IMG/VR virus record: IMGVR_UViG_3300047510_001751
Coordinates: 32,001 to 96,000 of that record
Origin: a virus
Reading direction: 5' to 3' (one strand)
Length of the DNA: 64,000 nucleotides
In this document: piece after piece, positions 1-64,000 of the stretch
Position numbering within the stretch: the stretch's first letter is position 1
How the letters are laid out: each line of letters opens with the position of its first letter
The notes under the pieces: model-generated
What the model saw: only the letters and a program-made list of their open reading frames with translations
Told to the model about the DNA's origin: nothing
Database searches by the model: none
Position numbers and translations under genes: made by a program

Positions 1-1
1 T

Positions 2-202
2 ATCAACAAGTATCTGATTGAAGTTAAGCCAAAGAAGCAAGTCTTAGGTCCACCAGAAAAACCAAAAAAGAAAACAGCTGCTTGGAAAAGAGAGGTTCTT
101 ACATACATGAAGAACCGTGCCAAGTGGTCTGCTGCTGAAGACTTTTGTGAAGATAGGCAGATGAAATTTTTAATCCTCACCGAAGATCATCTAGGAGTAT
201 AA
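2..202 (+). CDS. gp4: Head completion nuclease gp4-like, C-terminal part (5' truncated by window)
   Basis: Frame 2 reads INKYLIEVKPKKQ...KNRAKWSAAEDFCEDRQMKFLILTEDHLGV*; IEVKP and KW.AA..F motifs of TnsA-like gp4; precedes gp2. Confidence 0.85.
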   Translation: MNKYLIEVKPKKQVLGPPEKPKKKTAAWKREVLTYMKNRAKWSAAEDFCEDRQMKFLILTEDHLGV

Positions 203-203
203 C

Positions 204-1067
204 ATGGCAGCCAAGAATAATTTAAAACCAAAACCATACGCCAAAAATAATATTGATCGATGGATATATCTTACTGGTCATGAATTAAATTCATTAGATG
301 ATTATACTAGAGATCAAATTCGTGCCCTCGCTTCTAAGTATGGAGTAAAACGTTACTCTTCATACAAAGATATGACAGAGTTAGCAAAGATTGTAAGTGA
401 AACTGAAGGATTTAAACAAGCAGGAAAGAAAGAAGGTTATAAAACTATCTACGAAAAGATCAAAGAAAAATCACAGGGAGAATCACAAAGTTTAATATGG
501 TATAGATCTAATCTTAAAACATTAAGTGCTAATATTCAAGCAGAACCTTCTCGAATGAATGAGCAAGAAAAGTTTGATTCAATTAGTGCTTTAGTCAATC
601 AAGATCAAAATGTAAATCGTCGTAGAGTATTTCCTGGACACTTGTGCTTTTTTGAATACAAAGCTGAGACAGAATCCCTTCCGTATTACGACAAATATCC
701 TCTTGTATACATTCTTAAAGTTGAAGGTTCGGCATTTTATGGTGCTAGCTTACATTACTTAATACCAAAGAAAAGATTAATTGTTGTCAATAAATTACAA
801 GATGGTAAAATAGATATCCCCCGTGTAATTATTCATAAATATCTTTATAAAAGGTGTAAAAGTTTATTCTTGGATTTAGCCAAACAAGAATGGGTTACTG
901 CTTCTGCTCTTCCTGTAGAAGATTTTGTGTTAATGAAAGGTGGTGGCAAGATTGAATATCCTAAAGAATATGTTTGGGAAGAAATTGATCAGCACTGGAA
1001 TGATAGAATCAAAGGCACAAGGATCATTAAAGGTACTAACAGGAACGACATAGAGAGGGTCAAATAA
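204..1067 (+). CDS. gp2: DNA end protector protein gp2
   Basis: FFEYKA...LPYYDKYPLV...FYGASLHYL motif of T4 gp2 family; synteny. Confidence 0.8.
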   Translation: MAAKNNLKPKPYAKNNIDRWIYLTGHELNSLDDYTRDQIRALASKYGVKRYSSYKDMTELAKIVSETEGFKQAGKKEGYKTIYEKIKEKSQGESQSLIWYRSNLKTLSANIQAEPSRMNEQEKFDSISALVNQDQNVNRRRVFPGHLCFFEYKAETESLPYYDKYPLVYILKVEGSAFYGASLHYLIPKKRLIVVNKLQDGKIDIPRVIIHKYLYKRCKSLFLDLAKQEWVTASALPVEDFVLMKGGGKIEYPKEYVWEEIDQHWNDRIKGTRIIKGTNRNDIERVK

Positions 1068-2177
1068 ATGAGCACAGCGTCTAGACAAAAAGCTAACATA
1101 GAAAATGCTAAAAAAAAGCAAGCAGCTGCTCCAGCAACTAACAGTGATGTAAAGCCAGGATCTACTACTACTGGGCGAGCTGGTGCGGCAGAAAAAACTC
1201 AAGAAGAAGATGCCCCGATCAATTTAGTTATATACACCCCCAAAGCCACAGCAGGAAGCACGACAACAGGAGTTCTTAGATACCCAGCAGATCCAGAAAT
1301 TACCGAAGACAGCGACTATGTAGTATTCAGCTTTTTTAAATATGCTCCTCCATTTGGTGGTGGCGAAAATACACCAAACTCGGCAGCAGCAAATTCGACA
1401 ACCAATACCCAACAAGCGAAATGGGGATACACAAATTACCAAAATTCAAACGATAGATCATATAACAACGAATCATACGCTCCAATAATTCTTTACATGC
1501 CAGAAGATATTCAATCTCAATTTGGAGCTGGTTGGAATGGAGCTGGATTTGGAGCTACAGCTGCTGGCATGATGGGGCTAGCTGGTATGGTAAACAATCA
1601 AAGAGATTTCACAGCAATGCTTCAAGGTCTTGGTGGAGCATTTCCTGGGGCAGTAAAAGCAGCTACATTTAATGCCTTGACTCAGGGAATAAATGCTGTA
1701 GCTGGAGCAAATATTTCATTGAATCAAGCACTAGGAACAATATCTGGTACAATTCTAAACCCTAATGTAGAGTTAGCATACGAAGCCCCAAAGCTAAGAA
1801 CATTTAATTTAAGATTTAAATTAGTTCCTCGAAGTAAAAAAGAGGCAGAACAAATAAAAAAAATATGTAATAGATTTAAAAAAGCTATGCTGCCCAGTTT
1901 TGGTGGACAAGCTATTTTTGGACAAGCAGAAGCATCTAACATGCTAACAATACCAGATCTATGCCAAGTTTCTTTTATGAAAGGTGGTAGCTTACATGAG
2001 TATCTACCCAAATATAAATTATGTGGTATTACTGATGTAAATATTAACTATACTGCTGCTGGAGCTTATGCTACGTTACCAGATGGATCTCCTGTAGCAA
2101 CTGAACTTTCATTATCATTCCTAGAATCTAAACTTGTATTCTCGGACGAAGTAAACGAAGACGGATCAGGTATCTAA
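1068..2177 (+). CDS. gp48: Baseplate tail-tube cap gp48
   Basis: IILYMPEDI, ILNPNVELAYEAPKLRTFNLRFKLVPRS..EA..I..I motifs. Confidence 0.85.
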   Translation: MSTASRQKANIENAKKKQAAAPATNSDVKPGSTTTGRAGAAEKTQEEDAPINLVIYTPKATAGSTTTGVLRYPADPEITEDSDYVVFSFFKYAPPFGGGENTPNSAAANSTTNTQQAKWGYTNYQNSNDRSYNNESYAPIILYMPEDIQSQFGAGWNGAGFGATAAGMMGLAGMVNNQRDFTAMLQGLGGAFPGAVKAATFNALTQGINAVAGANISLNQALGTISGTILNPNVELAYEAPKLRTFNLRFKLVPRSKKEAEQIKKICNRFKKAMLPSFGGQAIFGQAEASNMLTIPDLCQVSFMKGGSLHEYLPKYKLCGITDVNINYTAAGAYATLPDGSPVATELSLSFLESKLVFSDEVNEDGSGI

Positions 2178-2178
2178 A

Positions 2179-3513
2179 ATGTATTTTTCATTCATACCAA
2201 ACATAGAGTACGACAAAAAACCAATTCAGTATCCATTTTCTGAATCAGATTTTGTTGTAGCTAAAAATTTCTTTAGAAGATATCAAGTAAATCCAGATGT
2301 CTTTTCATACTCAGTTTACTTTAAAAAATATGCTATCCAAGATGGTGATAGATTAGATACTATTGCCGAAGCAGCATACGGTAATTCTTTTTATGATTGG
2401 GTAATTGCTTTAACTAACAATATGATAAATCCTTTGTTTGATTTACCATTATCAAGTGATGATCTAAGAAAATACTTAGAATCAAAATACGACGATCCAT
2501 ATTCAACAATCAAACATTATGAAGTAATTAGTAACCAAGAGCAAATTGAAGCTTTTGGAAAAGTTATTATTCAAGGTGGCACTATAGTTGACGAAACTTT
2601 TTATAATAGTTCTGAGAGATATATTGTTGGCACGTTACCACAGGTAGATCCAACCGTAGAAACTATTCCCATTAATAAAGTAATTGATACTAGAATAACT
2701 ACAAACATTCAAGAATTTAATGGCACTTATATCGCCCCAAACGGAACTGGAGTAGGAAGTAATGGTGGATTTGCTGTAGGTCCACATTTAAAATTTGGAA
2801 ATATTAAAGGTGGAGTAAGATGGGCTACATTAAAAGCTATTGATGCTACAAATTTCGAAAGTGTAGAAGGATTAGTTATACGAGGGAATGATACCAACGG
2901 AGGAGAAGTTCCTGATATCGCTGGGGAAGAAGAATTGAGGTTACAGTATCAGGTTGGTGGAACAGATCCCGACGAATGGATTACTATTGGAGTTATTGTT
3001 CCGACAACATCCGAAGGCAGCAATGCTGGAGACGAATTTAATTTGTACTCAATTAACTTACCAGAGGGAGCTAAACAAAACAATACATTTTTCAGATTAT
3101 ATCAAATTAGTAGTAGTGGTCCTAGCAATGATCATTACGGTATTCGTAGTATAGAATTTAAAGGATCATATGAAAAAATAACACCTCTTGATTACGAGGT
3201 AATTCCGTTAGATCAAAACTCTTATATAATTGATGGAGTATATTGGAAATACGATGGTCAAAATTGGACCAGAAAAATTTCAACAGGTGTCAAATATAAT
3301 ATCAATAATATTATAACAGAAATTCCTGGGCAACAATTATGCCAACCTGTATATATTTTTGAATACGAAGAACAACAAAATGAAAAGAAAAGAGAAATTT
3401 ATTTATTGAAACCATCTTACTTAGATGCTTTCTTAACTGACTTTAGAAAGACAAATTTATATGGTAAGTCAAGTGACTTTATTAACAATAGATTAAAACG
3501 AACTGGCATATAA
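2179..3513 (+). CDS. gp53: Baseplate wedge gp53 with large internal inserted domain
   Basis: MYFSFIPNIEY, Y.IQDGDRLDTIA..AYG...YDWVI.LTN; C-terminal YEYE...NEKKREIYLLKP. Confidence 0.85.
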   Translation: MYFSFIPNIEYDKKPIQYPFSESDFVVAKNFFRRYQVNPDVFSYSVYFKKYAIQDGDRLDTIAEAAYGNSFYDWVIALTNNMINPLFDLPLSSDDLRKYLESKYDDPYSTIKHYEVISNQEQIEAFGKVIIQGGTIVDETFYNSSERYIVGTLPQVDPTVETIPINKVIDTRITTNIQEFNGTYIAPNGTGVGSNGGFAVGPHLKFGNIKGGVRWATLKAIDATNFESVEGLVIRGNDTNGGEVPDIAGEEELRLQYQVGGTDPDEWITIGVIVPTTSEGSNAGDEFNLYSINLPEGAKQNNTFFRLYQISSSGPSNDHYGIRSIEFKGSYEKITPLDYEVIPLDQNSYIIDGVYWKYDGQNWTRKISTGVKYNINNIITEIPGQQLCQPVYIFEYEEQQNEKKREIYLLKPSYLDAFLTDFRKTNLYGKSSDFINNRLKRTGI

Positions 3514-3535
3514 AAAAGGGGGCTTACGCCCCCTT
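3512..3535 (-). terminator. Rho-independent terminator between convergent gp53 and gp32
   Basis: AAGGGGGC-GTAA-GCCCCCTT followed by T-run on minus strand. Confidence 0.8.
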
Positions 3536-3542
3536 AATTGTA

Positions 3543-4427
3543 TCAATCTTCTTCAGCCAAACGAGCGAAGTAACTCAGAGCATCATCATCTTCATCAGAT
3601 TTAAACGACGGAGTAGAAACAGGTTCACGCTCACGAGTCACGGTAGCGACAGGAGCAGGATCTTCATCTTCCTCATACTGAGCCTGACGAACTTCGGGAG
3701 CAGTATTCAGAACAGCACTCATACGAGTTTCGAGTTCTTCATAAGTCTTAAATTCACCAGCATTAGTGAAAGCTTCGAGAGAATACTCTTGCTTCCAAAT
3801 AGCTTCTAGCTCGTCATCATCGTTGCTAAGAACAGCAGGAGCAGCAAACTCAGAAGCATCATAGTTCCAGTAACCACCAATGGTACGGATCTTGATTTTG
3901 AAGTTAGCTCCTTCCCAAAGATCAAAGACATTTACAGGAGTCTCATCTTGAAACTCAGGTTGCATGGCAGCAAGAATCTTATCATGAATCTTCTTACCAT
4001 ACTTGAACAAGAACACCTTACCATTATTGTCTGGGTTCTTAGGATCGTTTACAACATAGATGTTGCTGTAGTAAGAAAGCTTACGCTTACGCTGACGAGC
4101 TACATCTTTATCAGATTCATGACCACTGTTCCACAGCTTAGTGTTGGTGGCACAGATGGGGCACTTATCACCATTGGTGGTGGGGCAGTTATCAATCAGC
4201 CAACCACCAGGACCTTTGAAGGCATGGTTGTAAACTTTAGCCCAAGGCACGCTCTCTCCTTCGGGAGCGGGCAGGAAACGGACAACGGCATAGCCGTTAC
4301 CCGAAGCGTCAAGTTCGGGCTTCCAGAGCCTATCGTCGGCACCATTGTTGGTGCTGGACTTTTCAAGCTCCTTCTGGAGAAACTCGAAACTGCTCTGGGA
4401 CTTACGCTTAAGATCAGCAAAAGACAT
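3543..4427 (-). CDS. gp32: Single-stranded DNA-binding protein gp32
   Basis: DDRLWKPELDASGNGYAVVRFLP, CPTTNGDKCPIC, acidic tail DALSYFARLAEED. Confidence 0.97.
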   Translation of the reverse strand: MSFADLKRKSQSSFEFLQKELEKSSTNNGADDRLWKPELDASGNGYAVVRFLPAPEGESVPWAKVYNHAFKGPGGWLIDNCPTTNGDKCPICATNTKLWNSGHESDKDVARQRKRKLSYYSNIYVVNDPKNPDNNGKVFLFKYGKKIHDKILAAMQPEFQDETPVNVFDLWEGANFKIKIRTIGGYWNYDASEFAAPAVLSNDDDELEAIWKQEYSLEAFTNAGEFKTYEELETRMSAVLNTAPEVRQAQYEEDEDPAPVATVTREREPVSTPSFKSDEDDDALSYFARLAEED

Positions 4428-4482
4428 ACGGATTTCCTTGGATAATTTGGATTTGGCTTGTGTGACGCTGAATCACCTAGAC

Positions 4483-4511
4483 ATCATAGCACAGGCTCAA
4501 GGGAGCGTCAA
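4483..4511 (-). promoter_or_regulatory. Sigma70-type promoter for gp32
   Basis: TTGACG-17 nt-TATGAT on minus strand. Confidence 0.7.
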
Positions 4512-4849
4512 TCCCCTTGAGCCTCTAGTTGGTCTTTCATGACACGGACTTTCTCAAGTAAGTCATCAAACATAGCCCCCATGGTCTTGCCAGGAGTAGC
4601 TCCAAGCATAACAGCAGCTTGCTTCATGCTTTCAGCCATCTCCATGGCTTCGGGATCATCGCTTAAACAAATTCTAGCATGAAAGATTTTTTGTTTTTCG
4701 ATCAGTTGTTCCATCACTTCAAAATATTGAAGTTTCTTTTCCTTGTTTAAAACAGCAAAAGCAACCATAGATCTCATACAGAACTGTTGAAGTTCTGCCA
4801 TTTCTTGAAGATCACCCCGAACCATTTCGGATTTAAAAAAGTTTCCCAT
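4508..4849 (-). CDS. Conserved cyanomyovirus protein (DUF1825-like)
   Basis: FFKSEMVRGDLQEM..LQ, KQKIFHARICLSDDPEA; position between gp33 and gp32. Confidence 0.7.
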   Translation of the reverse strand: MGNFFKSEMVRGDLQEMAELQQFCMRSMVAFAVLNKEKKLQYFEVMEQLIEKQKIFHARICLSDDPEAMEMAESMKQAAVMLGATPGKTMGAMFDDLLEKVRVMKDQLEAQGD

Positions 4850-4851
4850 AG

Positions 4852-5097
4852 TTATACAAGCATGAGTTTTGCTCGTGAAGTTTTCTTCATGAAGTTAAGC
4901 TTCTGAGCATCGTATTTAAGTTTTTCTTTTAGTGGCTTTGACATCAGTTTAGAAACTGATTCAATTTCAATCTCATTATGTTCACAGTAGTGAATGATAG
5001 CATCAATATAATTCATTGAATTGTCGTGAGCTATTTTTTCAACCTCCTGAGCAAACTTAGTAGGCGTCATAAAATTATTCTCTAATATTTCTTTCAT
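4852..5097 (-). CDS. gp33: Late transcription co-activator gp33
   Basis: F..EVEKIA....MNYIDAIIHYCEHNEIEIESVSKLMSKPLKEKLKYDAQKLNF. Confidence 0.93.
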   Translation of the reverse strand: MKEILENNFMTPTKFAQEVEKIAHDNSMNYIDAIIHYCEHNEIEIESVSKLMSKPLKEKLKYDAQKLNFMKKTSRAKLMLV

Positions 5098-5767
5098 ACC
5101 TCTGTTCGTATTCTTGAATGTATTGTTGTAATTTAATAAAATATTCTTTTTTGGGAGGCTGAATACTCACTTGTGTTTCGCCGTTTTCACAAGCAACAAT
5201 AGTAACTAACTGCTCTACCTTCAGATTATAAAGTTCCTGTAGCATACAAGCATATGCCACTTCTTGAACGTAATAATCGTAGAGATACTCTTCTTTCTTT
5301 TCTTCGGCTGAAGTTTTAAAGTCGATGATAGAAAGTTTACCGTTGTACTCAGCAATACAATCTACACGACCAGCAATTCCAAGAGTGTCAGAATAAAGGC
5401 CAGCCTCTTGTAAGTATATGTTATTTATATTATCAAGAATTTTACGTGAGGAATTGAACATAATCCAAACCAAAGGATATTCCTTATAAAGATCTACATT
5501 ATGTTCGTTGTTCAGGTAATTCTCTACCAGTTTATGATAACGATTACCACGAGTAGTGGAGCGAGAAGAGATTCGGTTTGCTTTATCCTCACCAACTCTC
5601 GCCCGCCACTTAGCAATGATTTCCTTTTTCTTTGGGTTGTTGCTAATCACAGTGGTAACTGATTTGTGCTTTTGTCCAGTGGGAGTATTGTAATACCTCC
5701 GACCTTCAATCATAACGGTGTTCATTTCAATAGGCTCAATCAGCCCAACATGATTAAAAACTTTCAT
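5075..5767 (-). CDS. PD-(D/E)XK exonuclease (exonuclease A / Cas4-like)
   Basis: SVTTVI, AGRVDCIAEY..LSIIDFKTS, YYVQEVAY. Confidence 0.85.
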   Translation of the reverse strand: MKVFNHVGLIEPIEMNTVMIEGRRYYNTPTGQKHKSVTTVISNNPKKKEIIAKWRARVGEDKANRISSRSTTRGNRYHKLVENYLNNEHNVDLYKEYPLVWIMFNSSRKILDNINNIYLQEAGLYSDTLGIAGRVDCIAEYNGKLSIIDFKTSAEEKKEEYLYDYYVQEVAYACMLQELYNLKVEQLVTIVACENGETQVSIQPPKKEYFIKLQQYIQEYEQRYERNIRE

Positions 5768-6520
5768 TTACATTCCCAAATTAATTTTAGCGATAAGATA
5801 AGACTTCACAAGACCAGAGCGAACGATGTCTTCAATACCAAATTCGATAAGTGAAAACTCATCCATGTTCTGAAGAATTCGTTGGAAATCAATGATACCA
5901 GTTCGTTCGTTAGTACGTTGTAGGTCCGACTGACTAGCATCACCACAGAACATAATCTTACTATCTTGACCGATACGAGTCATAATAGAATCAAGTTCGT
6001 GGAAGTTAAGGTTCTGACATTCATCAACAATTACAATTGAATTGTCGAGGGTAGAACCACGAAGGAAAGATGTACTCCAGAAACTGATTGTTTCTTGTTG
6101 TTTGAGGTTGTCGTACAACATGTCAAACGAAGGATCGTCTGGCAGCTCAAACATATACTTTACCATATTCTTGTATGGGATTTGGTAAAGCGATGACTTG
6201 TCTTCGTGTGTGCCAGGAAGGAAACCAATTTCTCTAGTAGCAACTAGAGAGCGAACGATGTAAATCTTTTCGTAAGGTGTTTTTTCATCTAGAACATCAC
6301 GAAGAGCAAGGTAGAGGGCAACGAATGTCTTACCCGTTCCAGCGGCACCATAGGCAAAGATGTTTTGACCAGTTCCATATTGTTCAAACATTTTAGTTTG
6401 ATTTTCTGTAAGAGGTTCAATGTCAAGAAGATAATCTGAATTGATTGGCTTCTTTCTTCTCATTTGCTTAGCACTCATACCATTAAGGTCTGGAGTATTT
6501 CTTTTTCTTGCTCTTGGCAT
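5768..6520 (-). CDS. phoH: PhoH family ATPase
   Basis: GAAGTGKT P-loop, SFLRGSTLD..IVIVDECQN, GDASQSDL, DIVRSGLV. Confidence 0.95.
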   Translation of the reverse strand: MPRARKRNTPDLNGMSAKQMRRKKPINSDYLLDIEPLTENQTKMFEQYGTGQNIFAYGAAGTGKTFVALYLALRDVLDEKTPYEKIYIVRSLVATREIGFLPGTHEDKSSLYQIPYKNMVKYMFELPDDPSFDMLYDNLKQQETISFWSTSFLRGSTLDNSIVIVDECQNLNFHELDSIMTRIGQDSKIMFCGDASQSDLQRTNERTGIIDFQRILQNMDEFSLIEFGIEDIVRSGLVKSYLIAKINLGM

Positions 6521-6540
6521 AGTTGTTTATAGTGATTAAT

Positions 6541-6783
6541 TTACCATTGAACACGAGAACCAGGGGCTTTTGCCACTTTGTTCTTCATAATATCAGCCCA
6601 ACCTGGATGAGTTTTATTCATCTTGTCTTTCCAATCTCCGACTTCACCAACGCCAGCTACACCAGCGGACCAATCCTTATCCCATTGGGGATTATCTTTT
6701 CTCCACTGATCATACTCCACCATTGACATGTAGAGTTCTTGTTTCTCTCCAGTTTCTTTATGAATTACAGGGTATGTTGGCAT
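6541..6783 (-). CDS. Conserved small cyanophage protein
   Basis: MPTYPVIHKETGE...; usual neighbour of thyX and phoH; start moved to the second Met. Confidence 0.7.
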   Translation of the reverse strand: MPTYPVIHKETGEKQELYMSMVEYDQWRKDNPQWDKDWSAGVAGVGEVGDWKDKMNKTHPGWADIMKNKVAKAPGSRVQW

Positions 6784-7475
6784 CAGTTCCACTCCAAAGC
6801 TTGGGCAACAGTCGGGAATTGTGTAGAGAAAATTTCTTTACACATCTCAGCAATTTCCATGTGCTCTTTTTGAGTACCATTTGCTGAGCGTAATTCTATA
6901 TAGTGTACCCATGACCGTACAGATCCAGTCATATAAATTCTGGTTGGTACTGCCAAAGGCAATACAAACCTCGAACATTCCTTAGCAACTCCAGCGCCAA
7001 GCATATCATCATACAATTCTTGTGCTTCAGCAAACAGCATTTTCATTCGTCGCTGGAAAGCAATCACAAGTTCAGGATCAAGATCATCAATAGAATTCTG
7101 ACGATTCTTAGTATCCTGACGACGAAGTTCGGGCAAAGGAATTTCTTCGGTCAGAAGATTAGTGTCAGCGTAACGTTGTGAAAATTCTTGATATGTAAAT
7201 GAACGGTGCCGCAAAATTTGAGCCGCCAGTCCACGAGTAGTATTGATTTCTAGGGTCATGTGTGCCTGTTCAAAGACACTCCAATGTCCATGCTGAATAC
7301 AATATTTAAGCAGCCCCGAGATCTTCGGGTTGTCCTGGTTGTTCGGGTTGCTCACTCTCGCTACATACGCCATCATCTCCTCTGCTTTCGGTGTCACTGT
7401 CACCAGCTTCACTGATTGGTTGTTCAAAGATCGTTGGATCGACGGTGTATCCAAATCCACGGGTTGCTCGCTCAT
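6783..7475 (-). CDS. thyX: FAD-dependent thymidylate synthase
   Basis: HWSVFEQA, QILRHRSFTYQEFSQRY ThyX motif; start placed at MSEQP. Confidence 0.96.
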   Translation of the reverse strand: MSEQPVDLDTPSIQRSLNNQSVKLVTVTPKAEEMMAYVARVSNPNNQDNPKISGLLKYCIQHGHWSVFEQAHMTLEINTTRGLAAQILRHRSFTYQEFSQRYADTNLLTEEIPLPELRRQDTKNRQNSIDDLDPELVIAFQRRMKMLFAEAQELYDDMLGAGVAKECSRFVLPLAVPTRIYMTGSVRSWVHYIELRSANGTQKEHMEIAEMCKEIFSTQFPTVAQALEWN

Positions 7476-7608
7476 AGTCTGTAAGATTTTTCCGAAGTTT
7501 TTTAATTTGATGCCGACGCTTAAGAATCTCGACATATTGATCTGTACTATATTTTGGGTCTCCTAATGCCTGGGTAAGCATTTTGGTAGCCCGCTTTAAT
7601 GAAGTCAT
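7306..7608 (-). CDS. Hypothetical protein upstream of thyX (3' end overlaps thyX)
   Basis: Follows promoter at 7632-7660; helical N-terminal half ending in RGFG. Confidence 0.55.
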   Translation of the reverse strand: MTSLKRATKMLTQALGDPKYSTDQYVEILKRRHQIKKLRKNLTDYERATRGFGYTVDPTIFEQPISEAGDSDTESRGDDGVCSESEQPEQPGQPEDLGAA

Positions 7609-7631
7609 AAAATCAAAGCAGATTTGTTCGT

Positions 7632-7666
7632 ATCATAACACAAAAAAAGGGGGCTGTCAAGCCCCC
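7632..7666 (-). promoter_or_regulatory. Fused terminator/promoter
   Basis: GGGGGC-TTGACA-GCCCCC-T7 hairpin whose loop is a -35 box; TATGAT 17 nt later. Confidence 0.75.
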
Positions 7667-7673
7667 GTCTGAT

Positions 7674-7757
7674 TTATTTCATCGCCATTACCATCTGAGC
7701 TTGGTGTAGACGATTTTGTTTTTGAATTTGTTTACGAATAACATTCAACCAATTCAT
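7674..7757 (-). CDS. 27-aa micro-protein MNWLNVIRKQIQKQNRLHQAQMVMAMK
   Basis: ATGA-coupled to the upstream ORF, GGAGG just upstream, ends before terminator; not in ORF track. Confidence 0.7.
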   Translation of the reverse strand: MNWLNVIRKQIQKQNRLHQAQMVMAMK

Positions 7758-7912
7758 TTTGCTACCTCCTGATTGTGGCAAGGACGATAGGCAACACCAC
7801 GATAAGTGTTTGCTGGATGTGCTGGGGCATGTGTTTCGGAATACCACTTTTGATATTCTTGCTTTGGGGTTTCAGTGTTGTACTTACATCCACGATAAGT
7901 TGCTTGTGACAT
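7754..7912 (-). CDS. 52-aa DUF4278-like micro-protein (IF17/GifB-related)
   Basis: MSQATYRGCKY...NTYRGVAY, two TYRG.xY motifs; AAGGAG RBS; not in ORF track. Confidence 0.8.
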   Translation of the reverse strand: MSQATYRGCKYNTETPKQEYQKWYSETHAPAHPANTYRGVAYRPCHNQEVAK

Positions 7913-7944
7913 TAGGTTTTCTCCTTAGGGTTTTAAGTTAAAGA

Positions 7945-8043
7945 GCGTTCCTTCAGTCGGCTTTTGCGTTCGCTATTTCCAAATAGCGAATGAACGATCC
8001 GTTCCGAGTCGGCTTACTTCCGTCGCCAATGGCGATGAACGAT
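7945..8043 (-). ncRNA. glnA RNA motif: Tandem glnA-type glutamine riboswitch
   Basis: Two units AUCGUUCA-hairpin-(GGAAGUAAG / CGCAAAAG)-CCGACU-..-GGAACG; GGAAGUAAG and CUGAAG.AACG are recalled glnA aptamer hallmarks. Confidence 0.8.
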
Positions 8044-8049
8044 AGGAGT

Positions 8050-8106
8050 ATTTTAGCACTCCTATCGTATCTAGTCAACTAATATTGTATTTTTTTATAC
8101 AATATT
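8050..8106 (-). promoter_or_regulatory. Sigma70 promoter with upstream NtcA-type box
   Basis: TTGACT(8078-8073)-17-TAAAAT(8055-8050); TGTA-N8-TACA at 8086-8101. Confidence 0.7.
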
Positions 8107-8107
8107 T

Positions 8108-8434
8108 TTATCGTATAATATATTCTAATGTGTAATCTTTCGCTTTTAATTGTTCGATGATAATGTCACAAGCAATCTTGGGTTCAGAATCTCCACAAGT
8201 AAATACATCTACAGCAGCTTCTCCTTTCTCTGGCCAAGTATGAATACTAATATGACTTTCAGAAAGTAAACAAATTGCTGTCACACCTTGTGGTTTAAAT
8301 TGGTGTGACATAGTTTGTAGAACATGTGCTCCACATGCTTCTGCCGAATTCTCAAGCAAATCACATAGAAAAAACTCATTATCTAATAAAGATAATGAGC
8401 ATCCATACAGGTTGAGTAAGTAATGCTTTCCCAT
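8108..8434 (-). CDS. speD: S-adenosylmethionine decarboxylase proenzyme family
   Basis: GVTAICLLSESHISIHTWPE, DVFTCG. Confidence 0.93.
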   Translation of the reverse strand: MGKHYLLNLYGCSLSLLDNEFFLCDLLENSAEACGAHVLQTMSHQFKPQGVTAICLLSESHISIHTWPEKGEAAVDVFTCGDSEPKIACDIIIEQLKAKDYTLEYIIR

Positions 8435-8683
8435 TTAAATTAACCAAAGTGTATCGTTGTTTCCTTCACAACATTTTCTAATTTTAATATCATATCCTTT
8501 TTCCATAAGCAATCTAGCATCTGGCATAGCCTCTTGTAAATTTGTATAGAAAAAAACTTCAGAATATTTTTTTGTTAGAACTGCTGTCCCATTTTTATTA
8601 ATTCTTTTTAATACTTTTGTATCTTTTAAATTATTATTTTTCCAAACTTGAATACAATAAGTATTTTTCCAGCTTCCTGCCAT
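8435..8683 (-). CDS. Hypothetical protein
   Basis: ORF tightly packed in operon. Confidence 0.55.
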   Translation of the reverse strand: MAGSWKNTYCIQVWKNNNLKDTKVLKRINKNGTAVLTKKYSEVFFYTNLQEAMPDARLLMEKGYDIKIRKCCEGNNDTLWLI

Positions 8684-8940
8684 TATCGTTTCCTTTTTTC
8701 TTCTTTGGGTGGTTTATTTCCCCAAAGTTTGGGGTTTACTCTACCTTCGGATTGCTTAAATGATTTTAATCCTTCACGATATCTATCCCAATAATAATCA
8801 AATAATTCAATTTTGTTTCTAGGGATTGCTATATCGTAGGTAATTGCTCCATCAATTTCATAAGTTACGATGTATGCTGTGTATGGCAAATTTCGATCAT
8901 TTGCTAGTTCAGGATCACAGTTTTGATGAAGAATCACCAT
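8683..8940 (-). CDS. Conserved cyanophage hypothetical protein
   Basis: ILHQNCDP...LPYTAYIVTY...FDYYWD...GRVNPKLW; start at MVILH. Confidence 0.7.
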   Translation of the reverse strand: MVILHQNCDPELANDRNLPYTAYIVTYEIDGAITYDIAIPRNKIELFDYYWDRYREGLKSFKQSEGRVNPKLWGNKPPKEEKRKR

Positions 8941-9374
8941 CAACCACGTCCCCCCCACTTAATATTGGGGAACGCTTCTTCTACACAAGCACGAGTAATT
9001 TTATACTTTCTACCAAGAGATTTATCTTTCACAAGAACAAGAAGATCCGCTTCTTCTTCTTGAAGACCTTCGAGAAGTTGAATAAAAAGATTTTCTCTGG
9101 TAGTCTGGTTGATTGAAGAATTGCCGCCCTTGAAGAAAAGGTACAGCTTACGATACTCATGCTCTAGGACAGTATGCTCTGTACCCTTGGGAGCGTCGTT
9201 GGGCGTAAATGGAACTTTTCCCTCAGGTAACATAGAAATCACGCTTTCATCAAAGTTAGCGATGAGTAGGGAGCGAAGAGCAGGAGTATTGTATTCGTTG
9301 AGAAGTTTGATCTTTTCAGCTTTAGTTTTGGCGTTGCTCACTTTTTGGAGCACTTCGGAAATTAGCAATTTCAT
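8940..9374 (-). CDS. Conserved T4-like protein (DUF6433-like)
   Basis: MKLLISEVLQKVSNAKTKAEKI, SMLPEGKVPF, RENLFIQLLEGL. Confidence 0.75.
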   Translation of the reverse strand: MKLLISEVLQKVSNAKTKAEKIKLLNEYNTPALRSLLIANFDESVISMLPEGKVPFTPNDAPKGTEHTVLEHEYRKLYLFFKGGNSSINQTTRENLFIQLLEGLQEEEADLLVLVKDKSLGRKYKITRACVEEAFPNIKWGGRG

Positions 9375-10234
9375 TTCTTAAATGGCGAGGAACTACGAAA
9401 ATAAAACACTTCCATCAAATCAGTTAATTGATTTTGCTGAAAGTATTCTAATGAGATTTGTTTGTCGTTAATATTTATAGTGTTAAATTGATCTAGGATC
9501 TTTTGTTCAAGATCTTCTGGCACATAATCTAGATCAATAAGAGTTCTGTTCCTATAGTAATTATCAATTTCTGATTTAGTTTTACAAAACACTGATGGAT
9601 CTTGATCTACCCAAAGATTTAATTTCTTTTGGCTGATGGGTTTTTGTCTTTTTTCAGCTACAAAAGTATCATCATCAGACAAAAAGTTAGGAATGCCATC
9701 TGACTTATCACCTTTAATAATATGCTCTTTAATAAAAGCATATGGGTCGTCAGATGAAATATAACTTTTCATGATAGGGTTGTATTGATACACCCCAGGA
9801 TACTTGTGAAGTTGAATAAAATCTTTATCTCCAGAAAGAATTAAAACTTTTTCTTTCGGTTTCTTGTGTCGGCACAATACGGAGATTACATCATCAGCTT
9901 CAGCACCATATACTTCCATCACTTTGTATGGAAAGTATTCTTTAATTTCATCACGAATTTTATTCAAGACATCAAAGATTGAATGCCAATCTAGTCCAGA
10001 ACTTTTACGATCTTTCTTTCTATTATATTTGTAGTAGGGAAAGAAATCTTTTCTCCAATAGTGTTTGCTATCGTAAGCTAAAACTACTTCCCCATATTCT
10101 TGTTTATATTGTTTCTCATAAGCAATTAAACTTCTGAGAACCATATGACGAACCAATTTTTCATTAAGGTCGTCTTTCTTAAGTTGTGCCATCAAGTTAC
10201 TAATCATAACTTGATTCATGTCAATAATAATCAT
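9371..10234 (-). CDS. rnh: T4-type RNase H / 5'-3' flap exonuclease
   Basis: IIIDMNQ, YWRKDFFPYYK, EADDVI, ILSGDKDFIQL, IKGDKSDGIPN. Confidence 0.93.
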   Translation of the reverse strand: MIIIDMNQVMISNLMAQLKKDDLNEKLVRHMVLRSLIAYEKQYKQEYGEVVLAYDSKHYWRKDFFPYYKYNRKKDRKSSGLDWHSIFDVLNKIRDEIKEYFPYKVMEVYGAEADDVISVLCRHKKPKEKVLILSGDKDFIQLHKYPGVYQYNPIMKSYISSDDPYAFIKEHIIKGDKSDGIPNFLSDDDTFVAEKRQKPISQKKLNLWVDQDPSVFCKTKSEIDNYYRNRTLIDLDYVPEDLEQKILDQFNTININDKQISLEYFQQNQLTDLMEVFYFRSSSPFKK

Positions 10235-10457
10235 CCTCTTCTTCTTCCTCTTCTTCGTCAATAAAGGTTACAGCAAGTAGCTCTTCGTTAATAACAATTC
10301 CTTGGTCATCATACATTTCTGGATGAAGTTGAGGAGAATTATTTTTATTGTAAAAATTATAAACAATGTCGTTGATAAACCAACCAGCTATAATTCCAAC
10401 TATAAGAAATAGAACTACAAAGCAGCCCATGAAAAAGAGGATTGTAGGCGATTCCAT
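10221..10457 (-). CDS. Membrane-anchored hypothetical protein
   Basis: N-terminal TM helix, LHPEMYD..G motif, acidic tail. Confidence 0.7.
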   Translation of the reverse strand: MESPTILFFMGCFVVLFLIVGIIAGWFINDIVYNFYNKNNSPQLHPEMYDDQGIVINEELLAVTFIDEEEEEEEDDYY

Positions 10458-10479
10458 TTTAATTCTCCGAGTGACTTGG

Positions 10480-10599
10480 TTAGTTTAAGTCCCTCCAACT
10501 GAATTCAAATTTAAAAAAGAATTGTTTTTGTAGGAGGGAAAATTGTTTAATTAATTTTAGACCATGTGTTTCTGGCTCTTTTGTAGCCCTCCTGAGCAT
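10480..10599 (-). CDS. 39-aa hypothetical protein
   Basis: MLRRATKEPETHGLKLIKQFSLLQKQFFFKFEFSWRDLN fills the gap, with a TAAATA element upstream; not in ORF track. Confidence 0.5.
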   Translation of the reverse strand: MLRRATKEPETHGLKLIKQFSLLQKQFFFKFEFSWRDLN

Positions 10600-10633
10600 T
10601 AGCTCCACACCTTTATTTATGGGAGTTTTGGGG

Positions 10634-10894
10634 TCATTCATGATCTTTTTTGGAAGAAACTAATTTCTTCTCAACAAAATACTTCACAGTTTCTATTAGA
10701 CCACCAATTACTTGATCATCAATAATTACAAAAGGAAATCCTTTTGCTAAGGGATATTCATTTTTAAATTCTTCTAGAGTTAAATCTTTACCCACAACAT
10801 AATCAGTATATTCAACACCAGCTCTGTTCATCAATTCAATAATTTTTACACAATACCCACAACCAGTTGTTTTGTAAATTTTAATGTTCATCAT
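10634..10894 (-). CDS. nrdC: Glutaredoxin
   Basis: CGYC active site, FPFVIID..VIGG. Confidence 0.88.
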   Translation of the reverse strand: MMNIKIYKTTGCGYCVKIIELMNRAGVEYTDYVVGKDLTLEEFKNEYPLAKGFPFVIIDDQVIGGLIETVKYFVEKKLVSSKKDHE

Positions 10895-11559
10895 TTGAAA
10901 CTCTCCAATTCTCCTTTGTAATAAACATACCAATCAATTCCTTTGCCCATAGTATCGCCATCACAATAGATGTCTTCTCCATCATACTCCATACCAGTAA
11001 CAATGGTCCAGGAATCAGCAACTTCAGTAATATTAACTACAAGTTTTTTTGGATCAAACTCCACCCCATCAGGAATTTCAAACTCTCCAATGTAACTACC
11101 ACGTTCGTAAGAATTGTAAAGCATCCAAACGCCTTCTGATTCATTCATCTCATAAAAAATTCTACCAATGGCATTTTCTTCTCCGTTTTCTTTTGGAGCG
11201 TCATCGTCAATTTCTTCTTTAGAATACCACGTAAGTTGATTGATCGGTGATGTCCAGATTTGATTTTCCTCATCATCTGCTAAGCAAACACCAATGTTTT
11301 GATCATCAGTATCTGGACCCCAGCACATACATCCATCAGTAATCTCATCCCACGTAGGAAGATTTTTTTCTGGATCATTCCAATCACGATCAGTTTCCTC
11401 GGAAAGTAAATCAGCATCAAAATGAATTTGATCGTCTTCATCAAAAGTAAAATACTTGTCTACTTGTTCTTGAGTTAGTTGTACTGCTCCAAGCTCATTG
11501 AAATACGTTCGATGCCACGAACTTTCTCCACAACTAATCCAAACGTTATACTTAGCCAT
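10891..11559 (-). CDS. Acidic hypothetical protein
   Basis: Start at MAKYNV downstream of TTGACA-17-TACAAT promoter; very D/E rich. Confidence 0.65.
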   Translation of the reverse strand: MAKYNVWISCGESSWHRTYFNELGAVQLTQEQVDKYFTFDEDDQIHFDADLLSEETDRDWNDPEKNLPTWDEITDGCMCWGPDTDDQNIGVCLADDEENQIWTSPINQLTWYSKEEIDDDAPKENGEENAIGRIFYEMNESEGVWMLYNSYERGSYIGEFEIPDGVEFDPKKLVVNITEVADSWTIVTGMEYDGEDIYCDGDTMGKGIDWYVYYKGELESFK

Positions 11560-11639
11560 AGCCAATAAAAAAACCACCTGCTTATTGTAGGTGGTTCGGG
11601 GGGTTTTGTCAAGTGTCCTAGGGGTAGTCAATGATTATT

Positions 11640-12020
11640 TTAATTAATTCTTCTTCTTGGTGGATATCGATACACATTAGATGGTGCTTCTGGTTTCATC
11701 CAGTTATTAATCTTCTCATAGTTCTCGTGAGAAAAGAAATACTGACTGTTATACCATTCTTCCCAAGGAGTATGACCTTTAGATTGATTACATGAATGAC
11801 AACATGCCACCACATTTGTTTTAATATCTAGACCACCCTTACATTGGGGTAGAATATGGTCTAGTGTAATATTTTCTTCTGATTTACAATAAGCACATTC
11901 GTTGTTCCAAGCATCTTTTATATTCTGTTTCCATAATCGTTTTGCTTCACTCTTAGATGTTGTATGAAGATTAAACAGGTAGTCCTTAGGCGAATGTAAG
12001 GGAACCATAAGTGCTTGCAA
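11640..12020 (-). CDS. HNH endonuclease
   Basis: CAYC...TLDHILPQCKGG....NVVACCHSCNQSKG. Confidence 0.9.
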   Translation of the reverse strand: MQALMVPLHSPKDYLFNLHTTSKSEAKRLWKQNIKDAWNNECAYCKSEENITLDHILPQCKGGLDIKTNVVACCHSCNQSKGHTPWEEWYNSQYFFSHENYEKINNWMKPEAPSNVYRYPPRRRIN

Positions 12021-12046
12021 CTTATTGATATTTATTATTTGACATA

Positions 12047-12069
12047 AAAAAAATCCCCCGAAGGGGATT
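12047..12069 (-). terminator. psbA terminator
   Basis: AATCCCC-TTCG-GGGGATT plus T-run. Confidence 0.85.
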
Positions 12070-12094
12070 GATTTATTTTATACCCGATAAAGTA

Positions 12095-13174
12095 TCAACC
12101 AATAGCAGGTGCTGTGAGAGCAACAGGAGTGCTATCAGCAGCAGCAAGGTCGAGCGGGAAGTTGTGAGCGTTACGCTCGTGCATCACTTCCATGCCAAGA
12201 CCACCACGGTTTAGGATGTCTGCCCAAGTGTTAATCACATGTCCCTGTGAATCCTGGATGGACTGGTTGAAGTTGAATCCATTGAGGTTGAACGCCATTG
12301 TGCTAACGCCCAAGGCAGTAAACCAGATACCGACAACAGGCCAAGCAGCAAGGAAGAAGTGTAGCGAACGAGAGTTGTTGAACGAGGCATATTGGAAAAT
12401 CAGACGACCGAAGTAACCATGAGCAGCTACAATGTTGTAGGTCTCTTCTTCTTGTCCAAACTTGTATCCATAGTTCTGTGACTCAGTTTCTGTCGTCTCA
12501 CGGACGAGAGAAGAGGTGACAAGAGATCCGTGCATAGCAGAGAAAAGAGAACCACCGAAGACACCAGCAACTCCCAGCATGTGGAAAGGGTGCATAAGAA
12601 TGTTGTGTTCTGCCTGGAAAACAAGCATGTAGTTGAAAGTTCCCGAAATCCCAAGAGGCATTGCGTCACTGAAGGATCCTTGACCAAAGGGATAGACCAG
12701 GAACACTGCAGAAGCAGCAGCAACGGGTGCTGAGTAGGCAACACAAATCCAAGGACGCATGCCCAATCGGTAAGACAGTTCCCATTCACGACCCATGTAG
12801 GCATAGATACCAATCAGAAAGTGGAAGACGACCAGTTGAAATGGTCCACCATTATATAGCCATTCATCAAGTGAATTGGCTTCCCAGATAGGATAGAAGT
12901 GAAGTCCGATAGCATTGGAACTAGGAACAACAGCACCAGAGATGATGTTGTTGCCATACATGAGTGAACCAGCAACTGGTTCACGGATACCGTCGATGTC
13001 AACGGGGGGAGCAGCGATAAAAGCAACGATGAAACAAATAGTAGCGGCGAGAAGGGTAGGGATCATCAGGGTTCCAAACCAACCTACGTAGAGGCGGTTA
13101 TCGGTAGATGTTACCCACTCACAGAATTGTTCCCAAGTATTGCTTTGTCGCTGTTGGGCGATAGTAGCAGTCAT
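12095..13174 (-). CDS. psbA: Photosystem II D1 protein
   Basis: MTATIAQQ..., [22 protein letters not shown]; 359 aa from MTAT. Confidence 0.99.
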
Positions 13175-13236
13175 AATTTTATTAGTCCGTAAGGTTTGTG
13201 AAAGTATGTGAAGAAATGTTTCCATTCCTTAACACT

Positions 13237-13270
13237 TATTTATAATACAACCTTTTATTTAGGATGTCAA
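13237..13270 (-). promoter_or_regulatory. Overlapping sigma70 and T4 late promoters of psbA
   Basis: TTGACA(13270-13265)-17-TATTAT; TATAAATA at 13244-13237. Confidence 0.75.
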
Positions 13271-13385
13271 TAGGTGTTAGTACCTACTTATGTCATGAGG
13301 TGCTAACATTAAAATCCTTTATGGGTCGAGTCTTCACAGGCATAAATAACTTTAAGAATAAATATGCCCTTCTGTAGTTAGTGTA

Positions 13386-16300
13386 ATGGCAAATCGCTTT
13401 CCTTTAATTGTAAACCCAGATACAAAAAAAATCGAAGAATTAGCTTCGGGTGATAATATTGATTTAACAAGCAATAGTATATACGCTGGGGGTAGTATTG
13501 GAACGTTTGGGCAATACTTAAAGTCAACTGGCACTGGATTGGTATGGGATACTCCAGGAGATGTATTTTTATCTGCTTCTCAGACACTGATAAACAAAAC
13601 ATTTGCTAATGCTGTCATTTCTGGATTGAATAATAACATTTATGATATTCCAAATTCTTCTTTAGTAAATTCTTCCATTACACTTAACGGTCAAGAAGTA
13701 GAATTAGGTGGTTCATTTACATTTCCAATTGACACTAACACAACTTACAGCATTTCATTAACTGATGGCGCTGATGCCACCAGAAAAATTTTAAGATTAA
13801 CTGGAACTAATCCATCTTCTACAGATGATATTACATTTAAAGCAGGGCAAAATGTAACCATTTCAAGAACTAACGACGAAATTACTTTCAATAGTTCATA
13901 CGTAGATACTATTACTAGAGTACAAGGTGAAGCGGGAGGCACACCTGTTTCTGGTGATGTAGTTATTGTTGGTACTGGGTCAACTGATGTATCACAAGCT
14001 GGACAAACAATTACAATCAATTCGTTTTACATCGATACAATTACAAGATTAAAAGGAGAAGCAGCAGGAACATTTAGAAGTGGTGACGTTACTATACTTC
14101 AAGGTGGAGCAACTACAGTTACACAGGCTGATAATAATATCACAATTTCTTCTCAAGATACTATCACCAGATTAAAAGGTGGTGCTGGTGGTGTATTCCT
14201 TTTTGGTGATATTACTTTTACTGGATCTAACGCCACTAGTGTTACCCAAACAGGAGATGTAATTACAATCGATTCTACCAATACTGTTACCAGAGTATCA
14301 GGTGGGTTGTCTGGTACTCCAGTAACTGGAGATGTTAGAATTTTAACGGGTGGAGCTTCTAGCGTTACTCAATCTGGAAACGACGTTACTATTTCTTCTG
14401 TAGATACTATTACTAGATTAAGAGGTGGTACAGGAGAACAGCTTGCTTCTGGTGACTTTACAATCATCGGAGCTGGTGCCGCTGCTGTAACTCAATCTGG
14501 CAATACGATTACTGTTACTGGAACAGATACAAATACAGTTACTAGAGTACAAGGATCTCCTGCTAATGGAGGCAATTTACTTTCAGGTGACATCACAATT
14601 ACTGGTGCTGGAGCCGCTACCGTATCACAATCTGGTTCAACAATCACAGTAACAGCAACTGATACAGACACAACATATTCTGCTGGCATTGGATTAGCAT
14701 TAAACGGCACTATTTTTAGTTTAAAGAACCAAGATTCATTAACTAATAATAGATTAGTAAAATGGAATGCTTCTAATGGTCAATTAGTTAACTCCAACAT
14801 TGCCGACGATGGTTCTACAGTAACTATTACTGGAAACCTAAACGTTGCTGGTACTACAACTACTGTTAACACGGCAACTCTTGTTGTTAATGATGCCGAA
14901 ATTGAATTAAGAACAGGAGCTAACATAACTCCTTCCAATGGCGGCATTCAAATCAACAGAACTACAGATGGTACTGGAGCAGTAACAGCATATCAATCAC
15001 TTCAATGGTTTGAATCTGGTGGATTCTGGAGATCATTTAACGGTACAGTATCAAACAGATTTGTAACCGAAAACGAAACTCAAACCTTAACTAACAAAAC
15101 TTTAACTTCACCAATTCTAACTTCACCTCAGTTAGGTATTGCCACTGTAACTACCATCAATAAAGTTTCAGTTACTCAACCAGCAACAGGTGCTACGTTA
15201 ACAATCAACGAAGGCAAAGCATTAACTGTAAGCAATAGTGTATCATTCTCTGGCACAGATAACTCCACAGTAAACTTTGGTGGTGGTGGTTCTGTTGCCT
15301 ACGTATCAAACAAATTAAGTTTATTTGCTGCCACAACTTCAGATGAATTTAGAGGTGTTATTTCTGATGAAACTGGAACTGGTAGACTTGTATTTGCTAC
15401 CAGTCCAGAATTTGTCACCTCTATAACAACAGCAAGCACTACATTTAGCGTATTTAATACTAACGTTTCAGCAATTAATGCTTTTGGTTCTGCTACTTCT
15501 ATCACAATCGGTGCTACAAGTGGCGAAACAACAATTAGAAATAGCTTAACAGTCAATGGTAATATTACATTAGGAAATGATATTGCTGACACAGCAACCA
15601 TCAATGCTACAACCACATTTAACAACGAAGATGTAACAGTTCGTGGTATTCGTGTTGGTAGAGGTGCTTCTGGTGTTGATACAAACACTGCTTTTGGTAA
15701 AGAAGCACTAAGACTTGTTGTTGGTATTGGAGCAGGTAATCAAAACACTGCTCTTGGTTACGAAACTCTATTCTCAAACAACACTGGTAGCAGAAACGTT
15801 GTTGTTGGATTTAGAGCAGGTAGAACAATTACCAATGGTGCCGATAACGTGGCAATGGGTAATGATGCCCTTTACACAACTACAGTTGGTACTAAAAATA
15901 TTGCTATTGGTACAGAAACTTTATTCAGTAACGTAGCAGGCGAGCATAACGTTGTTATTGGTTATAAAGCGGGATGGGGCATTAGTGGTAGCGGTAACGT
16001 TGTCATTGGTCCTGCTCAAAATGGTAACACAAGCGATGTCACATATCAACTACCTAACCCAACAGGAAGCAATCAATTAGTTATTGGTTCTGGTGCTGGT
16101 GCTTGGATTAGAGGAGATAATAATTTTGATATTACAGTTCCAAATAACTTAGGTGTCTCTGGAAATCTTACCATTGCTGGTTCTACAACTAATTTAAACA
16201 GCAGAATTCTAACAGTAAGAGCATCTAATGTAACCTTTGTTGATAAAGAATTAACTCTTGGTAATGTAACTACAACTACATTCAGTGCTATCGTTCAGCA

Positions 16301-18014
16301 AGGGCAAACATCAATTACTTTAACTTCATTTGGTACTGGTATTATTCCAGGAATGATTGTTGTATCTCAGACTGATGGTATCACAGTTCCTGCCAACACA
16401 ACTATTGTTTCGATTGATGAAGTTAATTCCCTTGCTGTTCTTTCGGCAGCACCAAACCTTGGAACTGGTAGTGTAACATTCCAGGCAACAGGTCCATCAA
16501 ATACTTCTGCTGACGGTGGTGGTATCCGTGTTAAAGGAACCACAGATAAGACTTTCGTTTGGGATAACACAAACACTTCATGGACAAGCAACCAAAACCT
16601 AAACCTTGTTGCTGGTCTAAGTTATAGAATTAATGGTACTTCAGTTCTAAACGCTACCACACTAGGAGCAAACGTAGTTAATTCTTCGCTGACTTCAGTT
16701 GGAACTTTAAATGCTCTCTCCATTGCTAATAGTGGCACTGCTGTTGGATTAACAATTACCAACACTGGTACTGGAGATTGCTTAGTTGTTAACGATGAAG
16801 CAAGTGATACCACACCCTTTAAGATTGGTAATGACGGCACAGTTTATATCACTGGAAACATTTCTGATTTCACTGCTAGCACTGGAACAACTAACCAAGT
16901 TCTTGCTAGAAAAGCAGGTGGTGGTATTGAATGGAAAGGTCTCAATACACTTGCCGATCCTAACACAGTAACCAACGCTGGCACTTCTACCGATAATGCT
17001 ATTGCTAGATTTGATTTAGCAACTGGTAAAATTGTTCAAAACTCTGGTGTTACTATTGATGATAATGGTGTTGTTGATATTGGAACTGCTGGCAATCTTA
17101 CAGGAAATGGATCTCCAGCAAAACTTAAAATCAATTCTTCTGCTCAATACGATGGTATTGCTTTAGGAAACGGTGCTTCTTATAGCACAATATCCCGTGG
17201 AGCAACAAATCCTGGTCTAGTGTTTACGGCCAACGCTGCTCCAGCAAACTTAGGGGGATCAGAAACTACTGTATTTGAATGGCATTCTGGCAGTGCTGGT
17301 GGAGGAGGACCAAGTAGATTAGCAGATCTTTCTACATCACAGAATTTTAGATTAGGAAATGTTGATTCAAATCCAAATATAATTTTACATTCAGTAAATA
17401 ATGGAACGGCAAGAATTAGATTTAGAGAAGGTGGATCACTAACTACTGGATTTAATGAATACTCTTTAGGAATGGCGGGTAATGCCAATAGAATGACATT
17501 TGAAATGCAGGGTCAGGGTGAAGTAGCTTATGTAACTGAAACTGGTATTGCCTTCCCATCTGGCAAAGGTATTGACTTCTCTGCTGCTGACAACGCCGCT
17601 GGAATGACTAGTGAGTTATTGAATGATTATGAAGAGGGAACATGGACACCAGCAGTAGCAGGAAGCACTTTAGCGGGAACAGCATCATACGTAGTACAAC
17701 AAGGAAGATACACAAAAGTAGGAAGACAAGTGTTTGTGGAAATGTATATAAGCTGGTCATCTGGAACTGGAACAGGAAATCTATTAGTTAGTGGATTGCC
17801 ATTTACATCAGCAAATGTAGCAATATATCCTTCTCTAGCGATTGGTTTTGTAAATGAAGTGTCAATGGGTTCAAATGCTTATCTGACAGCATATGTAGGT
17901 ATTAATTCCACAACTATAAATATTGATTCTGCTCAAGTTGGTGGTACAACAAGAGCTGCTACGGCATATAGTGCTAGTGGGGGAATACAAATTTCTGGTT
18001 GCTACACCGTTTGA
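13386..18014 (+). CDS. Long tail-fibre / virion fibre protein (1542 aa)
   Basis: MANRFPLIVN N-terminus, G/T/S-rich beta repeats, NTA.G..AL repeats, C-terminal YEEGTWTP module. Confidence 0.85.
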   Translation: MANRFPLIVNPDTKKIEELASGDNIDLTSNSIYAGGSIGTFGQYLKSTGTGLVWDTPGDVFLSASQTLINKTFANAVISGLNNNIYDIPNSSLVNSSITLNGQEVELGGSFTFPIDTNTTYSISLTDGADATRKILRLTGTNPSSTDDITFKAGQNVTISRTNDEITFNSSYVDTITRVQGEAGGTPVSGDVVIVGTGSTDVSQAGQTITINSFYIDTITRLKGEAAGTFRSGDVTILQGGATTVTQADNNITISSQDTITRLKGGAGGVFLFGDITFTGSNATSVTQTGDVITIDSTNTVTRVSGGLSGTPVTGDVRILTGGASSVTQSGNDVTISSVDTITRLRGGTGEQLASGDFTIIGAGAAAVTQSGNTITVTGTDTNTVTRVQGSPANGGNLLSGDITITGAGAATVSQSGSTITVTATDTDTTYSAGIGLALNGTIFSLKNQDSLTNNRLVKWNASNGQLVNSNIADDGSTVTITGNLNVAGTTTTVNTATLVVNDAEIELRTGANITPSNGGIQINRTTDGTGAVTAYQSLQWFESGGFWRSFNGTVSNRFVTENETQTLTNKTLTSPILTSPQLGIATVTTINKVSVTQPATGATLTINEGKALTVSNSVSFSGTDNSTVNFGGGGSVAYVSNKLSLFAATTSDEFRGVISDETGTGRLVFATSPEFVTSITTASTTFSVFNTNVSAINAFGSATSITIGATSGETTIRNSLTVNGNITLGNDIADTATINATTTFNNEDVTVRGIRVGRGASGVDTNTAFGKEALRLVVGIGAGNQNTALGYETLFSNNTGSRNVVVGFRAGRTITNGADNVAMGNDALYTTTVGTKNIAIGTETLFSNVAGEHNVVIGYKAGWGISGSGNVVIGPAQNGNTSDVTYQLPNPTGSNQLVIGSGAGAWIRGDNNFDITVPNNLGVSGNLTIAGSTTNLNSRILTVRASNVTFVDKELTLGNVTTTTFSAIVQQGQTSITLTSFGTGIIPGMIVVSQTDGITVPANTTIVSIDEVNSLAVLSAAPNLGTGSVTFQATGPSNTSADGGGIRVKGTTDKTFVWDNTNTSWTSNQNLNLVAGLSYRINGTSVLNATTLGANVVNSSLTSVGTLNALSIANSGTAVGLTITNTGTGDCLVVNDEASDTTPFKIGNDGTVYITGNISDFTASTGTTNQVLARKAGGGIEWKGLNTLADPNTVTNAGTSTDNAIARFDLATGKIVQNSGVTIDDNGVVDIGTAGNLTGNGSPAKLKINSSAQYDGIALGNGASYSTISRGATNPGLVFTANAAPANLGGSETTVFEWHSGSAGGGGPSRLADLSTSQNFRLGNVDSNPNIILHSVNNGTARIRFREGGSLTTGFNEYSLGMAGNANRMTFEMQGQGEVAYVTETGIAFPSGKGIDFSAADNAAGMTSELLNDYEEGTWTPAVAGSTLAGTASYVVQQGRYTKVGRQVFVEMYISWSSGTGTGNLLVSGLPFTSANVAIYPSLAIGFVNEVSMGSNAYLTAYVGINSTTINIDSAQVGGTTRAATAYSASGGIQISGCYTV
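13905..14670 (+). repeat. Six tandem ~41-45 aa repeats in fibre
   Basis: (D/N)T(I/V)TR(L/V).G...G...GD.TI.G.GA..VTQ.G..ITI repeated six times. Confidence 0.85.
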
Positions 18015-18058
18015 TAAATAACTCTGCCTAACCCTGTTTTATTCGGAGAATAACCCTA

Positions 18059-18313
18059 ATGGCATTAGAAGAAGTATCAGTAGTAGATAAGATTGAAGTT
18101 CTACTCAACGGATCTATTCAAGTAAGAAGAAGAGATCAAATCCTCAAAGATGGTGTAGAAGTTGCTGCTACCTATCATCGTCACGTTATCAATCCTGGTG
18201 ACGACCCAGCAAACGAAGATCCTAGAGTTGCTGCTATCGCTGCTGCTACGTGGACTGAAGAAGTAATTGCTGCTTACCAAGCATCTCTACCACAACCAGA
18301 AGTAACTGAATAA
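18059..18313 (+). CDS. Small fibre-associated protein
   Basis: VDKIEV..NG.IQVR....I..DG.E....YHRHVI.PGDD; family typically follows fibre genes. Confidence 0.7.
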   Translation: MALEEVSVVDKIEVLLNGSIQVRRRDQILKDGVEVAATYHRHVINPGDDPANEDPRVAAIAAATWTEEVIAAYQASLPQPEVTE

Positions 18314-18314
18314 T

Positions 18315-18343
18315 AAAAAAAGGGGGTCGAAAGACCCCCTTTA
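18315..18343. terminator. Bidirectional terminator
   Basis: A-run, AAAGGGGGTC-GAAA-GACCCCCTTT between convergent genes. Confidence 0.8.
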
Positions 18344-18346
18344 ATT

Positions 18347-18637
18347 TTATTCGTTTGCTTTTATAATTTCATTAAGATTAATTTCTTCACATGTTAAATG
18401 CTCAGCAAATCCAGGCATATTATTGTATTTGGGATTGCCATGAGAAGTGAAAACATCTCGTTCGACGTAATTGTTTGTTAAAGGATCTTTATCAAACATT
18501 TCAATCTGAATGACATTTGTTCCTCCCATTCTATAAACAATAATTTTCATATCTGTGTCATCTATTTCACAGATATTACACCATCCACCACTGTTTCTAT
18601 ATTTAATTTTACAAAAAAGATTTTGAAAAAATTTCAT
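18347..18637 (-). CDS. Hypothetical protein
   Basis: ORF in operon downstream of hli. Confidence 0.5.
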   Translation of the reverse strand: MKFFQNLFCKIKYRNSGGWCNICEIDDTDMKIIVYRMGGTNVIQIEMFDKDPLTNNYVERDVFTSHGNPKYNNMPGFAEHLTCEEINLNEIIKANE

Positions 18638-18646
18638 AATCCTTTA

Positions 18647-18766
18647 TCACCACACGCCAGGGATGATCTGCCCAGTGGTCATATAAGTGCCAACAGCAAT
18701 GACGAAACCGAGCATAGCTAGACGAGCGTTGAGGATCTCTGCCTCAGGTGTAAATCCGAATTTCAT
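18647..18766 (-). CDS. hli: High-light inducible protein (39 aa)
   Basis: [39 protein letters not shown]; AE..N.R.AM.G motif; not in ORF track. Confidence 0.92.
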   Translation of the reverse strand: MKFGFTPEAEILNARLAMLGFVIAVGTYMTTGQIIPGVW

Positions 18767-18960
18767 TTTGTTTCTCCTTTATAAATGTGTTGTTGTTTGA
18801 GATCAGGGTTTGGTTCAGAACAAACCACTTGTTTGACAGGTTTAATAACAATAAATTTGTCATTTTTTAGAGTGCCTGCCACTTTCACTTCAAGTTCTAG
18901 ATTATTCCAATCTAGACTTTGGAGAGCAACTCCAAGTTGCCCAAGCATTCCAGCACTCAC
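18763..18960 (-). CDS. Hypothetical protein
   Basis: ATGA-coupled between petF and hli. Confidence 0.6.
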
Positions 18961-19250
18961 AGGTTCTCTTCCTGCTCAGTGAGAATCACACAATCGCTGG
19001 TAGGGTATGCTACACAAGTCAACACCCAACCATCTTCAAGTTGATCATCATCAAGGAATGATTGCTCTTCATTATCTACGGTGCCGCTAATCAGTTTGCC
19101 AGCACAAGCAGAACAAGCACCAGCACGGCAAGAGGAAGGAAGATCTACGCCTGCCTCTTCAGCAGCTTCAAGAATGTATTGATCATCAGGACACTGAATA
19201 GTTTGCTCGGTTCCATCAGGGGATTGGAGAGTAACAGAATAGGTAGCCAT
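18957..19250 (-). CDS. petF: Plant-type [2Fe-2S] ferredoxin
   Basis: [13 protein letters not shown]...SFLDDDQ...VLTCVAYP. Confidence 0.97.
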
Positions 19251-19336
19251 TAGTAAGTTTCAGATAGTTGATTAATGGAATGTGCCAACAAAACGAGGAA
19301 GGCAACTGAGGTCATTGTAAACAAAAGTTCAGTCAT
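19250..19336 (-). CDS. 28-aa single-TM micro-protein
   Basis: [28 protein letters not shown], stop overlaps petF start; not in ORF track. Confidence 0.55.
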
Positions 19337-19349
19337 TGTCAATCAATTG

Positions 19350-19559
19350 TCAGAGAATGCCAAAAAAGAGTTTGCCAGTGGCAACGTAAGACACGATGCC
19401 TGCTACGAATCCTAGCATAGCCCAACGTCCGTTGGCAAGCTCAGCACGTTCGTTATGGGTCATCATGCCATACTTAATGGCATCCTCATCCGAGATATAC
19501 ATCACGGGTTCTTTGGCAAACATGTTTTGCTGCCCACGGTCATTAGTCGTTACGGTCAT
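19350..19559 (-). CDS. hli: High-light inducible protein
   Basis: NMFAKEP, AELANGRWAMLGF. Confidence 0.93.
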   Translation of the reverse strand: MTVTTNDRGQQNMFAKEPVMYISDEDAIKYGMMTHNERAELANGRWAMLGFVAGIVSYVATGKLFFGIL

Positions 19560-19585
19560 TTCAATTTGTTACGATTTGTTACGAT

Positions 19586-19621
19586 ATTATATAGGAAAAA
19601 AGGAGGGGTGTCAACCCCTCC
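19586..19621 (-). promoter_or_regulatory. Fused terminator/promoter for hli-petF operon
   Basis: GGAGGGG-TTGACA-CCCCTCC-T6 then TATAAT at 17 nt. Confidence 0.78.
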
Positions 19622-19631
19622 TGTCAGAAAA

Positions 19632-21113
19632 TCAGAACGTAAACTTGGTTTGGATTACGCCACCCCAGTTAGAGGAAGCACCTTGGAATGCTTGATTGTT
19701 AGCAACATAGATTACAGCAGGAGTAATGCTGATGTTGTCACTCACACGATACTTGTAGAAGATCTCAAGCAAACCAGCCTTATCACTAAGACCAGAAGCA
19801 TTGCCAGGTTGTCCATAAGCAATACCAGCACCATTGCCCCTACCAAATACATCGCTCCACTGAAGACCAGCAAACCATGTAGAAGTGTTGGTAGCACCGT
19901 TAGGAGTAGAAGGACCACTTACAGTGTTCCAACCATAACCACCACTCACAGAAGGAACGATACCAGAAGTCTTGGGTTGCCAGTAAGCGTTGATGGCATA
20001 ACCATTAGATGCTTGATTGGCAGCAAGAGCACCAGAAGCACCCAGAACACCGTTGTAAGTACGAACACGAGTGCCTTGAGTACCATAACGATAACCAAAG
20101 GCAGCACCCCACTGAGGAGCACGATAACCGATCTGAGCAAGAGTGTTCAGAGCACCTGCTGAGTTGAATACGCCAGTATCACTATTGTCACCTTGTTGAG
20201 CAACATAGTTCAGACCAGCAACAAATCCACCTTTCTTGCCAGGTTGAACATACTGAACACCAAAACCAGAACCAGTTGCCTTGTTATATACACCAGGAAC
20301 GCCAGCAGTGGTAAAGAAGTCAAGGATTTCAGAACGATATGCCGTAGGAACCCATGCCATCTCAGTGTTACGAACCAGAGCACCAGCGGTAAGAGTCATA
20401 CCTTTGGTGAGAGCAGGGAAACTATAATAGAGACGATCAATCTGAACCGAGTTCTCATAAGTTTCCGCTTTATCCAGCTTCAGAACAGACGAGGAAGAAC
20501 CAAAAGGTTGTGCTGAGAAGTTGCCCGAACGAAGACGGGTACGAAGCAGATCCTTACCAGTGAACGATGTATCAAAGTTCAGACGAAGATCGTAGTTGAA
20601 AGTAGTGTTTCCAACATTAGCACCAGCAGTAGTTTTGGCACCAGGAACACCACCAAGAATGAAGTTTACTTCACCCTTCAGTTTGGTTGTGGTTGAGAAC
20701 TGAGTTGCTTCAAGTTCACCAACCTTTGCTTCAAGACCATCTACACGACCACGAAGAACAGCAAGTTCCTGAGCAAATTCTGCTTGGAGTTTACGAAGTT
20801 CATCGGTAACTTCAGTTACACGATCCAGGCAAGCATTCAACAATGCTGCTGCTTCATAACGGGTCATTGCCTTGCCGCCACCATAGGTGCCGTTAGGATA
20901 ACCAGCAACACAACCATAACGCTCAACTAGATTGTTGAGTGCCTGATATGCCCAGTCAGTAGGTTGAACATCAGAAAATTGAGTGATAGAAGTGACCTGT
21001 TCTGCCGAAGCATACTTATTAACCTCACTCATATTTACTTCAAAAGCTGATACAGGAGAAACCACCGAAGTAGTAACTACAGCACCAGCAGCAATAAATG
21101 AACGAATCATCAT
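19632..21113 (-). CDS. Cyanobacterial SomA/SomB-type outer-membrane porin (SLH + OprB-like barrel)
   Basis: Signal peptide; FSDVQPTDWAYQAL..LVERYGCVAGYP SLH; TQFSTTTKLKGEV; C-terminal TKFTF. Confidence 0.93.
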   Translation of the reverse strand: MMIRSFIAAGAVVTTSVVSPVSAFEVNMSEVNKYASAEQVTSITQFSDVQPTDWAYQALNNLVERYGCVAGYPNGTYGGGKAMTRYEAAALLNACLDRVTEVTDELRKLQAEFAQELAVLRGRVDGLEAKVGELEATQFSTTTKLKGEVNFILGGVPGAKTTAGANVGNTTFNYDLRLNFDTSFTGKDLLRTRLRSGNFSAQPFGSSSSVLKLDKAETYENSVQIDRLYYSFPALTKGMTLTAGALVRNTEMAWVPTAYRSEILDFFTTAGVPGVYNKATGSGFGVQYVQPGKKGGFVAGLNYVAQQGDNSDTGVFNSAGALNTLAQIGYRAPQWGAAFGYRYGTQGTRVRTYNGVLGASGALAANQASNGYAINAYWQPKTSGIVPSVSGGYGWNTVSGPSTPNGATNTSTWFAGLQWSDVFGRGNGAGIAYGQPGNASGLSDKAGLLEIFYKYRVSDNISITPAVIYVANNQAFQGASSNWGGVIQTKFTF

Positions 21114-21182
21114 AGTATTATTTAAATTAACTACAAGGTTTATTTATTCCCTATTTGTAAAGTTTTACAACTTTAAAGGGAA

Positions 21183-21254
21183 AGCGGGGTATCGGAATCG
21201 AACCGACGACATCTAACTTGGAAGGATAGCGTTCTACCGCTGAACTAACCCCGC
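21183..21254 (-). tRNA. tRNA-Gly (TCC)
   Basis: GCGGGGT..AGTTCAGCGGTAGAAC, anticodon loop CT-TCC-AA, GGTTCGATTCC. Confidence 0.95.
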
Positions 21255-21268
21255 AAAAAAGTGGGTAA

Positions 21269-21712
21269 TTAAATTACCCGATCAAATTCAAATAATCCAG
21301 AATCTTTTCCCCAAACAAGTTTGCCACTTTCATCATAGCCAGCGTCTCTAGAAAAACATTTTTCTCGGTTGAATTTAAATTCACTTTCGATTCTAATATC
21401 TTTTACGATACACTCACCACAGGTTTTAGCAACCCAGAAAGCACCATTCCAATAAATGTTATGGTCACAAGTTGGGTTCCAGTCCATATCGAAACTCCGA
21501 AGAAGAACTTCTTCATCTGTAATCATTTCATAAGTATGATATGATTGTCGATATGGATCTGTTTTAGGATAATCGTATTCATAAAAGCTTTGAGATTGTA
21601 ATTTGTTTTCACCCAAATCTTTCCAAACTAAACGTATCATAGCATAATTGCATGGATACATAAAAGCTTGGTTTTTATTAGAATACTCGCCTACAATTTC
21701 TTTAAACTCCAT
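21269..21712 (-). CDS. cpeT: CpcT/CpeT-type phycobilin lyase
   Basis: Y.N..QA, PYRQ, C.I..., SRDAGYD..GKLVWG....FEF.RV; start at MEFKE. Confidence 0.75.
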   Translation of the reverse strand: MEFKEIVGEYSNKNQAFMYPCNYAMIRLVWKDLGENKLQSQSFYEYDYPKTDPYRQSYHTYEMITDEEVLLRSFDMDWNPTCDHNIYWNGAFWVAKTCGECIVKDIRIESEFKFNREKCFSRDAGYDESGKLVWGKDSGLFEFDRVI

Positions 21713-21723
21713 AAACACATTAC

Positions 21724-21866
21724 CTCCAGGCTCGCCACCTGCCCTTTGACCAGAGGCAGGAAACTGGGCGGGAGAGAGTCCCATCCGCACCACCAATTTT
21801 TTAGAGAAATTGGAAACTCATCGAGGGGGTTCCCGACCAGTGCTGTTATAGTCCATCCGTGACTGT
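21724..21866 (-). ncRNA. manA RNA motif: manA-type cyanophage structured RNA
   Basis: Two tandem H-type pseudoknot modules around GGTGGTGCGGATGGG; next to tRNA; family recalled, not searched. Confidence 0.7.
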
Positions 21867-22070
21867 TTGAAGAATTAGATCTTCATACGCTGCTTCCACA
21901 GCATCGTCAAAGTCCTCGTAAGGACCGTGATTGACATCATTATACACGTAGTAGAATTTTTTGTCAATCATTTTTACGCTGTAATACGTGATCACTTTGT
22001 CATCATTGTCGAGTTCTTCGACAAATCTCATGTTAGTTTCAAGCATAGCATTTAGGGTAATTGGCTCCAC
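21846..22070 (-). CDS. Hypothetical protein
   Basis: ORF in tRNA island; start uncertain. Confidence 0.55.
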   Translation of the reverse strand: MEPITLNAMLETNMRFVEELDNDDKVITYYSVKMIDKKFYYVYNDVNHGPYEDFDDAVEAAYEDLILQTVTDGL

Positions 22071-22086
22071 CAGAGTAAGTTAAGGT

Positions 22087-22326
22087 CTAACCCAGACCAT
22101 TAAACGAAATAACATCATCACTCATAGAACCACCATAATAACTAGTGGGGATATTATTCCCGATACAAAATACATTTTTATTTGTTTCAGTAATTTGTAT
22201 ACTTACAAGTTTATTATAAGAATCAAACAAATCACTGATAGCAGTTTCATTTTTATCTTGAAGTGCTGTAATAAGTGCTTTGCTTACAGCATCTTTTGCT
22301 GTTTCAATCTGTGATTTCAGGGACAT
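22087..22326 (-). CDS. Hypothetical protein
   Basis: Start at MSLKSQ with GGAAAA upstream. Confidence 0.55.
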   Translation of the reverse strand: MSLKSQIETAKDAVSKALITALQDKNETAISDLFDSYNKLVSIQITETNKNVFCIGNNIPTSYYGGSMSDDVISFNGLG

Positions 22327-22498
22327 AATTTTCCTCAATAACATTATCGAAAAGATCTTTAAGATCATCACCAACTGGTGTCATTACAACACCTTTACCA
22401 TCAGGTAGTCGGATCAAAAATAATTCTTGGTTTTTTTCAACCCGATCCATATAAGCATCGAAGTTGTCTTCAAACTCTTGTTGGGTGATTTCAATCAT
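22304..22498 (-). CDS. Phd/YefM antitoxin-like protein
   Basis: IT..EF..NFD.YMDRVE...E..LI....G..VVM.P pattern. Confidence 0.6.
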   Translation of the reverse strand: MIEITQQEFEDNFDAYMDRVEKNQELFLIRLPDGKGVVMTPVGDDLKDLFDNVIEENYVPEITD

Positions 22499-22516
22499 AG
22501 TTTGTCATGTAGACAA

Positions 22517-22591
22517 TCGGGGTGATAGGACTCGAACCTACGACTTCCGCTTCCCAAAAGCGGCGCTCTAGCCAAACTGAGCTACACCCCG
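22517..22591 (-). tRNA. tRNA-Pro (TGG)
   Basis: CGGGGTG..AGCTCAGTTTGG, CCGCT-TT-TGG-GA-AGCGG, GGTTCGAGTCC. Confidence 0.95.
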
Positions 22592-22700
22592 TTGGTTTTC
22601 CGATGTATGATCATGATACCACAGATCGGAGGAATAATCAAGAGAGAACCCATTAGAGAAACTAATAATGGATTCTCCATAATCGAAACAATTAAATGTC

Positions 22701-22955
22701 TCATCTTACTTCATAATCTAATTTACGAACTTTACGCTGCTTCCTTTGCTCCTGAAACTCCAGATCCTGTCTCGTCAAGATCGATTGATCCTGACGCTTG
22801 GACTTGGCCCCCGAGATTATTTCTACAAGGGTAAGATCCAAGGCGCTGATATTCCCACCACGGATGCTGGTAAGGTTGGGACACTGACAGCATCTGAGTT
22901 GTGACGGGTGCTCCTCTAATACTTTCCCGCAATTTTTGCATCTGATTATTAACAT
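22701..22955 (-). CDS. Small zinc-binding protein
   Basis: CKNCG...RCCQCPN motif. Confidence 0.7.
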   Translation of the reverse strand: MLIIRCKNCGKVLEEHPSQLRCCQCPNLTSIRGGNISALDLTLVEIISGAKSKRQDQSILTRQDLEFQEQRKQRKVRKLDYEVR

Positions 22956-23055
22956 CTCTAAGCATTCCTTTTATCGCTTCAAGTTCTTCATGAATATCTT
23001 GATGATGAAACCTAAGTGGTTTCTGAATCAACTCATTAAACTTTTTCTTTTTCAT
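22732..23055 (-). CDS. Hypothetical protein overlapping the Zn protein
   Basis: KPLRFHHQDIHEELE N-terminus; needed to fill 22955-23055. Confidence 0.5.
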   Translation of the reverse strand: MKKKKFNELIQKPLRFHHQDIHEELEAIKGMLRDVNNQMQKLRESIRGAPVTTQMLSVSQPYQHPWWEYQRLGSYPCRNNLGGQVQASGSIDLDETGSGVSGAKEAA

Positions 23056-23073
23056 GATTATTTATGAGTGTAA

Positions 23074-23145
23074 TGGGCGATACTGGATTCGAACCAGTGA
23101 CCATCTCCGTGTAAAGGAGGCACTCTACCGCTGAGTTAATCGCCC
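23074..23145 (-). tRNA. tRNA-Val (TAC)
   Basis: GGGCGAT..AACTCAGCGGTAGAG, loop TT-TAC-AC, GGTTCGAATCC. Confidence 0.95.
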
Positions 23146-23149
23146 TAGG

Positions 23150-23223
23150 CGCTTCAGGTTGGATTCGAACCAACGACTCACGCTTTAGAAGAGCGTTACT
23201 CTATTCCACTGAGTTACTGAAGC
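23150..23223 (-). tRNA. tRNA-Arg (TCT)
   Basis: GCTTCAG acceptor, ACGCT-CT-TCT-AA-AGCGT, GGTTCGAATCC. Confidence 0.95.
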
Positions 23224-23229
23224 ATGTTT

Positions 23230-23631
23230 TTATTTTACCACACTTGATGGGCAGTTGTCAACCCATGGGGAACACAACCTCATTTCTCCACCCAGTGCTT
23301 GACACTCATCAGTATAGCACACAGAGGTGTCAACTGGTTTTTCTGAGTATCTTGGTGACGGCATCCTAACAGTTCCGTCGTCTCCTGTCAAGCGTTCATA
23401 CTCGGCAATTGCTTTATCAACATCACGCTTAACTCTATTATCTAAAAGTTTAGGATCTTTGATAATGTATTCATTCAATTCTGTATTCGGAAAATACTTT
23501 CTTTGAATTTCATCAATCAGGTCATAAAGATGTTTCTCATCAATACCTGTACATTCTGAAAAAGATGCTACGATTGTTGTTAACGTAATGCCTATAATGG
23601 CAAACCTAATTGTTTTTTGTTTGAGGTTCAT
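23230..23631 (-). CDS. Hypothetical membrane/secreted protein
   Basis: N-terminal hydrophobic helix; Cys-rich C-terminus. Confidence 0.65.
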   Translation of the reverse strand: MNLKQKTIRFAIIGITLTTIVASFSECTGIDEKHLYDLIDEIQRKYFPNTELNEYIIKDPKLLDNRVKRDVDKAIAEYERLTGDDGTVRMPSPRYSEKPVDTSVCYTDECQALGGEMRLCSPWVDNCPSSVVK

Positions 23632-23668
23632 AAAAAAGGGGAGTGTGGCACTCCCCAGTATTTATCTA

Positions 23669-24031
23669 TTACATACGAGAGTAACAGACACGAACAACCC
23701 CTGATCCTGGAGAAGCGATTTTAGTAAACGCTCCATAAGATAGATCAAGAGATCGTCCACCCACAAATGGTCCACGATCATTCACACGAACAATGACAGA
23801 TTTGCCATTCGATTGGTTAGTCACCCGCAACCTAGTTCCGAAAGGAAGGCTTCTGTGTGCTGTTGAATGACCGTAAGCATTATATCTTTCTCCGTTAGCG
23901 GTGGTTAAACCGTGATATCCATCACCGACTCCATAATGTGAGGCGAGGGAACATCCGCTCGCTGCCTTTGCTTGAAGGGGTGCCAGTCCTACAGTGGCAA
24001 TGGCTAGAATTGAAAGTGTTTTAAAAAGCAT
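23669..24031 (-). CDS. rlpA: RlpA-like lytic transglycosylase (double-psi beta-barrel)
   Basis: Signal peptide; ASHYG, TANGERY, TAHRSLPFGTRLRVTN, VRVNDRGPF, LDLSYGA. Confidence 0.92.
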   Translation of the reverse strand: MLFKTLSILAIATVGLAPLQAKAASGCSLASHYGVGDGYHGLTTANGERYNAYGHSTAHRSLPFGTRLRVTNQSNGKSVIVRVNDRGPFVGGRSLDLSYGAFTKIASPGSGVVRVCYSRM

Positions 24032-24047
24032 TTAGTTAAATAGAATT

Positions 24048-24115
24048 CTACATCCGTATAGAAAGGGGGTACACCCAACCTCTCGGAGGGCACTTTCCAC
24101 GGCTCTAATTGTCAC
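24048..24115 (-). ncRNA. Structured cis-regulatory leader of rlpA
   Basis: CCGTGGAAAG...CTTTCTATACGG outer stem enclosing CCCTCC-GAGA-GGTTGGG hairpin. Confidence 0.55.
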
Positions 24116-24238
24116 TCACGTTGTCATGATATGAGCTTTACAATTATTACAAACTGTAAAGCACTCATACTATAGCACCTATTTAGTTGTCTTGTCAACC
24201 CCCCGTGGATAAATATATTTGGTGGGGAACCCGAACGT

Positions 24239-24430
24239 ATGCCGAGAGAGTGGAACACTCCGATTAGAGAGCCATGGAATGCTCCTATTCATAACACATT
24301 AAAAGCAATAGATAACCACACTCAAGAATACTTTAAGAGTGGCGATAAATGGCATCTACAAAAAGCAGATCAACTTAGGCAATATTTACACGAGTTAAAA
24401 ACCTGGATACATCATCAAGAAGGAAGATGA
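24239..24430 (+). CDS. Conserved cyanophage hypothetical protein
   Basis: MPREWNTP.REPWNAPIH; ATAAATA upstream. Confidence 0.7.
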   Translation: MPREWNTPIREPWNAPIHNTLKAIDNHTQEYFKSGDKWHLQKADQLRQYLHELKTWIHHQEGR

Positions 24431-24666
24431 AATTTAATTTAACCAAACTTATTTTTATAGTTTGTTTTTCTACTGTTGGATTTGTTGGGTTAAATTTCAT
24501 TGCCTGTAATTTCATGTTACCAGGATCAATCATTAGTGCTAATGTTCTTGGGGGATTAAAAAACCCCCCTCCTTTAGATTGTAAGGAATCTGAAAGAAGA
24601 GGGTATGAAACTTTATTAACTATTCTCACTACAGTAATTGCTCTACGAGCTAAGGTAGAAGATTAA
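24427..24666 (+). CDS. Small membrane protein
   Basis: N-terminal TM and hydrophobic C-terminus; ATGA coupling. Confidence 0.6.
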   Translation: MKFNLTKLIFIVCFSTVGFVGLNFIACNFMLPGSIISANVLGGLKNPPPLDCKESERRGYETLLTILTTVIALRAKVED

Positions 24667-25145
24667 GAAACCCAGAGTTTACCCTCTGCCTTTCTTCTTC
24701 TAAGTAGTCCTGCCTCTACATTACTACCAGGATTACGATACATCTCTAGAACTTTAGGAACGTCGTTCCATTTTTGATCTTTTAAGATACGAGTGATAGT
24801 ATTAAAATTCCCAGAACCATAGAAATTAGCGCCGAGATTATAAGCAAAAGATAATAATGCTCCACGTTGATTGTCATTCATCTCACTCCAATAAGGAATT
24901 TTTTGTAGGGCAGGTAAGAATCTATGCTCAACATCATACATCAGATATTCATCTGCTTGCTGTTGAGTAATAAACTGACCTAACATAAAGGTAGATCCAT
25001 CTGGTCTACGAGTGCTTCCCCATCCTATTGTAATAGGAGCAGCACCTGTTTTGGGATCTGGGTATGCTTTTAAATGACAACCTTCAAACTCTTTGATTAG
25101 TTCTAGCCCTCGATGAGGAATAGAACTTACTACTTTTTTACGGCG
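24663..25145 (-). CDS. GH24 phage lysozyme domain without its own start codon (frameshift-accessed)
   Basis: Frame open 25145-24663: LIKEFEGCHLKAYPDP..ITIGWGST, ALLSFAYNLG, GLLRRRKAEGKLW; first ATG (24986) lies after the catalytic E/D/T. Confidence 0.85.
   Translation of the reverse strand, partial: RRKKVVSSIPHRGLELIKEFEGCHLKAYPDPKTGAAPITIGWGSTRRPDGSTFMLGQFITQQQADEYLMYDVEHRFLPALQKIPYWSEMNDNQRGALLSFAYNLGANFYGSGNFNTITRILKDQKWNDVPKVLEMYRNPGSNVEAGLLRRRKAEGKLWVS
25099..25139 (-). other. Candidate -1 programmed ribosomal frameshift signal
   Basis: A_AAA_AAG (25139-25133), 5-nt spacer, hairpin AGTTCTA...TAGAACT. Confidence 0.8.
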
Positions 25146-25834
25146 TCAAAAACTCTACCCCAACCATCATTGCCTTTTGGGCACCATCTACGTGCCAACT
25201 CAGATCGTTTGTATACCGCTCCTCTACCATTGGTAACAGGACCCGTATAGCCATCGTTAAGGCTTCCATACGGGTCATGAACGATGTAGTCTCCAGCGGG
25301 GGTCTTCCCAATCACAACACACATGTGGCCTCCTGTAGGAGCACTGAGAGGTCCCCTGTGAAGGATGCCAATTACCATTGGACGATTTGCTGCTAATTCT
25401 TTATCGAGATCAGCAAATGACAAATCATATTTGAATGCAGATTTAATACCATACCCCATCAAGACACGAGTTTGTACAGTATGATCGGTTGTATCCCCAG
25501 CAGCAAATACTTTCTGAACATAAGCATCGTCACCTTTAGGACCTTTCAGTGTGCCTGGTTTAAAATATTCAAGACACATAGCACAAGCAGAACTATTACA
25601 AGTTCGTTGAGCATCACGATAATTATCTGTTTGAGGGAACCAAGGGAAGTTTTCAAGAATATTAGTTGCTTGTTTTTGAACTGATGTTCTGTATGTTTTA
25701 ACCCAACCAGAAGTATCTTCTAATTCTTCTGGGGCTGATTTTTCCAAAGCATGAAAAAACATTTCAACTGCTTTTACGTGATTGGGATTCTTCTCATCAA
25801 AATGTTTAAAGAAGTTATGTAAATTAATTTTCAT
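25130..25834 (-). CDS. Peptidase C39-like protein
   Basis: QTDN...TCNSSACAM (Cys), GGHMCVVIG (His), IVHDPYG (Asp). Confidence 0.88.
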   Translation of the reverse strand: MKINLHNFFKHFDEKNPNHVKAVEMFFHALEKSAPEELEDTSGWVKTYRTSVQKQATNILENFPWFPQTDNYRDAQRTCNSSACAMCLEYFKPGTLKGPKGDDAYVQKVFAAGDTTDHTVQTRVLMGYGIKSAFKYDLSFADLDKELAANRPMVIGILHRGPLSAPTGGHMCVVIGKTPAGDYIVHDPYGSLNDGYTGPVTNGRGAVYKRSELARRWCPKGNDGWGRVFDAVKK

Positions 25835-26169
25835 TGTTTTTCTCTGTGAAGTTGAATGTAATACTCGGCATCTACTACGACTAATGGTTTCTTGCCATTC
25901 TTTTTCATGACAAGGACTGGTTCATAATCACCTGAGTTTGCTTGAGCTTGTTCGTAAGCATCCCAAACATTTAACTTTTCTACATTCTTACATTCAATGC
26001 TGTGGGGAAACTTTTGTCTGGCAGCTCGTGCCATGATTAAATCTTCTCCACCAGCGCCCATCGATCTAGATTCAATATCTTCAGGATGAACGTCAAGCAT
26101 TTCAATAAGTTTGTCACGTACCCATTGCTGAAGACGACGACCTTTCGCTTTCGCTGACTGAACTTTCAT
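25831..26169 (-). CDS. PD-(D/E)XK nuclease (Holliday junction resolvase-like)
   Basis: SAKAKGRRLQQWV, GAGGEDL, SIECKN. Confidence 0.75.
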   Translation of the reverse strand: MKVQSAKAKGRRLQQWVRDKLIEMLDVHPEDIESRSMGAGGEDLIMARAARQKFPHSIECKNVEKLNVWDAYEQAQANSGDYEPVLVMKKNGKKPLVVVDAEYYIQLHREKQ

Positions 26170-26208
26170 AATAAAAAACCCCCATATAGGAGGTATTTAT
26201 CTATTCAA

Positions 26209-27393
26209 TTAAAGTTGGAACCCAACAAATGTATCTTTAGTTACGTCTTGTTTGAGACCACCAATAACATAACTTTCAACTTCTGTTTCTTGTGGTGCTA
26301 CTTGCATAGACTTAGAATTTAACCAGTGCTCAGTCCAAGGAAGTGGATTGTTATTAAGAGGAGCATCAAAGATTGGATTAAATCCAATTGCTTTTAGACG
26401 ACGATTAGCAGTCCACTCAACATACTTCTGAAGTAGTTTAGCATTCAAACCAATCATAGAACCATCTTTAAACAGATAGTCAGCCCAAAGTTTTTCTTCT
26501 TCTACACATTGTTTGAACATGTTATAAACAGTCTGCTCTTCTTCTTTAGCAATTTTAATCATATCAGAATCATCACCCTGATTCCATTTATTAATAATGT
26601 TTTGGGTAATAACAAGATGCTGTGACTCATCACGGGCGATTAAACCAATGATCTTAGCATTACCTTCCATGAGTTTGAGTTCACCGAAAGCAAACGAGCA
26701 AGCAAAAGAAACGTAGAAACGAATACCCTCAAGAATATTTACGTTCATGACAGCAAGATACAATTTACGTTTCAGATCATAAAGAGTTTCTTTGGCAGCA
26801 GGAACACCTTCAAGTTGATGCTGCCATTGATTACCAGAAGAATAATCTTGAGCAGCCTGAATAAAATCATCGTATGCTTTAGTTACACTTTGAGCACGTT
26901 GTAAAATTTGCTCATCGTGAATGATTGTATTAAACACCTCAGTTGGATCTGGATAGACATTCTTAATAATGTAAGTATAAGAACGACTATGTACCATTTC
27001 CATAAACTCCCACACTTTCATACATGCTTCCAGTTCAGGAAGAGAACAGTGGGGAGCGAACGCCATACTAGGACCACGACCCTGAACAGAATCTAGAAGA
27101 ATCTGATACTTAAGATTAGCAGTGAAGATATGCTTTTGCTCTGGACGAAGTGATTGAAAATCAGCACGATCCTTTTGAAGGGAGACCTCCTCAGGTCTCC
27201 AAAAGTATCCAAGTTGAGTTTGAGTAAGTTTATCAAACACAGGATATTTAAACTGATCGTATCTTTGGACCCCCAAGGGGGCACCAAAGAACATCGGTTG
27301 TTTTAAAGTATTGACATCTGCTGTGTTGAATACAGTCATGCCGTCGATCTTGCTCATGGGTTCTTCGGTAAGTTTAAATTTTACAACTGTCAC
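26209..27393 (-). CDS. nrdB: Ribonucleotide reductase class Ia beta subunit
   Basis: YFWRPEEVSL, LEGIRFYVSFACSFAF, IARDESQH, QVAPQETE. Confidence 0.98.
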   Translation of the reverse strand: MTVVKFKLTEEPMSKIDGMTVFNTADVNTLKQPMFFGAPLGVQRYDQFKYPVFDKLTQTQLGYFWRPEEVSLQKDRADFQSLRPEQKHIFTANLKYQILLDSVQGRGPSMAFAPHCSLPELEACMKVWEFMEMVHSRSYTYIIKNVYPDPTEVFNTIIHDEQILQRAQSVTKAYDDFIQAAQDYSSGNQWQHQLEGVPAAKETLYDLKRKLYLAVMNVNILEGIRFYVSFACSFAFGELKLMEGNAKIIGLIARDESQHLVITQNIINKWNQGDDSDMIKIAKEEEQTVYNMFKQCVEEEKLWADYLFKDGSMIGLNAKLLQKYVEWTANRRLKAIGFNPIFDAPLNNNPLPWTEHWLNSKSMQVAPQETEVESYVIGGLKQDVTKDTFVGFQL

Positions 27394-29683
27394 AATCTTC
27401 TTCCTCCAAAGTCAATAGGTCATGAATGAAATTATCTGTTTCTTGAGGCTTTTCAATAATTACCTCATCTTTCTTAGCATCGTATGTGTTTTGATAGTAA
27501 GAAGTTTTCCAACCGTATTTGTAAGTGTTCAAGAAATCTTGAGCCATTACACTTACTGGTACTTCATTGTCGGAATAGTTTTCTGGATTGTATGACCAGT
27601 TCCCCGAAATCGCTTGGTCAAAGAACTTTTGCATAACAGCAACAATATTGATATACCCAGTATTGTTAGGCATATCCCAGAGAAGCGTATAATTGTTCTT
27701 AAGAGATTGATAACTGGGGACAATCTGCTTGAGAGGTCCCTTCTTCGATTTCTTAACGGACAAGTAATCTCTAGGTGGCTCGATTCCATTTGTGGCATTT
27801 GACACAACGGAACTGCTCTCCGAAGGCATCTGTGCGGACAGTGTTGAGTGCCTGAGACCGTGAGCCAAGATGGATGCTCTAAGTTCTTCCCAATCATAAT
27901 TGAGGTTGTTTGGTACGATTTCGTCTACGTCTTTTTTGTAAGTGTCGATTGGGAGAATACCGTCAGAGTATTTTGTTCTATTAAAATATCCACAGGCTCC
28001 TTTTTCCTTGGCGATTTCGTTGGAAGATTTGAGCAGATAGAACTGGAAAGCTTCAGTAAGGTCGTGGACGAGTTGCCATGATCTTGAATCGTCATAATGT
28101 TCTCCATGTTTAGCTAGATAGTGAGCAAGACCAATATAACCAATACCAAGAGAACGACGGTTGATCGTAGAAACCTCAGCAGCCTTGACTGGATAATTCT
28201 GGTAATCAATTAACTCTTCAAGACCACGAACAGAAAGATCACAAAGTTCTTCCAGTTCATCTAGATTTTTTAATTTCCCTACGTTAATAGCAGAGAGAAT
28301 ACAAAGGGCAATTTCTCCTTCTCCATCAATGTGCTCAATGGGATCAGTTGGAAGTGTAATCTCCTGACAGAGATTAGACATATAAACTTTATCTTTAAAG
28401 GAAGAATGAGTATTACAATGATCGATATTCATAATGTAAATACGACCAGTTTCTGCTCTTTCTTTTAGAAGATCAAGAATCAATTCTTGAGCGCCAACTG
28501 TTTTCTTTTTGATGTTTGGATCCTTTTCGTACTTTACGTAGAGTTCATCAAACTCAGGATAACCAAATGCTTTATAAAGACCAGGAACGTCATGTGGCGA
28601 GAACAATGTAATGTCTTCGTTCTTGATAAACCTTTCATAGAAAAGTTTACTAGTTTGAATTGAGTAATCAAGTTTACGAACTCGATTATCTTCAGTTCCT
28701 TTATTGTTTTTGAGAACTAGAATATCTTCTATTTCTTGGTGCCAGATTGGAAAGTGGACAGTAGCACTTCCACCACGAATCCCGTTTTGTGTACAGCATC
28801 TGACAGTCGATTCAAACTTTTTGAGGAATGGGATAACCCCTGTATGAGCAACTTCTCCGCCTCGGATCTTACTGTTGACTCCACGGATTCTGCCAGCGTT
28901 GATGCCAATACCCGCCCTTTGAGCAACATACTTCCCGATAGCCATATCAGAACTAAAGATGCTATTGAGGGTGTCATCAGAATCAATAAGAACACAACTA
29001 GCAAATTGTCTAAGTGGTGTTCTGACTCCCGCCATGATTGGTGTTGGGATGTTGATCTTGTGCTTGGAGATGGCATTGTAGTAACGGCGAACGTAATCCA
29101 ATCGTACTGAAAGTGGATACTCAGCAAACAATGTCAGAGCAATCATCATATACATGTATTGGGGAGTTTCATATACCTCACCACTACTTCTATCCTGGAC
29201 AAGATACTTGTCAACTACTTGACGTAGACCAGCATAAGAAAATAGATAGTCACGTTGATGATCAACCCAACCATTAATTTTTGCCCAATCCTCATCAGAA
29301 TACTTGTCTAGGATTTCTTCATCATATACTTTCAGAACTGTTGAATTATATAGGGCAACATCATAGATGCTAGGCATACCCTCTTTCCAAATATTCTTGT
29401 GGAACACTTGTTTACGAAGAGCAAACAAAAGGAGGCGAGCTGCTACAAATTGATAGTTAGGATTCTCTAAAGAAATTAAATCACTGGCAGAACGAATAAG
29501 AATTTCTTGAATATTTTCAGTCGTAATACCGTCATAGAATTGAAGACCAGAATTCATTTCTACTTGAGAGGCTGAAACCCCAGCAAGACCATCACAAGCT
29601 TCATCGACCATACGATGAATCTTATCCAAATTTAAAGCTTCAATGGTGCCATCACGTTTTTGAACTTTAATGCCGTTGCTCAT
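27374..29683 (-). CDS. nrdA: Ribonucleotide reductase class Ia alpha subunit
   Basis: ATP-cone, PTPIMAGVRT..QFASC, MSNLCQEI, SNATNGIEP. Confidence 0.98.
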   Translation of the reverse strand: MSNGIKVQKRDGTIEALNLDKIHRMVDEACDGLAGVSASQVEMNSGLQFYDGITTENIQEILIRSASDLISLENPNYQFVAARLLLFALRKQVFHKNIWKEGMPSIYDVALYNSTVLKVYDEEILDKYSDEDWAKINGWVDHQRDYLFSYAGLRQVVDKYLVQDRSSGEVYETPQYMYMMIALTLFAEYPLSVRLDYVRRYYNAISKHKINIPTPIMAGVRTPLRQFASCVLIDSDDTLNSIFSSDMAIGKYVAQRAGIGINAGRIRGVNSKIRGGEVAHTGVIPFLKKFESTVRCCTQNGIRGGSATVHFPIWHQEIEDILVLKNNKGTEDNRVRKLDYSIQTSKLFYERFIKNEDITLFSPHDVPGLYKAFGYPEFDELYVKYEKDPNIKKKTVGAQELILDLLKERAETGRIYIMNIDHCNTHSSFKDKVYMSNLCQEITLPTDPIEHIDGEGEIALCILSAINVGKLKNLDELEELCDLSVRGLEELIDYQNYPVKAAEVSTINRRSLGIGYIGLAHYLAKHGEHYDDSRSWQLVHDLTEAFQFYLLKSSNEIAKEKGACGYFNRTKYSDGILPIDTYKKDVDEIVPNNLNYDWEELRASILAHGLRHSTLSAQMPSESSSVVSNATNGIEPPRDYLSVKKSKKGPLKQIVPSYQSLKNNYTLLWDMPNNTGYINIVAVMQKFFDQAISGNWSYNPENYSDNEVPVSVMAQDFLNTYKYGWKTSYYQNTYDAKKDEVIIEKPQETDNFIHDLLTLEEEDCDSCKI

Positions 29684-30672
29684 ACTTTCTTCCATTCGGT
29701 TAACTTAAGTTTTGCTTCTAAACCTTGATAGGTGTTTGATTCTACCACACTTTGAACGTTGTGTCCAGTCATCACCATATCATTGATATCTTTTTCAATA
29801 ATAGTGGATGGCCAAATAACTACACGTTCTCCATTATCAATTGCTTTTGTGTATTTGGAAACGATTTCTTTATTTCTAGGTTCGTTATCAAAAACATAAA
29901 CTAGTTTGTATTCGCTACCATTGAGATTAACATCGCTGCCACACATGGCAATACTATTGGAAAGGAACATGCTGTCAAACGGTCCTTCGGTAACGTAGAT
30001 TGTTTCATTTTCATCTACTCTATCCATCCCAAATATCTTGGTCTTTGAATCATCTAACATGATTGTAATGTATCTGATCTTGGCTTTAGGAGCCATTGAA
30101 CGACCCTGATATCCAAACATGTTACCTTCTTTATCCCTGAGTGGTATGATAATTCTGGGACCATCTTGCTTCAAGTTTGGGAAAACTTTTTGCTGAGAGT
30201 TCGTCCATTCTTTAAATTTGGGACAGTAGTAAAAGTAATCTAAATCTTTAATTTTTCTTTCTTCTAGGTACACCCGAGCTGGGTGTGTAATATTTAGTTC
30301 TGAAATCTTCTCAAGATCAATTCCTGTTTTCCTTTTCTGAAACTCAGGTTTTGTAAAATTGAAGTCTGGATTTTTGGTCTGTGTATTTTTTCCTGTAAGA
30401 CCCTCTCGATAACGCTCCATCACATACTGATTGTGTAGATGAGCACAGTTATCTTTTAGGAAATTCGTGAACGTTCTTCCCACGCCACAGTTGTGGCACT
30501 TAAACACAAAGTCATTTTTTATCTTAAAAAGATACCCTCTAGTCTTGTTCTGATGTTTCTTACTATCACCACAGTAAGGGCATCGGAAGTTGTAGAGGGA
30601 ATCTTTTTTCTTGGCGAATTTTTGAAGCTGAGGGGAAACTAGACCAATGTACTTGACATCAATGTAACTCAT
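29680..30672 (-). CDS. gp61: DNA primase
   Basis: NFRCPYCGDS zinc finger, YVTEGPFDSMF, VFDNEPRN, KDIND. Confidence 0.96.
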   Translation of the reverse strand: MSYIDVKYIGLVSPQLQKFAKKKDSLYNFRCPYCGDSKKHQNKTRGYLFKIKNDFVFKCHNCGVGRTFTNFLKDNCAHLHNQYVMERYREGLTGKNTQTKNPDFNFTKPEFQKRKTGIDLEKISELNITHPARVYLEERKIKDLDYFYYCPKFKEWTNSQQKVFPNLKQDGPRIIIPLRDKEGNMFGYQGRSMAPKAKIRYITIMLDDSKTKIFGMDRVDENETIYVTEGPFDSMFLSNSIAMCGSDVNLNGSEYKLVYVFDNEPRNKEIVSKYTKAIDNGERVVIWPSTIIEKDINDMVMTGHNVQSVVESNTYQGLEAKLKLTEWKKV

Positions 30673-31100
30673 CGTGTAGTGGTTTGTTCAGTCCTCCCAT
30701 CATAGCGCAACGGAAGCATGTTGTCAACAAATGGGACTACGAATCCGACCAGCAAAATGGCGGCACCCACGAGAGCCGCCGCCTGCCATTTGAATTTTGA
30801 TAATTCGTTTACGTTTGCTTCTACTGTTTCTAATCTTTTGATGACAGCTTTATGCTCTTCAGAATTTGAATGCTTGACATCTTCAATCATTCTAATCATA
30901 AGCTCATCTGTTTTGAGACTTTGCTCAATTCGTTCATCATGCTTAGCTAAAATTGTAGCAATACGTGAATTGCCTTCTGAAATTTTATCTACAGCATTCT
31001 CCAACTTGTCTAGCATCTCTCTTGATAGGGACTCATAGATGTTTAATTTAGATTCCAATACATCCAATTTAGCGAGGTCTTTTGAAAAATTGTTAAACAT
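30669..31100 (-). CDS. Coiled-coil protein with C-terminal TM helix
   Basis: Heptad pattern followed by AAALVGAAILLVGFVV. Confidence 0.7.
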   Translation of the reverse strand: MFNNFSKDLAKLDVLESKLNIYESLSREMLDKLENAVDKISEGNSRIATILAKHDERIEQSLKTDELMIRMIEDVKHSNSEEHKAVIKRLETVEANVNELSKFKWQAAALVGAAILLVGFVVPFVDNMLPLRYDGRTEQTTTR

Positions 31101-31111
31101 CTACTTATCCC

Positions 31112-31837
31112 TCAGATATTTCTTACGGCGAAATCAAGGGCACTTTGGTATGTCGAAGCATCTTTATTAAGCATGTATCTAAATTGCTGTTGATTCTCTG
31201 GGGAGAGGGAAGCATAAGTAGCAGCAATTTTCTTAGCAGAAAAATTATCTAAGTTTTGAACACTACCATCATCAAATTGAATTTTGGCGAATTGTGTTTC
31301 ACCGTGAGTTAGTTCTGAAGTAGCTACTTCTAAAGCTACTTCCACAGCATCAAGTTGTCTTGTAGATTCCATAATTAAACCTCCATCATGTTCATAAGAA
31401 TTTTTTAACGAAACTTTTTTTTGTTGTTCAGAAGCTCTTTTTTTAAAGTCTGAAAGACGAGCTTTCATTAATGTATCCATTTCTTTAGTTTTAGTCATCA
31501 TTTTAGCTTTCGCTTCATCACGTTTCTTTTGTAAATCTTTTTGACGATTTAATTTTTTTTGCTGACCAATCTGTTTCTGGGCTCTCTCGGTTTCGGAGGG
31601 CACCGCTTCAGAAATTAATTGTTGTAATTCTTCTTTCATTTGCTTTCTTCTTGAAATACGAGAGAGTAGATTTTTAGCACCCTTTGTTCTGCCATCAATT
31701 TTATCGGCATTATTTTTTTTATATTTTCTATGCTGTTTTGGATTGACTAAAACAAACGCTGGTGGTAGTTGAAGACCACTACCATCTCCAGCAGAATTAA
31801 TCATTTCGTTTATATTAGGTTCAATTGTTTTAGACAT
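31112..31837 (-). CDS. Hypothetical protein
   Basis: DGRTK motif, long coiled coil. Confidence 0.7.
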   Translation of the reverse strand: MSKTIEPNINEMINSAGDGSGLQLPPAFVLVNPKQHRKYKKNNADKIDGRTKGAKNLLSRISRRKQMKEELQQLISEAVPSETERAQKQIGQQKKLNRQKDLQKKRDEAKAKMMTKTKEMDTLMKARLSDFKKRASEQQKKVSLKNSYEHDGGLIMESTRQLDAVEVALEVATSELTHGETQFAKIQFDDGSVQNLDNFSAKKIAATYASLSPENQQQFRYMLNKDASTYQSALDFAVRNI

Positions 31838-32166
31838 TCTTCGTCAACGTCTTTATTAAGGGTCTCTGGTAATCTATTTAGGAATAACAAAAATGCCTTA
31901 AGTATTGGCCAATATATTGTTTCAATTTTAAAAAATAATAAAGGGGTAGCAGCATCATCAAATACATTATACATTAATATAATATGGTTTAGAATAAGGT
32001 GAGTTTTCAATTCGCCTGTCATTTCATAACGTTTAAGCAATCTTTTGATGTACTTAAAACGATTCAAATCTTCTTCAAAGTCTTCGTATGTAACTGAAGA
32101 AGGATTGTCATAATGTTTAATAGCAAAGATAACCCAGTTATCTTTTGTCAACTCACCAAAGTTCAT
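31810..32166 (-). CDS. Conserved T4-like hypothetical protein
   Basis: FAIKHYDNP...EDFEEDLNRFKYIKRLL..Y...GEL..HLILNHII. Confidence 0.8.
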   Translation of the reverse strand: MNFGELTKDNWVIFAIKHYDNPSSVTYEDFEEDLNRFKYIKRLLKRYEMTGELKTHLILNHIILMYNVFDDAATPLLFFKIETIYWPILKAFLLFLNRLPETLNKDVDEECLKQLNLI

Positions 32167-32172
32167 GTATTA

Positions 32173-33111
32173 TCAAGCAAAAATATTATTGTCAACTGTT
32201 AGGGTTGCTGTATTAGAAATGACTTCTTCAGCACCAGCAGATGATGTGAGCTTGACACGATACTGATAACCGTTAGAAGCAGTGGTAAGTGCTGTAAGAG
32301 CTAGCGAAGAGCTAGTAGCACCAGAAACATTGGTCCACTTAGCAGTAGAACTAGTTCTACGCTGCCACTGATAAACAAGTGATCCAGTAGAAGCAGCGGC
32401 AGTTACCGAGAAGGTAGCAGCAGCAGTTCCAACTGTATCAACAGTGATTACGAGGTCATCAGTTGTATCTACACCACCAATAGTTGAACCAAGAATAGTA
32501 ATTGTTTCGGCAGCAGCGAATCCAGTGCCAACAGCAGTGATAGCAACCGAAGCAATCGCTCCACCAGCACCTCTGGTTACAGTAAACGCTGCTCCAGTTC
32601 CAGCAGCAGATCCAGCAAGACCAGTTAGAGTATAAACTTCATCTGCTTCTCCAGCTAGAGTTGTTCCAGCACCAGCAGTATAAGCGGTGATTGAACCAGC
32701 AGGTGTGTAAGCAGTAGCGTTAGCAGGTTGACCAGAAATAGTGATAGCAGATGCTACGTCAGCAGCAACGTTGTCATCGAGGTCAGCAGTGTTAGCAGGG
32801 GCATCTTTGAATGCTACGAGATGCTGAGCCTTATGGCGAGTAGCACCAGAAGCATCAGTGTATGTGAAATATTCCCACCAACCAGGAGCAGTCAATCCAC
32901 GCTCTCTGTTTTCTGGGAGTGTTGCTTCGACATCATCAATATAAACTGTTCTACGAGCAGCAGTAGCATAACCTTGGGCACCAGGAACAGTGCTTGGACC
33001 ATTAACGATTAGAGTATTATCCCAATCATACTTGTCTACAGAGTTCTTCTCTGTGGTATTCAATACTTTTAAACTTTGTGCGTTATTTTCAGAACGACTG
33101 TAGAGAGCCAT
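32173..33111 (-). CDS. Virion structural protein with Ig-like domains
   Basis: APGWW.Y, ITISGQPA...ATFSVTA....LVYQWQ...YQYRV Ig fold; TATAAATA at 33153-33146. Confidence 0.75.
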   Translation of the reverse strand: MALYSRSENNAQSLKVLNTTEKNSVDKYDWDNTLIVNGPSTVPGAQGYATAARRTVYIDDVEATLPENRERGLTAPGWWEYFTYTDASGATRHKAQHLVAFKDAPANTADLDDNVAADVASAITISGQPANATAYTPAGSITAYTAGAGTTLAGEADEVYTLTGLAGSAAGTGAAFTVTRGAGGAIASVAITAVGTGFAAAETITILGSTIGGVDTTDDLVITVDTVGTAAATFSVTAAASTGSLVYQWQRRTSSTAKWTNVSGATSSSLALTALTTASNGYQYRVKLTSSAGAEEVISNTATLTVDNNIFA

Positions 33112-33165
33112 TTATTTTCCCCAACGTGAACTTTATATCTACAGATATTTATAAAAAAAGGGGAG

Positions 33166-33318
33166 TTACCCTCCCCTAGTAATGTTTTTTAATTTGTTAT
33201 GTATCCAATCATATACACTATTTTCTTTAATTTTTTTGTTATGTCCCATCCACTCTGAGATGGCAAATAATAAAAGAAAAAATATATCAGCTAAAATGTT
33301 TCCTAAAAAACATTCCAT
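33166..33318 (-). CDS. 50-aa membrane micro-protein
   Basis: MECFLGNILADIFFLLLFAISEWMGHNKKIKENSVY...; TGATG coupling; not in ORF track. Confidence 0.55.
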   Translation of the reverse strand: MECFLGNILADIFFLLLFAISEWMGHNKKIKENSVYDWIHNKLKNITRGG

Positions 33319-33485
33319 CACTCACGAAGGAGTGCTTTTCTTACCATAACAACAATCATGTCATCGATATCATTGTCTGTCGATTTAGCATAACGCTCAA
33401 GAAGATGAATAACAAATTCTTTTACTTCACGACTATTCATGAAGTGCTCAACAACCTTCTCGGCTACTCCTAGAAATACTTTCAT
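33318..33485 (-). CDS. 55-aa hypothetical protein
   Basis: MKVFLGVAEKVV...LLERYAKSTDNDIDD; not in ORF track. Confidence 0.6.
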   Translation of the reverse strand: MKVFLGVAEKVVEHFMNSREVKEFVIHLLERYAKSTDNDIDDMIVVMVRKALLRE

Positions 33486-33665
33486 GGTTTCAGCTCCGTA
33501 GAATATTTGGGTTCCCTTTTTATTTAGCGTCGTTTGGCTTTGGATCGCTTGATTGACTTTTCAAAGCACGATTAACATATTTGTTATGTTTTTTCTTTTG
33601 CTGTTTATACTCAGGGGAATTTTCATCTGGCAAGTTAGGCATTACCTCTACAGTGGGCAGTGCCT

Positions 33666-34739
33666 TCACTGCTTTTTTTCGTTAATCATCTCCTGACGAA
33701 TAGCAATCATTTCATCAACTTTTTTCTTAGCAGCAAGAATTTTGCCAACTTTTTTACGACGATTTAGTAGATACTTATCTGACTTATCATGATCACCATC
33801 ATTGTCAATATCTTTATCTTCTTTACCAACAGCATCAAGTTTTTTCTCGGTTAGTTCAAACTCTTCTTTCTGAGCTTTCTTCTCAGGAAGACCTTTGTGC
33901 TTAGTAGAAGCAAACTTTTCAGCTTCTTTGCTAGTTAAAGAAGCAGCAGCCTTGTCAACTTTTTCAGAACCATCGGTCATTTCACCTTTCTTCTTAGCAT
34001 GAACCATGCCCATGAATTTTTGCTGAGACTTACTAACAGCTTTCTCAACAATATCTTGAAGAGAAACTTCTTCTTTCATTTTCTTTTCATCTGGGCTCTT
34101 GCCAAATGTCTTATGAACAAGTTTATCTAATTTGGTGTGGAATTTAGTTTCAGACTTTTTATCTGCCCCTTCCTTCTCTTCTTTCATTTCAGCTTTTTTT
34201 TCTGCTTTATCTTCTGCCTTCTCATGCTTTTCTTTAGCAGACTTGCTCATCTTCTTTTCTTTTTCTTCTTCCGCTTTGCTCTCATCTTCTTCTTTTACAC
34301 AGTTGTCAACTGTCTTACCACCTTTCTTTTTGGTTCCTGCTAGCTTATAACCTTTCCAGCAAGCTTTACCATCAAGTCCTTTTTCTTTTTCAAGAATAAT
34401 GGTTTCGCCAGTTTCTAATACTGCTTCGTAAGTTGTGCCAACCAATTCTCCTGGCATCAACTCAGCTTCTTCACGCTGAACGTTTTTAGATCTCACTGTT
34501 GTATACTCAATCTCAGCGCCGTGAGACTGTTTTGTTCCAGTTCCACCAGCAATATTGATAGCTGGATCAGCTGGAGCAGCTTTTGCTTTAGGATCTTTCT
34601 TTGAGAAATCATCCTCATTACCTTTCTTTTGTAATGAAGGGATTCCTTCTTCACCAAGATGTCTCACTGCCGACTCAATCAATGCTTTCGAAAAGTCGTC
34701 ATAATGTGCTACTTGGGTCGTTGCTCGTTGTCTTTCCAT
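33666..34739 (-). CDS. Highly charged K/E-rich protein
   Basis: CWKGYK..GTKKKGGKTVDNCV and LDAVGKEDKDIDNDGD motifs. Confidence 0.75.
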   Translation of the reverse strand: MERQRATTQVAHYDDFSKALIESAVRHLGEEGIPSLQKKGNEDDFSKKDPKAKAAPADPAINIAGGTGTKQSHGAEIEYTTVRSKNVQREEAELMPGELVGTTYEAVLETGETIILEKEKGLDGKACWKGYKLAGTKKKGGKTVDNCVKEEDESKAEEEKEKKMSKSAKEKHEKAEDKAEKKAEMKEEKEGADKKSETKFHTKLDKLVHKTFGKSPDEKKMKEEVSLQDIVEKAVSKSQQKFMGMVHAKKKGEMTDGSEKVDKAAASLTSKEAEKFASTKHKGLPEKKAQKEEFELTEKKLDAVGKEDKDIDNDGDHDKSDKYLLNRRKKVGKILAAKKKVDEMIAIRQEMINEKKQ

Positions 34740-34775
34740 CTGTAAAGCGTTATAATTTCCTTGTATTATTTATGT

Positions 34776-34988
34776 TTAGGAAATATTTACTTCACGAATA
34801 TCTTTAACCCAAGCACGGAACATTTGATTATCTTCCGTAACAGCAATCACATAGTTAACACCTGGACGAATTATTTTGCCTTTCTGTCCAGTGTTAACAT
34901 TCATAATATAATCACCTTCCTGAAAAATTTCTTTTTGAAGATAAAACTCTTGAGTTACTTCTTGTTTTAGTTGTTTGAAACTTTTCAT
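34776..34988 (-). CDS. 70-aa SH3-like protein
   Basis: IFQEGDYIMNVNTGQKGKIIRPGVNYVIAVTED...RAWVKDI. Confidence 0.6.
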   Translation of the reverse strand: MKSFKQLKQEVTQEFYLQKEIFQEGDYIMNVNTGQKGKIIRPGVNYVIAVTEDNQMFRAWVKDIREVNIS

Positions 34989-35005
34989 TTTTGGGTTGTT
35001 TTAAA

Positions 35006-35092
35006 CGGAGGGTGGGCGAGTCGAACGCCCAAGGGCTTTAACACCTCAACTGTTTTCAAGACAGGTTCCGTCGCCAATCGGATTGACCCTCC
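35006..35092 (-). tRNA. tRNA-Ser (TGA)
   Basis: GGAGGGT acceptor, loop CT-TGA-AA, long variable arm, CGTTCGACTCG. Confidence 0.93.
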
Positions 35093-35123
35093 AGTATTAA
35101 TGGGGCATTTGCCCCAATATTAT

Positions 35124-35534
35124 TTATCGATCATCTTCTGCTCGGTGTTCCGAATAGTAGATATCGAAGTTACCACCAGGATAACGCTTCTCAAGCTTTT
35201 TCACATTACGCTCAATTACTTCATTAAAAGAAACTCCTAGAGCTTGAGTTGCTTGAGCAACATACCACATAATATCGCCCAACTCAATAATAAGATGTTC
35301 TCTATTATCGTCGTTCCAAGGTTTACCCTGGAACACCATCTTCTTAACAATCTCAAGAAACTCACCGCCTTCAGCATTAATACCAACGCCAGCAGTAAGC
35401 AGTCGTTCAATATTGGCACCTTTAGAATCAAGTTCAACAAGGCGATCAGCCAATGAACAAAAATCTTTAGAAGCATCACTGGTAACGGCATCAACGAATT
35501 CCTCGTAACGCTTAAACACAATAGTATCAGTCAT
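35124..35534 (-). CDS. mazG: MazG nucleotide pyrophosphohydrolase
   Basis: GINAEGGEF.EIVKK, ELGDIMWY, KLEKRYPGG. Confidence 0.95.
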   Translation of the reverse strand: MTDTIVFKRYEEFVDAVTSDASKDFCSLADRLVELDSKGANIERLLTAGVGINAEGGEFLEIVKKMVFQGKPWNDDNREHLIIELGDIMWYVAQATQALGVSFNEVIERNVKKLEKRYPGGNFDIYYSEHRAEDDR

Positions 35535-35537
35535 AAA

Positions 35538-36926
35538 TTAAATTACAAATTGAGAAAATTTATTAGTACGTTTTTGTTTAAAAGATGTATCTTCTAAAGG
35601 CTCAAAGGATTCTTCTTCCGCTTCAGAAACAAGATCTCCGTCTGAGTCCTCTACATTATACAACTTCATCTTCGCTCTGTCAATACCCACGGTAAACTTA
35701 CGATAGTAGGTGGGGTCGTTGTATCGGTTCTTGAGTTGCTTAACCATGAGCCTACCAGATTGTTCAAGCTCTTCAGTGCTAATAAGAGCAAACATAAAAT
35801 CAGCTGTGGCAGGAAGACCAAAGGATTCAGAAGTGTCGGTGAGATCAATGTCACTATTCCCAAAACCAGAACGAGTGGTCTGAGTTGCTGTGACAAGTGG
35901 TACGTCATTTTCAACAGCCAAACCCCTAAGCTCCTCAGCAATAGCTTTAACATATGTGTAAGAGTTTACGATATGTCCTTTATATCTAGCAGAGGCACAG
36001 ATATTAAGGTAATCAATAAAGATAATGTCTGGACGAAAATCTTTCTTGAGTGACAAATCGCTAAGCAATGCTTTGAAATGTCCAGCGTGAGCAGATGCTG
36101 TAGGGTATTCTTTAATAATAAGTTTGCCTTGTGTCTTTCTACCGATCTCCTGAACTCTAGAAGTAAAGATAGATTCGGGAAGTGCTCCAATATCTTTAAT
36201 GTTTACATTTAAGAGATTAGCGTCAATCCTTTCAGCAATCTTTTCCTCTGCCATTTCAAGAGTGATGTATAGCACATTCTTCCCCTGGGAAAGGCAAGCA
36301 GCAGCAACATGACACATAAACAAAGATTTACCAACACCAGTTCCAGCAAGAGCAACGTTAAGTGTTTTATTTGGTAGACCACCTTTGGTGATAAGATTAA
36401 ACTTCTCCAAATCGAAAGCAATTTTAGCTTCGTCTTTGTGGTAGTAATCATATCTTTGTTCGGCATTGTCTACGTAATCGTGTCCGATGTATTCATCAAA
36501 CGATACTGCCAAGGCTTCTTGAAGGATGGACGGGATAGCATCTCTTGATAACTTTTGATCTCCCCCGTCAGCAATTTTGATTGAAGCGAGTAGGGCGTTG
36601 TATATGGCCCTATCTTTACACCACTTTTCCGTGGAGTTGATGAGCCAATCTTTGTCAACCCACTCTTCACTGTATCCGTTGATCTTCGTAACGCTTTCTT
36701 TATAAGTGTCTTCAGTGAGATCATTTCTATTCTGTAAGTTAATAATTACAACTTCCTTGGTAGGAATTTTATCATACTTAGTAGAGAAATCTTGAATCTC
36801 TTCAAAGATAACTCTTTCATCAATTTCCTGAAAATAATCTGCCTTGAGGAAGGGCACTACCTTTCGGTAATACTCTTCATTACAAAGCAGATTACGTAAT
36901 ATAGATTGTTCAATCTTCTCCGTCAT
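35538..36926 (-). CDS. gp41: Replicative helicase
   Basis: [42 protein letters not shown]. Confidence 0.97.
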
Positions 36927-37941
36927 CGCTTACCCCATAAAGAAATTCTACTGATGCCTGTTCCTCAAGCTTAGCCATTACTTCCTCAGTAAAATACAGC
37001 TCAGGATTTCGTAAAATTTCTTTACCGTAAACTTTTTTTCCATTGACTTCATAACGACCAGCTGAGTTCTTCCATATACTAGCACGTTCTCCGAGTTCTA
37101 GCAACCCGTAATGACGCTCCAAGCCACGCTCATCAAAGAACAGGCGAGTCTCGACCTTTGATCCTTCACGGGTCAGACGGGACTTCTTCGCCTCACATTT
37201 AATAATGTTTCCGATGAGATCGGTTCCGTCTTTTTCTTTTTTCTTTGAGAGATAAATGATTGTGCTAGCAGAATACTTAAGACCACTACCACCGCCCATT
37301 TCTTTCGTAGGAACGTAAGCGCCAACAACGTCATAGGTATGATTAGTAACGAGCATAGGGATGTTTGCTTTGCCAAGTTTCAGTGTAAGAATTCTAAACA
37401 CTGATTTGGTAAGCTGTGCCTTGGTCATGTCACGAACATTTTTGTCGTTGGAAGCATCCTCGACTTCTTTGTTGGTGGCAAGCATTCCAAGGGAATCAAG
37501 AACAAACATGAGGGGCTTACGCTCCTCTTTAGGTTGCTCCATGTATTTATCAATGATCCTAACGGCCTGGGTTCTAAACTCTTCGATTGTATCCACTGGG
37601 AAAATAACCATTCGCTTAGAATCGATCCCTCTGCTTTCGATCATCTGCTTACTAATGGCAGACTCAGTTTCAAAGTAAATAACACCAGCATCAGGATTAA
37701 TATCGAGGAAATTACGAACGACACTAAGACAAAAGAAAGTCTTGCCTGTGCCTGATTCTCCAGCGATAGCTGTGATTTTATTTGAGGGAATGCCCCCAAA
37801 CAAAGATCCAGAAACCAAGGCATTAAACACGTAGCTACCAGTGTCAACAAAAGATTCAACGTCGCCAGCAGCAATGCCATCAGAAACAAGAGCGGCGTAT
37901 TCATTTTTACTATCTTTAATTACCTGTTGTAAAAAATCCAT
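36910..37941 (-). CDS. uvsX: RecA-like recombinase
   Basis: [28 protein letters not shown]. Confidence 0.96.
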
Positions 37942-37948
37942 AAAACTC

Positions 37949-40444
37949 CTAATTAAAAAAACTCATGAGCGAAATTTTTCGCTCGGCATTCCATCCGATA
38001 CATTCTAGCACATTTTTAAGAGGATCGTAAAATGACTTCTCAAATTGTGTTCTATAGTCCACATACTTATCCAAATTAAATTCTTCGGGCAATTTGCCAA
38101 AAAATGAAATCACATTTTCTTGGATGGGGTTTGGCATCTTGAGGTAGAGAAACTTGATCTTCTCTCCTTCCTGGATAAGAGGGTACTTGTGAGTAAGATC
38201 ATTACTTCGTACATAGTGATTATACAGTAATGCACCTCTGACCTGAATAGGCGTCCTCTCTCTATAAATCGATCCTTTAGATCCATATTTTTGTAATCCA
38301 TTACAACCTCGTGGAAAAGCAATATCGAGATAATTTTGTTTTCGAGTATCCTCTTTTATCTGCTCAATGAAATCAATAAGATCTTCATTAGTTTGATTAA
38401 TAATAATTGTGTAAGCTTTGTACAACTTGTCTCGAAAGTATGCTGGGGTAGATGATCTAGCAGTTTCCATACCACAGATTTTCATCTTTGGTTCTTTGTA
38501 TCGAACACCTTCACTATCCCATACGTTAAGAACATAACGTTTCTTGGCAGTCCAGAATCCACGATTAGCAATATTTTCTCGTTTCATTACCATTTTTTGA
38601 TCGTATGCTCTCACATAGTCCGCCAGTTCTTGGTAAGAATTTTCAATATACTTTTCAAGTTCCATCGAACAGATCTTATCAAGGAACGAGACAATGCCTT
38701 CATTAGTTTTCTCTCTTCCTTGGTATACACGATCAACCAAAGGACCCAGATTAAGGTACATAGAATCAGTATCACAAGCAATGACATAATCAACATTCTT
38801 AGTTTTTAGAACTTTATTAAGATACTGATTCATTTTTTGCTCAATCCATCGGATAGAAAGTTGACCCGACATTGTAATAGCTTCAGCAATCTCAAGTTTG
38901 TAATAACGAAAATGCTCGTTACCGATAGCACCATAAGCAGAGTTAAGTTGAATCTTACGTGCCATCTGAATATTATTACAGCGGGCAATCTCTTTCTTCA
39001 ATTCAACCGTTGGATTGTTTTCATACTCTTGCTTGGCAGCCAGCATTTTCTTTTTGTAAATAGTACGTTCCTCATAGATTTTTTCCATGAGTTTTGGCAG
39101 GAATCCTTGATACTCAGTTGTATAAAAAGTGCCATTAGCACAGAGAGTTTTTCCTGACAAGTCACTCAGATCAATCTCCTGGTTCAAAAGTCTATCTACG
39201 TTGGCATGGGGATGTCTTTCACTCAGAAGTGTTTCGGGCGAAAGATTATATTGCATAATTAAATGAGGATACAGACTGTTAAGGTCAAAGTTTACAACCC
39301 AGTCATACATTCCAGGTATGGGTTCTTTCACAAAAGCGCCAGCATACTTATTATCTTTACTGCTTTCTTTTTTGGGAGGAATAGTAATTTTTTGTTTAGC
39401 CAAGTATACGTATATGATGTTATCCCACATCCGAACCTGAGAATATACATCCTCAAAATTTACCTTGGCATCATATGCCATAGTAAAAGCAAGTTCAAGT
39501 AGTTTCATTTTATCGTCTAGTTTATCAACGAGTCGAACGTCAATGATGTTATACTTGACAAACTTATCCCAATCTTTAGTATAGAACTCTTTAAAAGTAT
39601 CAAACTCAGAGTGGTCAAGTTTTTTCTGATCAAGTTCCACAAAAGCAATATGATCGAGACGGTATGATTCCTGGTTAGTATAAGTAAATTTCTTATAGAG
39701 TTCCAAGTAATCAAGAGTAGCAATCCCCATGAGATCGTAAGCAAAATTCTTACGACCTTTAATAAAGATCTCTCGTGACATAGTATTCTTCCATGGAGAA
39801 AGAAGACGAGCTTCTGCTTCTCCAATCATTCGTTCAATACGACGATAAATGTATGGGATATCAAACAGTTGAACGTTCCATCCAGTAATTACATCTGGAT
39901 AGTTTTCCATCCACCAATGAAGAAATCCCTTTAGCAATCCAACTTCAGAATCAAAGTGAAGATAATTAACTTCCTTATCTTCATTTACATATGGGCGGGA
40001 TCCAAATACAGTAATCCTGCCCATGTCACTATCTTTAATACTGATCAAAAGAATCTCTTGGTCAGCAGATTCGATATCAGGAAATCCATTCTCGGCACCA
40101 GTTTCAATGTCCAAAGTAAAGACACGAATTTTACTGGTGTCGTATTTCATTTCATCTTCAGGATACTCCTCAAAGATGTATTGGTTTAGAAAACGTGTTT
40201 GACCATAGATTTTAAAATCATCAATATCTTTATGATCCTCAATAAATTGTTTGGCATCACGAATGCTACCCTGTTTAACAGGACGAACATTTTTACCATC
40301 TAGTGTTTTCCATTCTTCCTGTTTAGCGGAAGGCAAATATAGTGTTGGATTAAATTGTACTTTGTCTTGAAATTTTTTACCATTTTCATAACCACGAACG
40401 AGAATAGAATTTCCCGATTGTTCAACACTGGTGTAAAATTTCAT
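37949..40444 (-). CDS. gp43: Family B DNA polymerase
   Basis: [27 protein letters not shown]; uninterrupted. Confidence 0.99.
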
Positions 40445-40728
40445 TCTTCAGATTCTTCAACAGTAGGTACAGGTTTTTCAATGTCAACCGAAGCACGGTA
40501 TTGATTGTATAGAAAATCTGATGGATCAGCAATCAAACTGATTTCAGATGATCTCACAATAAACTCACGGTCTCTGGCGTGGAGAGGGAAGGCACCCAAA
40601 CAGGTGCCGTCAACTTCATACGGGTATCTTAGCACACAATCAGGATCTCCGAACTCCACATCAGGAATTTCTTCAACTTCCGAAACAATCCAGACACCAG
40701 CAAATCTAATCAATTTAATATCATTCAT
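40441..40728 (-). CDS. Hypothetical protein (Sm-like family)
   Basis: Short beta-rich ORF, C.L..PY motif. Confidence 0.65.
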   Translation of the reverse strand: MNDIKLIRFAGVWIVSEVEEIPDVEFGDPDCVLRYPYEVDGTCLGAFPLHARDREFIVRSSEISLIADPSDFLYNQYRASVDIEKPVPTVEESEE

Positions 40729-41134
40729 TTGGCATCACTTCTGGATTAATAACTTTTTCAATTTCTTCTTGCTGAAGTTTAGCATTTTCAGTTTGTTCAA
40801 GTATTTTTTCTACTTGTTCAACTTTTGCTTGATATGCCATAGCTAGTCCAGGATCTGGTTGACCAATAGCAAGAATTCCGTCATAAGGAATTCTAAATTG
40901 AACATCGGTAGAATAAGGACACCACTTACTAAATTTAACTTGTAAATCTTGTTCAGGATTTTCTATGTTACCTACTTCAATAAGTTTTAATTCATAAGGA
41001 TGATTCATTACTAAGCAAATTCCTTTTCGATTTTCGCCTTCACCTTCAAAAACTTCTTGAAGAAAAGTAATTAATTTTTCTCCTGTTTTTAAAATTGCAA
41101 TAGATGGAGTATTATTCATTTTAAGATTCCTCAT
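40721..41134 (-). CDS. Hypothetical protein (Sm-like family)
   Basis: ILKTGEKLI, MNHPY, KWCPYS...FRIPYD. Confidence 0.7.
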   Translation of the reverse strand: MRNLKMNNTPSIAILKTGEKLITFLQEVFEGEGENRKGICLVMNHPYELKLIEVGNIENPEQDLQVKFSKWCPYSTDVQFRIPYDGILAIGQPDPGLAMAYQAKVEQVEKILEQTENAKLQQEEIEKVINPEVMPNE

Positions 41135-41474
41135 TAAACATTTCAGGGTTGTTAATTATACTGTAATATGGTTCTACAGTTTCAATATATTTTTCCAGTA
41201 TTTGATCTTTTGGTTCTCCTATAGTCACAACGTAATCAAAGGGAACTCTAAATTGTAAATTTTTAGAAAACGGGGACCATTGTTGAAAAATAATTTTTAC
41301 TTCGTTATCGTCTACAGTATCTTTTGGGTATGTGTAAGAGATTACCATAGGAACTTCAAATAAGAAACACAATGGTTCATCCGTTTCTTCGACCATTAAT
41401 TCTGTCAATTTACAAATGATATGCTGCTTATTTTTCAGCATAACAATTTTAATGTTTTCCATAAGCACAGCCAT
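41121..41474 (-). CDS. Hypothetical protein (Sm-like family)
   Basis: MLKNKQHII, QWSPFS...FRVPFD; TTGACC-17-TATAAT upstream. Confidence 0.7.
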   Translation of the reverse strand: MAVLMENIKIVMLKNKQHIICKLTELMVEETDEPLCFLFEVPMVISYTYPKDTVDDNEVKIIFQQWSPFSKNLQFRVPFDYVVTIGEPKDQILEKYIETVEPYYSIINNPEMFNEES

Positions 41475-41557
41475 GATTTTTCAATTATACCATAAAAAGA
41501 AATGGGGGTCAAGGTTGGATTTTGCCAACCAGACCCCAGCGCCGACGATATTCGATA

Positions 41558-42052
41558 CTATTTATTAATCATATTTTCGCCAGGAAAATTAGAATTTCTA
41601 TCTTCTGTTAAAAATTGTGGGGTAGGAATATTTTTAATTCCTTCGATTGTATAAACTGTTTTCTTTTGATGCTCTGGCACAATTTTTTCTAATGAAATTG
41701 TTAACAGACCATCTTGAAATTCTACAGAGGATACTCGTACATCATCCGAGAGTTGCCAGGAATTATTGAAGGAACGTTTGGAGAGACCTTTGTGTAGGTA
41801 GATTCGTTCAGTATCTCGTTTTTCAACTTTTGAGGTAACTCGGAGAATGTTCTGTTCTGTAGAGACCTCGATCTCATCTGCTTTAAATCCAGCAAGAGCG
41901 ATTTCAATTTCGTAGTTATGGGCATCGTGTTTGATTAAATTGTAGGGTGGATAACTGGTGTTATGTCCAGACATTGCCTCTAGACGATTGAATACGTCGT
42001 CTAGACCTACTGAAAATGGGGAATAGATATCCCAAGTATATTTAGTTGCCAT
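41558..42052 (-). CDS. hsp20: Small heat-shock protein
   Basis: SYPPYNL, EIALAGF, HKGLSKRSF, FQDGLLTI; start after AAGGAG. Confidence 0.95.
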   Translation of the reverse strand: MATKYTWDIYSPFSVGLDDVFNRLEAMSGHNTSYPPYNLIKHDAHNYEIEIALAGFKADEIEVSTEQNILRVTSKVEKRDTERIYLHKGLSKRSFNNSWQLSDDVRVSSVEFQDGLLTISLEKIVPEHQKKTVYTIEGIKNIPTPQFLTEDRNSNFPGENMINK

Positions 42053-42156
42053 GTGTTTCTCCTTAAGTAAGCGAGTTTTATTTGAACCCCATGTGGGCAT
42101 TCATTATTAATTATAACACGAGACAAAAAAAGTGGGGTGTCGAAAACCCCACTTTA

Positions 42157-42282
42157 TTATACGGTCATTAGGATAATATATCCTTGTTTTCTATACCAAT
42201 CAAGATGACTTTTCCCCCATGGTACGGTTAACCACTTAACTTGTTTGTCAGGTGTCATCACCATAAGGGTCATCATCCTCAT
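42157..42282 (-). CDS. 41-aa hypothetical protein
   Basis: MRMMTLMVMTPDKQVKWLTVPWGKSHLDWYRKQGY..; ATGA coupled to regA; not in ORF track. Confidence 0.5.
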   Translation of the reverse strand: MRMMTLMVMTPDKQVKWLTVPWGKSHLDWYRKQGYIILMTV

Positions 42283-42701
42283 GATTCAGTTTTCTTTCTT
42301 CCAATATTGTACTTGCTTTCAAGAGTCCACTCATCCTTTTCTTTAAATGAAAGAACTTTGATTTGATTGAGAGGAGCAACATCTTCAATCTTTCCAGGTT
42401 CAACTACAGTGATGAGTCCCCAGTCAGATAAAAGTTGAATAATACGATTACGACGTTGAACATCATTCAACGAAAGGTTCGTATGCTTCCCATCAAGAGC
42501 AAATAGTTCTTTGAAATGTACAATATAATATCTACCTTGCTTGTGTAGAATATGGCAAGATTGGTAGATCTTTTTTTCTTTACGTGAAGCAACACCGATT
42601 CTCGTAAGGGTTTCACGAACTTTCAAAAAGTCGTCTGGCTCTGCCAGAGAAACCTCTACCATATCAGATTGTTGCCACTGGATTTCAATATCAGTTGTCA
42701 T
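42279..42701 (-). CDS. regA: Translational repressor RegA
   Basis: DDFLKVRETLTRIG, YQSCHILHKQGRYYIVHFKELF. Confidence 0.97.
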   Translation of the reverse strand: MTTDIEIQWQQSDMVEVSLAEPDDFLKVRETLTRIGVASRKEKKIYQSCHILHKQGRYYIVHFKELFALDGKHTNLSLNDVQRRNRIIQLLSDWGLITVVEPGKIEDVAPLNQIKVLSFKEKDEWTLESKYNIGRKKTES

Positions 42702-43084
42702 TTTGTTCCACCCTTATACAATGCTTTTTTTATAGCTTCAAGTTGATCTGTCGTAAGAATCTGTAATGCTTCGAGAGCTTTATTATGACTGTAACCATAA
42801 TACTCTTTCACCAATTCAAGATGCTCTAGAGTTTGTTTTTTAACCCAGGGACTAAATCGTTTCCTTGGTTTCAAAGTATTTATATAAAAGTCAAACTGAA
42901 GCTTCTTGTCTAGATGAGCATTCTTATTCATCTCATTAGCATACAGAATAGTATCTGTAAATGAAGACAAGCATTTGTTCACAATAAAAGGAGGATAACC
43001 TTTTACTGCTTCAGGGTCATCGTCAAGTATTTTCTTTTTTGTCTGATTGATTGAATTAAGATAATCTTTTAATTCGTACTTCAT
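42698..43084 (-). CDS. gp62: Clamp loader small subunit
   Basis: YPPFIVNKCLS, KEYYGYS..KA.EAL. Confidence 0.93.
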   Translation of the reverse strand: MKYELKDYLNSINQTKKKILDDDPEAVKGYPPFIVNKCLSSFTDTILYANEMNKNAHLDKKLQFDFYINTLKPRKRFSPWVKKQTLEHLELVKEYYGYSHNKALEALQILTTDQLEAIKKALYKGGTK

Positions 43085-43224
43085 TGAAATACAGCAGTTA
43101 CACCCATTACTTTAGCATTAGGATTACGAGCAAGAGCTACCTCACGAGCTTCTTGGTAATCTCTAGCTTCCACTTCCTCGTTAAAAACTTTACCAGCGAC
43201 ATAGAGTTGAACACGGCAGCGCAT
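43081..43224 (-). CDS. 47-aa conserved hypothetical protein
   Basis: MRCRVQLYVAGKVFNEEVEARDYQEAREVALARNPNAKVMGV; not in ORF track. Confidence 0.7.
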   Translation of the reverse strand: MRCRVQLYVAGKVFNEEVEARDYQEAREVALARNPNAKVMGVTAVFQ

Positions 43225-43226
43225 AA

Positions 43227-43472
43227 TTAAAATCCTCCTTGGGTTTCATCAATAATAGCAAGCAGAGAGATGTCGTCAAAGACCACGGGGACAGATTTGG
43301 AAGTGTCCCAATCTGGATGATGGTATTTCAAAAATTCACGAAAAGTCATTTTCATTTCTTTCTGAGTCATACCACAGTGAGCTGCCGCTGCTGGCAGATT
43401 CATTGTGGAACGAAACAATCCCCAGTTTGCTTCAGCAACATTTTCTGGTGTGGTTTTCACTTTCAAATTCAT
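43227..43472 (-). CDS. Hypothetical protein (HTH-like)
   Basis: MNLPAAAAHCGMTQKEMKMTF. Confidence 0.7.
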   Translation of the reverse strand: MNLKVKTTPENVAEANWGLFRSTMNLPAAAAHCGMTQKEMKMTFREFLKYHHPDWDTSKSVPVVFDDISLLAIIDETQGGF

Positions 43473-44416
43473 TTGAATTCACATCCCATCATAATTTCAG
43501 TAAGACATGCCAGAAGATTAATCTCTTGATCAGCAACCACAGTAATGTCTTTCATGTATTTGGCGATAATCAATACAGCTTCGGGAATATAAGGACCTTT
43601 GAGAGTGTCGTAAAGACAGTCATAAAGTTTCCTCATTACAATAGCTGGATCATTATCAACATTATCCACCACCCATTTTTTTACAGTAGTGAACTCTTTA
43701 TTTTTCAACGATTTGATAAGATCATCCAGATTAATGTCGGCAATGTCAACAAGAATAGAAGAATCAATCCGTCCGTTGGCACTGTGTCTCTGTGTTTCAT
43801 TAATGAGTCTCCTCCAATCTGGATAATACCTCTTAATCAGTTTGATTAGAACTTTATCTTGATACTCAATTTGATTATCATCAAGAATATTTTTTAGTCG
43901 AACATAGAACTTTGCTTGTAACTTATCTTCTTCTGATTTCTTGATCTTGAAATCAACTACAGTACAACGAGAGTGTAGAGGTTCAATGATCTTGTTGGGA
44001 AAGTTACAAGTAAAGATGAATCGACAGTTGGTGTGGAACTCTTCCACGGCGGTCCTAAGCGAGAGCTGAACGTCCTGTGTGGTGTTGTCTGCCTCGTCAA
44101 TAATGACGACCTTGTGGGCGGCACCAGAGGTCAATGAGACAGTTGTGGCGAATTGCCTGACCTTGTTTCGAACCGTATCCAGGAAGCGTCCTTCGTCAGA
44201 ACCATTGATCACAATATAAGAAGCATCAATCTCATCACAGATTGCTTTAGCAACAGTGGTTTTGCCAATGCCAGCAGAACCACAAAAAAGGAGATTTGGG
44301 ATCTCCTTCTGTTCGATAAAGCCTTTCAGTGAATCTTTAATGTTTACTGGAAGAATACAATCCTCAATAGTATGAGGACGATATTCTTCGACCCACAAAA
44401 ATTTTTTATTCATCAA
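43469..44416 (-). CDS. gp44: Clamp loader large subunit
   Basis: WVEEYRP, GSAGIGKTT, IIDEAD, PLHSRC. Confidence 0.97.
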   Translation of the reverse strand: MMNKKFLWVEEYRPHTIEDCILPVNIKDSLKGFIEQKEIPNLLFCGSAGIGKTTVAKAICDEIDASYIVINGSDEGRFLDTVRNKVRQFATTVSLTSGAAHKVVIIDEADNTTQDVQLSLRTAVEEFHTNCRFIFTCNFPNKIIEPLHSRCTVVDFKIKKSEEDKLQAKFYVRLKNILDDNQIEYQDKVLIKLIKRYYPDWRRLINETQRHSANGRIDSSILVDIADINLDDLIKSLKNKEFTTVKKWVVDNVDNDPAIVMRKLYDCLYDTLKGPYIPEAVLIIAKYMKDITVVADQEINLLACLTEIMMGCEFK

Positions 44417-45081
44417 GGTTCAAGAGCAATGTAATACACAAGGGGAAGCGAACTATGTTTCCATTCAGTAATCAACTTACTGGAGATTTTTACATCATAG
44501 TTGCCAGGAACAAGATTAACATGCTCCATTTTCATTGTCAACTCATACTCGCCAGTGTTGTCTCCCAGGATTTCTTGAGCATACACGTTACTGGTTTCGT
44601 TTTCCCGATCACATAGGTTCAGTGATACCGTACCACCAGCAGATGATTTAAACACTAGATCAGGAATGCCGTAAACATTAGCTGCTTTACGGAGTGCTTC
44701 AAGTTCACTACTAGTAATAGAAAACTCGATGTCGGCACCAGGGAAGTTTACCTTACGATCGGGGGCAGTTTTGAGAGTGATCTCAGGATCGGAGAAGTAA
44801 TACTTGGCACTACGACCATCACCTCGAATTGTCAGATACTCAGCATTATTGAATTCAAGAACTGGATTCTGGAACAAAGACAGACCAGCAAGGAATTGAT
44901 TCAAGTCATAGATAGCAAAGGTCTGAGGGAAAACTTCAGAACAATCATATTGAGAAATCAGATTCTCTCCAACATTAATTGTTTTGAGTTGAGATCCTTC
45001 ACGAATTAGAATAGATCCATTGATAGTTGAATAGTTTTTCAGAACTTCTTTAGTTTGATTAGAAAGTGTTACTTTATTCAT
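44413..45081 (-). CDS. gp45: Sliding clamp
   Basis: LKNYSTIN.SI, FAIYDLNQFL, YYIALEP. Confidence 0.95.
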   Translation of the reverse strand: MNKVTLSNQTKEVLKNYSTINGSILIREGSQLKTINVGENLISQYDCSEVFPQTFAIYDLNQFLAGLSLFQNPVLEFNNAEYLTIRGDGRSAKYYFSDPEITLKTAPDRKVNFPGADIEFSITSSELEALRKAANVYGIPDLVFKSSAGGTVSLNLCDRENETSNVYAQEILGDNTGEYELTMKMEHVNLVPGNYDVKISSKLITEWKHSSLPLVYYIALEP

Positions 45082-45386
45082 TTAAACTCCTGGAGACCGT
45101 TTTCAGTGCGAGAATAGTGCCGATCAAAGTGAAGCAGCAGCATGGCATAATGAATAACTTTAAGAAGGTCTCGTTTGTTAAGCCCATCCTTGTCGCCATA
45201 TCGGCTGCCATACTTAAGGATGTTTGCTTGACAAAAGGAGGCAGCAAGACCTTTAGCTGCCATCAAGTCAATCGTTTGTATATCAGCATATCCTTGTTCG
45301 TCACCACAGTAGTGACCGTGATATGTACTCAACACATAATCTTCAATGTCTTTGAGGATTCTCTCCTCGTTGTATTTCCACTGCAT
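45078..45386 (-). CDS. DUF3310-like protein
   Basis: TYHGHY, FCQANILKYGSRYGDKDG, DLLKVIHY. Confidence 0.75.
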   Translation of the reverse strand: MQWKYNEERILKDIEDYVLSTYHGHYCGDEQGYADIQTIDLMAAKGLAASFCQANILKYGSRYGDKDGLNKRDLLKVIHYAMLLLHFDRHYSRTENGLQEFK

Positions 45387-45387
45387 T

Positions 45388-45555
45388 TCATTCCTCCATA
45401 ACATACTGTAGATCTTCATGATAGCATTCTTTAAGTGTTCCGTCAAGTGTCTTCACAAATAGTTTGAATTCATGACCACCCAAAATCTTGACGGAATTGC
45501 CGTCCCGAAGAACGGCAATGTTGCCAATGTAACCGTGAAACTCAGACTTCTTCAT
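45388..45555 (-). CDS. 55-aa hypothetical protein
   Basis: MKKSEFHGYIGN...; realistic start within track ORF. Confidence 0.55.
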   Translation of the reverse strand: MKKSEFHGYIGNIAVLRDGNSVKILGGHEFKLFVKTLDGTLKECYHEDLQYVMEE

Positions 45556-46678
45556 TCTCAGTTTCTTGTTGAATTTGAGAATCCTGTTCGGCACCAACAC
45601 TGGCATCAATTTTGTCATACAGTTCCATGAAACTAGTCTTGGTTTCATCATCAAAGCGATTCACACAAACTTGAATTGCTTTCATACGCTTACCAAAAAT
45701 ACTGTAAGCACGAACGATGTGAGTCAGGCGACGAGTAGAGATTACTTCATCTACACCACCATCCTTAAAAGTTTTACGGATGATATCTGCCCAAGCAGCA
45801 AGCTTCCCACAGAACTCTTCATCAAGACAACCAAGCTTAGCAGAAAGCTTTTCAAGAATCTTCTGCTCAGTCTTGGGAGCAGGATAATCCTGCTCAAAGG
45901 TGAGAGCAAATCGCTCAAGGAATGCTTCGTTCAGAACGTTAGTGCCGATAAAGCGACCATCATCAGAACCCTTTCCCTTTGTGTTGGCAGTGGCAACGAT
46001 AGTGAAACCAGCAGCAGGCTTCACGTAACGACCAGTTTTTTTCAGGAACACACCCTTGCCTTCGAGGATGGATTGGAGACACAAGATCTTGTTGGAAGCA
46101 AGATCAACTTCATCAAGAAGAAGAACAGCTCCACGCTCAAGTGCTTCAATCACAGGACCATTGTGCCACACAGTTTCTCCGTTGATCAGGCGGAAACCAC
46201 CAATCAAATCGTCTTCATCAGTTTCAATAGTGATGTTGACACGAATCAATTCACGCTTCAGCTGAGCACAAGCTTGCTCTACGCCGAAAGTTTTGCCGTT
46301 GCCAGACATACCAGTGATAAAGATAGGGTAAAACAACCCAGAAGAAATAATTTTCTTAACATCACTAAAATTACCAAAGCTGACGAAGTTAGCATCTTTA
46401 TCAGGAATCAGGTTTTCACGGTGAATCACAACATGCTCTACCGCCTGCTCAGCAGGTTCAGCAGCAGGAGCATGATAAGTATTTTCAATATCTTGAGCAG
46501 TCAGGTTCCAACGACCATGACCAGTTTTAAAAGTTTCTAGACGCTTGGCAATAGTGGGATAAGAACTACCAAATTCAGCAGCAGCAGCAATTACAGCGTT
46601 GCTACCAAAGTCTTCCCCAAAATGAGTAGAAATATAAGCGATAAGAGCTTCTTGTTCAATGTTTGCTTTACGAGCCAT
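45542..46678 (-). CDS. cobS: CobS/MoxR-like AAA+ ATPase
   Basis: GMSGNGKT, LLLDEVD, ATANTKGKG, AFLERF. Confidence 0.9.
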   Translation of the reverse strand: MARKANIEQEALIAYISTHFGEDFGSNAVIAAAAEFGSSYPTIAKRLETFKTGHGRWNLTAQDIENTYHAPAAEPAEQAVEHVVIHRENLIPDKDANFVSFGNFSDVKKIISSGLFYPIFITGMSGNGKTFGVEQACAQLKRELIRVNITIETDEDDLIGGFRLINGETVWHNGPVIEALERGAVLLLDEVDLASNKILCLQSILEGKGVFLKKTGRYVKPAAGFTIVATANTKGKGSDDGRFIGTNVLNEAFLERFALTFEQDYPAPKTEQKILEKLSAKLGCLDEEFCGKLAAWADIIRKTFKDGGVDEVISTRRLTHIVRAYSIFGKRMKAIQVCVNRFDDETKTSFMELYDKIDASVGAEQDSQIQQETENEEV

Positions 46679-46761
46679 GATAAGTAATCTCCGTTGTGGA
46701 TGAAGTAATTATAGCAGAGGTGGGGCACTGGGGTGTGCCCCATGGACGGTTTGGGAACTGG

Positions 46762-48993
46762 TTAGGAAACCAGAGTGGTGAAAGAAGACAGAAGCTTTTT
46801 GTTTGTCGTCTTCTTCTTAAGCATAGTACGGAATGCTCGTCCGATGTCAGCTGTAGTGGCCTCCTCCTCAACTGTCATAGCGACAGTGCCAGCAGATAGG
46901 TTGTTAGAAGCTACCACGTAAAGAGCATCATATCCAATACCATTAATTTCACATGAACGCTCTTTCTTCCAAATTTTCATGAGATCGGAAGAATCTTGTC
47001 CGTGCTCATCTTTGTTAAAGTTTTTAGTCAATTGATAAAAACTACCACCACCCATGATTCGAAAACCAATCAAATTAACTTCAGGAAAATTATCTTTAAG
47101 GTTTTCCAAAAGAATGGCAGTCATATCGCTACTCGAATTACCAAAATCAAAGTTACGATAAACGTGACCAATCTTACGATCACGAAGAGCATTAATGCTA
47201 CTCACGTAATTGTGACCAAGATAGTTGTAGTTAGAACCATGACGATTTTTTAGATTGACATTGTAGTTCAGGTTGTTACCTTCGCCATCAGTCAAAATAA
47301 CAACATTAACTTTCTGAAGTTTGTTGTTTGTTTTAAACTGAGGAATGATCTGATGAAGAGCAATGATAGATTCATTAAGCGGAGTGCCACTAAGATCCAT
47401 ACCCGCTGGAATGCTAAAAGAATTATTCATGTGGTAATGAGAATCCTCCCGACAAGCAAGACGCCACAGGTTAAGGATACACTGATCCAGAACTTTGGTA
47501 TTGGCACGAGAGCTGAGGAAGTTCATCAAACGGAATCGGTTATGAACATCAATAATACCATCATCCTGTTTATGGAGTTTTTTAGGAGCGGCGTAGCTAC
47601 TATCAACATAAGCATTAGACCACTCGTAAGTAAATCCATATACTTCAAAAGGAATTTGAACTTTTTTACAGAACCACACAAGGTTCAACAGTTGCTTGAC
47701 AGTATCCAGCAGATAGTCGGACATAGAACCAGACCAATCAAGAATAAAAACCAGACCATGATTCTTTCCATCAGCAACCACAGAAATCTTACGGAAGATA
47801 TCTTCGTTATACTTGTAAGTATGAAGCTTACTGGTGTCAAGAGTTCCAGTACGAGCCGTGGACATACGCTGATAAGCGTCTGCTGACTTCTTCATTTCAA
47901 ACTCTTTAACCAGATAGTTCACTTCTTTCTGAGATTCAGTTTTATATTTACGATAATCAGCATCCACTTTAGTGAAAATACTTTTATCAGGACCATAGGT
48001 AAAAGAGTATTTTCGATCAGATTCTTCAAAGCAATCGTTCATATAGGCCATGAGCATTTTGTAATCAGCAATTACGTGATTCAAATTAAGTTCTGGACGT
48101 TCAACATAATAAGTTTCTTGACCAGAATACCCAGACAGGTTTTGAGCTTTTTCATCAAAAGCTTGTTGAGTTTTAGAAATTTGCTCGTCAGTAGATTCAG
48201 TAGGACCACCGCCTTCATTACTGTCAGCAGTGTTGTCGTTAGGACCACTGCCTTTGCTACCAGAATTGTTATCGTTTTTTTCTTGATTTTCGGATTCGTT
48301 AGAACCACTGCCACCTTGTCCACCTTCGATCTGAGTGCCTTCACCACTAACCTGAACCTGTTGATCAGATTCACCTTGATTAGATTGACTATCGCCAGCT
48401 ACAATCTCGCTGTTAGCAGGAAGATTTGCAGAATCCTGAGCTTCTTGTTTAATGTAACGCTGAAGCTCTTCACAAATGTAAAGAACCTGATCAAAAGTTT
48501 CTGCCTGCTCAATCATTTCAATGAAAGCAGATTCACGCTCATTGAAAGGCATCCGAGCATAAGCACCAACCTTAAAATGAAGATTGATTCGATCAATCAA
48601 AGATAGATCATTAAGATCTTCATCAGCAATGCTGAAGAAATCATCATCGTTCAGTTCTTTATACCCGTTGTAGAAAGTACGAGCAAGACCAGGAAACTTA
48701 CGCTTCATGAGTTTCTCGATACGAGCATCTTCCACAACGTTCACAAAATCTTTAGGAACATCATCGGGAACTTTAGTAGTCCAATCTTCATTTGGAGTAT
48801 AGATAGCATGTCCCACTTCATGACCCACCAGAAGGTCGTAGACGACGCTAGAAGCCCTGTTCCAGATCGGAAGGGTCAGTACACGCCGAAGCACATCAAA
48901 GGACGCTGTAGGGACCCTCTTGTGCTCAATGATGAGGTTTTCGGTAGCCAGCAGTTTGGCAAGAGTGCCTTTGACTTCGTGGTTAACGGACAT
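46762..48993 (-). CDS. Metallopeptidase-like/VWA protein (CobT-like partner of the AAA)
   Basis: GHEVGHA zinc motif, ILDWSGSM MIDAS, GTPL, LTDGE. Confidence 0.85.
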   Translation of the reverse strand: MSVNHEVKGTLAKLLATENLIIEHKRVPTASFDVLRRVLTLPIWNRASSVVYDLLVGHEVGHAIYTPNEDWTTKVPDDVPKDFVNVVEDARIEKLMKRKFPGLARTFYNGYKELNDDDFFSIADEDLNDLSLIDRINLHFKVGAYARMPFNERESAFIEMIEQAETFDQVLYICEELQRYIKQEAQDSANLPANSEIVAGDSQSNQGESDQQVQVSGEGTQIEGGQGGSGSNESENQEKNDNNSGSKGSGPNDNTADSNEGGGPTESTDEQISKTQQAFDEKAQNLSGYSGQETYYVERPELNLNHVIADYKMLMAYMNDCFEESDRKYSFTYGPDKSIFTKVDADYRKYKTESQKEVNYLVKEFEMKKSADAYQRMSTARTGTLDTSKLHTYKYNEDIFRKISVVADGKNHGLVFILDWSGSMSDYLLDTVKQLLNLVWFCKKVQIPFEVYGFTYEWSNAYVDSSYAAPKKLHKQDDGIIDVHNRFRLMNFLSSRANTKVLDQCILNLWRLACREDSHYHMNNSFSIPAGMDLSGTPLNESIIALHQIIPQFKTNNKLQKVNVVILTDGEGNNLNYNVNLKNRHGSNYNYLGHNYVSSINALRDRKIGHVYRNFDFGNSSSDMTAILLENLKDNFPEVNLIGFRIMGGGSFYQLTKNFNKDEHGQDSSDLMKIWKKERSCEINGIGYDALYVVASNNLSAGTVAMTVEEEATTADIGRAFRTMLKKKTTNKKLLSSFTTLVS

Positions 48994-49040
48994 TGGTTTC
49001 GTTTGAACTGACGTTATTGTAGTACAAAAAAAGGAGGGTG

Positions 49041-50780
49041 TTACCCCTCCTGTGCCACTTCATTAACTGTCTCTCGGACAGTGCTAAAGTTTTTAATTTT
49101 TTCACACTTCCAAGTTTTATCAAACTTCTCTTCCATGCCTTCCTTGTGAGAGATTACAAACACGTTCGTGTTCTCATCAAAGTTTTTCAGAATCCATCCT
49201 AGCTCACTAGTGCCTGATTGGTCAAGCGATCCATCAAAGATTTCATCTAGGATCAAGAGGTTAGTATCCACGCTACTCTTAAGCTTAGCAATAGCTCTCC
49301 AAGTAAGCAGAAGAGCGATATCAATACGAGCTTTTTCTCCTTCAGAAAATGATTCATACGAAAATGAGTCCCTATAACGTGATTTAATTGTCTCTTCAAA
49401 ACTCTCGTTCAATGTAAAATTTACATAAAAATCCATGTTCTGAAGATACTCATTAATGAGTTTATTCATTACAGGAAGATAACGTTTGATGATTCTGGTT
49501 TTGATGCCGTTGTCTTTAAGTAGTTGACTAGCAGCCAGAAGACAATCACGTTCTTCCTTAACAGCAATCATTTGATTTTTGGATTCATGTAAAGCTTTTT
49601 CTAAACCCTGAAGTTTAGAATCTTCTTCATTTCGATTGGAGTTGTTGTTCTGTAGATCAGAAATTTCTCGCTGAAGATCTTGAATCTGTGACTGGTATGA
49701 ACTGATTTGAAACTGATGGATTTGAATGTCGTTAAAAAGACTCGTCCACTTTTTACTCAATTCGGTGAAATTAGATTCTCGTTCTTCCTCAAGTTTGATA
49801 GCTAGTTCCATTTCTTCCATACCCTGCTTGAGTTCTTTAATAGAATTCATAATCTCAGCTACTTTAGTATCACGAAGTTCTTCGTGAATATGCTGAGTAC
49901 ATGTGGGGCAAGTAGTGTTCTCTGTAAAGAACTGATGTTCTTTTTTATGAGACGTGAACTTCTGCTGAATTTTACCACGAAGGTTTCCGAGCTTTTTTAG
50001 TTTAGTAGTAGCGTTAGAAAACTCTTCCATTTCTTGCTTGATAGATCCAGATTCTTGATTAAGTTGATCAAGTTTAACGGATACATCTTTCTCAAGTTTA
50101 GTAAAATGAAATACTTTATTGTTCTTTTCTTGAATATCGTTTTGATTTTGAAGATCAAGATTAGCAATAAAGTTCTTCTGCATCGTAACCTTTTCTTGAA
50201 GAAGATCTATCTGATAGTCACGATCTTTAATATCATCATTGGCAAACTTAAGCTTCTCTTTCAAGTTAACATTCATCACCGAAAAAATTTGAATGTCGAG
50301 AATGTCTTCGATAATTTCCCTTCGTGATGCCAGTGGCAATCTCATAAATGGAACAAAAGTAGAAGAACCAAGAACGACAATCTGAGTGAATGATTTGTAG
50401 TTCATCTTAAGAATGTTCTTCTCAAGATAGTTTTGATAATCTGCCGTAGAAGATGATTGATCAAGCAACACACCGTTCTGCCAAACTTCGAAAATGGCTG
50501 GCTTAATCCCACGTACAATTTTGAATTGATTTTTTCCCGACTCAAACTCAATCTCTGTAACAAGATCAGAACCATTGACACTGTTCAGAAGCATCGGCTT
50601 GTTGATCTTTCGGAATGGTTTCCCGAATAGAGAAAACGTTAGAGCATCTAGGATGGTGCTTTTACCAGCTCCATTGGTTCCTACAATCAGATTAGTTTTT
50701 GCTCCATTCAAATTAAATTCTGTAAAGGTGTTACCCGTAGAAAGAAAATTCTTCCATTTCAATTTTTTAAAAACAATCAT
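49041..50780 (-). CDS. gp46: SbcC-like recombination ATPase
   Basis: GTNGAGKS, FSEGEK, LILDE, VISH. Confidence 0.96.
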   Translation of the reverse strand: MIVFKKLKWKNFLSTGNTFTEFNLNGAKTNLIVGTNGAGKSTILDALTFSLFGKPFRKINKPMLLNSVNGSDLVTEIEFESGKNQFKIVRGIKPAIFEVWQNGVLLDQSSSTADYQNYLEKNILKMNYKSFTQIVVLGSSTFVPFMRLPLASRREIIEDILDIQIFSVMNVNLKEKLKFANDDIKDRDYQIDLLQEKVTMQKNFIANLDLQNQNDIQEKNNKVFHFTKLEKDVSVKLDQLNQESGSIKQEMEEFSNATTKLKKLGNLRGKIQQKFTSHKKEHQFFTENTTCPTCTQHIHEELRDTKVAEIMNSIKELKQGMEEMELAIKLEEERESNFTELSKKWTSLFNDIQIHQFQISSYQSQIQDLQREISDLQNNNSNRNEEDSKLQGLEKALHESKNQMIAVKEERDCLLAASQLLKDNGIKTRIIKRYLPVMNKLINEYLQNMDFYVNFTLNESFEETIKSRYRDSFSYESFSEGEKARIDIALLLTWRAIAKLKSSVDTNLLILDEIFDGSLDQSGTSELGWILKNFDENTNVFVISHKEGMEEKFDKTWKCEKIKNFSTVRETVNEVAQEG

Positions 50781-51046
50781 ACTAACTCAGTAGGAGGAAC
50801 AATAAAATCATCTTCGGTGATTATAGCATATTTTTGATCTCGCTCACGGCAAGCATTTACAATTACGTCTTCTGGAATTTCTACAACTTGTAATTTATAT
50901 TTTTCTGTTTGTATTTCAAGTTGCTCTTGATATCGTTCAGCGTCATCTTCACACTCAAAAATAGGAATAATTTGTTCTCCGTTAGTGTCGTCAATAACAG
51001 AAAATACTCCCTCTGGTTTATTTTTAAGTGTGAGAATAAACATCAT
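50777..51046 (-). CDS. DUF3110-like protein
   Basis: IFECEDDAERY..QL. Confidence 0.65.
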   Translation of the reverse strand: MMFILTLKNKPEGVFSVIDDTNGEQIIPIFECEDDAERYQEQLEIQTEKYKLQVVEIPEDVIVNACRERDQKYAIITEDDFIVPPTELV

Positions 51047-52092
51047 ACTACTTCACAGCTTTCAATATATAGTGACTTCATAATATTTTTAAGTTGATTT
51101 TTATTCACAGAAATTTCTACATCATCAATATATTCATTGAGAAGAGAAAGCGTATCCTTGGCTTCGAGATCAGCATCAACGTGTTTGACCGAATCCTTTT
51201 CGACTAATGTTTCAACTACTTTTAAATCATGAACACCAACATCAAATAATGCTTCAATTGTTTTTTCAAATCTAAAATAATCAGTTTTGTTTTCTACGAT
51301 AACTTTAACAAAAGTGTTTGAATACTCACTGGGATTGATGCTGAAATTAGGATCAGCATCATCATAATAAATTTTTTGGAAAATTTCGTATGGGTTCTTG
51401 ACGAAAGATAACTTGTTGGATGTCGGTTCATACAGGTGAAAGCCTCGTGGATCTTTGTAATCATTCCAGAACATCTGGTATGGATTGCCAAGATAAGTGA
51501 CATTACCCTTTCTTGACTTATGGTGAAAGTGTCCAGAAAACACTTGCTTAAATTTGATAAACACATCTGGGTCCATACCACCTTCGTGAACAAGACCAGG
51601 AGAAACTTCAAACCCGTTTAGTTCAAGATGCCCCATTACAACTTTAGCAGTTGTTTGCTTTAGATGTTGATGAACTTCAGCTTCATTCTCAGAATTGATC
51701 CAAGGGAGCATACAGATAGGAACACCTTCAATAACTGTGGTGGTGGGCTTTGAGTAGACGATGATGTTGTCATAGTCAGAAAGAAGTAGATCTGGAGAAT
51801 TTATATCATTTGTGTTCTTATAATAAACATCATGATTTCCCGTAATCATATGAAGGGTGATACCAAGGTCACGGATACGATCAAAATAATAGCGGCGAAT
51901 ACGATTCCAAACATTAAAATCAATGCCCTTACGATTATCAAACGTATCTCCGAGATCGATAATGGTAGATATTCCCTGTTGTTGAAGAGTCGGAAAAAAT
52001 ACTTCATTATAAAATTCCAAAAAGTATTCCCAAAAAATCACACTACCTTTACGACCGTCGAGATGCTGGTCAGTAATAAGAGCTACTGTCAT
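51043..52092 (-). CDS. gp47: SbcD-like recombination nuclease
   Basis: ITDQH, LGDTFD, GNHD, GHLE, SGHFH. Confidence 0.96.
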   Translation of the reverse strand: MTVALITDQHLDGRKGSVIFWEYFLEFYNEVFFPTLQQQGISTIIDLGDTFDNRKGIDFNVWNRIRRYYFDRIRDLGITLHMITGNHDVYYKNTNDINSPDLLLSDYDNIIVYSKPTTTVIEGVPICMLPWINSENEAEVHQHLKQTTAKVVMGHLELNGFEVSPGLVHEGGMDPDVFIKFKQVFSGHFHHKSRKGNVTYLGNPYQMFWNDYKDPRGFHLYEPTSNKLSFVKNPYEIFQKIYYDDADPNFSINPSEYSNTFVKVIVENKTDYFRFEKTIEALFDVGVHDLKVVETLVEKDSVKHVDADLEAKDTLSLLNEYIDDVEISVNKNQLKNIMKSLYIESCEVV

Positions 52093-52580
52093 CGTTTGTT
52101 TTTAATCTCAAGGTTTTCTTTAATCCCAGACATATCAGAATAATTTTGATTAAGTCCTGCCATATCTCCTTCAAAACTTTCTGTATACATTACATGCTCG
52201 TATCCACTACGCTCAAGTATCTTTGTTTTAATTTCAAGTTGTTTTTTCTCTTTAGCAATTCTACGAAGAAAGGCAAAGTAAATTACCTGAGTAAAATAGG
52301 CAAAAGGATTACTTGATTTTTCTGGATCAAAGTTATGAATGTATTGTAAACAGTTTTCTATGCCATCCGAGATCATTTCATCACGGAACATATAGTTTAC
52401 AAAGTTAGGTTTGTATGACAAGTGTGTGGCAATCTTCAGAAAACAGTCACCAATGTAGTTAGGAACACGAGGCTTCGGCAGACCTTTCTCTTTAGCATCA
52501 AGAACTTTTTTTCTGTAAACGCTTATTGCCTCTAAGAAATCCTTGTTATTGACGTAGTTCTCTGTTTTCTTTTTTGCCAT
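52089..52580 (-). CDS. gp55: Late sigma factor
   Basis: YVNNKDFL, NFVNYMFRDEMISDGIENC, NPFAYFTQ. Confidence 0.97.
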   Translation of the reverse strand: MAKKKTENYVNNKDFLEAISVYRKKVLDAKEKGLPKPRVPNYIGDCFLKIATHLSYKPNFVNYMFRDEMISDGIENCLQYIHNFDPEKSSNPFAYFTQVIYFAFLRRIAKEKKQLEIKTKILERSGYEHVMYTESFEGDMAGLNQNYSDMSGIKENLEIKNKR

Positions 52581-52726
52581 GATACATGTCTCTATCCAAA
52601 TTGTTATGGTATCAGTATAGACCATATTGGGTTGTTTGTCAAGGGGGTTGACAAAACCTCAGAAACCCAGTAGAATCACTCTGTTAGGGGTTCAGATAAA
52701 TAATATCTTTAAATACTTTAAATTAC

Positions 52727-53149
52727 TTAGGACTTCTTATAGATCTCTTCAAGAAACCTTTTAGTTTCCTTTACAGATCCTAAGTAACCCATTTGTTTAC
52801 TGAATTTATTTGGTTTAACATTTATAGAATTATTTGATTCAGATAATAATTCTTTATTAGAATCATCGTTAAGATTGTTTAGGTAAAATGATTCAATTCT
52901 TTTATCTAACTCTGTCATAGTGATCACTTGTTCCATTTTAATCACAAACAAAGAATCATAAGTTGAATGTATCCAATCTTTTAGAATAAATCCTTCAACA
53001 GGTTTACCATTCTTTTTTTGTGATAGTTTCTCTACCAATAAAGGATTCTCTACTAATAAAGAATTCTCATCTGGTAAATAACATACTTTAGCTATAATTT
53101 CTTCACCAGATGATAACTTTATGGTAGAGAAGAATTCTTCTTCCATCAT
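52727..53149 (-). CDS. Hypothetical protein (Sm-like)
   Basis: IKLSSGEEIIA, VENPL, DWI. Confidence 0.7.
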   Translation of the reverse strand: MMEEEFFSTIKLSSGEEIIAKVCYLPDENSLLVENPLLVEKLSQKKNGKPVEGFILKDWIHSTYDSLFVIKMEQVITMTELDKRIESFYLNNLNDDSNKELLSESNNSINVKPNKFSKQMGYLGSVKETKRFLEEIYKKS

Positions 53150-54609
53150 TTTAGGTTTACCTTGATAACTTCATATTTAAAATTTTCTTCTTGATAAATT
53201 TTAATTCTTTCTTGAAGGTGTCTTAAAGTATAATTTTGTCTTGTTTTAGTAGAGATATCATCAGCGATATCATAGAGTGTAGCTATTTCTTTGCCTTCTC
53301 CTTTTCTAAGAACTCTACCAATTGATTGTAGATTTCTAATACGAGATTTAGACGGAGAAGCAAATATAATGTTATGAAGACGTTTAATGTTAATACCAGT
53401 GCTAAACGTTCCATAGGAAGCAATAATAACGGCATTATCTTCTTTTTCGGCAATACTTCTTACTGCTTCTCGATCTTCAGTGTCGATAGAACCATGAACA
53501 AAAAATACTTTACGATTTTCACCAACTGTATTATTTATGAGTTCGTATAAAGGTTCACCATGCTTTTCCACATAGTTAAACAAAACTAATGTGTTGCCAT
53601 CAATGTCGTTTACGAGATTTTTAATAAGATTATTTCTTTTTTTATTAGTAACAATGTAATCCATCTCTTCATGATAGTCCTCAAAATATTGATACTCATG
53701 CTTACACAAAAGAATTTTAATACGAAGATTAGATAGATGTCCTTTTTTAATTAGATCATCTGTCTTAGTTACTCTTTCACAATGACCAAACAATCCTTCT
53801 AGAACCCACTTGTGAGTTTTGGTTCCGTCAAGTGTACCAGTAAATCCAAATCTGTACTTAGCATTATGAAGCTTTTCCATAATACCAGTAAGTGATTTAG
53901 ATTTAAACAGGTGTGCTTCGTCACCGATTACACAATCAATGTCATCAAAATATCTTTTAGGGAATTTGTAAATGGATTGCCATGTAGAAATGATAATAGG
54001 TTTGTCAGAATTCTTTTCTTGTCCCGAATAAATTTTGTGAATATGTTCATCGGCATTCCATCCATAATCAATGAAGTCCTTGACCATCTGTTCTACGAGA
54101 GAAGTAGTAGGAACGATGATTAAGATTTTCTTATCTGTGGCGTGATAATATCTCACCAAAGAATAGATCATCAAAGATTTACCTGATCCAGTAGGAGACA
54201 AGAATAAGCCACGATTATATTTGAGAGCAAGATAGACAGTGTAATACTGATAATCTCTGGCTTGAATGTTAGAAATTTTATCAACAAAAGTTTTTACTCC
54301 AGCAGGAGAAACCATCTCGTTGGTATCTGTTACTTCACCATACCAATCGTTCTTAACTGATTCTATAGAGTATCCTCTTTCCTTAGCCCACAGAAGAAAC
54401 TGCTGGTACAAACCAACATACATTTCCCCTGTGCCAGGAGAGTATAGACGAATAGTTCCATCCCAGTATCTAAATTTGGGATTTCTTTTTAGAAATTTTG
54501 CTTCTGGAACTTCAAAGGTAAAGTAGTCAGATAATTCTTGATGTACGTAAGGCTCTGCTTGAATTTGATAAAATACTTCGTTCTTTTTCTTAACAATAAT
54601 TCTTGTCAT
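53146..54609 (-). CDS. uvsW: SF2 helicase UvsW
   Basis: SPTGSGKS, GDEAH, TGT, QSIGRVLR. Confidence 0.97.
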   Translation of the reverse strand: MTRIIVKKKNEVFYQIQAEPYVHQELSDYFTFEVPEAKFLKRNPKFRYWDGTIRLYSPGTGEMYVGLYQQFLLWAKERGYSIESVKNDWYGEVTDTNEMVSPAGVKTFVDKISNIQARDYQYYTVYLALKYNRGLFLSPTGSGKSLMIYSLVRYYHATDKKILIIVPTTSLVEQMVKDFIDYGWNADEHIHKIYSGQEKNSDKPIIISTWQSIYKFPKRYFDDIDCVIGDEAHLFKSKSLTGIMEKLHNAKYRFGFTGTLDGTKTHKWVLEGLFGHCERVTKTDDLIKKGHLSNLRIKILLCKHEYQYFEDYHEEMDYIVTNKKRNNLIKNLVNDIDGNTLVLFNYVEKHGEPLYELINNTVGENRKVFFVHGSIDTEDREAVRSIAEKEDNAVIIASYGTFSTGINIKRLHNIIFASPSKSRIRNLQSIGRVLRKGEGKEIATLYDIADDISTKTRQNYTLRHLQERIKIYQEENFKYEVIKVNLK

Positions 54610-55085
54610 TAAGTAGTACCATTAATAAACTTTTCCCAGTCAATAGCCGATTTGATTTGAAATCCACGATTGGAAATCATTTTCATTACACTGTCCAGGA
54701 AATAAAGAGCCTGTTCAACGTATTTAATTTTTGCTTCTATGTTGATGATGTCCTCATCTGATTCCAGATAAGTCTTCATCTTCTCTGCTGTTTTAATACT
54801 TGAGCCGAAAGGTTTCTCGGCATACACTTTGGCGTCTGCTTCGCCAGAATAATATTCTCTTTTTTCTCTTACTACACGCCTAAGTTCAAACTCTAAAGAC
54901 GTTTTAACTTGGCTAAGATCTGTGTAGTAGTTTAAGTATTTATTGTGTTGAAAAGGGATCTCTAATGCTAACTTACCGAGATCTTCTGTATACTGTTTGT
55001 TTTTAAATTGGAAGTCAACTAAACTGTCTTCATTCCATTCTTCTTTAATACGATCAAATAATTTAACGATGTTCTCAAATTTCAT
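54609..55085 (-). CDS. uvsY: Recombination mediator UvsY
   Basis: RGFQIKSAIDWEKF C-terminus. Confidence 0.92.
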   Translation of the reverse strand: MKFENIVKLFDRIKEEWNEDSLVDFQFKNKQYTEDLGKLALEIPFQHNKYLNYYTDLSQVKTSLEFELRRVVREKREYYSGEADAKVYAEKPFGSSIKTAEKMKTYLESDEDIINIEAKIKYVEQALYFLDSVMKMISNRGFQIKSAIDWEKFINGTT

Positions 55086-55594
55086 AGTAATTTAAAGTTT
55101 TTATCACGAAGAGTAAAATTAGTATACTTAAATGTTACCTGTGCTGTAAAATATTCAATGTCATCTACTGTGGCATCAAAGTCAATTGGCGTTAAACTAA
55201 TTGGAAATAGATTTTCAAAGTCAACAAAAAATGCCGAATTAAAGTTGGAAGTTACTACCATTAGTTGACCTTTGGAGTATTCAACTTGATCTGCCGAATG
55301 TTGATCAGCTCCTCCGTTTTTACGAATCCATTGTAATATTGAATTGTAATTAATTAAATTTTCATCAATAATAAAGCTAAGTGAAAAATCATCATACGAA
55401 ATTCCTCCACCTGGAGCGATAGGAAAATTCCTAAATCGTGTCGGAACTTCTGTAAACGGCATGTTTACCCCAGGTAGATTTGCTCTTTGGCAGAAAAAAT
55501 CAACCCCTTCAAATAATTCTAATTTCATTTTAAAACCAATAGGAGCAAGAAAGTTCCTATTCCTAGGTTGCTCCTTATACCATTCAGCAGTCAT
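55082..55594 (-). CDS. gp3: Tail completion/sheath stabiliser gp3
   Basis: NRNFLAP.GF, FFCQRANLPG, DENL.NY, FPISL. Confidence 0.88.
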   Translation of the reverse strand: MTAEWYKEQPRNRNFLAPIGFKMKLELFEGVDFFCQRANLPGVNMPFTEVPTRFRNFPIAPGGGISYDDFSLSFIIDENLINYNSILQWIRKNGGADQHSADQVEYSKGQLMVVTSNFNSAFFVDFENLFPISLTPIDFDATVDDIEYFTAQVTFKYTNFTLRDKNFKLL

Positions 55595-55629
55595 GTCAAC
55601 TTCCCAAGCTAGTAACTATTTATTTCCAT

Positions 55630-55657
55630 AAAAAAAAGAGCCCCCGAAGGGACTCTT
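55630..55657 (-). terminator. gp23 terminator
   Basis: AAGAGTCCC-TTCG-GGGGCTCTT plus T-run. Confidence 0.85.
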
Positions 55658-55675
55658 GAGATCTTGGAGTATGAC

Positions 55676-57115
55676 TCACATGAGGTTCTTGATACGAACT
55701 CTTCTGTAGTACATGTTCTTGGAAGCGGTGAGAGCTTCAGCATCGGGAACAGGTACACCATCGCCATCAACACCGTTGAATACGAATGGGTTAGCAACCA
55801 TACCGTAACGGGTCTTGAAGCCGATCTTAGGCTGGAAGGTGTTAGGATCAATCGAACGTAGCATCTGGAGAGGTACGTATGGGCAATAGAAGAGACCAGC
55901 ATCGTAAGGATTGGTGCCCTTATAACCCATGACGTAGTAGTGATCGTTTGAAAGGTTAGCTGAATAAGGATCAACGAAGACCTTGATACGACCGTTGATG
56001 GTGCCAACCATGAGGTTGCCAGTGTCATCAACCTGACCGATGGAAGGACCACCAGCACCGTTTAGACCAGAAGTGTAATCAAGTACACCAGCCATTGCTA
56101 GAGCCGAAGCTACGTCAGCAGAGCAGATGACGAAGTTACCCTTGCCTCTACGAGTTTCCTGAGCGATAGCATTAGCATCACGCTCAACTTGGAATAGAAG
56201 ACCCTTGAACTTCTCAACAGACCAACGACCATTTGAATCAACGTCGAGGTCAAATACACCAGCGGTAGCAACGTTGTTCTGAGCACCAGGCTTAGCGATG
56301 GTGTATACAGTACGAACAACTTCACGGTTGATTTCAGCAAGGATCTCCGAGCTGAGGATGTTGGCAAGTTCTTGCTCAGCGTCAAGACCGTGAACAGCCT
56401 TAAGATCCTGAGCTAGCTCTAGAGTGTACTCCGAACGTAGGGCTCTGGTTCTGGCGGTTACAGCAGTCTTCTCGATGCTGAAGCTCATTTCGTTGAATAG
56501 GGTCGAACCTGATCCAAGAACTTCAGCAGTCTCACGAGCAATAGGACGTACACCACGCTCATAAGTGCCAGCACCCGAACCGTCATCGTTAAGAAGACCA
56601 GGGTTGGCTTCGGTGTATGAAGGATCGTTAGCAACGCCAAGGGGAACAGCTGGATCGTTGTAAGCAGCAGGACCCTGAGTGTTGGCTGAGAAGTTTACAT
56701 CAGGCTCGTTGAAGAGAGCTTCACGACCCTTACGTAGACCAGCAGCACCGTTGTGCTGATAGTGAGCCTTCATAGCGAAGATAAGTCCAGTAGGACCGCT
56801 CATTGGCTGAACGCCACAGATGTCATATGCCATTAGGTTAGGCATGGCACGACGGACTAGGCTGATCATGATAGGATCGAAACCAGCTAGACCACCAGTT
56901 TTGGTGTCAAGACCTGAACCTGAAAGGGCGTTACCACCAATAGCACCAACAGTGTTAGGACCTTCGGTGAGCATTCTGTCCTCACGGAGAGCACGCTCTT
57001 GGTTTTCTAGGATTACAGCGGTTACAGCCTGCTTGTGACGATCTGTGATGGATGGAGCATCAGGAGCGTTGAGAACAGGTGCCCACTTTTCTGTAAGATG
57101 GGAAGCGTTGAACAT
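55676..57115 (-). CDS. gp23: Major capsid protein
   Basis: GVQPMSGPTGLIFAM, ELAQDLKAVHGLDAE, FQPKIGFKTRYG. Confidence 0.99.
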   Translation of the reverse strand: MFNASHLTEKWAPVLNAPDAPSITDRHKQAVTAVILENQERALREDRMLTEGPNTVGAIGGNALSGSGLDTKTGGLAGFDPIMISLVRRAMPNLMAYDICGVQPMSGPTGLIFAMKAHYQHNGAAGLRKGREALFNEPDVNFSANTQGPAAYNDPAVPLGVANDPSYTEANPGLLNDDGSGAGTYERGVRPIARETAEVLGSGSTLFNEMSFSIEKTAVTARTRALRSEYTLELAQDLKAVHGLDAEQELANILSSEILAEINREVVRTVYTIAKPGAQNNVATAGVFDLDVDSNGRWSVEKFKGLLFQVERDANAIAQETRRGKGNFVICSADVASALAMAGVLDYTSGLNGAGGPSIGQVDDTGNLMVGTINGRIKVFVDPYSANLSNDHYYVMGYKGTNPYDAGLFYCPYVPLQMLRSIDPNTFQPKIGFKTRYGMVANPFVFNGVDGDGVPVPDAEALTASKNMYYRRVRIKNLM

Positions 57116-57166
57116 TTTTACCTCTTAAAACGTATTGTTGTCGTTTGATAATATTTATGATTTAAA

Positions 57167-58321
57167 TTATTTCCAGCGTGAGAGAGCATGAACGTAAGCA
57201 GCCATTGCTGGCGATACATCCTCGCTTAGTGCTACTGGGGTGTCATCACTTACTTCAGCTTTAGAAACTGATTCTGGGAAGTATGATTTACGGAGAGTTT
57301 TTACAGATTCTGTAAATTGCTCTACACTTTCATATCTAACACCTTCAGATAATGAAGCAAGTTTTTCTTTTTGAGTATCGGCAAGTCCTTCCGAAACTTG
57401 GTTTAAGATTACGACTTTGCTTGACTCAGCAAGACGATTATTAAGATCCACATTACGCTCAATTTGTTCGTTGAGGCGCTCTTCCATCTCACGAAGTTCG
57501 TCAGCCATTTCGTCAACAACACTGGTCTTATCCTCGGGGATAGAAATCCAATGTTCTTTACAAAGATTCATGAAACCAGCAATGAAATCTTCAGTGATTT
57601 CATTACGGATGCCACGATCAATAGCGACTTGATTTTCTTCAATCCATTGACCGATACCATACTTGACAGTACCGAGAACTTCTTCAGAGAGTTCTTCTTT
57701 GATAGCTTCTACTTGCTCAACAAGCTTGGCTTCAAACTGTTCTTCAAGTTTGGTATACTCTTCTTGAAGCTTAGCCTTAACAGCAGCTTCAAAAATTGTT
57801 TTTGCTTTTGTTTTGTAATCTTCTGTTAACTCTTCGCCTTCGGTCAAAGCGGCGACATCAGAAGAAAGGTCAAGCTCTTCAAAAGAAGGCTTGATTGGAT
57901 AAGTTACGTTAGGACCAGTTGTAGTTCCATAGGCAACTTGTGTGCCCACTGTAGGAGTAGCAGCCATATCACCAGGACTCTTTTGATGAGCCTGCTGAGC
58001 GTCACCCGAAATTTGAGAAATAGGAGCCGCTGCTTTAGCACCAGGATTCTCTTCGCCATCATCATCGTGTGGATGTGGAAGAGTGGCAGTACCACCAAGA
58101 TCAGTAGCAGGCTTTTGACCAATAGCTACTGATGGTGGAACTGAAGGCTGTGGATCTTTTCCACCAGCTCCTGATGTTTGAGCATCTGAAATTTGAGTGG
58201 GCTCTTTACCTGTAGCAGGAATTACCGAAGCAGAAACTGTAGGCATTGGATCACCAGCTTCGAGAACAAGATTCTGTCCTTTTACAAGCTCCTCAAACTT
58301 TTCGTTTAACATATCTGACAT
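57167..58321 (-). CDS. gp22: Prohead core scaffold
   Basis: KAKTIFEAAV, W..EN.VAI..G, GLADTQKEKL. Confidence 0.93.
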   Translation of the reverse strand: MSDMLNEKFEELVKGQNLVLEAGDPMPTVSASVIPATGKEPTQISDAQTSGAGGKDPQPSVPPSVAIGQKPATDLGGTATLPHPHDDDGEENPGAKAAAPISQISGDAQQAHQKSPGDMAATPTVGTQVAYGTTTGPNVTYPIKPSFEELDLSSDVAALTEGEELTEDYKTKAKTIFEAAVKAKLQEEYTKLEEQFEAKLVEQVEAIKEELSEEVLGTVKYGIGQWIEENQVAIDRGIRNEITEDFIAGFMNLCKEHWISIPEDKTSVVDEMADELREMEERLNEQIERNVDLNNRLAESSKVVILNQVSEGLADTQKEKLASLSEGVRYESVEQFTESVKTLRKSYFPESVSKAEVSDDTPVALSEDVSPAMAAYVHALSRWK

Positions 58322-58369
58322 TTGAGTTTCCTCGTACTTCTAACAATTATTCTAAGATTATTTATGAAA

Positions 58370-59014
58370 TTACAGATTTGAAAGGAAATTCTCAAATGCT
58401 TTGAGCTTCCTTTCTTCCAGATTTTTCCTAGTTGATTCGGAAATATATCTGTGATATTTAGCAATTTGCTGTTCACGGAGAATTCCGTTTTCCCAAATCC
58501 ACTCTTTACCTTCCATGATTCCGTTAACAAAAGCATCGGGAGCTGATGGATCTGCTACGATATCGGCAGCGGTTGCCAACATAAAATCATCACGAACATA
58601 ATTGGCACCATTACGCTCTTCAAGTGAACCCATACCTCTAGAAGATACGCCGAGTTTTACACCTTCATCTAAAAGTGACTTAGCAATTTTACCCATAGGA
58701 GTATCAAGAATTCTAGCCTTTCCGTAGAAGTTAGCACCTTCCGCACGAAGTTCAACAATTCTGTGAGACACCCTATCAAGGTTTACAGTAGGACCATCGG
58801 GATGACCAAGTTCGCCTAGAGCACGACCAGATTGTACATACTGTTCGTTGTATCTTTGAACTTCTCTGTTCAAAACATTGAAAGGATATACTCTACCATT
58901 TCTATTTTTGATTTCGGATTGTAAAAAAATACCTTCAATGTAAAGGTTTTTTTTGCCTTCTGTTTCTTCTATGAGGACGCTAATCTCCTCAATATTTTCT
59001 GTGATGAGTTTCAT
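58370..59014 (-). CDS. gp21: Prohead protease
   Basis: KNRNGRVY, GELGHP, GVSSRG, DPSAPDA. Confidence 0.97.
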   Translation of the reverse strand: MKLITENIEEISVLIEETEGKKNLYIEGIFLQSEIKNRNGRVYPFNVLNREVQRYNEQYVQSGRALGELGHPDGPTVNLDRVSHRIVELRAEGANFYGKARILDTPMGKIAKSLLDEGVKLGVSSRGMGSLEERNGANYVRDDFMLATAADIVADPSAPDAFVNGIMEGKEWIWENGILREQQIAKYHRYISESTRKNLEERKLKAFENFLSNL

Positions 59015-59187
59015 TCTTCTGTTTCTAGTGGTTCTACTGGTTCATCAAAATATGTGGAAGCAACAGATTTTTTGTACATACCAAGAGCTTCCCCAGCGGT
59101 TGATTTCATGACATCTTTAATCATGTCAAGAGCATCTGCTTTTTGCTTTCCAGCAATAGCATTGACAATATCCAAAGTGTTAGACAT
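59011..59187 (-). CDS. 58-aa prohead core protein-like ORF
   Basis: MSNTLDIVNAIAGKQKADALDMIKD..; position of small core gene between gp20 and gp21; not in ORF track. Confidence 0.65.
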   Translation of the reverse strand: MSNTLDIVNAIAGKQKADALDMIKDVMKSTAGEALGMYKKSVASTYFDEPVEPLETEE

Positions 59188-59212
59188 AGTAATATAATTT
59201 TAACTTATAATT

Positions 59213-60901
59213 TTATTTAGCAGAACCTTTATTTGATGAAGCTTTTGGAGCTGGTTTTGGTTTTGCTTTTTCTAAATCAATCTTTCGTTGGGTTTCAGCA
59301 TCCGCTTCAGCATTAGAAATTTCTGGGGCATAAGCGTCATTTTCTAATGATTTTTGAGTAAGAATATTTGTATCAACTGGATTTAAAGCAAGACCAGAAT
59401 CAATATCTTTTTTCATCTGCTTATCCATTTCCTTGTATTCTTTCTCTGTCTGCATCAGAACTTGCTTACGAATAAACTCAGAAGAAATGTACTTACCAAC
59501 AAATGGATCCATCTGTGTGACAAGACCAATACGTTCCTTCATTAATTCCATTTGCTTGAGTTCATTGAAATGATTATCAAACAGGAAGTCATACTGAATA
59601 TGCTCTTCCATATCATCCCAATCTTCTGGAGCAATAATGCCCTTGAGAATGAGTTGAGTCTTAAGCATATCACTGAAGATTTCACTAAATCTTTTACGAA
59701 GACGACCAATAAACTTAGCAAACTTAAGTTCGTCTCTAAGAATTTCAGTTGTTTTTCCGAGATTAAATGCCTTGTTATCGTCTGTTAAACGAGACGGTGG
59801 CAGGTTAAGCGAGTTGTATAGTTTCTTTTTAAAATATTCAACGTCCTTAAGTTCACCAAGATTCTGACCACCAGGAAGTGTAGTGATCTCAGTTCCTCTA
59901 CCACCTTCACGGCGAGGGAGCCAGAAATCTTCCAGCATAGACATATGCTTTTTATCATCACGAATTTCGCCAGTGGCTGAATCGTATACAAGTTTGTTAC
60001 GATAGCGAGCCATAACATCACGAAGATATTGCTCGGCTTTTACTTTAGGAAGATTGCCTACATCAATGTAGAAAATTCTACGCTCTGGAGCACGAGACAA
60101 TCTGTAGATAACCAACGAATCCTCAATCATTCTAAGCTGATTAAGAGCTTTGATTGATTTGTGGAGGAAACTAATTGTCATCTTTTTGTTTGGATCTTTC
60201 AATCCAGAATCACATGAAGCTACTGAATCAACTGAAATTCTAATACCCTGATTGTTTGAGTAATCAAAAGCTCCCGCTGTATTAGGAACACCAGCTGGAG
60301 TAAATCCTCTTGGGTTATAAATGTAATACTCGATATATTCACCCCAGTCAAACTCTAAAGCAGAACCTTTCTCCTTCATCTTTTCTGCTTCAGTTCGCTG
60401 AATCTTGTGACGAACTTTTTTAATCTTCAGTGGGTCAATATATCTAAGTTCTAAAATACCTTTTTTGGGGTTGTCAAGATCTACTACTTTATGATAGTAT
60501 AGTCTACCGTCAATATACCAATTACGAATAATCTGATGGCAATGCTTATCAAATTGTAGTAATCTTAAAATATGGTTAAACTCGTTTCTGATTTTATTTT
60601 TGATGTTTGTTCCTATGTCTAGGTTAGACAATTCAATTTCTACTGGAGCATCATCAGCATCAGAAACTACAAACTCGTTAATAATTTCGTCGATAGCTGA
60701 GTCACATTCTGGGTGAAGTGACATACTACGATATCTTTGAATCAATTCATATTCATTTCGGGAGGCACCTTCTACATCTACATACGTGCCAAAATAGCCA
60801 CCTGCTACGGTGGCTACGTTATCATCTTGGTTGGGCGGAATTGGGGATTGCCCCTGAAGTTCCGCCCTCTTGTTGATTTTAAATCCAAACAGTTGACTCA
60901 T
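59213..60901 (-). CDS. gp20: Portal protein
   Basis: WYIDGRLYY, YRLSRAPERRIFYIDVGNLP, EDFWLPRREGGRGTEI. Confidence 0.99.
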   Translation of the reverse strand: MSQLFGFKINKRAELQGQSPIPPNQDDNVATVAGGYFGTYVDVEGASRNEYELIQRYRSMSLHPECDSAIDEIINEFVVSDADDAPVEIELSNLDIGTNIKNKIRNEFNHILRLLQFDKHCHQIIRNWYIDGRLYYHKVVDLDNPKKGILELRYIDPLKIKKVRHKIQRTEAEKMKEKGSALEFDWGEYIEYYIYNPRGFTPAGVPNTAGAFDYSNNQGIRISVDSVASCDSGLKDPNKKMTISFLHKSIKALNQLRMIEDSLVIYRLSRAPERRIFYIDVGNLPKVKAEQYLRDVMARYRNKLVYDSATGEIRDDKKHMSMLEDFWLPRREGGRGTEITTLPGGQNLGELKDVEYFKKKLYNSLNLPPSRLTDDNKAFNLGKTTEILRDELKFAKFIGRLRKRFSEIFSDMLKTQLILKGIIAPEDWDDMEEHIQYDFLFDNHFNELKQMELMKERIGLVTQMDPFVGKYISSEFIRKQVLMQTEKEYKEMDKQMKKDIDSGLALNPVDTNILTQKSLENDAYAPEISNAEADAETQRKIDLEKAKPKPAPKASSNKGSAK

Positions 60902-60938
60902 ATTAAATTAAATAGATTCGATGATCTATTTATTTAAT

Positions 60939-61574
60939 TCACTTATTGACAAGTTTGGTTACGCCAGCAATGCCAGTAGCAGCAGCATCAGTAATAGATG
61001 TAGCTGTTGGAGTTTCAACAGTCCAGTATGAATATTGGAACTCTACGGAGAACTCAGAAATCTGATCATTGCTATCATAACCAAGATCAATTTGAGATAC
61101 GTTGGTTGGGAAAGCGTGATGTAAAGTATACTCTCTAAGGATAGTACCTTTTTCGGTAGAATTCTTTTCAAGTTGCTTCACTCTAACTGCTGCTGCCATA
61201 TAACCGTCAGAATTATTTGGTCTGAACTTAGGAGCATTATTGCCATTATGTGTGTTCATTGATTCCAACCATTGCTCAAAATAAGCACGGATTGCCATGT
61301 CCTTATCATTGAAGAATGTTGGGGACCAAGTATCAAATGTTCTGTCGCCAGCAATTTTAACTGTTCTTCCTCTAAAAGGAACTTCAATAACACCTAAGTT
61401 AGAAGCAGGAAGTGCTGCTGATTTACAGAGAAGATCTACCAAATTTTTATCTTCTCCAGTAGCACCTGGATTACCTGTTCCTAAATCACTTGGCCATACG
61501 ATATCGATGGCGAACATGTTAGGCTTAGTGCCTTGTCCAATTCTTTGAATAAAATCGTTAATTTTTGTTGCCAT
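60939..61574 (-). CDS. gp19: Tail tube protein
   Basis: LPASNLGVIEVPFRGR, GDRTF, AFPTNVS.IDL. Confidence 0.95.
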   Translation of the reverse strand: MATKINDFIQRIGQGTKPNMFAIDIVWPSDLGTGNPGATGEDKNLVDLLCKSAALPASNLGVIEVPFRGRTVKIAGDRTFDTWSPTFFNDKDMAIRAYFEQWLESMNTHNGNNAPKFRPNNSDGYMAAAVRVKQLEKNSTEKGTILREYTLHHAFPTNVSQIDLGYDSNDQISEFSVEFQYSYWTVETPTATSITDAAATGIAGVTKLVNK

Positions 61575-61607
61575 TGTTTTTTACCTCGTTGTTTTGTTTG
61601 TGATTAA

Positions 61608-63785
61608 TCAGCGACCAACTACTTCAGCAAACGAAACACCAGTCTTAGTAGCCGTTAAGGTTACGGTAATGTAGTTGATAGAACGGGTTGGCTTGATATA
61701 AATTTCAGCAACAAATTCGTTTCTATCAATAACATCTGGAGTATTGTTTGAGTCATCACAAACAACCAGGAAGTCGGTTACACCTCTTCTTGCTTGAACT
61801 TCACTCATATAGGAGTTTAGAGCACTAGCAAAAGATGCTCTTGTTGTCTCATCATTCTGTTCGAATAAAACTTGCTTGGCAAGTCCTTCGGCTCTCTTTT
61901 GTACATTTAGGAATAAACGACGAACGTTAATTCTGTCAAAAGCAGATGGAGAAGCGAGAGCAGTCTTGTCTCCAAATAGAGTTACGCCAGCACCAGGGAA
62001 AGAAACAATAGGATTGACTCTTGCCTGATATAGCTCATCTCTATCAGCTTTATTTGGGTTGTAAGCAAGTTTAACAGCGTTTCTTAGTGAACCTCTGTTA
62101 ACACCAGCAGGTGAATACCAATCATCGAGAGTAGATGAAGTAGCTACACATAGACCAGCAATATCTCCATTACATGGAATGTAGCGATACTTGTCGTTGA
62201 AACGATCATAGAAATACTTATAACCGCTATCAAATACACCATATGATGTAGAAGCTAAACCATTAAAGAAATTAATCGTGTTGGTTTTTTGTTGTGATGT
62301 TGAAAGAGCACCACCTGTGCCAACTTGATTTCCTTTGTGTGGAGATACAAATGCTACACAATCTTTTCTTGAAGAAGCAATAGAAAGAACTTTAGCAGCT
62401 TTAGCTTTAGTTTCTGACTCAAGCCCCATTGATCCTCCCATGAGAACGAAATCAATTACGGATTCTTCGGTATCTAAGAATAAATCGTAGGCGTTTCCGA
62501 TTTCTCCATTATCATAAACGTAATCATCAGTACCACCAGAAAGATCGACTGTTGAAAGACCATCACGGGTAAAAGCAGTATTTGCCATTTCAATTGAATC
62601 ATCACCCCAATCAATGCCTACGGCAATTCCAGTGTAAGCATAAGATGATTGTTCGTTTAGAACTTCTTTGTAATATGTTTTTGCTCCTTCTGTGCTTCTA
62701 CCATCGGAAAGTTTTGAAAGATATGTAAATCTTTCTACGATAGTATTAGCAGCACCCGAAATAGCCCCAGTAGTATCAATAATAACTACGTGAAGTTCGT
62801 CGTTAGAAATACCTCTGTCGGAAGCAAATTGTGAAGTACCTGGACGAGGACCAATTGCTCCTAAAGTTAATCCAGTAGCTCCAATTTCAGCTGTAGAATA
62901 CCAATCTTTAACAGCACTTACTCCTGTTTCATCATCTAAAATTGTAGCAACCGTTACAATAATATCAGAACCACCGCCAGTAGCAGCACCAGCAAGAGTA
63001 ATTGTATCTCCAATTTCGTATCCATTTCCAGCAGTTAACAGAGTTACTGTTACAGCGCCACCTACGCCAGCACCAGCATCAGCAACAACAACCTGGAAAG
63101 AAGCACCGCCAGCATGAGCAGCAGGAGTATAAGTTCCAGGAGTTCTACCAGCTTCGGTTACTCCATCATGAGTAAATGTAGCAATTGGATCTTCTGTTTC
63201 AGTGATGCTATCACCAGCATTGATCAAACCACCCAATACGTTGTTAACTGTTACTTCTCTAGTTACCGAATTGTATAAACCTACTAAAGCGGTTTTTCCA
63301 GAAGCAAAAGTTAAAGTAGATCCTAAAACAGGAGTAACATCAGGAGCTTTATCAAAAGTAAGAACTTGATCGTAACCTCTATCGACTAAAACTACTTTAA
63401 CCGAATTGCCCCATGTACCAGCTGTCTTAGCAACAAAAGTTTCTGATGAACCTGTGCCAGCTTCCCAATCAAGATCGTTTCTTACTAGAACTCCAGTACC
63501 ACTAGCAGAAGCATTTTTAACATTGGTAGCAGCACGAGCTACAGCTAGTCTGCCGCCATAACCAAGAAACTCAGAAGCTACGTACCAATCTTCAGCATTG
63601 GCATCAGCAGGCTTTCCGAAAACATCAATTAGTTGTTTTTGGCTGCTGACATTTACAATTTGATTAATAGGTCCTTTTTGGAATGTCGAAGCAAATGCGG
63701 CGGTAATCTGCTGAGCACCAGTGATTACAGCATTTGATAAATCACGCTCCTTAATTACAATACCAGGCGAGACTTGACTTGCCAT
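61608..63785 (-). CDS. gp18: Tail sheath protein
   Basis: SPG..IKERD, PAGVNRG, SAFDRINVRRLF; TATAAATA at 63832-63825. Confidence 0.97.
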   Translation of the reverse strand: MASQVSPGIVIKERDLSNAVITGAQQITAAFASTFQKGPINQIVNVSSQKQLIDVFGKPADANAEDWYVASEFLGYGGRLAVARAATNVKNASASGTGVLVRNDLDWEAGTGSSETFVAKTAGTWGNSVKVVLVDRGYDQVLTFDKAPDVTPVLGSTLTFASGKTALVGLYNSVTREVTVNNVLGGLINAGDSITETEDPIATFTHDGVTEAGRTPGTYTPAAHAGGASFQVVVADAGAGVGGAVTVTLLTAGNGYEIGDTITLAGAATGGGSDIIVTVATILDDETGVSAVKDWYSTAEIGATGLTLGAIGPRPGTSQFASDRGISNDELHVVIIDTTGAISGAANTIVERFTYLSKLSDGRSTEGAKTYYKEVLNEQSSYAYTGIAVGIDWGDDSIEMANTAFTRDGLSTVDLSGGTDDYVYDNGEIGNAYDLFLDTEESVIDFVLMGGSMGLESETKAKAAKVLSIASSRKDCVAFVSPHKGNQVGTGGALSTSQQKTNTINFFNGLASTSYGVFDSGYKYFYDRFNDKYRYIPCNGDIAGLCVATSSTLDDWYSPAGVNRGSLRNAVKLAYNPNKADRDELYQARVNPIVSFPGAGVTLFGDKTALASPSAFDRINVRRLFLNVQKRAEGLAKQVLFEQNDETTRASFASALNSYMSEVQARRGVTDFLVVCDDSNNTPDVIDRNEFVAEIYIKPTRSINYITVTLTATKTGVSFAEVVGR

Positions 63786-63836
63786 TTTATTCTCCTCTCG
63801 GTGTTAACCATTTAAATCTAAAATTATTTATAGAAA

Positions 63837-64000
63837 TCAATAGTTCCACATGTATGAAACATCTTCTTGAGTTTCTCCATACCACACACTACCATCCTCT
63901 ACAAAACCTTCATCCCCTTCCAAACCAGTTGTGATAAATCCAAATGGTGCCATATCTTGTTCAATCTGATTTTTTTGCTCCTCGTAGATTCTTTTACGAA
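63837..64000 (-). CDS. gp17: Terminase large subunit, C-terminal part (5' truncated)
   Basis: RKRIYEEQKNQIEQDMAPFGFI..G; lies upstream of gp18. Confidence 0.85.
   Translation of the reverse strand, partial: RKRIYEEQKNQIEQDMAPFGFITTGLEGDEGFVEDGSVWYGETQEDVSYMWNY

Follow-up and report, generated by a model that had tools for sequence, protein, structure and literature searches.

Several described systems share features with the cyanophage junction analysed here. In E. coli, dnaX (tau/gamma) gives two products per message by means of the identical heptamer, A_AAA_AAG, and a stem-loop about 5–6 nt downstream, and the heptamer is read by tRNA-Lys(UUU) only, as it would be in Synechococcus MIT S9451. 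The presence of tRNA-Lys(UUU) alone is the condition that renders A_AAA_AAG shift-prone in E. coli. However, the shift in dnaX runs into a stop and thereby gives the shorter product, whereas the cyanophage shift would add a whole catalytic domain. In addition, dnaX has an upstream Shine–Dalgarno stimulator, whereas the G-rich stretch (GWGR codons) found ~17 nt upstream of the cyanophage heptamer is protein-constrained, and it is in the cyanophage junction that the zero-frame stop abuts the heptamer. The OrfA/OrfAB arrangement of the IS3 family (IS911, IS150) is similar in that the upstream product is made alone as well as in a trans-frame fusion, the catalytic domain has no start of its own, and the site is again A_AAA_AAG with a downstream structure. 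The IS3-family product is a transposase, in contrast to the lysin considered here, and the cyanophage overlap is much shorter (10–22 nt), with a stop right after the slip site. The tail assembly chaperones of the G/GT type are likewise phage-encoded and have a family-wide conserved −1 frameshift that yields two forms, one short and one long, presumably at a set ratio. These chaperones serve virion assembly rather than cell-wall hydrolysis, however, and their sites often come without a strong covarying hairpin.

Among lysins, the mycobacteriophage Ms6 LysA locus makes two domain-sharing polypeptides by internal in-frame initiation (PMC3111421), i.e., from a second start codon in the same frame, in contrast to the recoding predicted for the cyanophage lysin. 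The "frameshift lysin" of phi-vML3 that is cited by PRFect is elsewhere given as overlapping lysin and holin-like genes. Kyanoviridae also possess in-frame peptidase–lysozymes, namely ACG-2014f gp211, the PHROG 3617 proteins and, in reversed order, the S-CREM1 protein, which have the same domains with no recoding needed; gp211 resembles the predicted fusion of this study in domain order and in having a comparable linker. A first-pass annotation of this DNA had noted no known description of a frameshift for a cyanophage endolysin, and our literature search agrees in that it returned no report of a frameshifted lysin from a cyanophage, nor of any frameshifted endolysin, although precedent is possible in older papers outside its coverage. 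The accessible part of a 2016 recoding review makes no mention of endolysin, lysozyme or cyanophage. By the literature searched, cell-wall hydrolases would join a short list of phage functions with conserved −1 frameshifting, and they would do so in T4-like cyanophages, major agents of picocyanobacterial mortality whose lysis genes are poorly defined.

The stretch of DNA analysed here (64,000 nt, hereafter the window) comprises bases 32001–96000 of a viral record with a length of 190,248 bp and 98% completeness. Over the lysin locus, its nearest cultured relative is the T4-like cyanophage S-PM2, with 72% nucleotide identity, and the gene order nrdB, RusA-like gene, peptidase, lysin, RlpA-like lipoprotein is common to both. 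The peptidase ATG overlaps the stop codon of the upstream RusA-like gene (ATGA). The features of the locus are as follows.

25130–25834, minus strand: zero-frame open reading frame of 234 aa, with an N-terminal helical module and a papain-like (Peptidase_C39_2) domain, ending ..AVKK-TAG.
25146–25148, minus strand: −1 frame TGA, which lies two codons ahead of the heptamer and bounds the shift window on its upstream side.
25133–25139, minus strand: slippery heptamer A_AAA_AAG, in the zero frame.
25130–25132, minus strand: zero-frame stop TAG, directly after the heptamer.
25099–25127, minus strand: predicted stimulatory hairpin, separated from the heptamer by 5 nt; its stem has 7 + 5 bp on either side of a 1x1 mismatch, and its loop has 3 nt.
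24663–25139, minus strand: coding part of the −1 frame, with the linker VVSSIPHR and a complete GH24 lysozyme domain, to the TAA at 24665–24663.
24663–25834, minus strand: predicted trans-frame product of 390 aa, peptidase–linker–lysozyme.

The peptidase open reading frame thus ends GTA AAA AAG TAG on the minus strand, and the −1 frame is open for 160 codons between the TGA at 25148–25146 and the TAA at 24665–24663. The first ATG/GTG/TTG of this −1 frame lies at 24986, 53 codons in and beyond the LIKEFEG motif. Since the Glu of the FEG motif is encoded at 25085–25083, the 107-aa open reading frame that starts at 24986 is without the N-terminal portion of the domain, which is the catalytic one. 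The first-pass annotation had described the heptamer, stop, hairpin, TGA and 53 start-free codons, as well as the missing catalytic segment in the frame from 24986; every one of these coordinates and sequence statements holds, and its arithmetic for products of 234 aa and 390 aa is correct. No promoter-like site was found between the peptidase and lysozyme frames, and an Rfam scan of the junction gave no match. Two small opposite-strand open reading frames (24239–24666) have no PHROG match.

We consider it very probable, judging from the sequence comparisons below, that the peptidase and lysozyme frames constitute one recoded gene, in which canonical −1 slippage would give the 234-aa and 390-aa products. 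Ribosomes translating the peptidase would reach A_AAA_AAG, where two tRNA-Lys(UUU) would slide back by one base and pair anew. The hairpin 5 nt downstream would promote this step, and the adjacent stop codon probably contributes as well. Those ribosomes that do not slip would terminate at the TAG and release the 234-aa peptidase, and those that slip would go on in the −1 frame to make a 390-aa protein in which the N-terminal module and papain-like peptidase are joined through a short linker to the GH24 muramidase. Having no start codon of its own, the lysozyme would be produced solely via the frameshift. This predicted continuation of the peptidase into the lysozyme frame would account for the annotation of the "lysin" as a fragment that lacks its catalytic head. 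We infer the ribosomal nature of the shift, as well as its efficiency and peptidoglycan as the substrate of the peptidase. The arrangement likely serves to give the N-terminal module and the peptidase to the muramidase and to control how much of one enzyme is made relative to the other, possibly at a fixed ratio, as the first-pass annotation had proposed.

The predicted −1 product contains a whole lysozyme domain. All positions (1–125 of 125) of the Phage_lysozyme profile (PF00959) align to residues 18–154 of the 160-codon frame, with an E-value of 2.3e-23, a score of 83.3 bits vs. the Pfam cut-off of 22.3, and the catalytic Glu in the N-terminal E-G motif, so that the full-length profile maps to the frame in which a GH24 segment had been recognized in the first pass. 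The window peptidase matches Peptidase_C39_2 (E = 1.5e-10, 42.3 bits vs. the Pfam cut-off of 24), and the peptidase consensus keeps the CNSS.CAM and GGHM motifs; a search of the peptidase sequence against the PDB returned nothing significant. An AlphaFold model was made of a natural in-frame homologue (L091), which stands in for the trans-frame protein of the window. In this model (mean pLDDT 77), an alpha/beta domain sits between a helical module at the N-terminus and a helical domain at the C-terminus. Foldseek places the C-terminal domain of the homologue among GH24 muramidases and endolysins (6et6, 9kbq and P22 lysozyme 2anv; E about 1e-8, TMt up to 0.90), and the middle domain, parts of which are modelled with low confidence, weakly matches staphopain, the PCAT C39 domain and Alr0975 (E about 3e-3). 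To speak of two lysins presupposes that this papain-like peptidase would act on peptidoglycan.

The fusion itself has natural in-frame counterparts. ACG-2014f gp211 and seven metagenomic homologues are single open reading frames of 398–405 aa with the domain order of the predicted 390-aa product and a comparable linker. Along the 405 positions of the PHROG 3617 profile, the window peptidase falls at 1–234 and the lysozyme frame at 244–404. In DSL-LC02 and DSL-LC03, the two genes are separate, and the lysozyme has its own copy of the N-terminal IDLHNFFK..NPNH module, which suggests that one role of the fusion is to supply the module.

Homologous loci were collected by searching IMG/VR with the window peptidase and its S-CAM7 homologue and by adding annotated phage records, and the 112 loci obtained were sorted by a scripted junction analysis. 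The A_AAA_AAG arrangement was found in 62 loci with 51 distinct junctions, S-PM2 included, at a peptidase identity of 70–88%; as the surveyed loci are related, these counts are not independent events. Other loci have a T-run arrangement (3), an in-frame fusion (9), a reverse-order in-frame fusion (S-CREM1) or split genes (4), and 23 have no adjacent lysozyme. In the A_AAA_AAG loci, the heptamer is always in the zero frame and the lysozyme is in the −1 frame in 62/62. The codon before the heptamer is always NNA (GCA 25, GTA 22, GAA 1, ACA 1), while the residue that it encodes varies (A/V/E/T). The two lysines are always encoded as AAA AAG, a dicodon that makes up 15% of the Lys-Lys pairs in the genome of the window. 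Among 49 distinct junctions, the zero-frame stop follows the heptamer immediately in 42 and after one codon in 7. In all 58 loci that were scored, a −1 frame stop lies 1–4 codons upstream of the heptamer, which makes the heptamer the only place for the frame change; the shift window spans 10–22 nt. The distance from the heptamer to LIKEFEG falls into eleven length classes between 48 and 87 nt, all of which are multiples of three and stop-free, and 33 of the 51 junctions have no ATG/GTG/TTG before the lysozyme domain. The motif alone is unremarkable, with AAAAAAG occurring 99 times in the 190-kb genome, and the significance of the heptamer comes from its context and conservation.

The S-PM2 junction reads GCA AAA AAG TAA, i.e., the same arrangement as in the window, with VTSSTSR in the linker of its −1 frame, but RefSeq starts the S-PM2 lysin at an internal ATG and thus lists a 72-aa fragment; the S-CAM7 lysin is truncated likewise. 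One might therefore ask if the split is an artefact or decay, i.e., a homopolymer assembly error or a recently frameshifted pseudogene, given that the junction is a homopolymer run and that RefSeq treats the lysozyme as a short remnant in both phages. However, A6G is identical in 62 independent assemblies or isolates, and the lysozyme domain is intact across the loci, at 57–83% identity and with no stops. Assembly error, a worry that the first-pass annotation had raised for the A6 run, is excluded because A6G is present in every independent assembly, and we regard artefact or decay together as having a nearly negligible probability. What the survey shows is a predicted conserved −1 recoding site that is classical in type, new in its gene context, widespread in Kyanoviridae and mis-annotated in reference genomes. 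It thereby identifies a likely bifunctional lysin in many uncultured relatives as well as in S-CAM7 and the model phage S-PM2.

Loci with a different layout provide controls. The heptamer occurs in none of the 23 loci without an adjacent lysozyme, where tRNA genes or other DNA follow the peptidase and the peptidase ends GRVFQTP, GRVFQP, GRVFS, GRIFN or GRIFDVK. In the peptidase tree, such lysozyme-less lineages arose at least three times inside the frameshift clade. The heptamer is also absent in 8/9 in-frame fusions, the exception being ACG-2014f, and the eight metagenomic ones (L090–L098) have GAA AAG AAG, GAG AAG CAA or GAG CAG AAG in the heptamer region. No significant structure was found in the seven metagenomic in-frame fusions that were folded (z from −2.0 to +1.2). 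We also considered that KK is a mere peptidase C-terminus and rejected it, as lysozyme-less peptidases end differently and most in-frame fusions use non-slippery codons. For ACG-2014f, the retained heptamer may represent an inverse, dnaX-like case in which the shift gives the short form. S-CAM7 and two metagenomic relatives have GTT TTT TTT CCA CAG TAG, i.e., T_TTT_TTT within a T8 run, with the lysozyme in the −1 frame and a hairpin of 8 bp or more after a 5-nt spacer. This type, which is nested in the in-frame clade of the peptidase tree, is a putative second, different slippery sequence for an equivalent −1 junction.

These controls bear on the possibility that the lysozyme is translated independently, either by termination–reinitiation or from a non-canonical start, e.g., the ATT in the frequent I-P motif; the hairpin would then serve mRNA stability or coupling, and the KK codons would be incidental. 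In six junctions (S-SRM01, L018, L026/27, L046 and L058), an ATG or GTG indeed overlaps the zero-frame stop, and coupled reinitiation could play a part in these. In L036 and L051, the two are plain overlapping genes without a heptamer, i.e., coupled separate genes, which means that a free-standing lysozyme can be viable, and a near-cognate ATT/ATC/ATA/CTG is present in the linker of 45/51 junctions. However, no candidate start position is conserved; L005, L019, L026 and L082, for example, have no I-P/ATT, and because several clades are without the I-P motif, we rejected the idea of a conserved ATT start there. A heptamer would be superfluous for reinitiation, but it accompanies the out-of-frame lysozyme exactly and is gone where the lysozyme is lost as well as in 8/9 in-frame fusions. 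Independent translation would also leave the multiple-of-three linker indels and the −1 relation in 62/62 loci unconstrained, whereas split relatives do show other frame relations (DSL-LC02, rel 1). We therefore judge independent translation of the lysozyme very unlikely as a general explanation. The homologue comparison suggested in the first pass came out in favour of recoding, in that 51 distinct junctions retain the heptamer, the adjacent stop and the −1 relation and show compensatory changes in the stem. A few relatives have split genes or their own ATG/GTG at the junction, which makes the frameshift the dominant solution in this family and not the sole one. The comparison of loci supports the frameshift-fusion interpretation of the first-pass annotation.

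The hairpin gives a further line of evidence. In the window, AGTTCTA-T-TCCTC-ATC-GAGGG-C-TAGAACT folds at −13.5 kcal/mol (z = −2.7), and 2/200 dinucleotide shuffles fold as well. A stem begins 0–7 nt after the heptamer in 48/49 distinct downstream segments, with a median dG of −16.4 kcal/mol and a median z of −4.2; the one segment that folds to no hairpin is that of S-SRM01. The 3′ arm encodes the conserved G-(V/I/L)-x-L before LIKEFEG (G-L-E-L in the window), and the 5′ arm, which lies in the variable linker, changes to match it. The arm pairs found among the loci include AGTTCTA/TAGAACT, AATCAACAYC/GGTGTTGATT, GCCAACTAA/TTAGTTGGC and GATTCCA/TGGAATC, and when loci are anchored on the coding 3′ arm, homologous wobble positions show up to six Watson–Crick or G-U pair types.

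In a mixed-clade MAFFT alignment, the stem pairs were out of register, since the clades differ in where the stem lies and in how long its loop is. We therefore scored covariation within one clade, by 3′-arm anchoring and by cross-partner duplex energies. Duplexes formed by a locus's own arms have a median of −19.0 kcal/mol vs. −7.7 kcal/mol for cross-locus arms, which were taken from loci with different 3′ arms (Mann–Whitney p = 3e-24). In a single clade of 14 sequences, 99.5% of cells pair, as compared with 29–48% in slid registers, and four pairs are changed on both sides, which was matched by 0/500 shuffles; relatedness inflates these covariation figures, yet the replacements of arms between clades are unambiguous.

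A covarying hairpin shortly 3′ of the slip site, which lies 2–7 nt downstream in these junctions, is a hallmark of ribosomal shifting, and it is here that the frameshift can be set against transcriptional slippage, in which RNA polymerase would add one A to A6 and the resulting A7 mRNAs would encode the fusion in frame. The protein would be identical (V-K-K-V..), and the T8 run of S-CAM7 comes nearer to the run lengths that make bacterial polymerases slip. However, efficient transcriptional slippage in bacteria needs runs of about 9 or more, against which A6 is short, and the run never deviates from A6 with a G after it, placed as X_XXY_YYZ in the zero frame. Slippage by the polymerase would also leave the covarying downstream hairpin unexplained, and we know of no role for such a hairpin in polymerase slippage. 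Transcriptional slippage thus appears highly improbable at these junctions, and we retain ribosomal −1 frameshifting as the preferred reading.

The family, in which one enzyme occurs naturally in an in-frame, a frameshifted and a split form, constitutes a ready system for asking why phages recode rather than fuse, and a culturable phage–host pair makes this question directly testable. A further and rather unlikely possibility is that the cassette does more than hold a ratio fixed: the muramidase share would respond to the translational state of the cyanobacterium and help time or grade lysis, and the family would have switched repeatedly between in-frame, frameshifted, inverse (ACG-2014f) and split forms to reset the ratio. 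A response to the translational state is conceivable because the site would be read by a single tRNA-Lys(UUU) and the hairpin is tunable. None of the 12 phage-encoded tRNAs is a tRNA-Lys. In Synechococcus MIT S9451, which was taken as one representative genome of the host genus rather than a proven host, all 34 class-I tRNAs retrieved include one tRNA-Lys(UUU) and no CUU isoacceptor.

Among the relatives of the peptidase surveyed in IMG/VR and in annotated phages, the following loci bear on the junction between peptidase and lysozyme:

L085 (ACG-2014f, NC_026927), about 1465-1530: in-frame fusion with retained slippery site and hairpin (from sequence)
L086 (S-CAM7, NC_031927), 1430-1500, and likewise L088 and L089: T8 run and hairpin at the peptidase/lysozyme junction (from sequence)
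L001 (S-PM2, NC_006820), 2330-2548: S-PM2p157, "putative lysin" in RefSeq (annotation compared with sequence)

In ACG-2014f, GCA AAA AAG is still in frame despite the fusion of the two domains in a single ORF, and a GGAGGG..CCCTCC hairpin lies 5 nt 3′ of it. The -1 frame at this heptamer reads AAA AAA GTC TGA, so that a -1 shift, as judged from the sequence, would release a peptidase-only product. Such a shift would yield the short form, as in E. coli dnaX, which is the inverse of the window arrangement. In the S-CAM7 type, the slippery run differs from that of the window, being a T8 run read as T_TTT_TTT, with hairpin arms GTAGAACC/GGTTCTAC and the lysozyme in the -1 frame relative to the peptidase. 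This clade sits inside the in-frame fusions in the peptidase tree, and its annotated "lysin", S-CAM7 gp246, is a 90-aa fragment. The RefSeq start of S-PM2p157 is an internal ATG, and the annotated product lacks the catalytic Glu; the remainder of the lysozyme domain is encoded in the unannotated 270 nt upstream.

Other domain arrangements were also found. The split-gene loci of DSL-LC03/02 (L003/L004) encode lysozymes with an Ala/Pro-rich linker and their own copy of the N-terminal IDLHNFFK..NPNH module (about 60 aa), which has no match in Pfam and is suggestive of a shared unit for targeting or for binding a partner. In S-CREM1 (L087, 1480-2661), both domains are fused in reversed order. The lysozyme-less IMG/VR loci (L010, L011, L017, L041 and others) carry a conserved promoter-like TTGACA..TAAGAT/TAACAT element 3′ of the peptidase and also downstream tRNA genes, a cluster that appears to have taken the place of the lysozyme in lineages that lost it.

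The lysin locus of the window is flanked by the following features:

23669-24031 (-): RlpA/DPBB-like lipoprotein gene (PHROG 7930), adjoining the lysin locus
24239-24666 (+): a pair of short ORFs of 63 and 79 aa, convergent, separating the lysozyme from the RlpA-like gene
25831-25834 (-): ATGA, in which the peptidase ATG overlaps the stop codon (TGA) of a RusA-like resolvase gene lying upstream
26194-26178: terminator-like hairpin, farther upstream of the peptidase start

Taken with the lysin locus, the adjoining RlpA/DPBB-like gene suggests a small cell-wall module. Neither convergent ORF has a PHROG match; the 79-aa ORF is hydrophobic with a counterpart in S-PM2, and both could encode lysis accessory or membrane proteins. 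The ATGA overlap probably reflects co-translation of the lysin with an unrelated DNA-metabolism gene.
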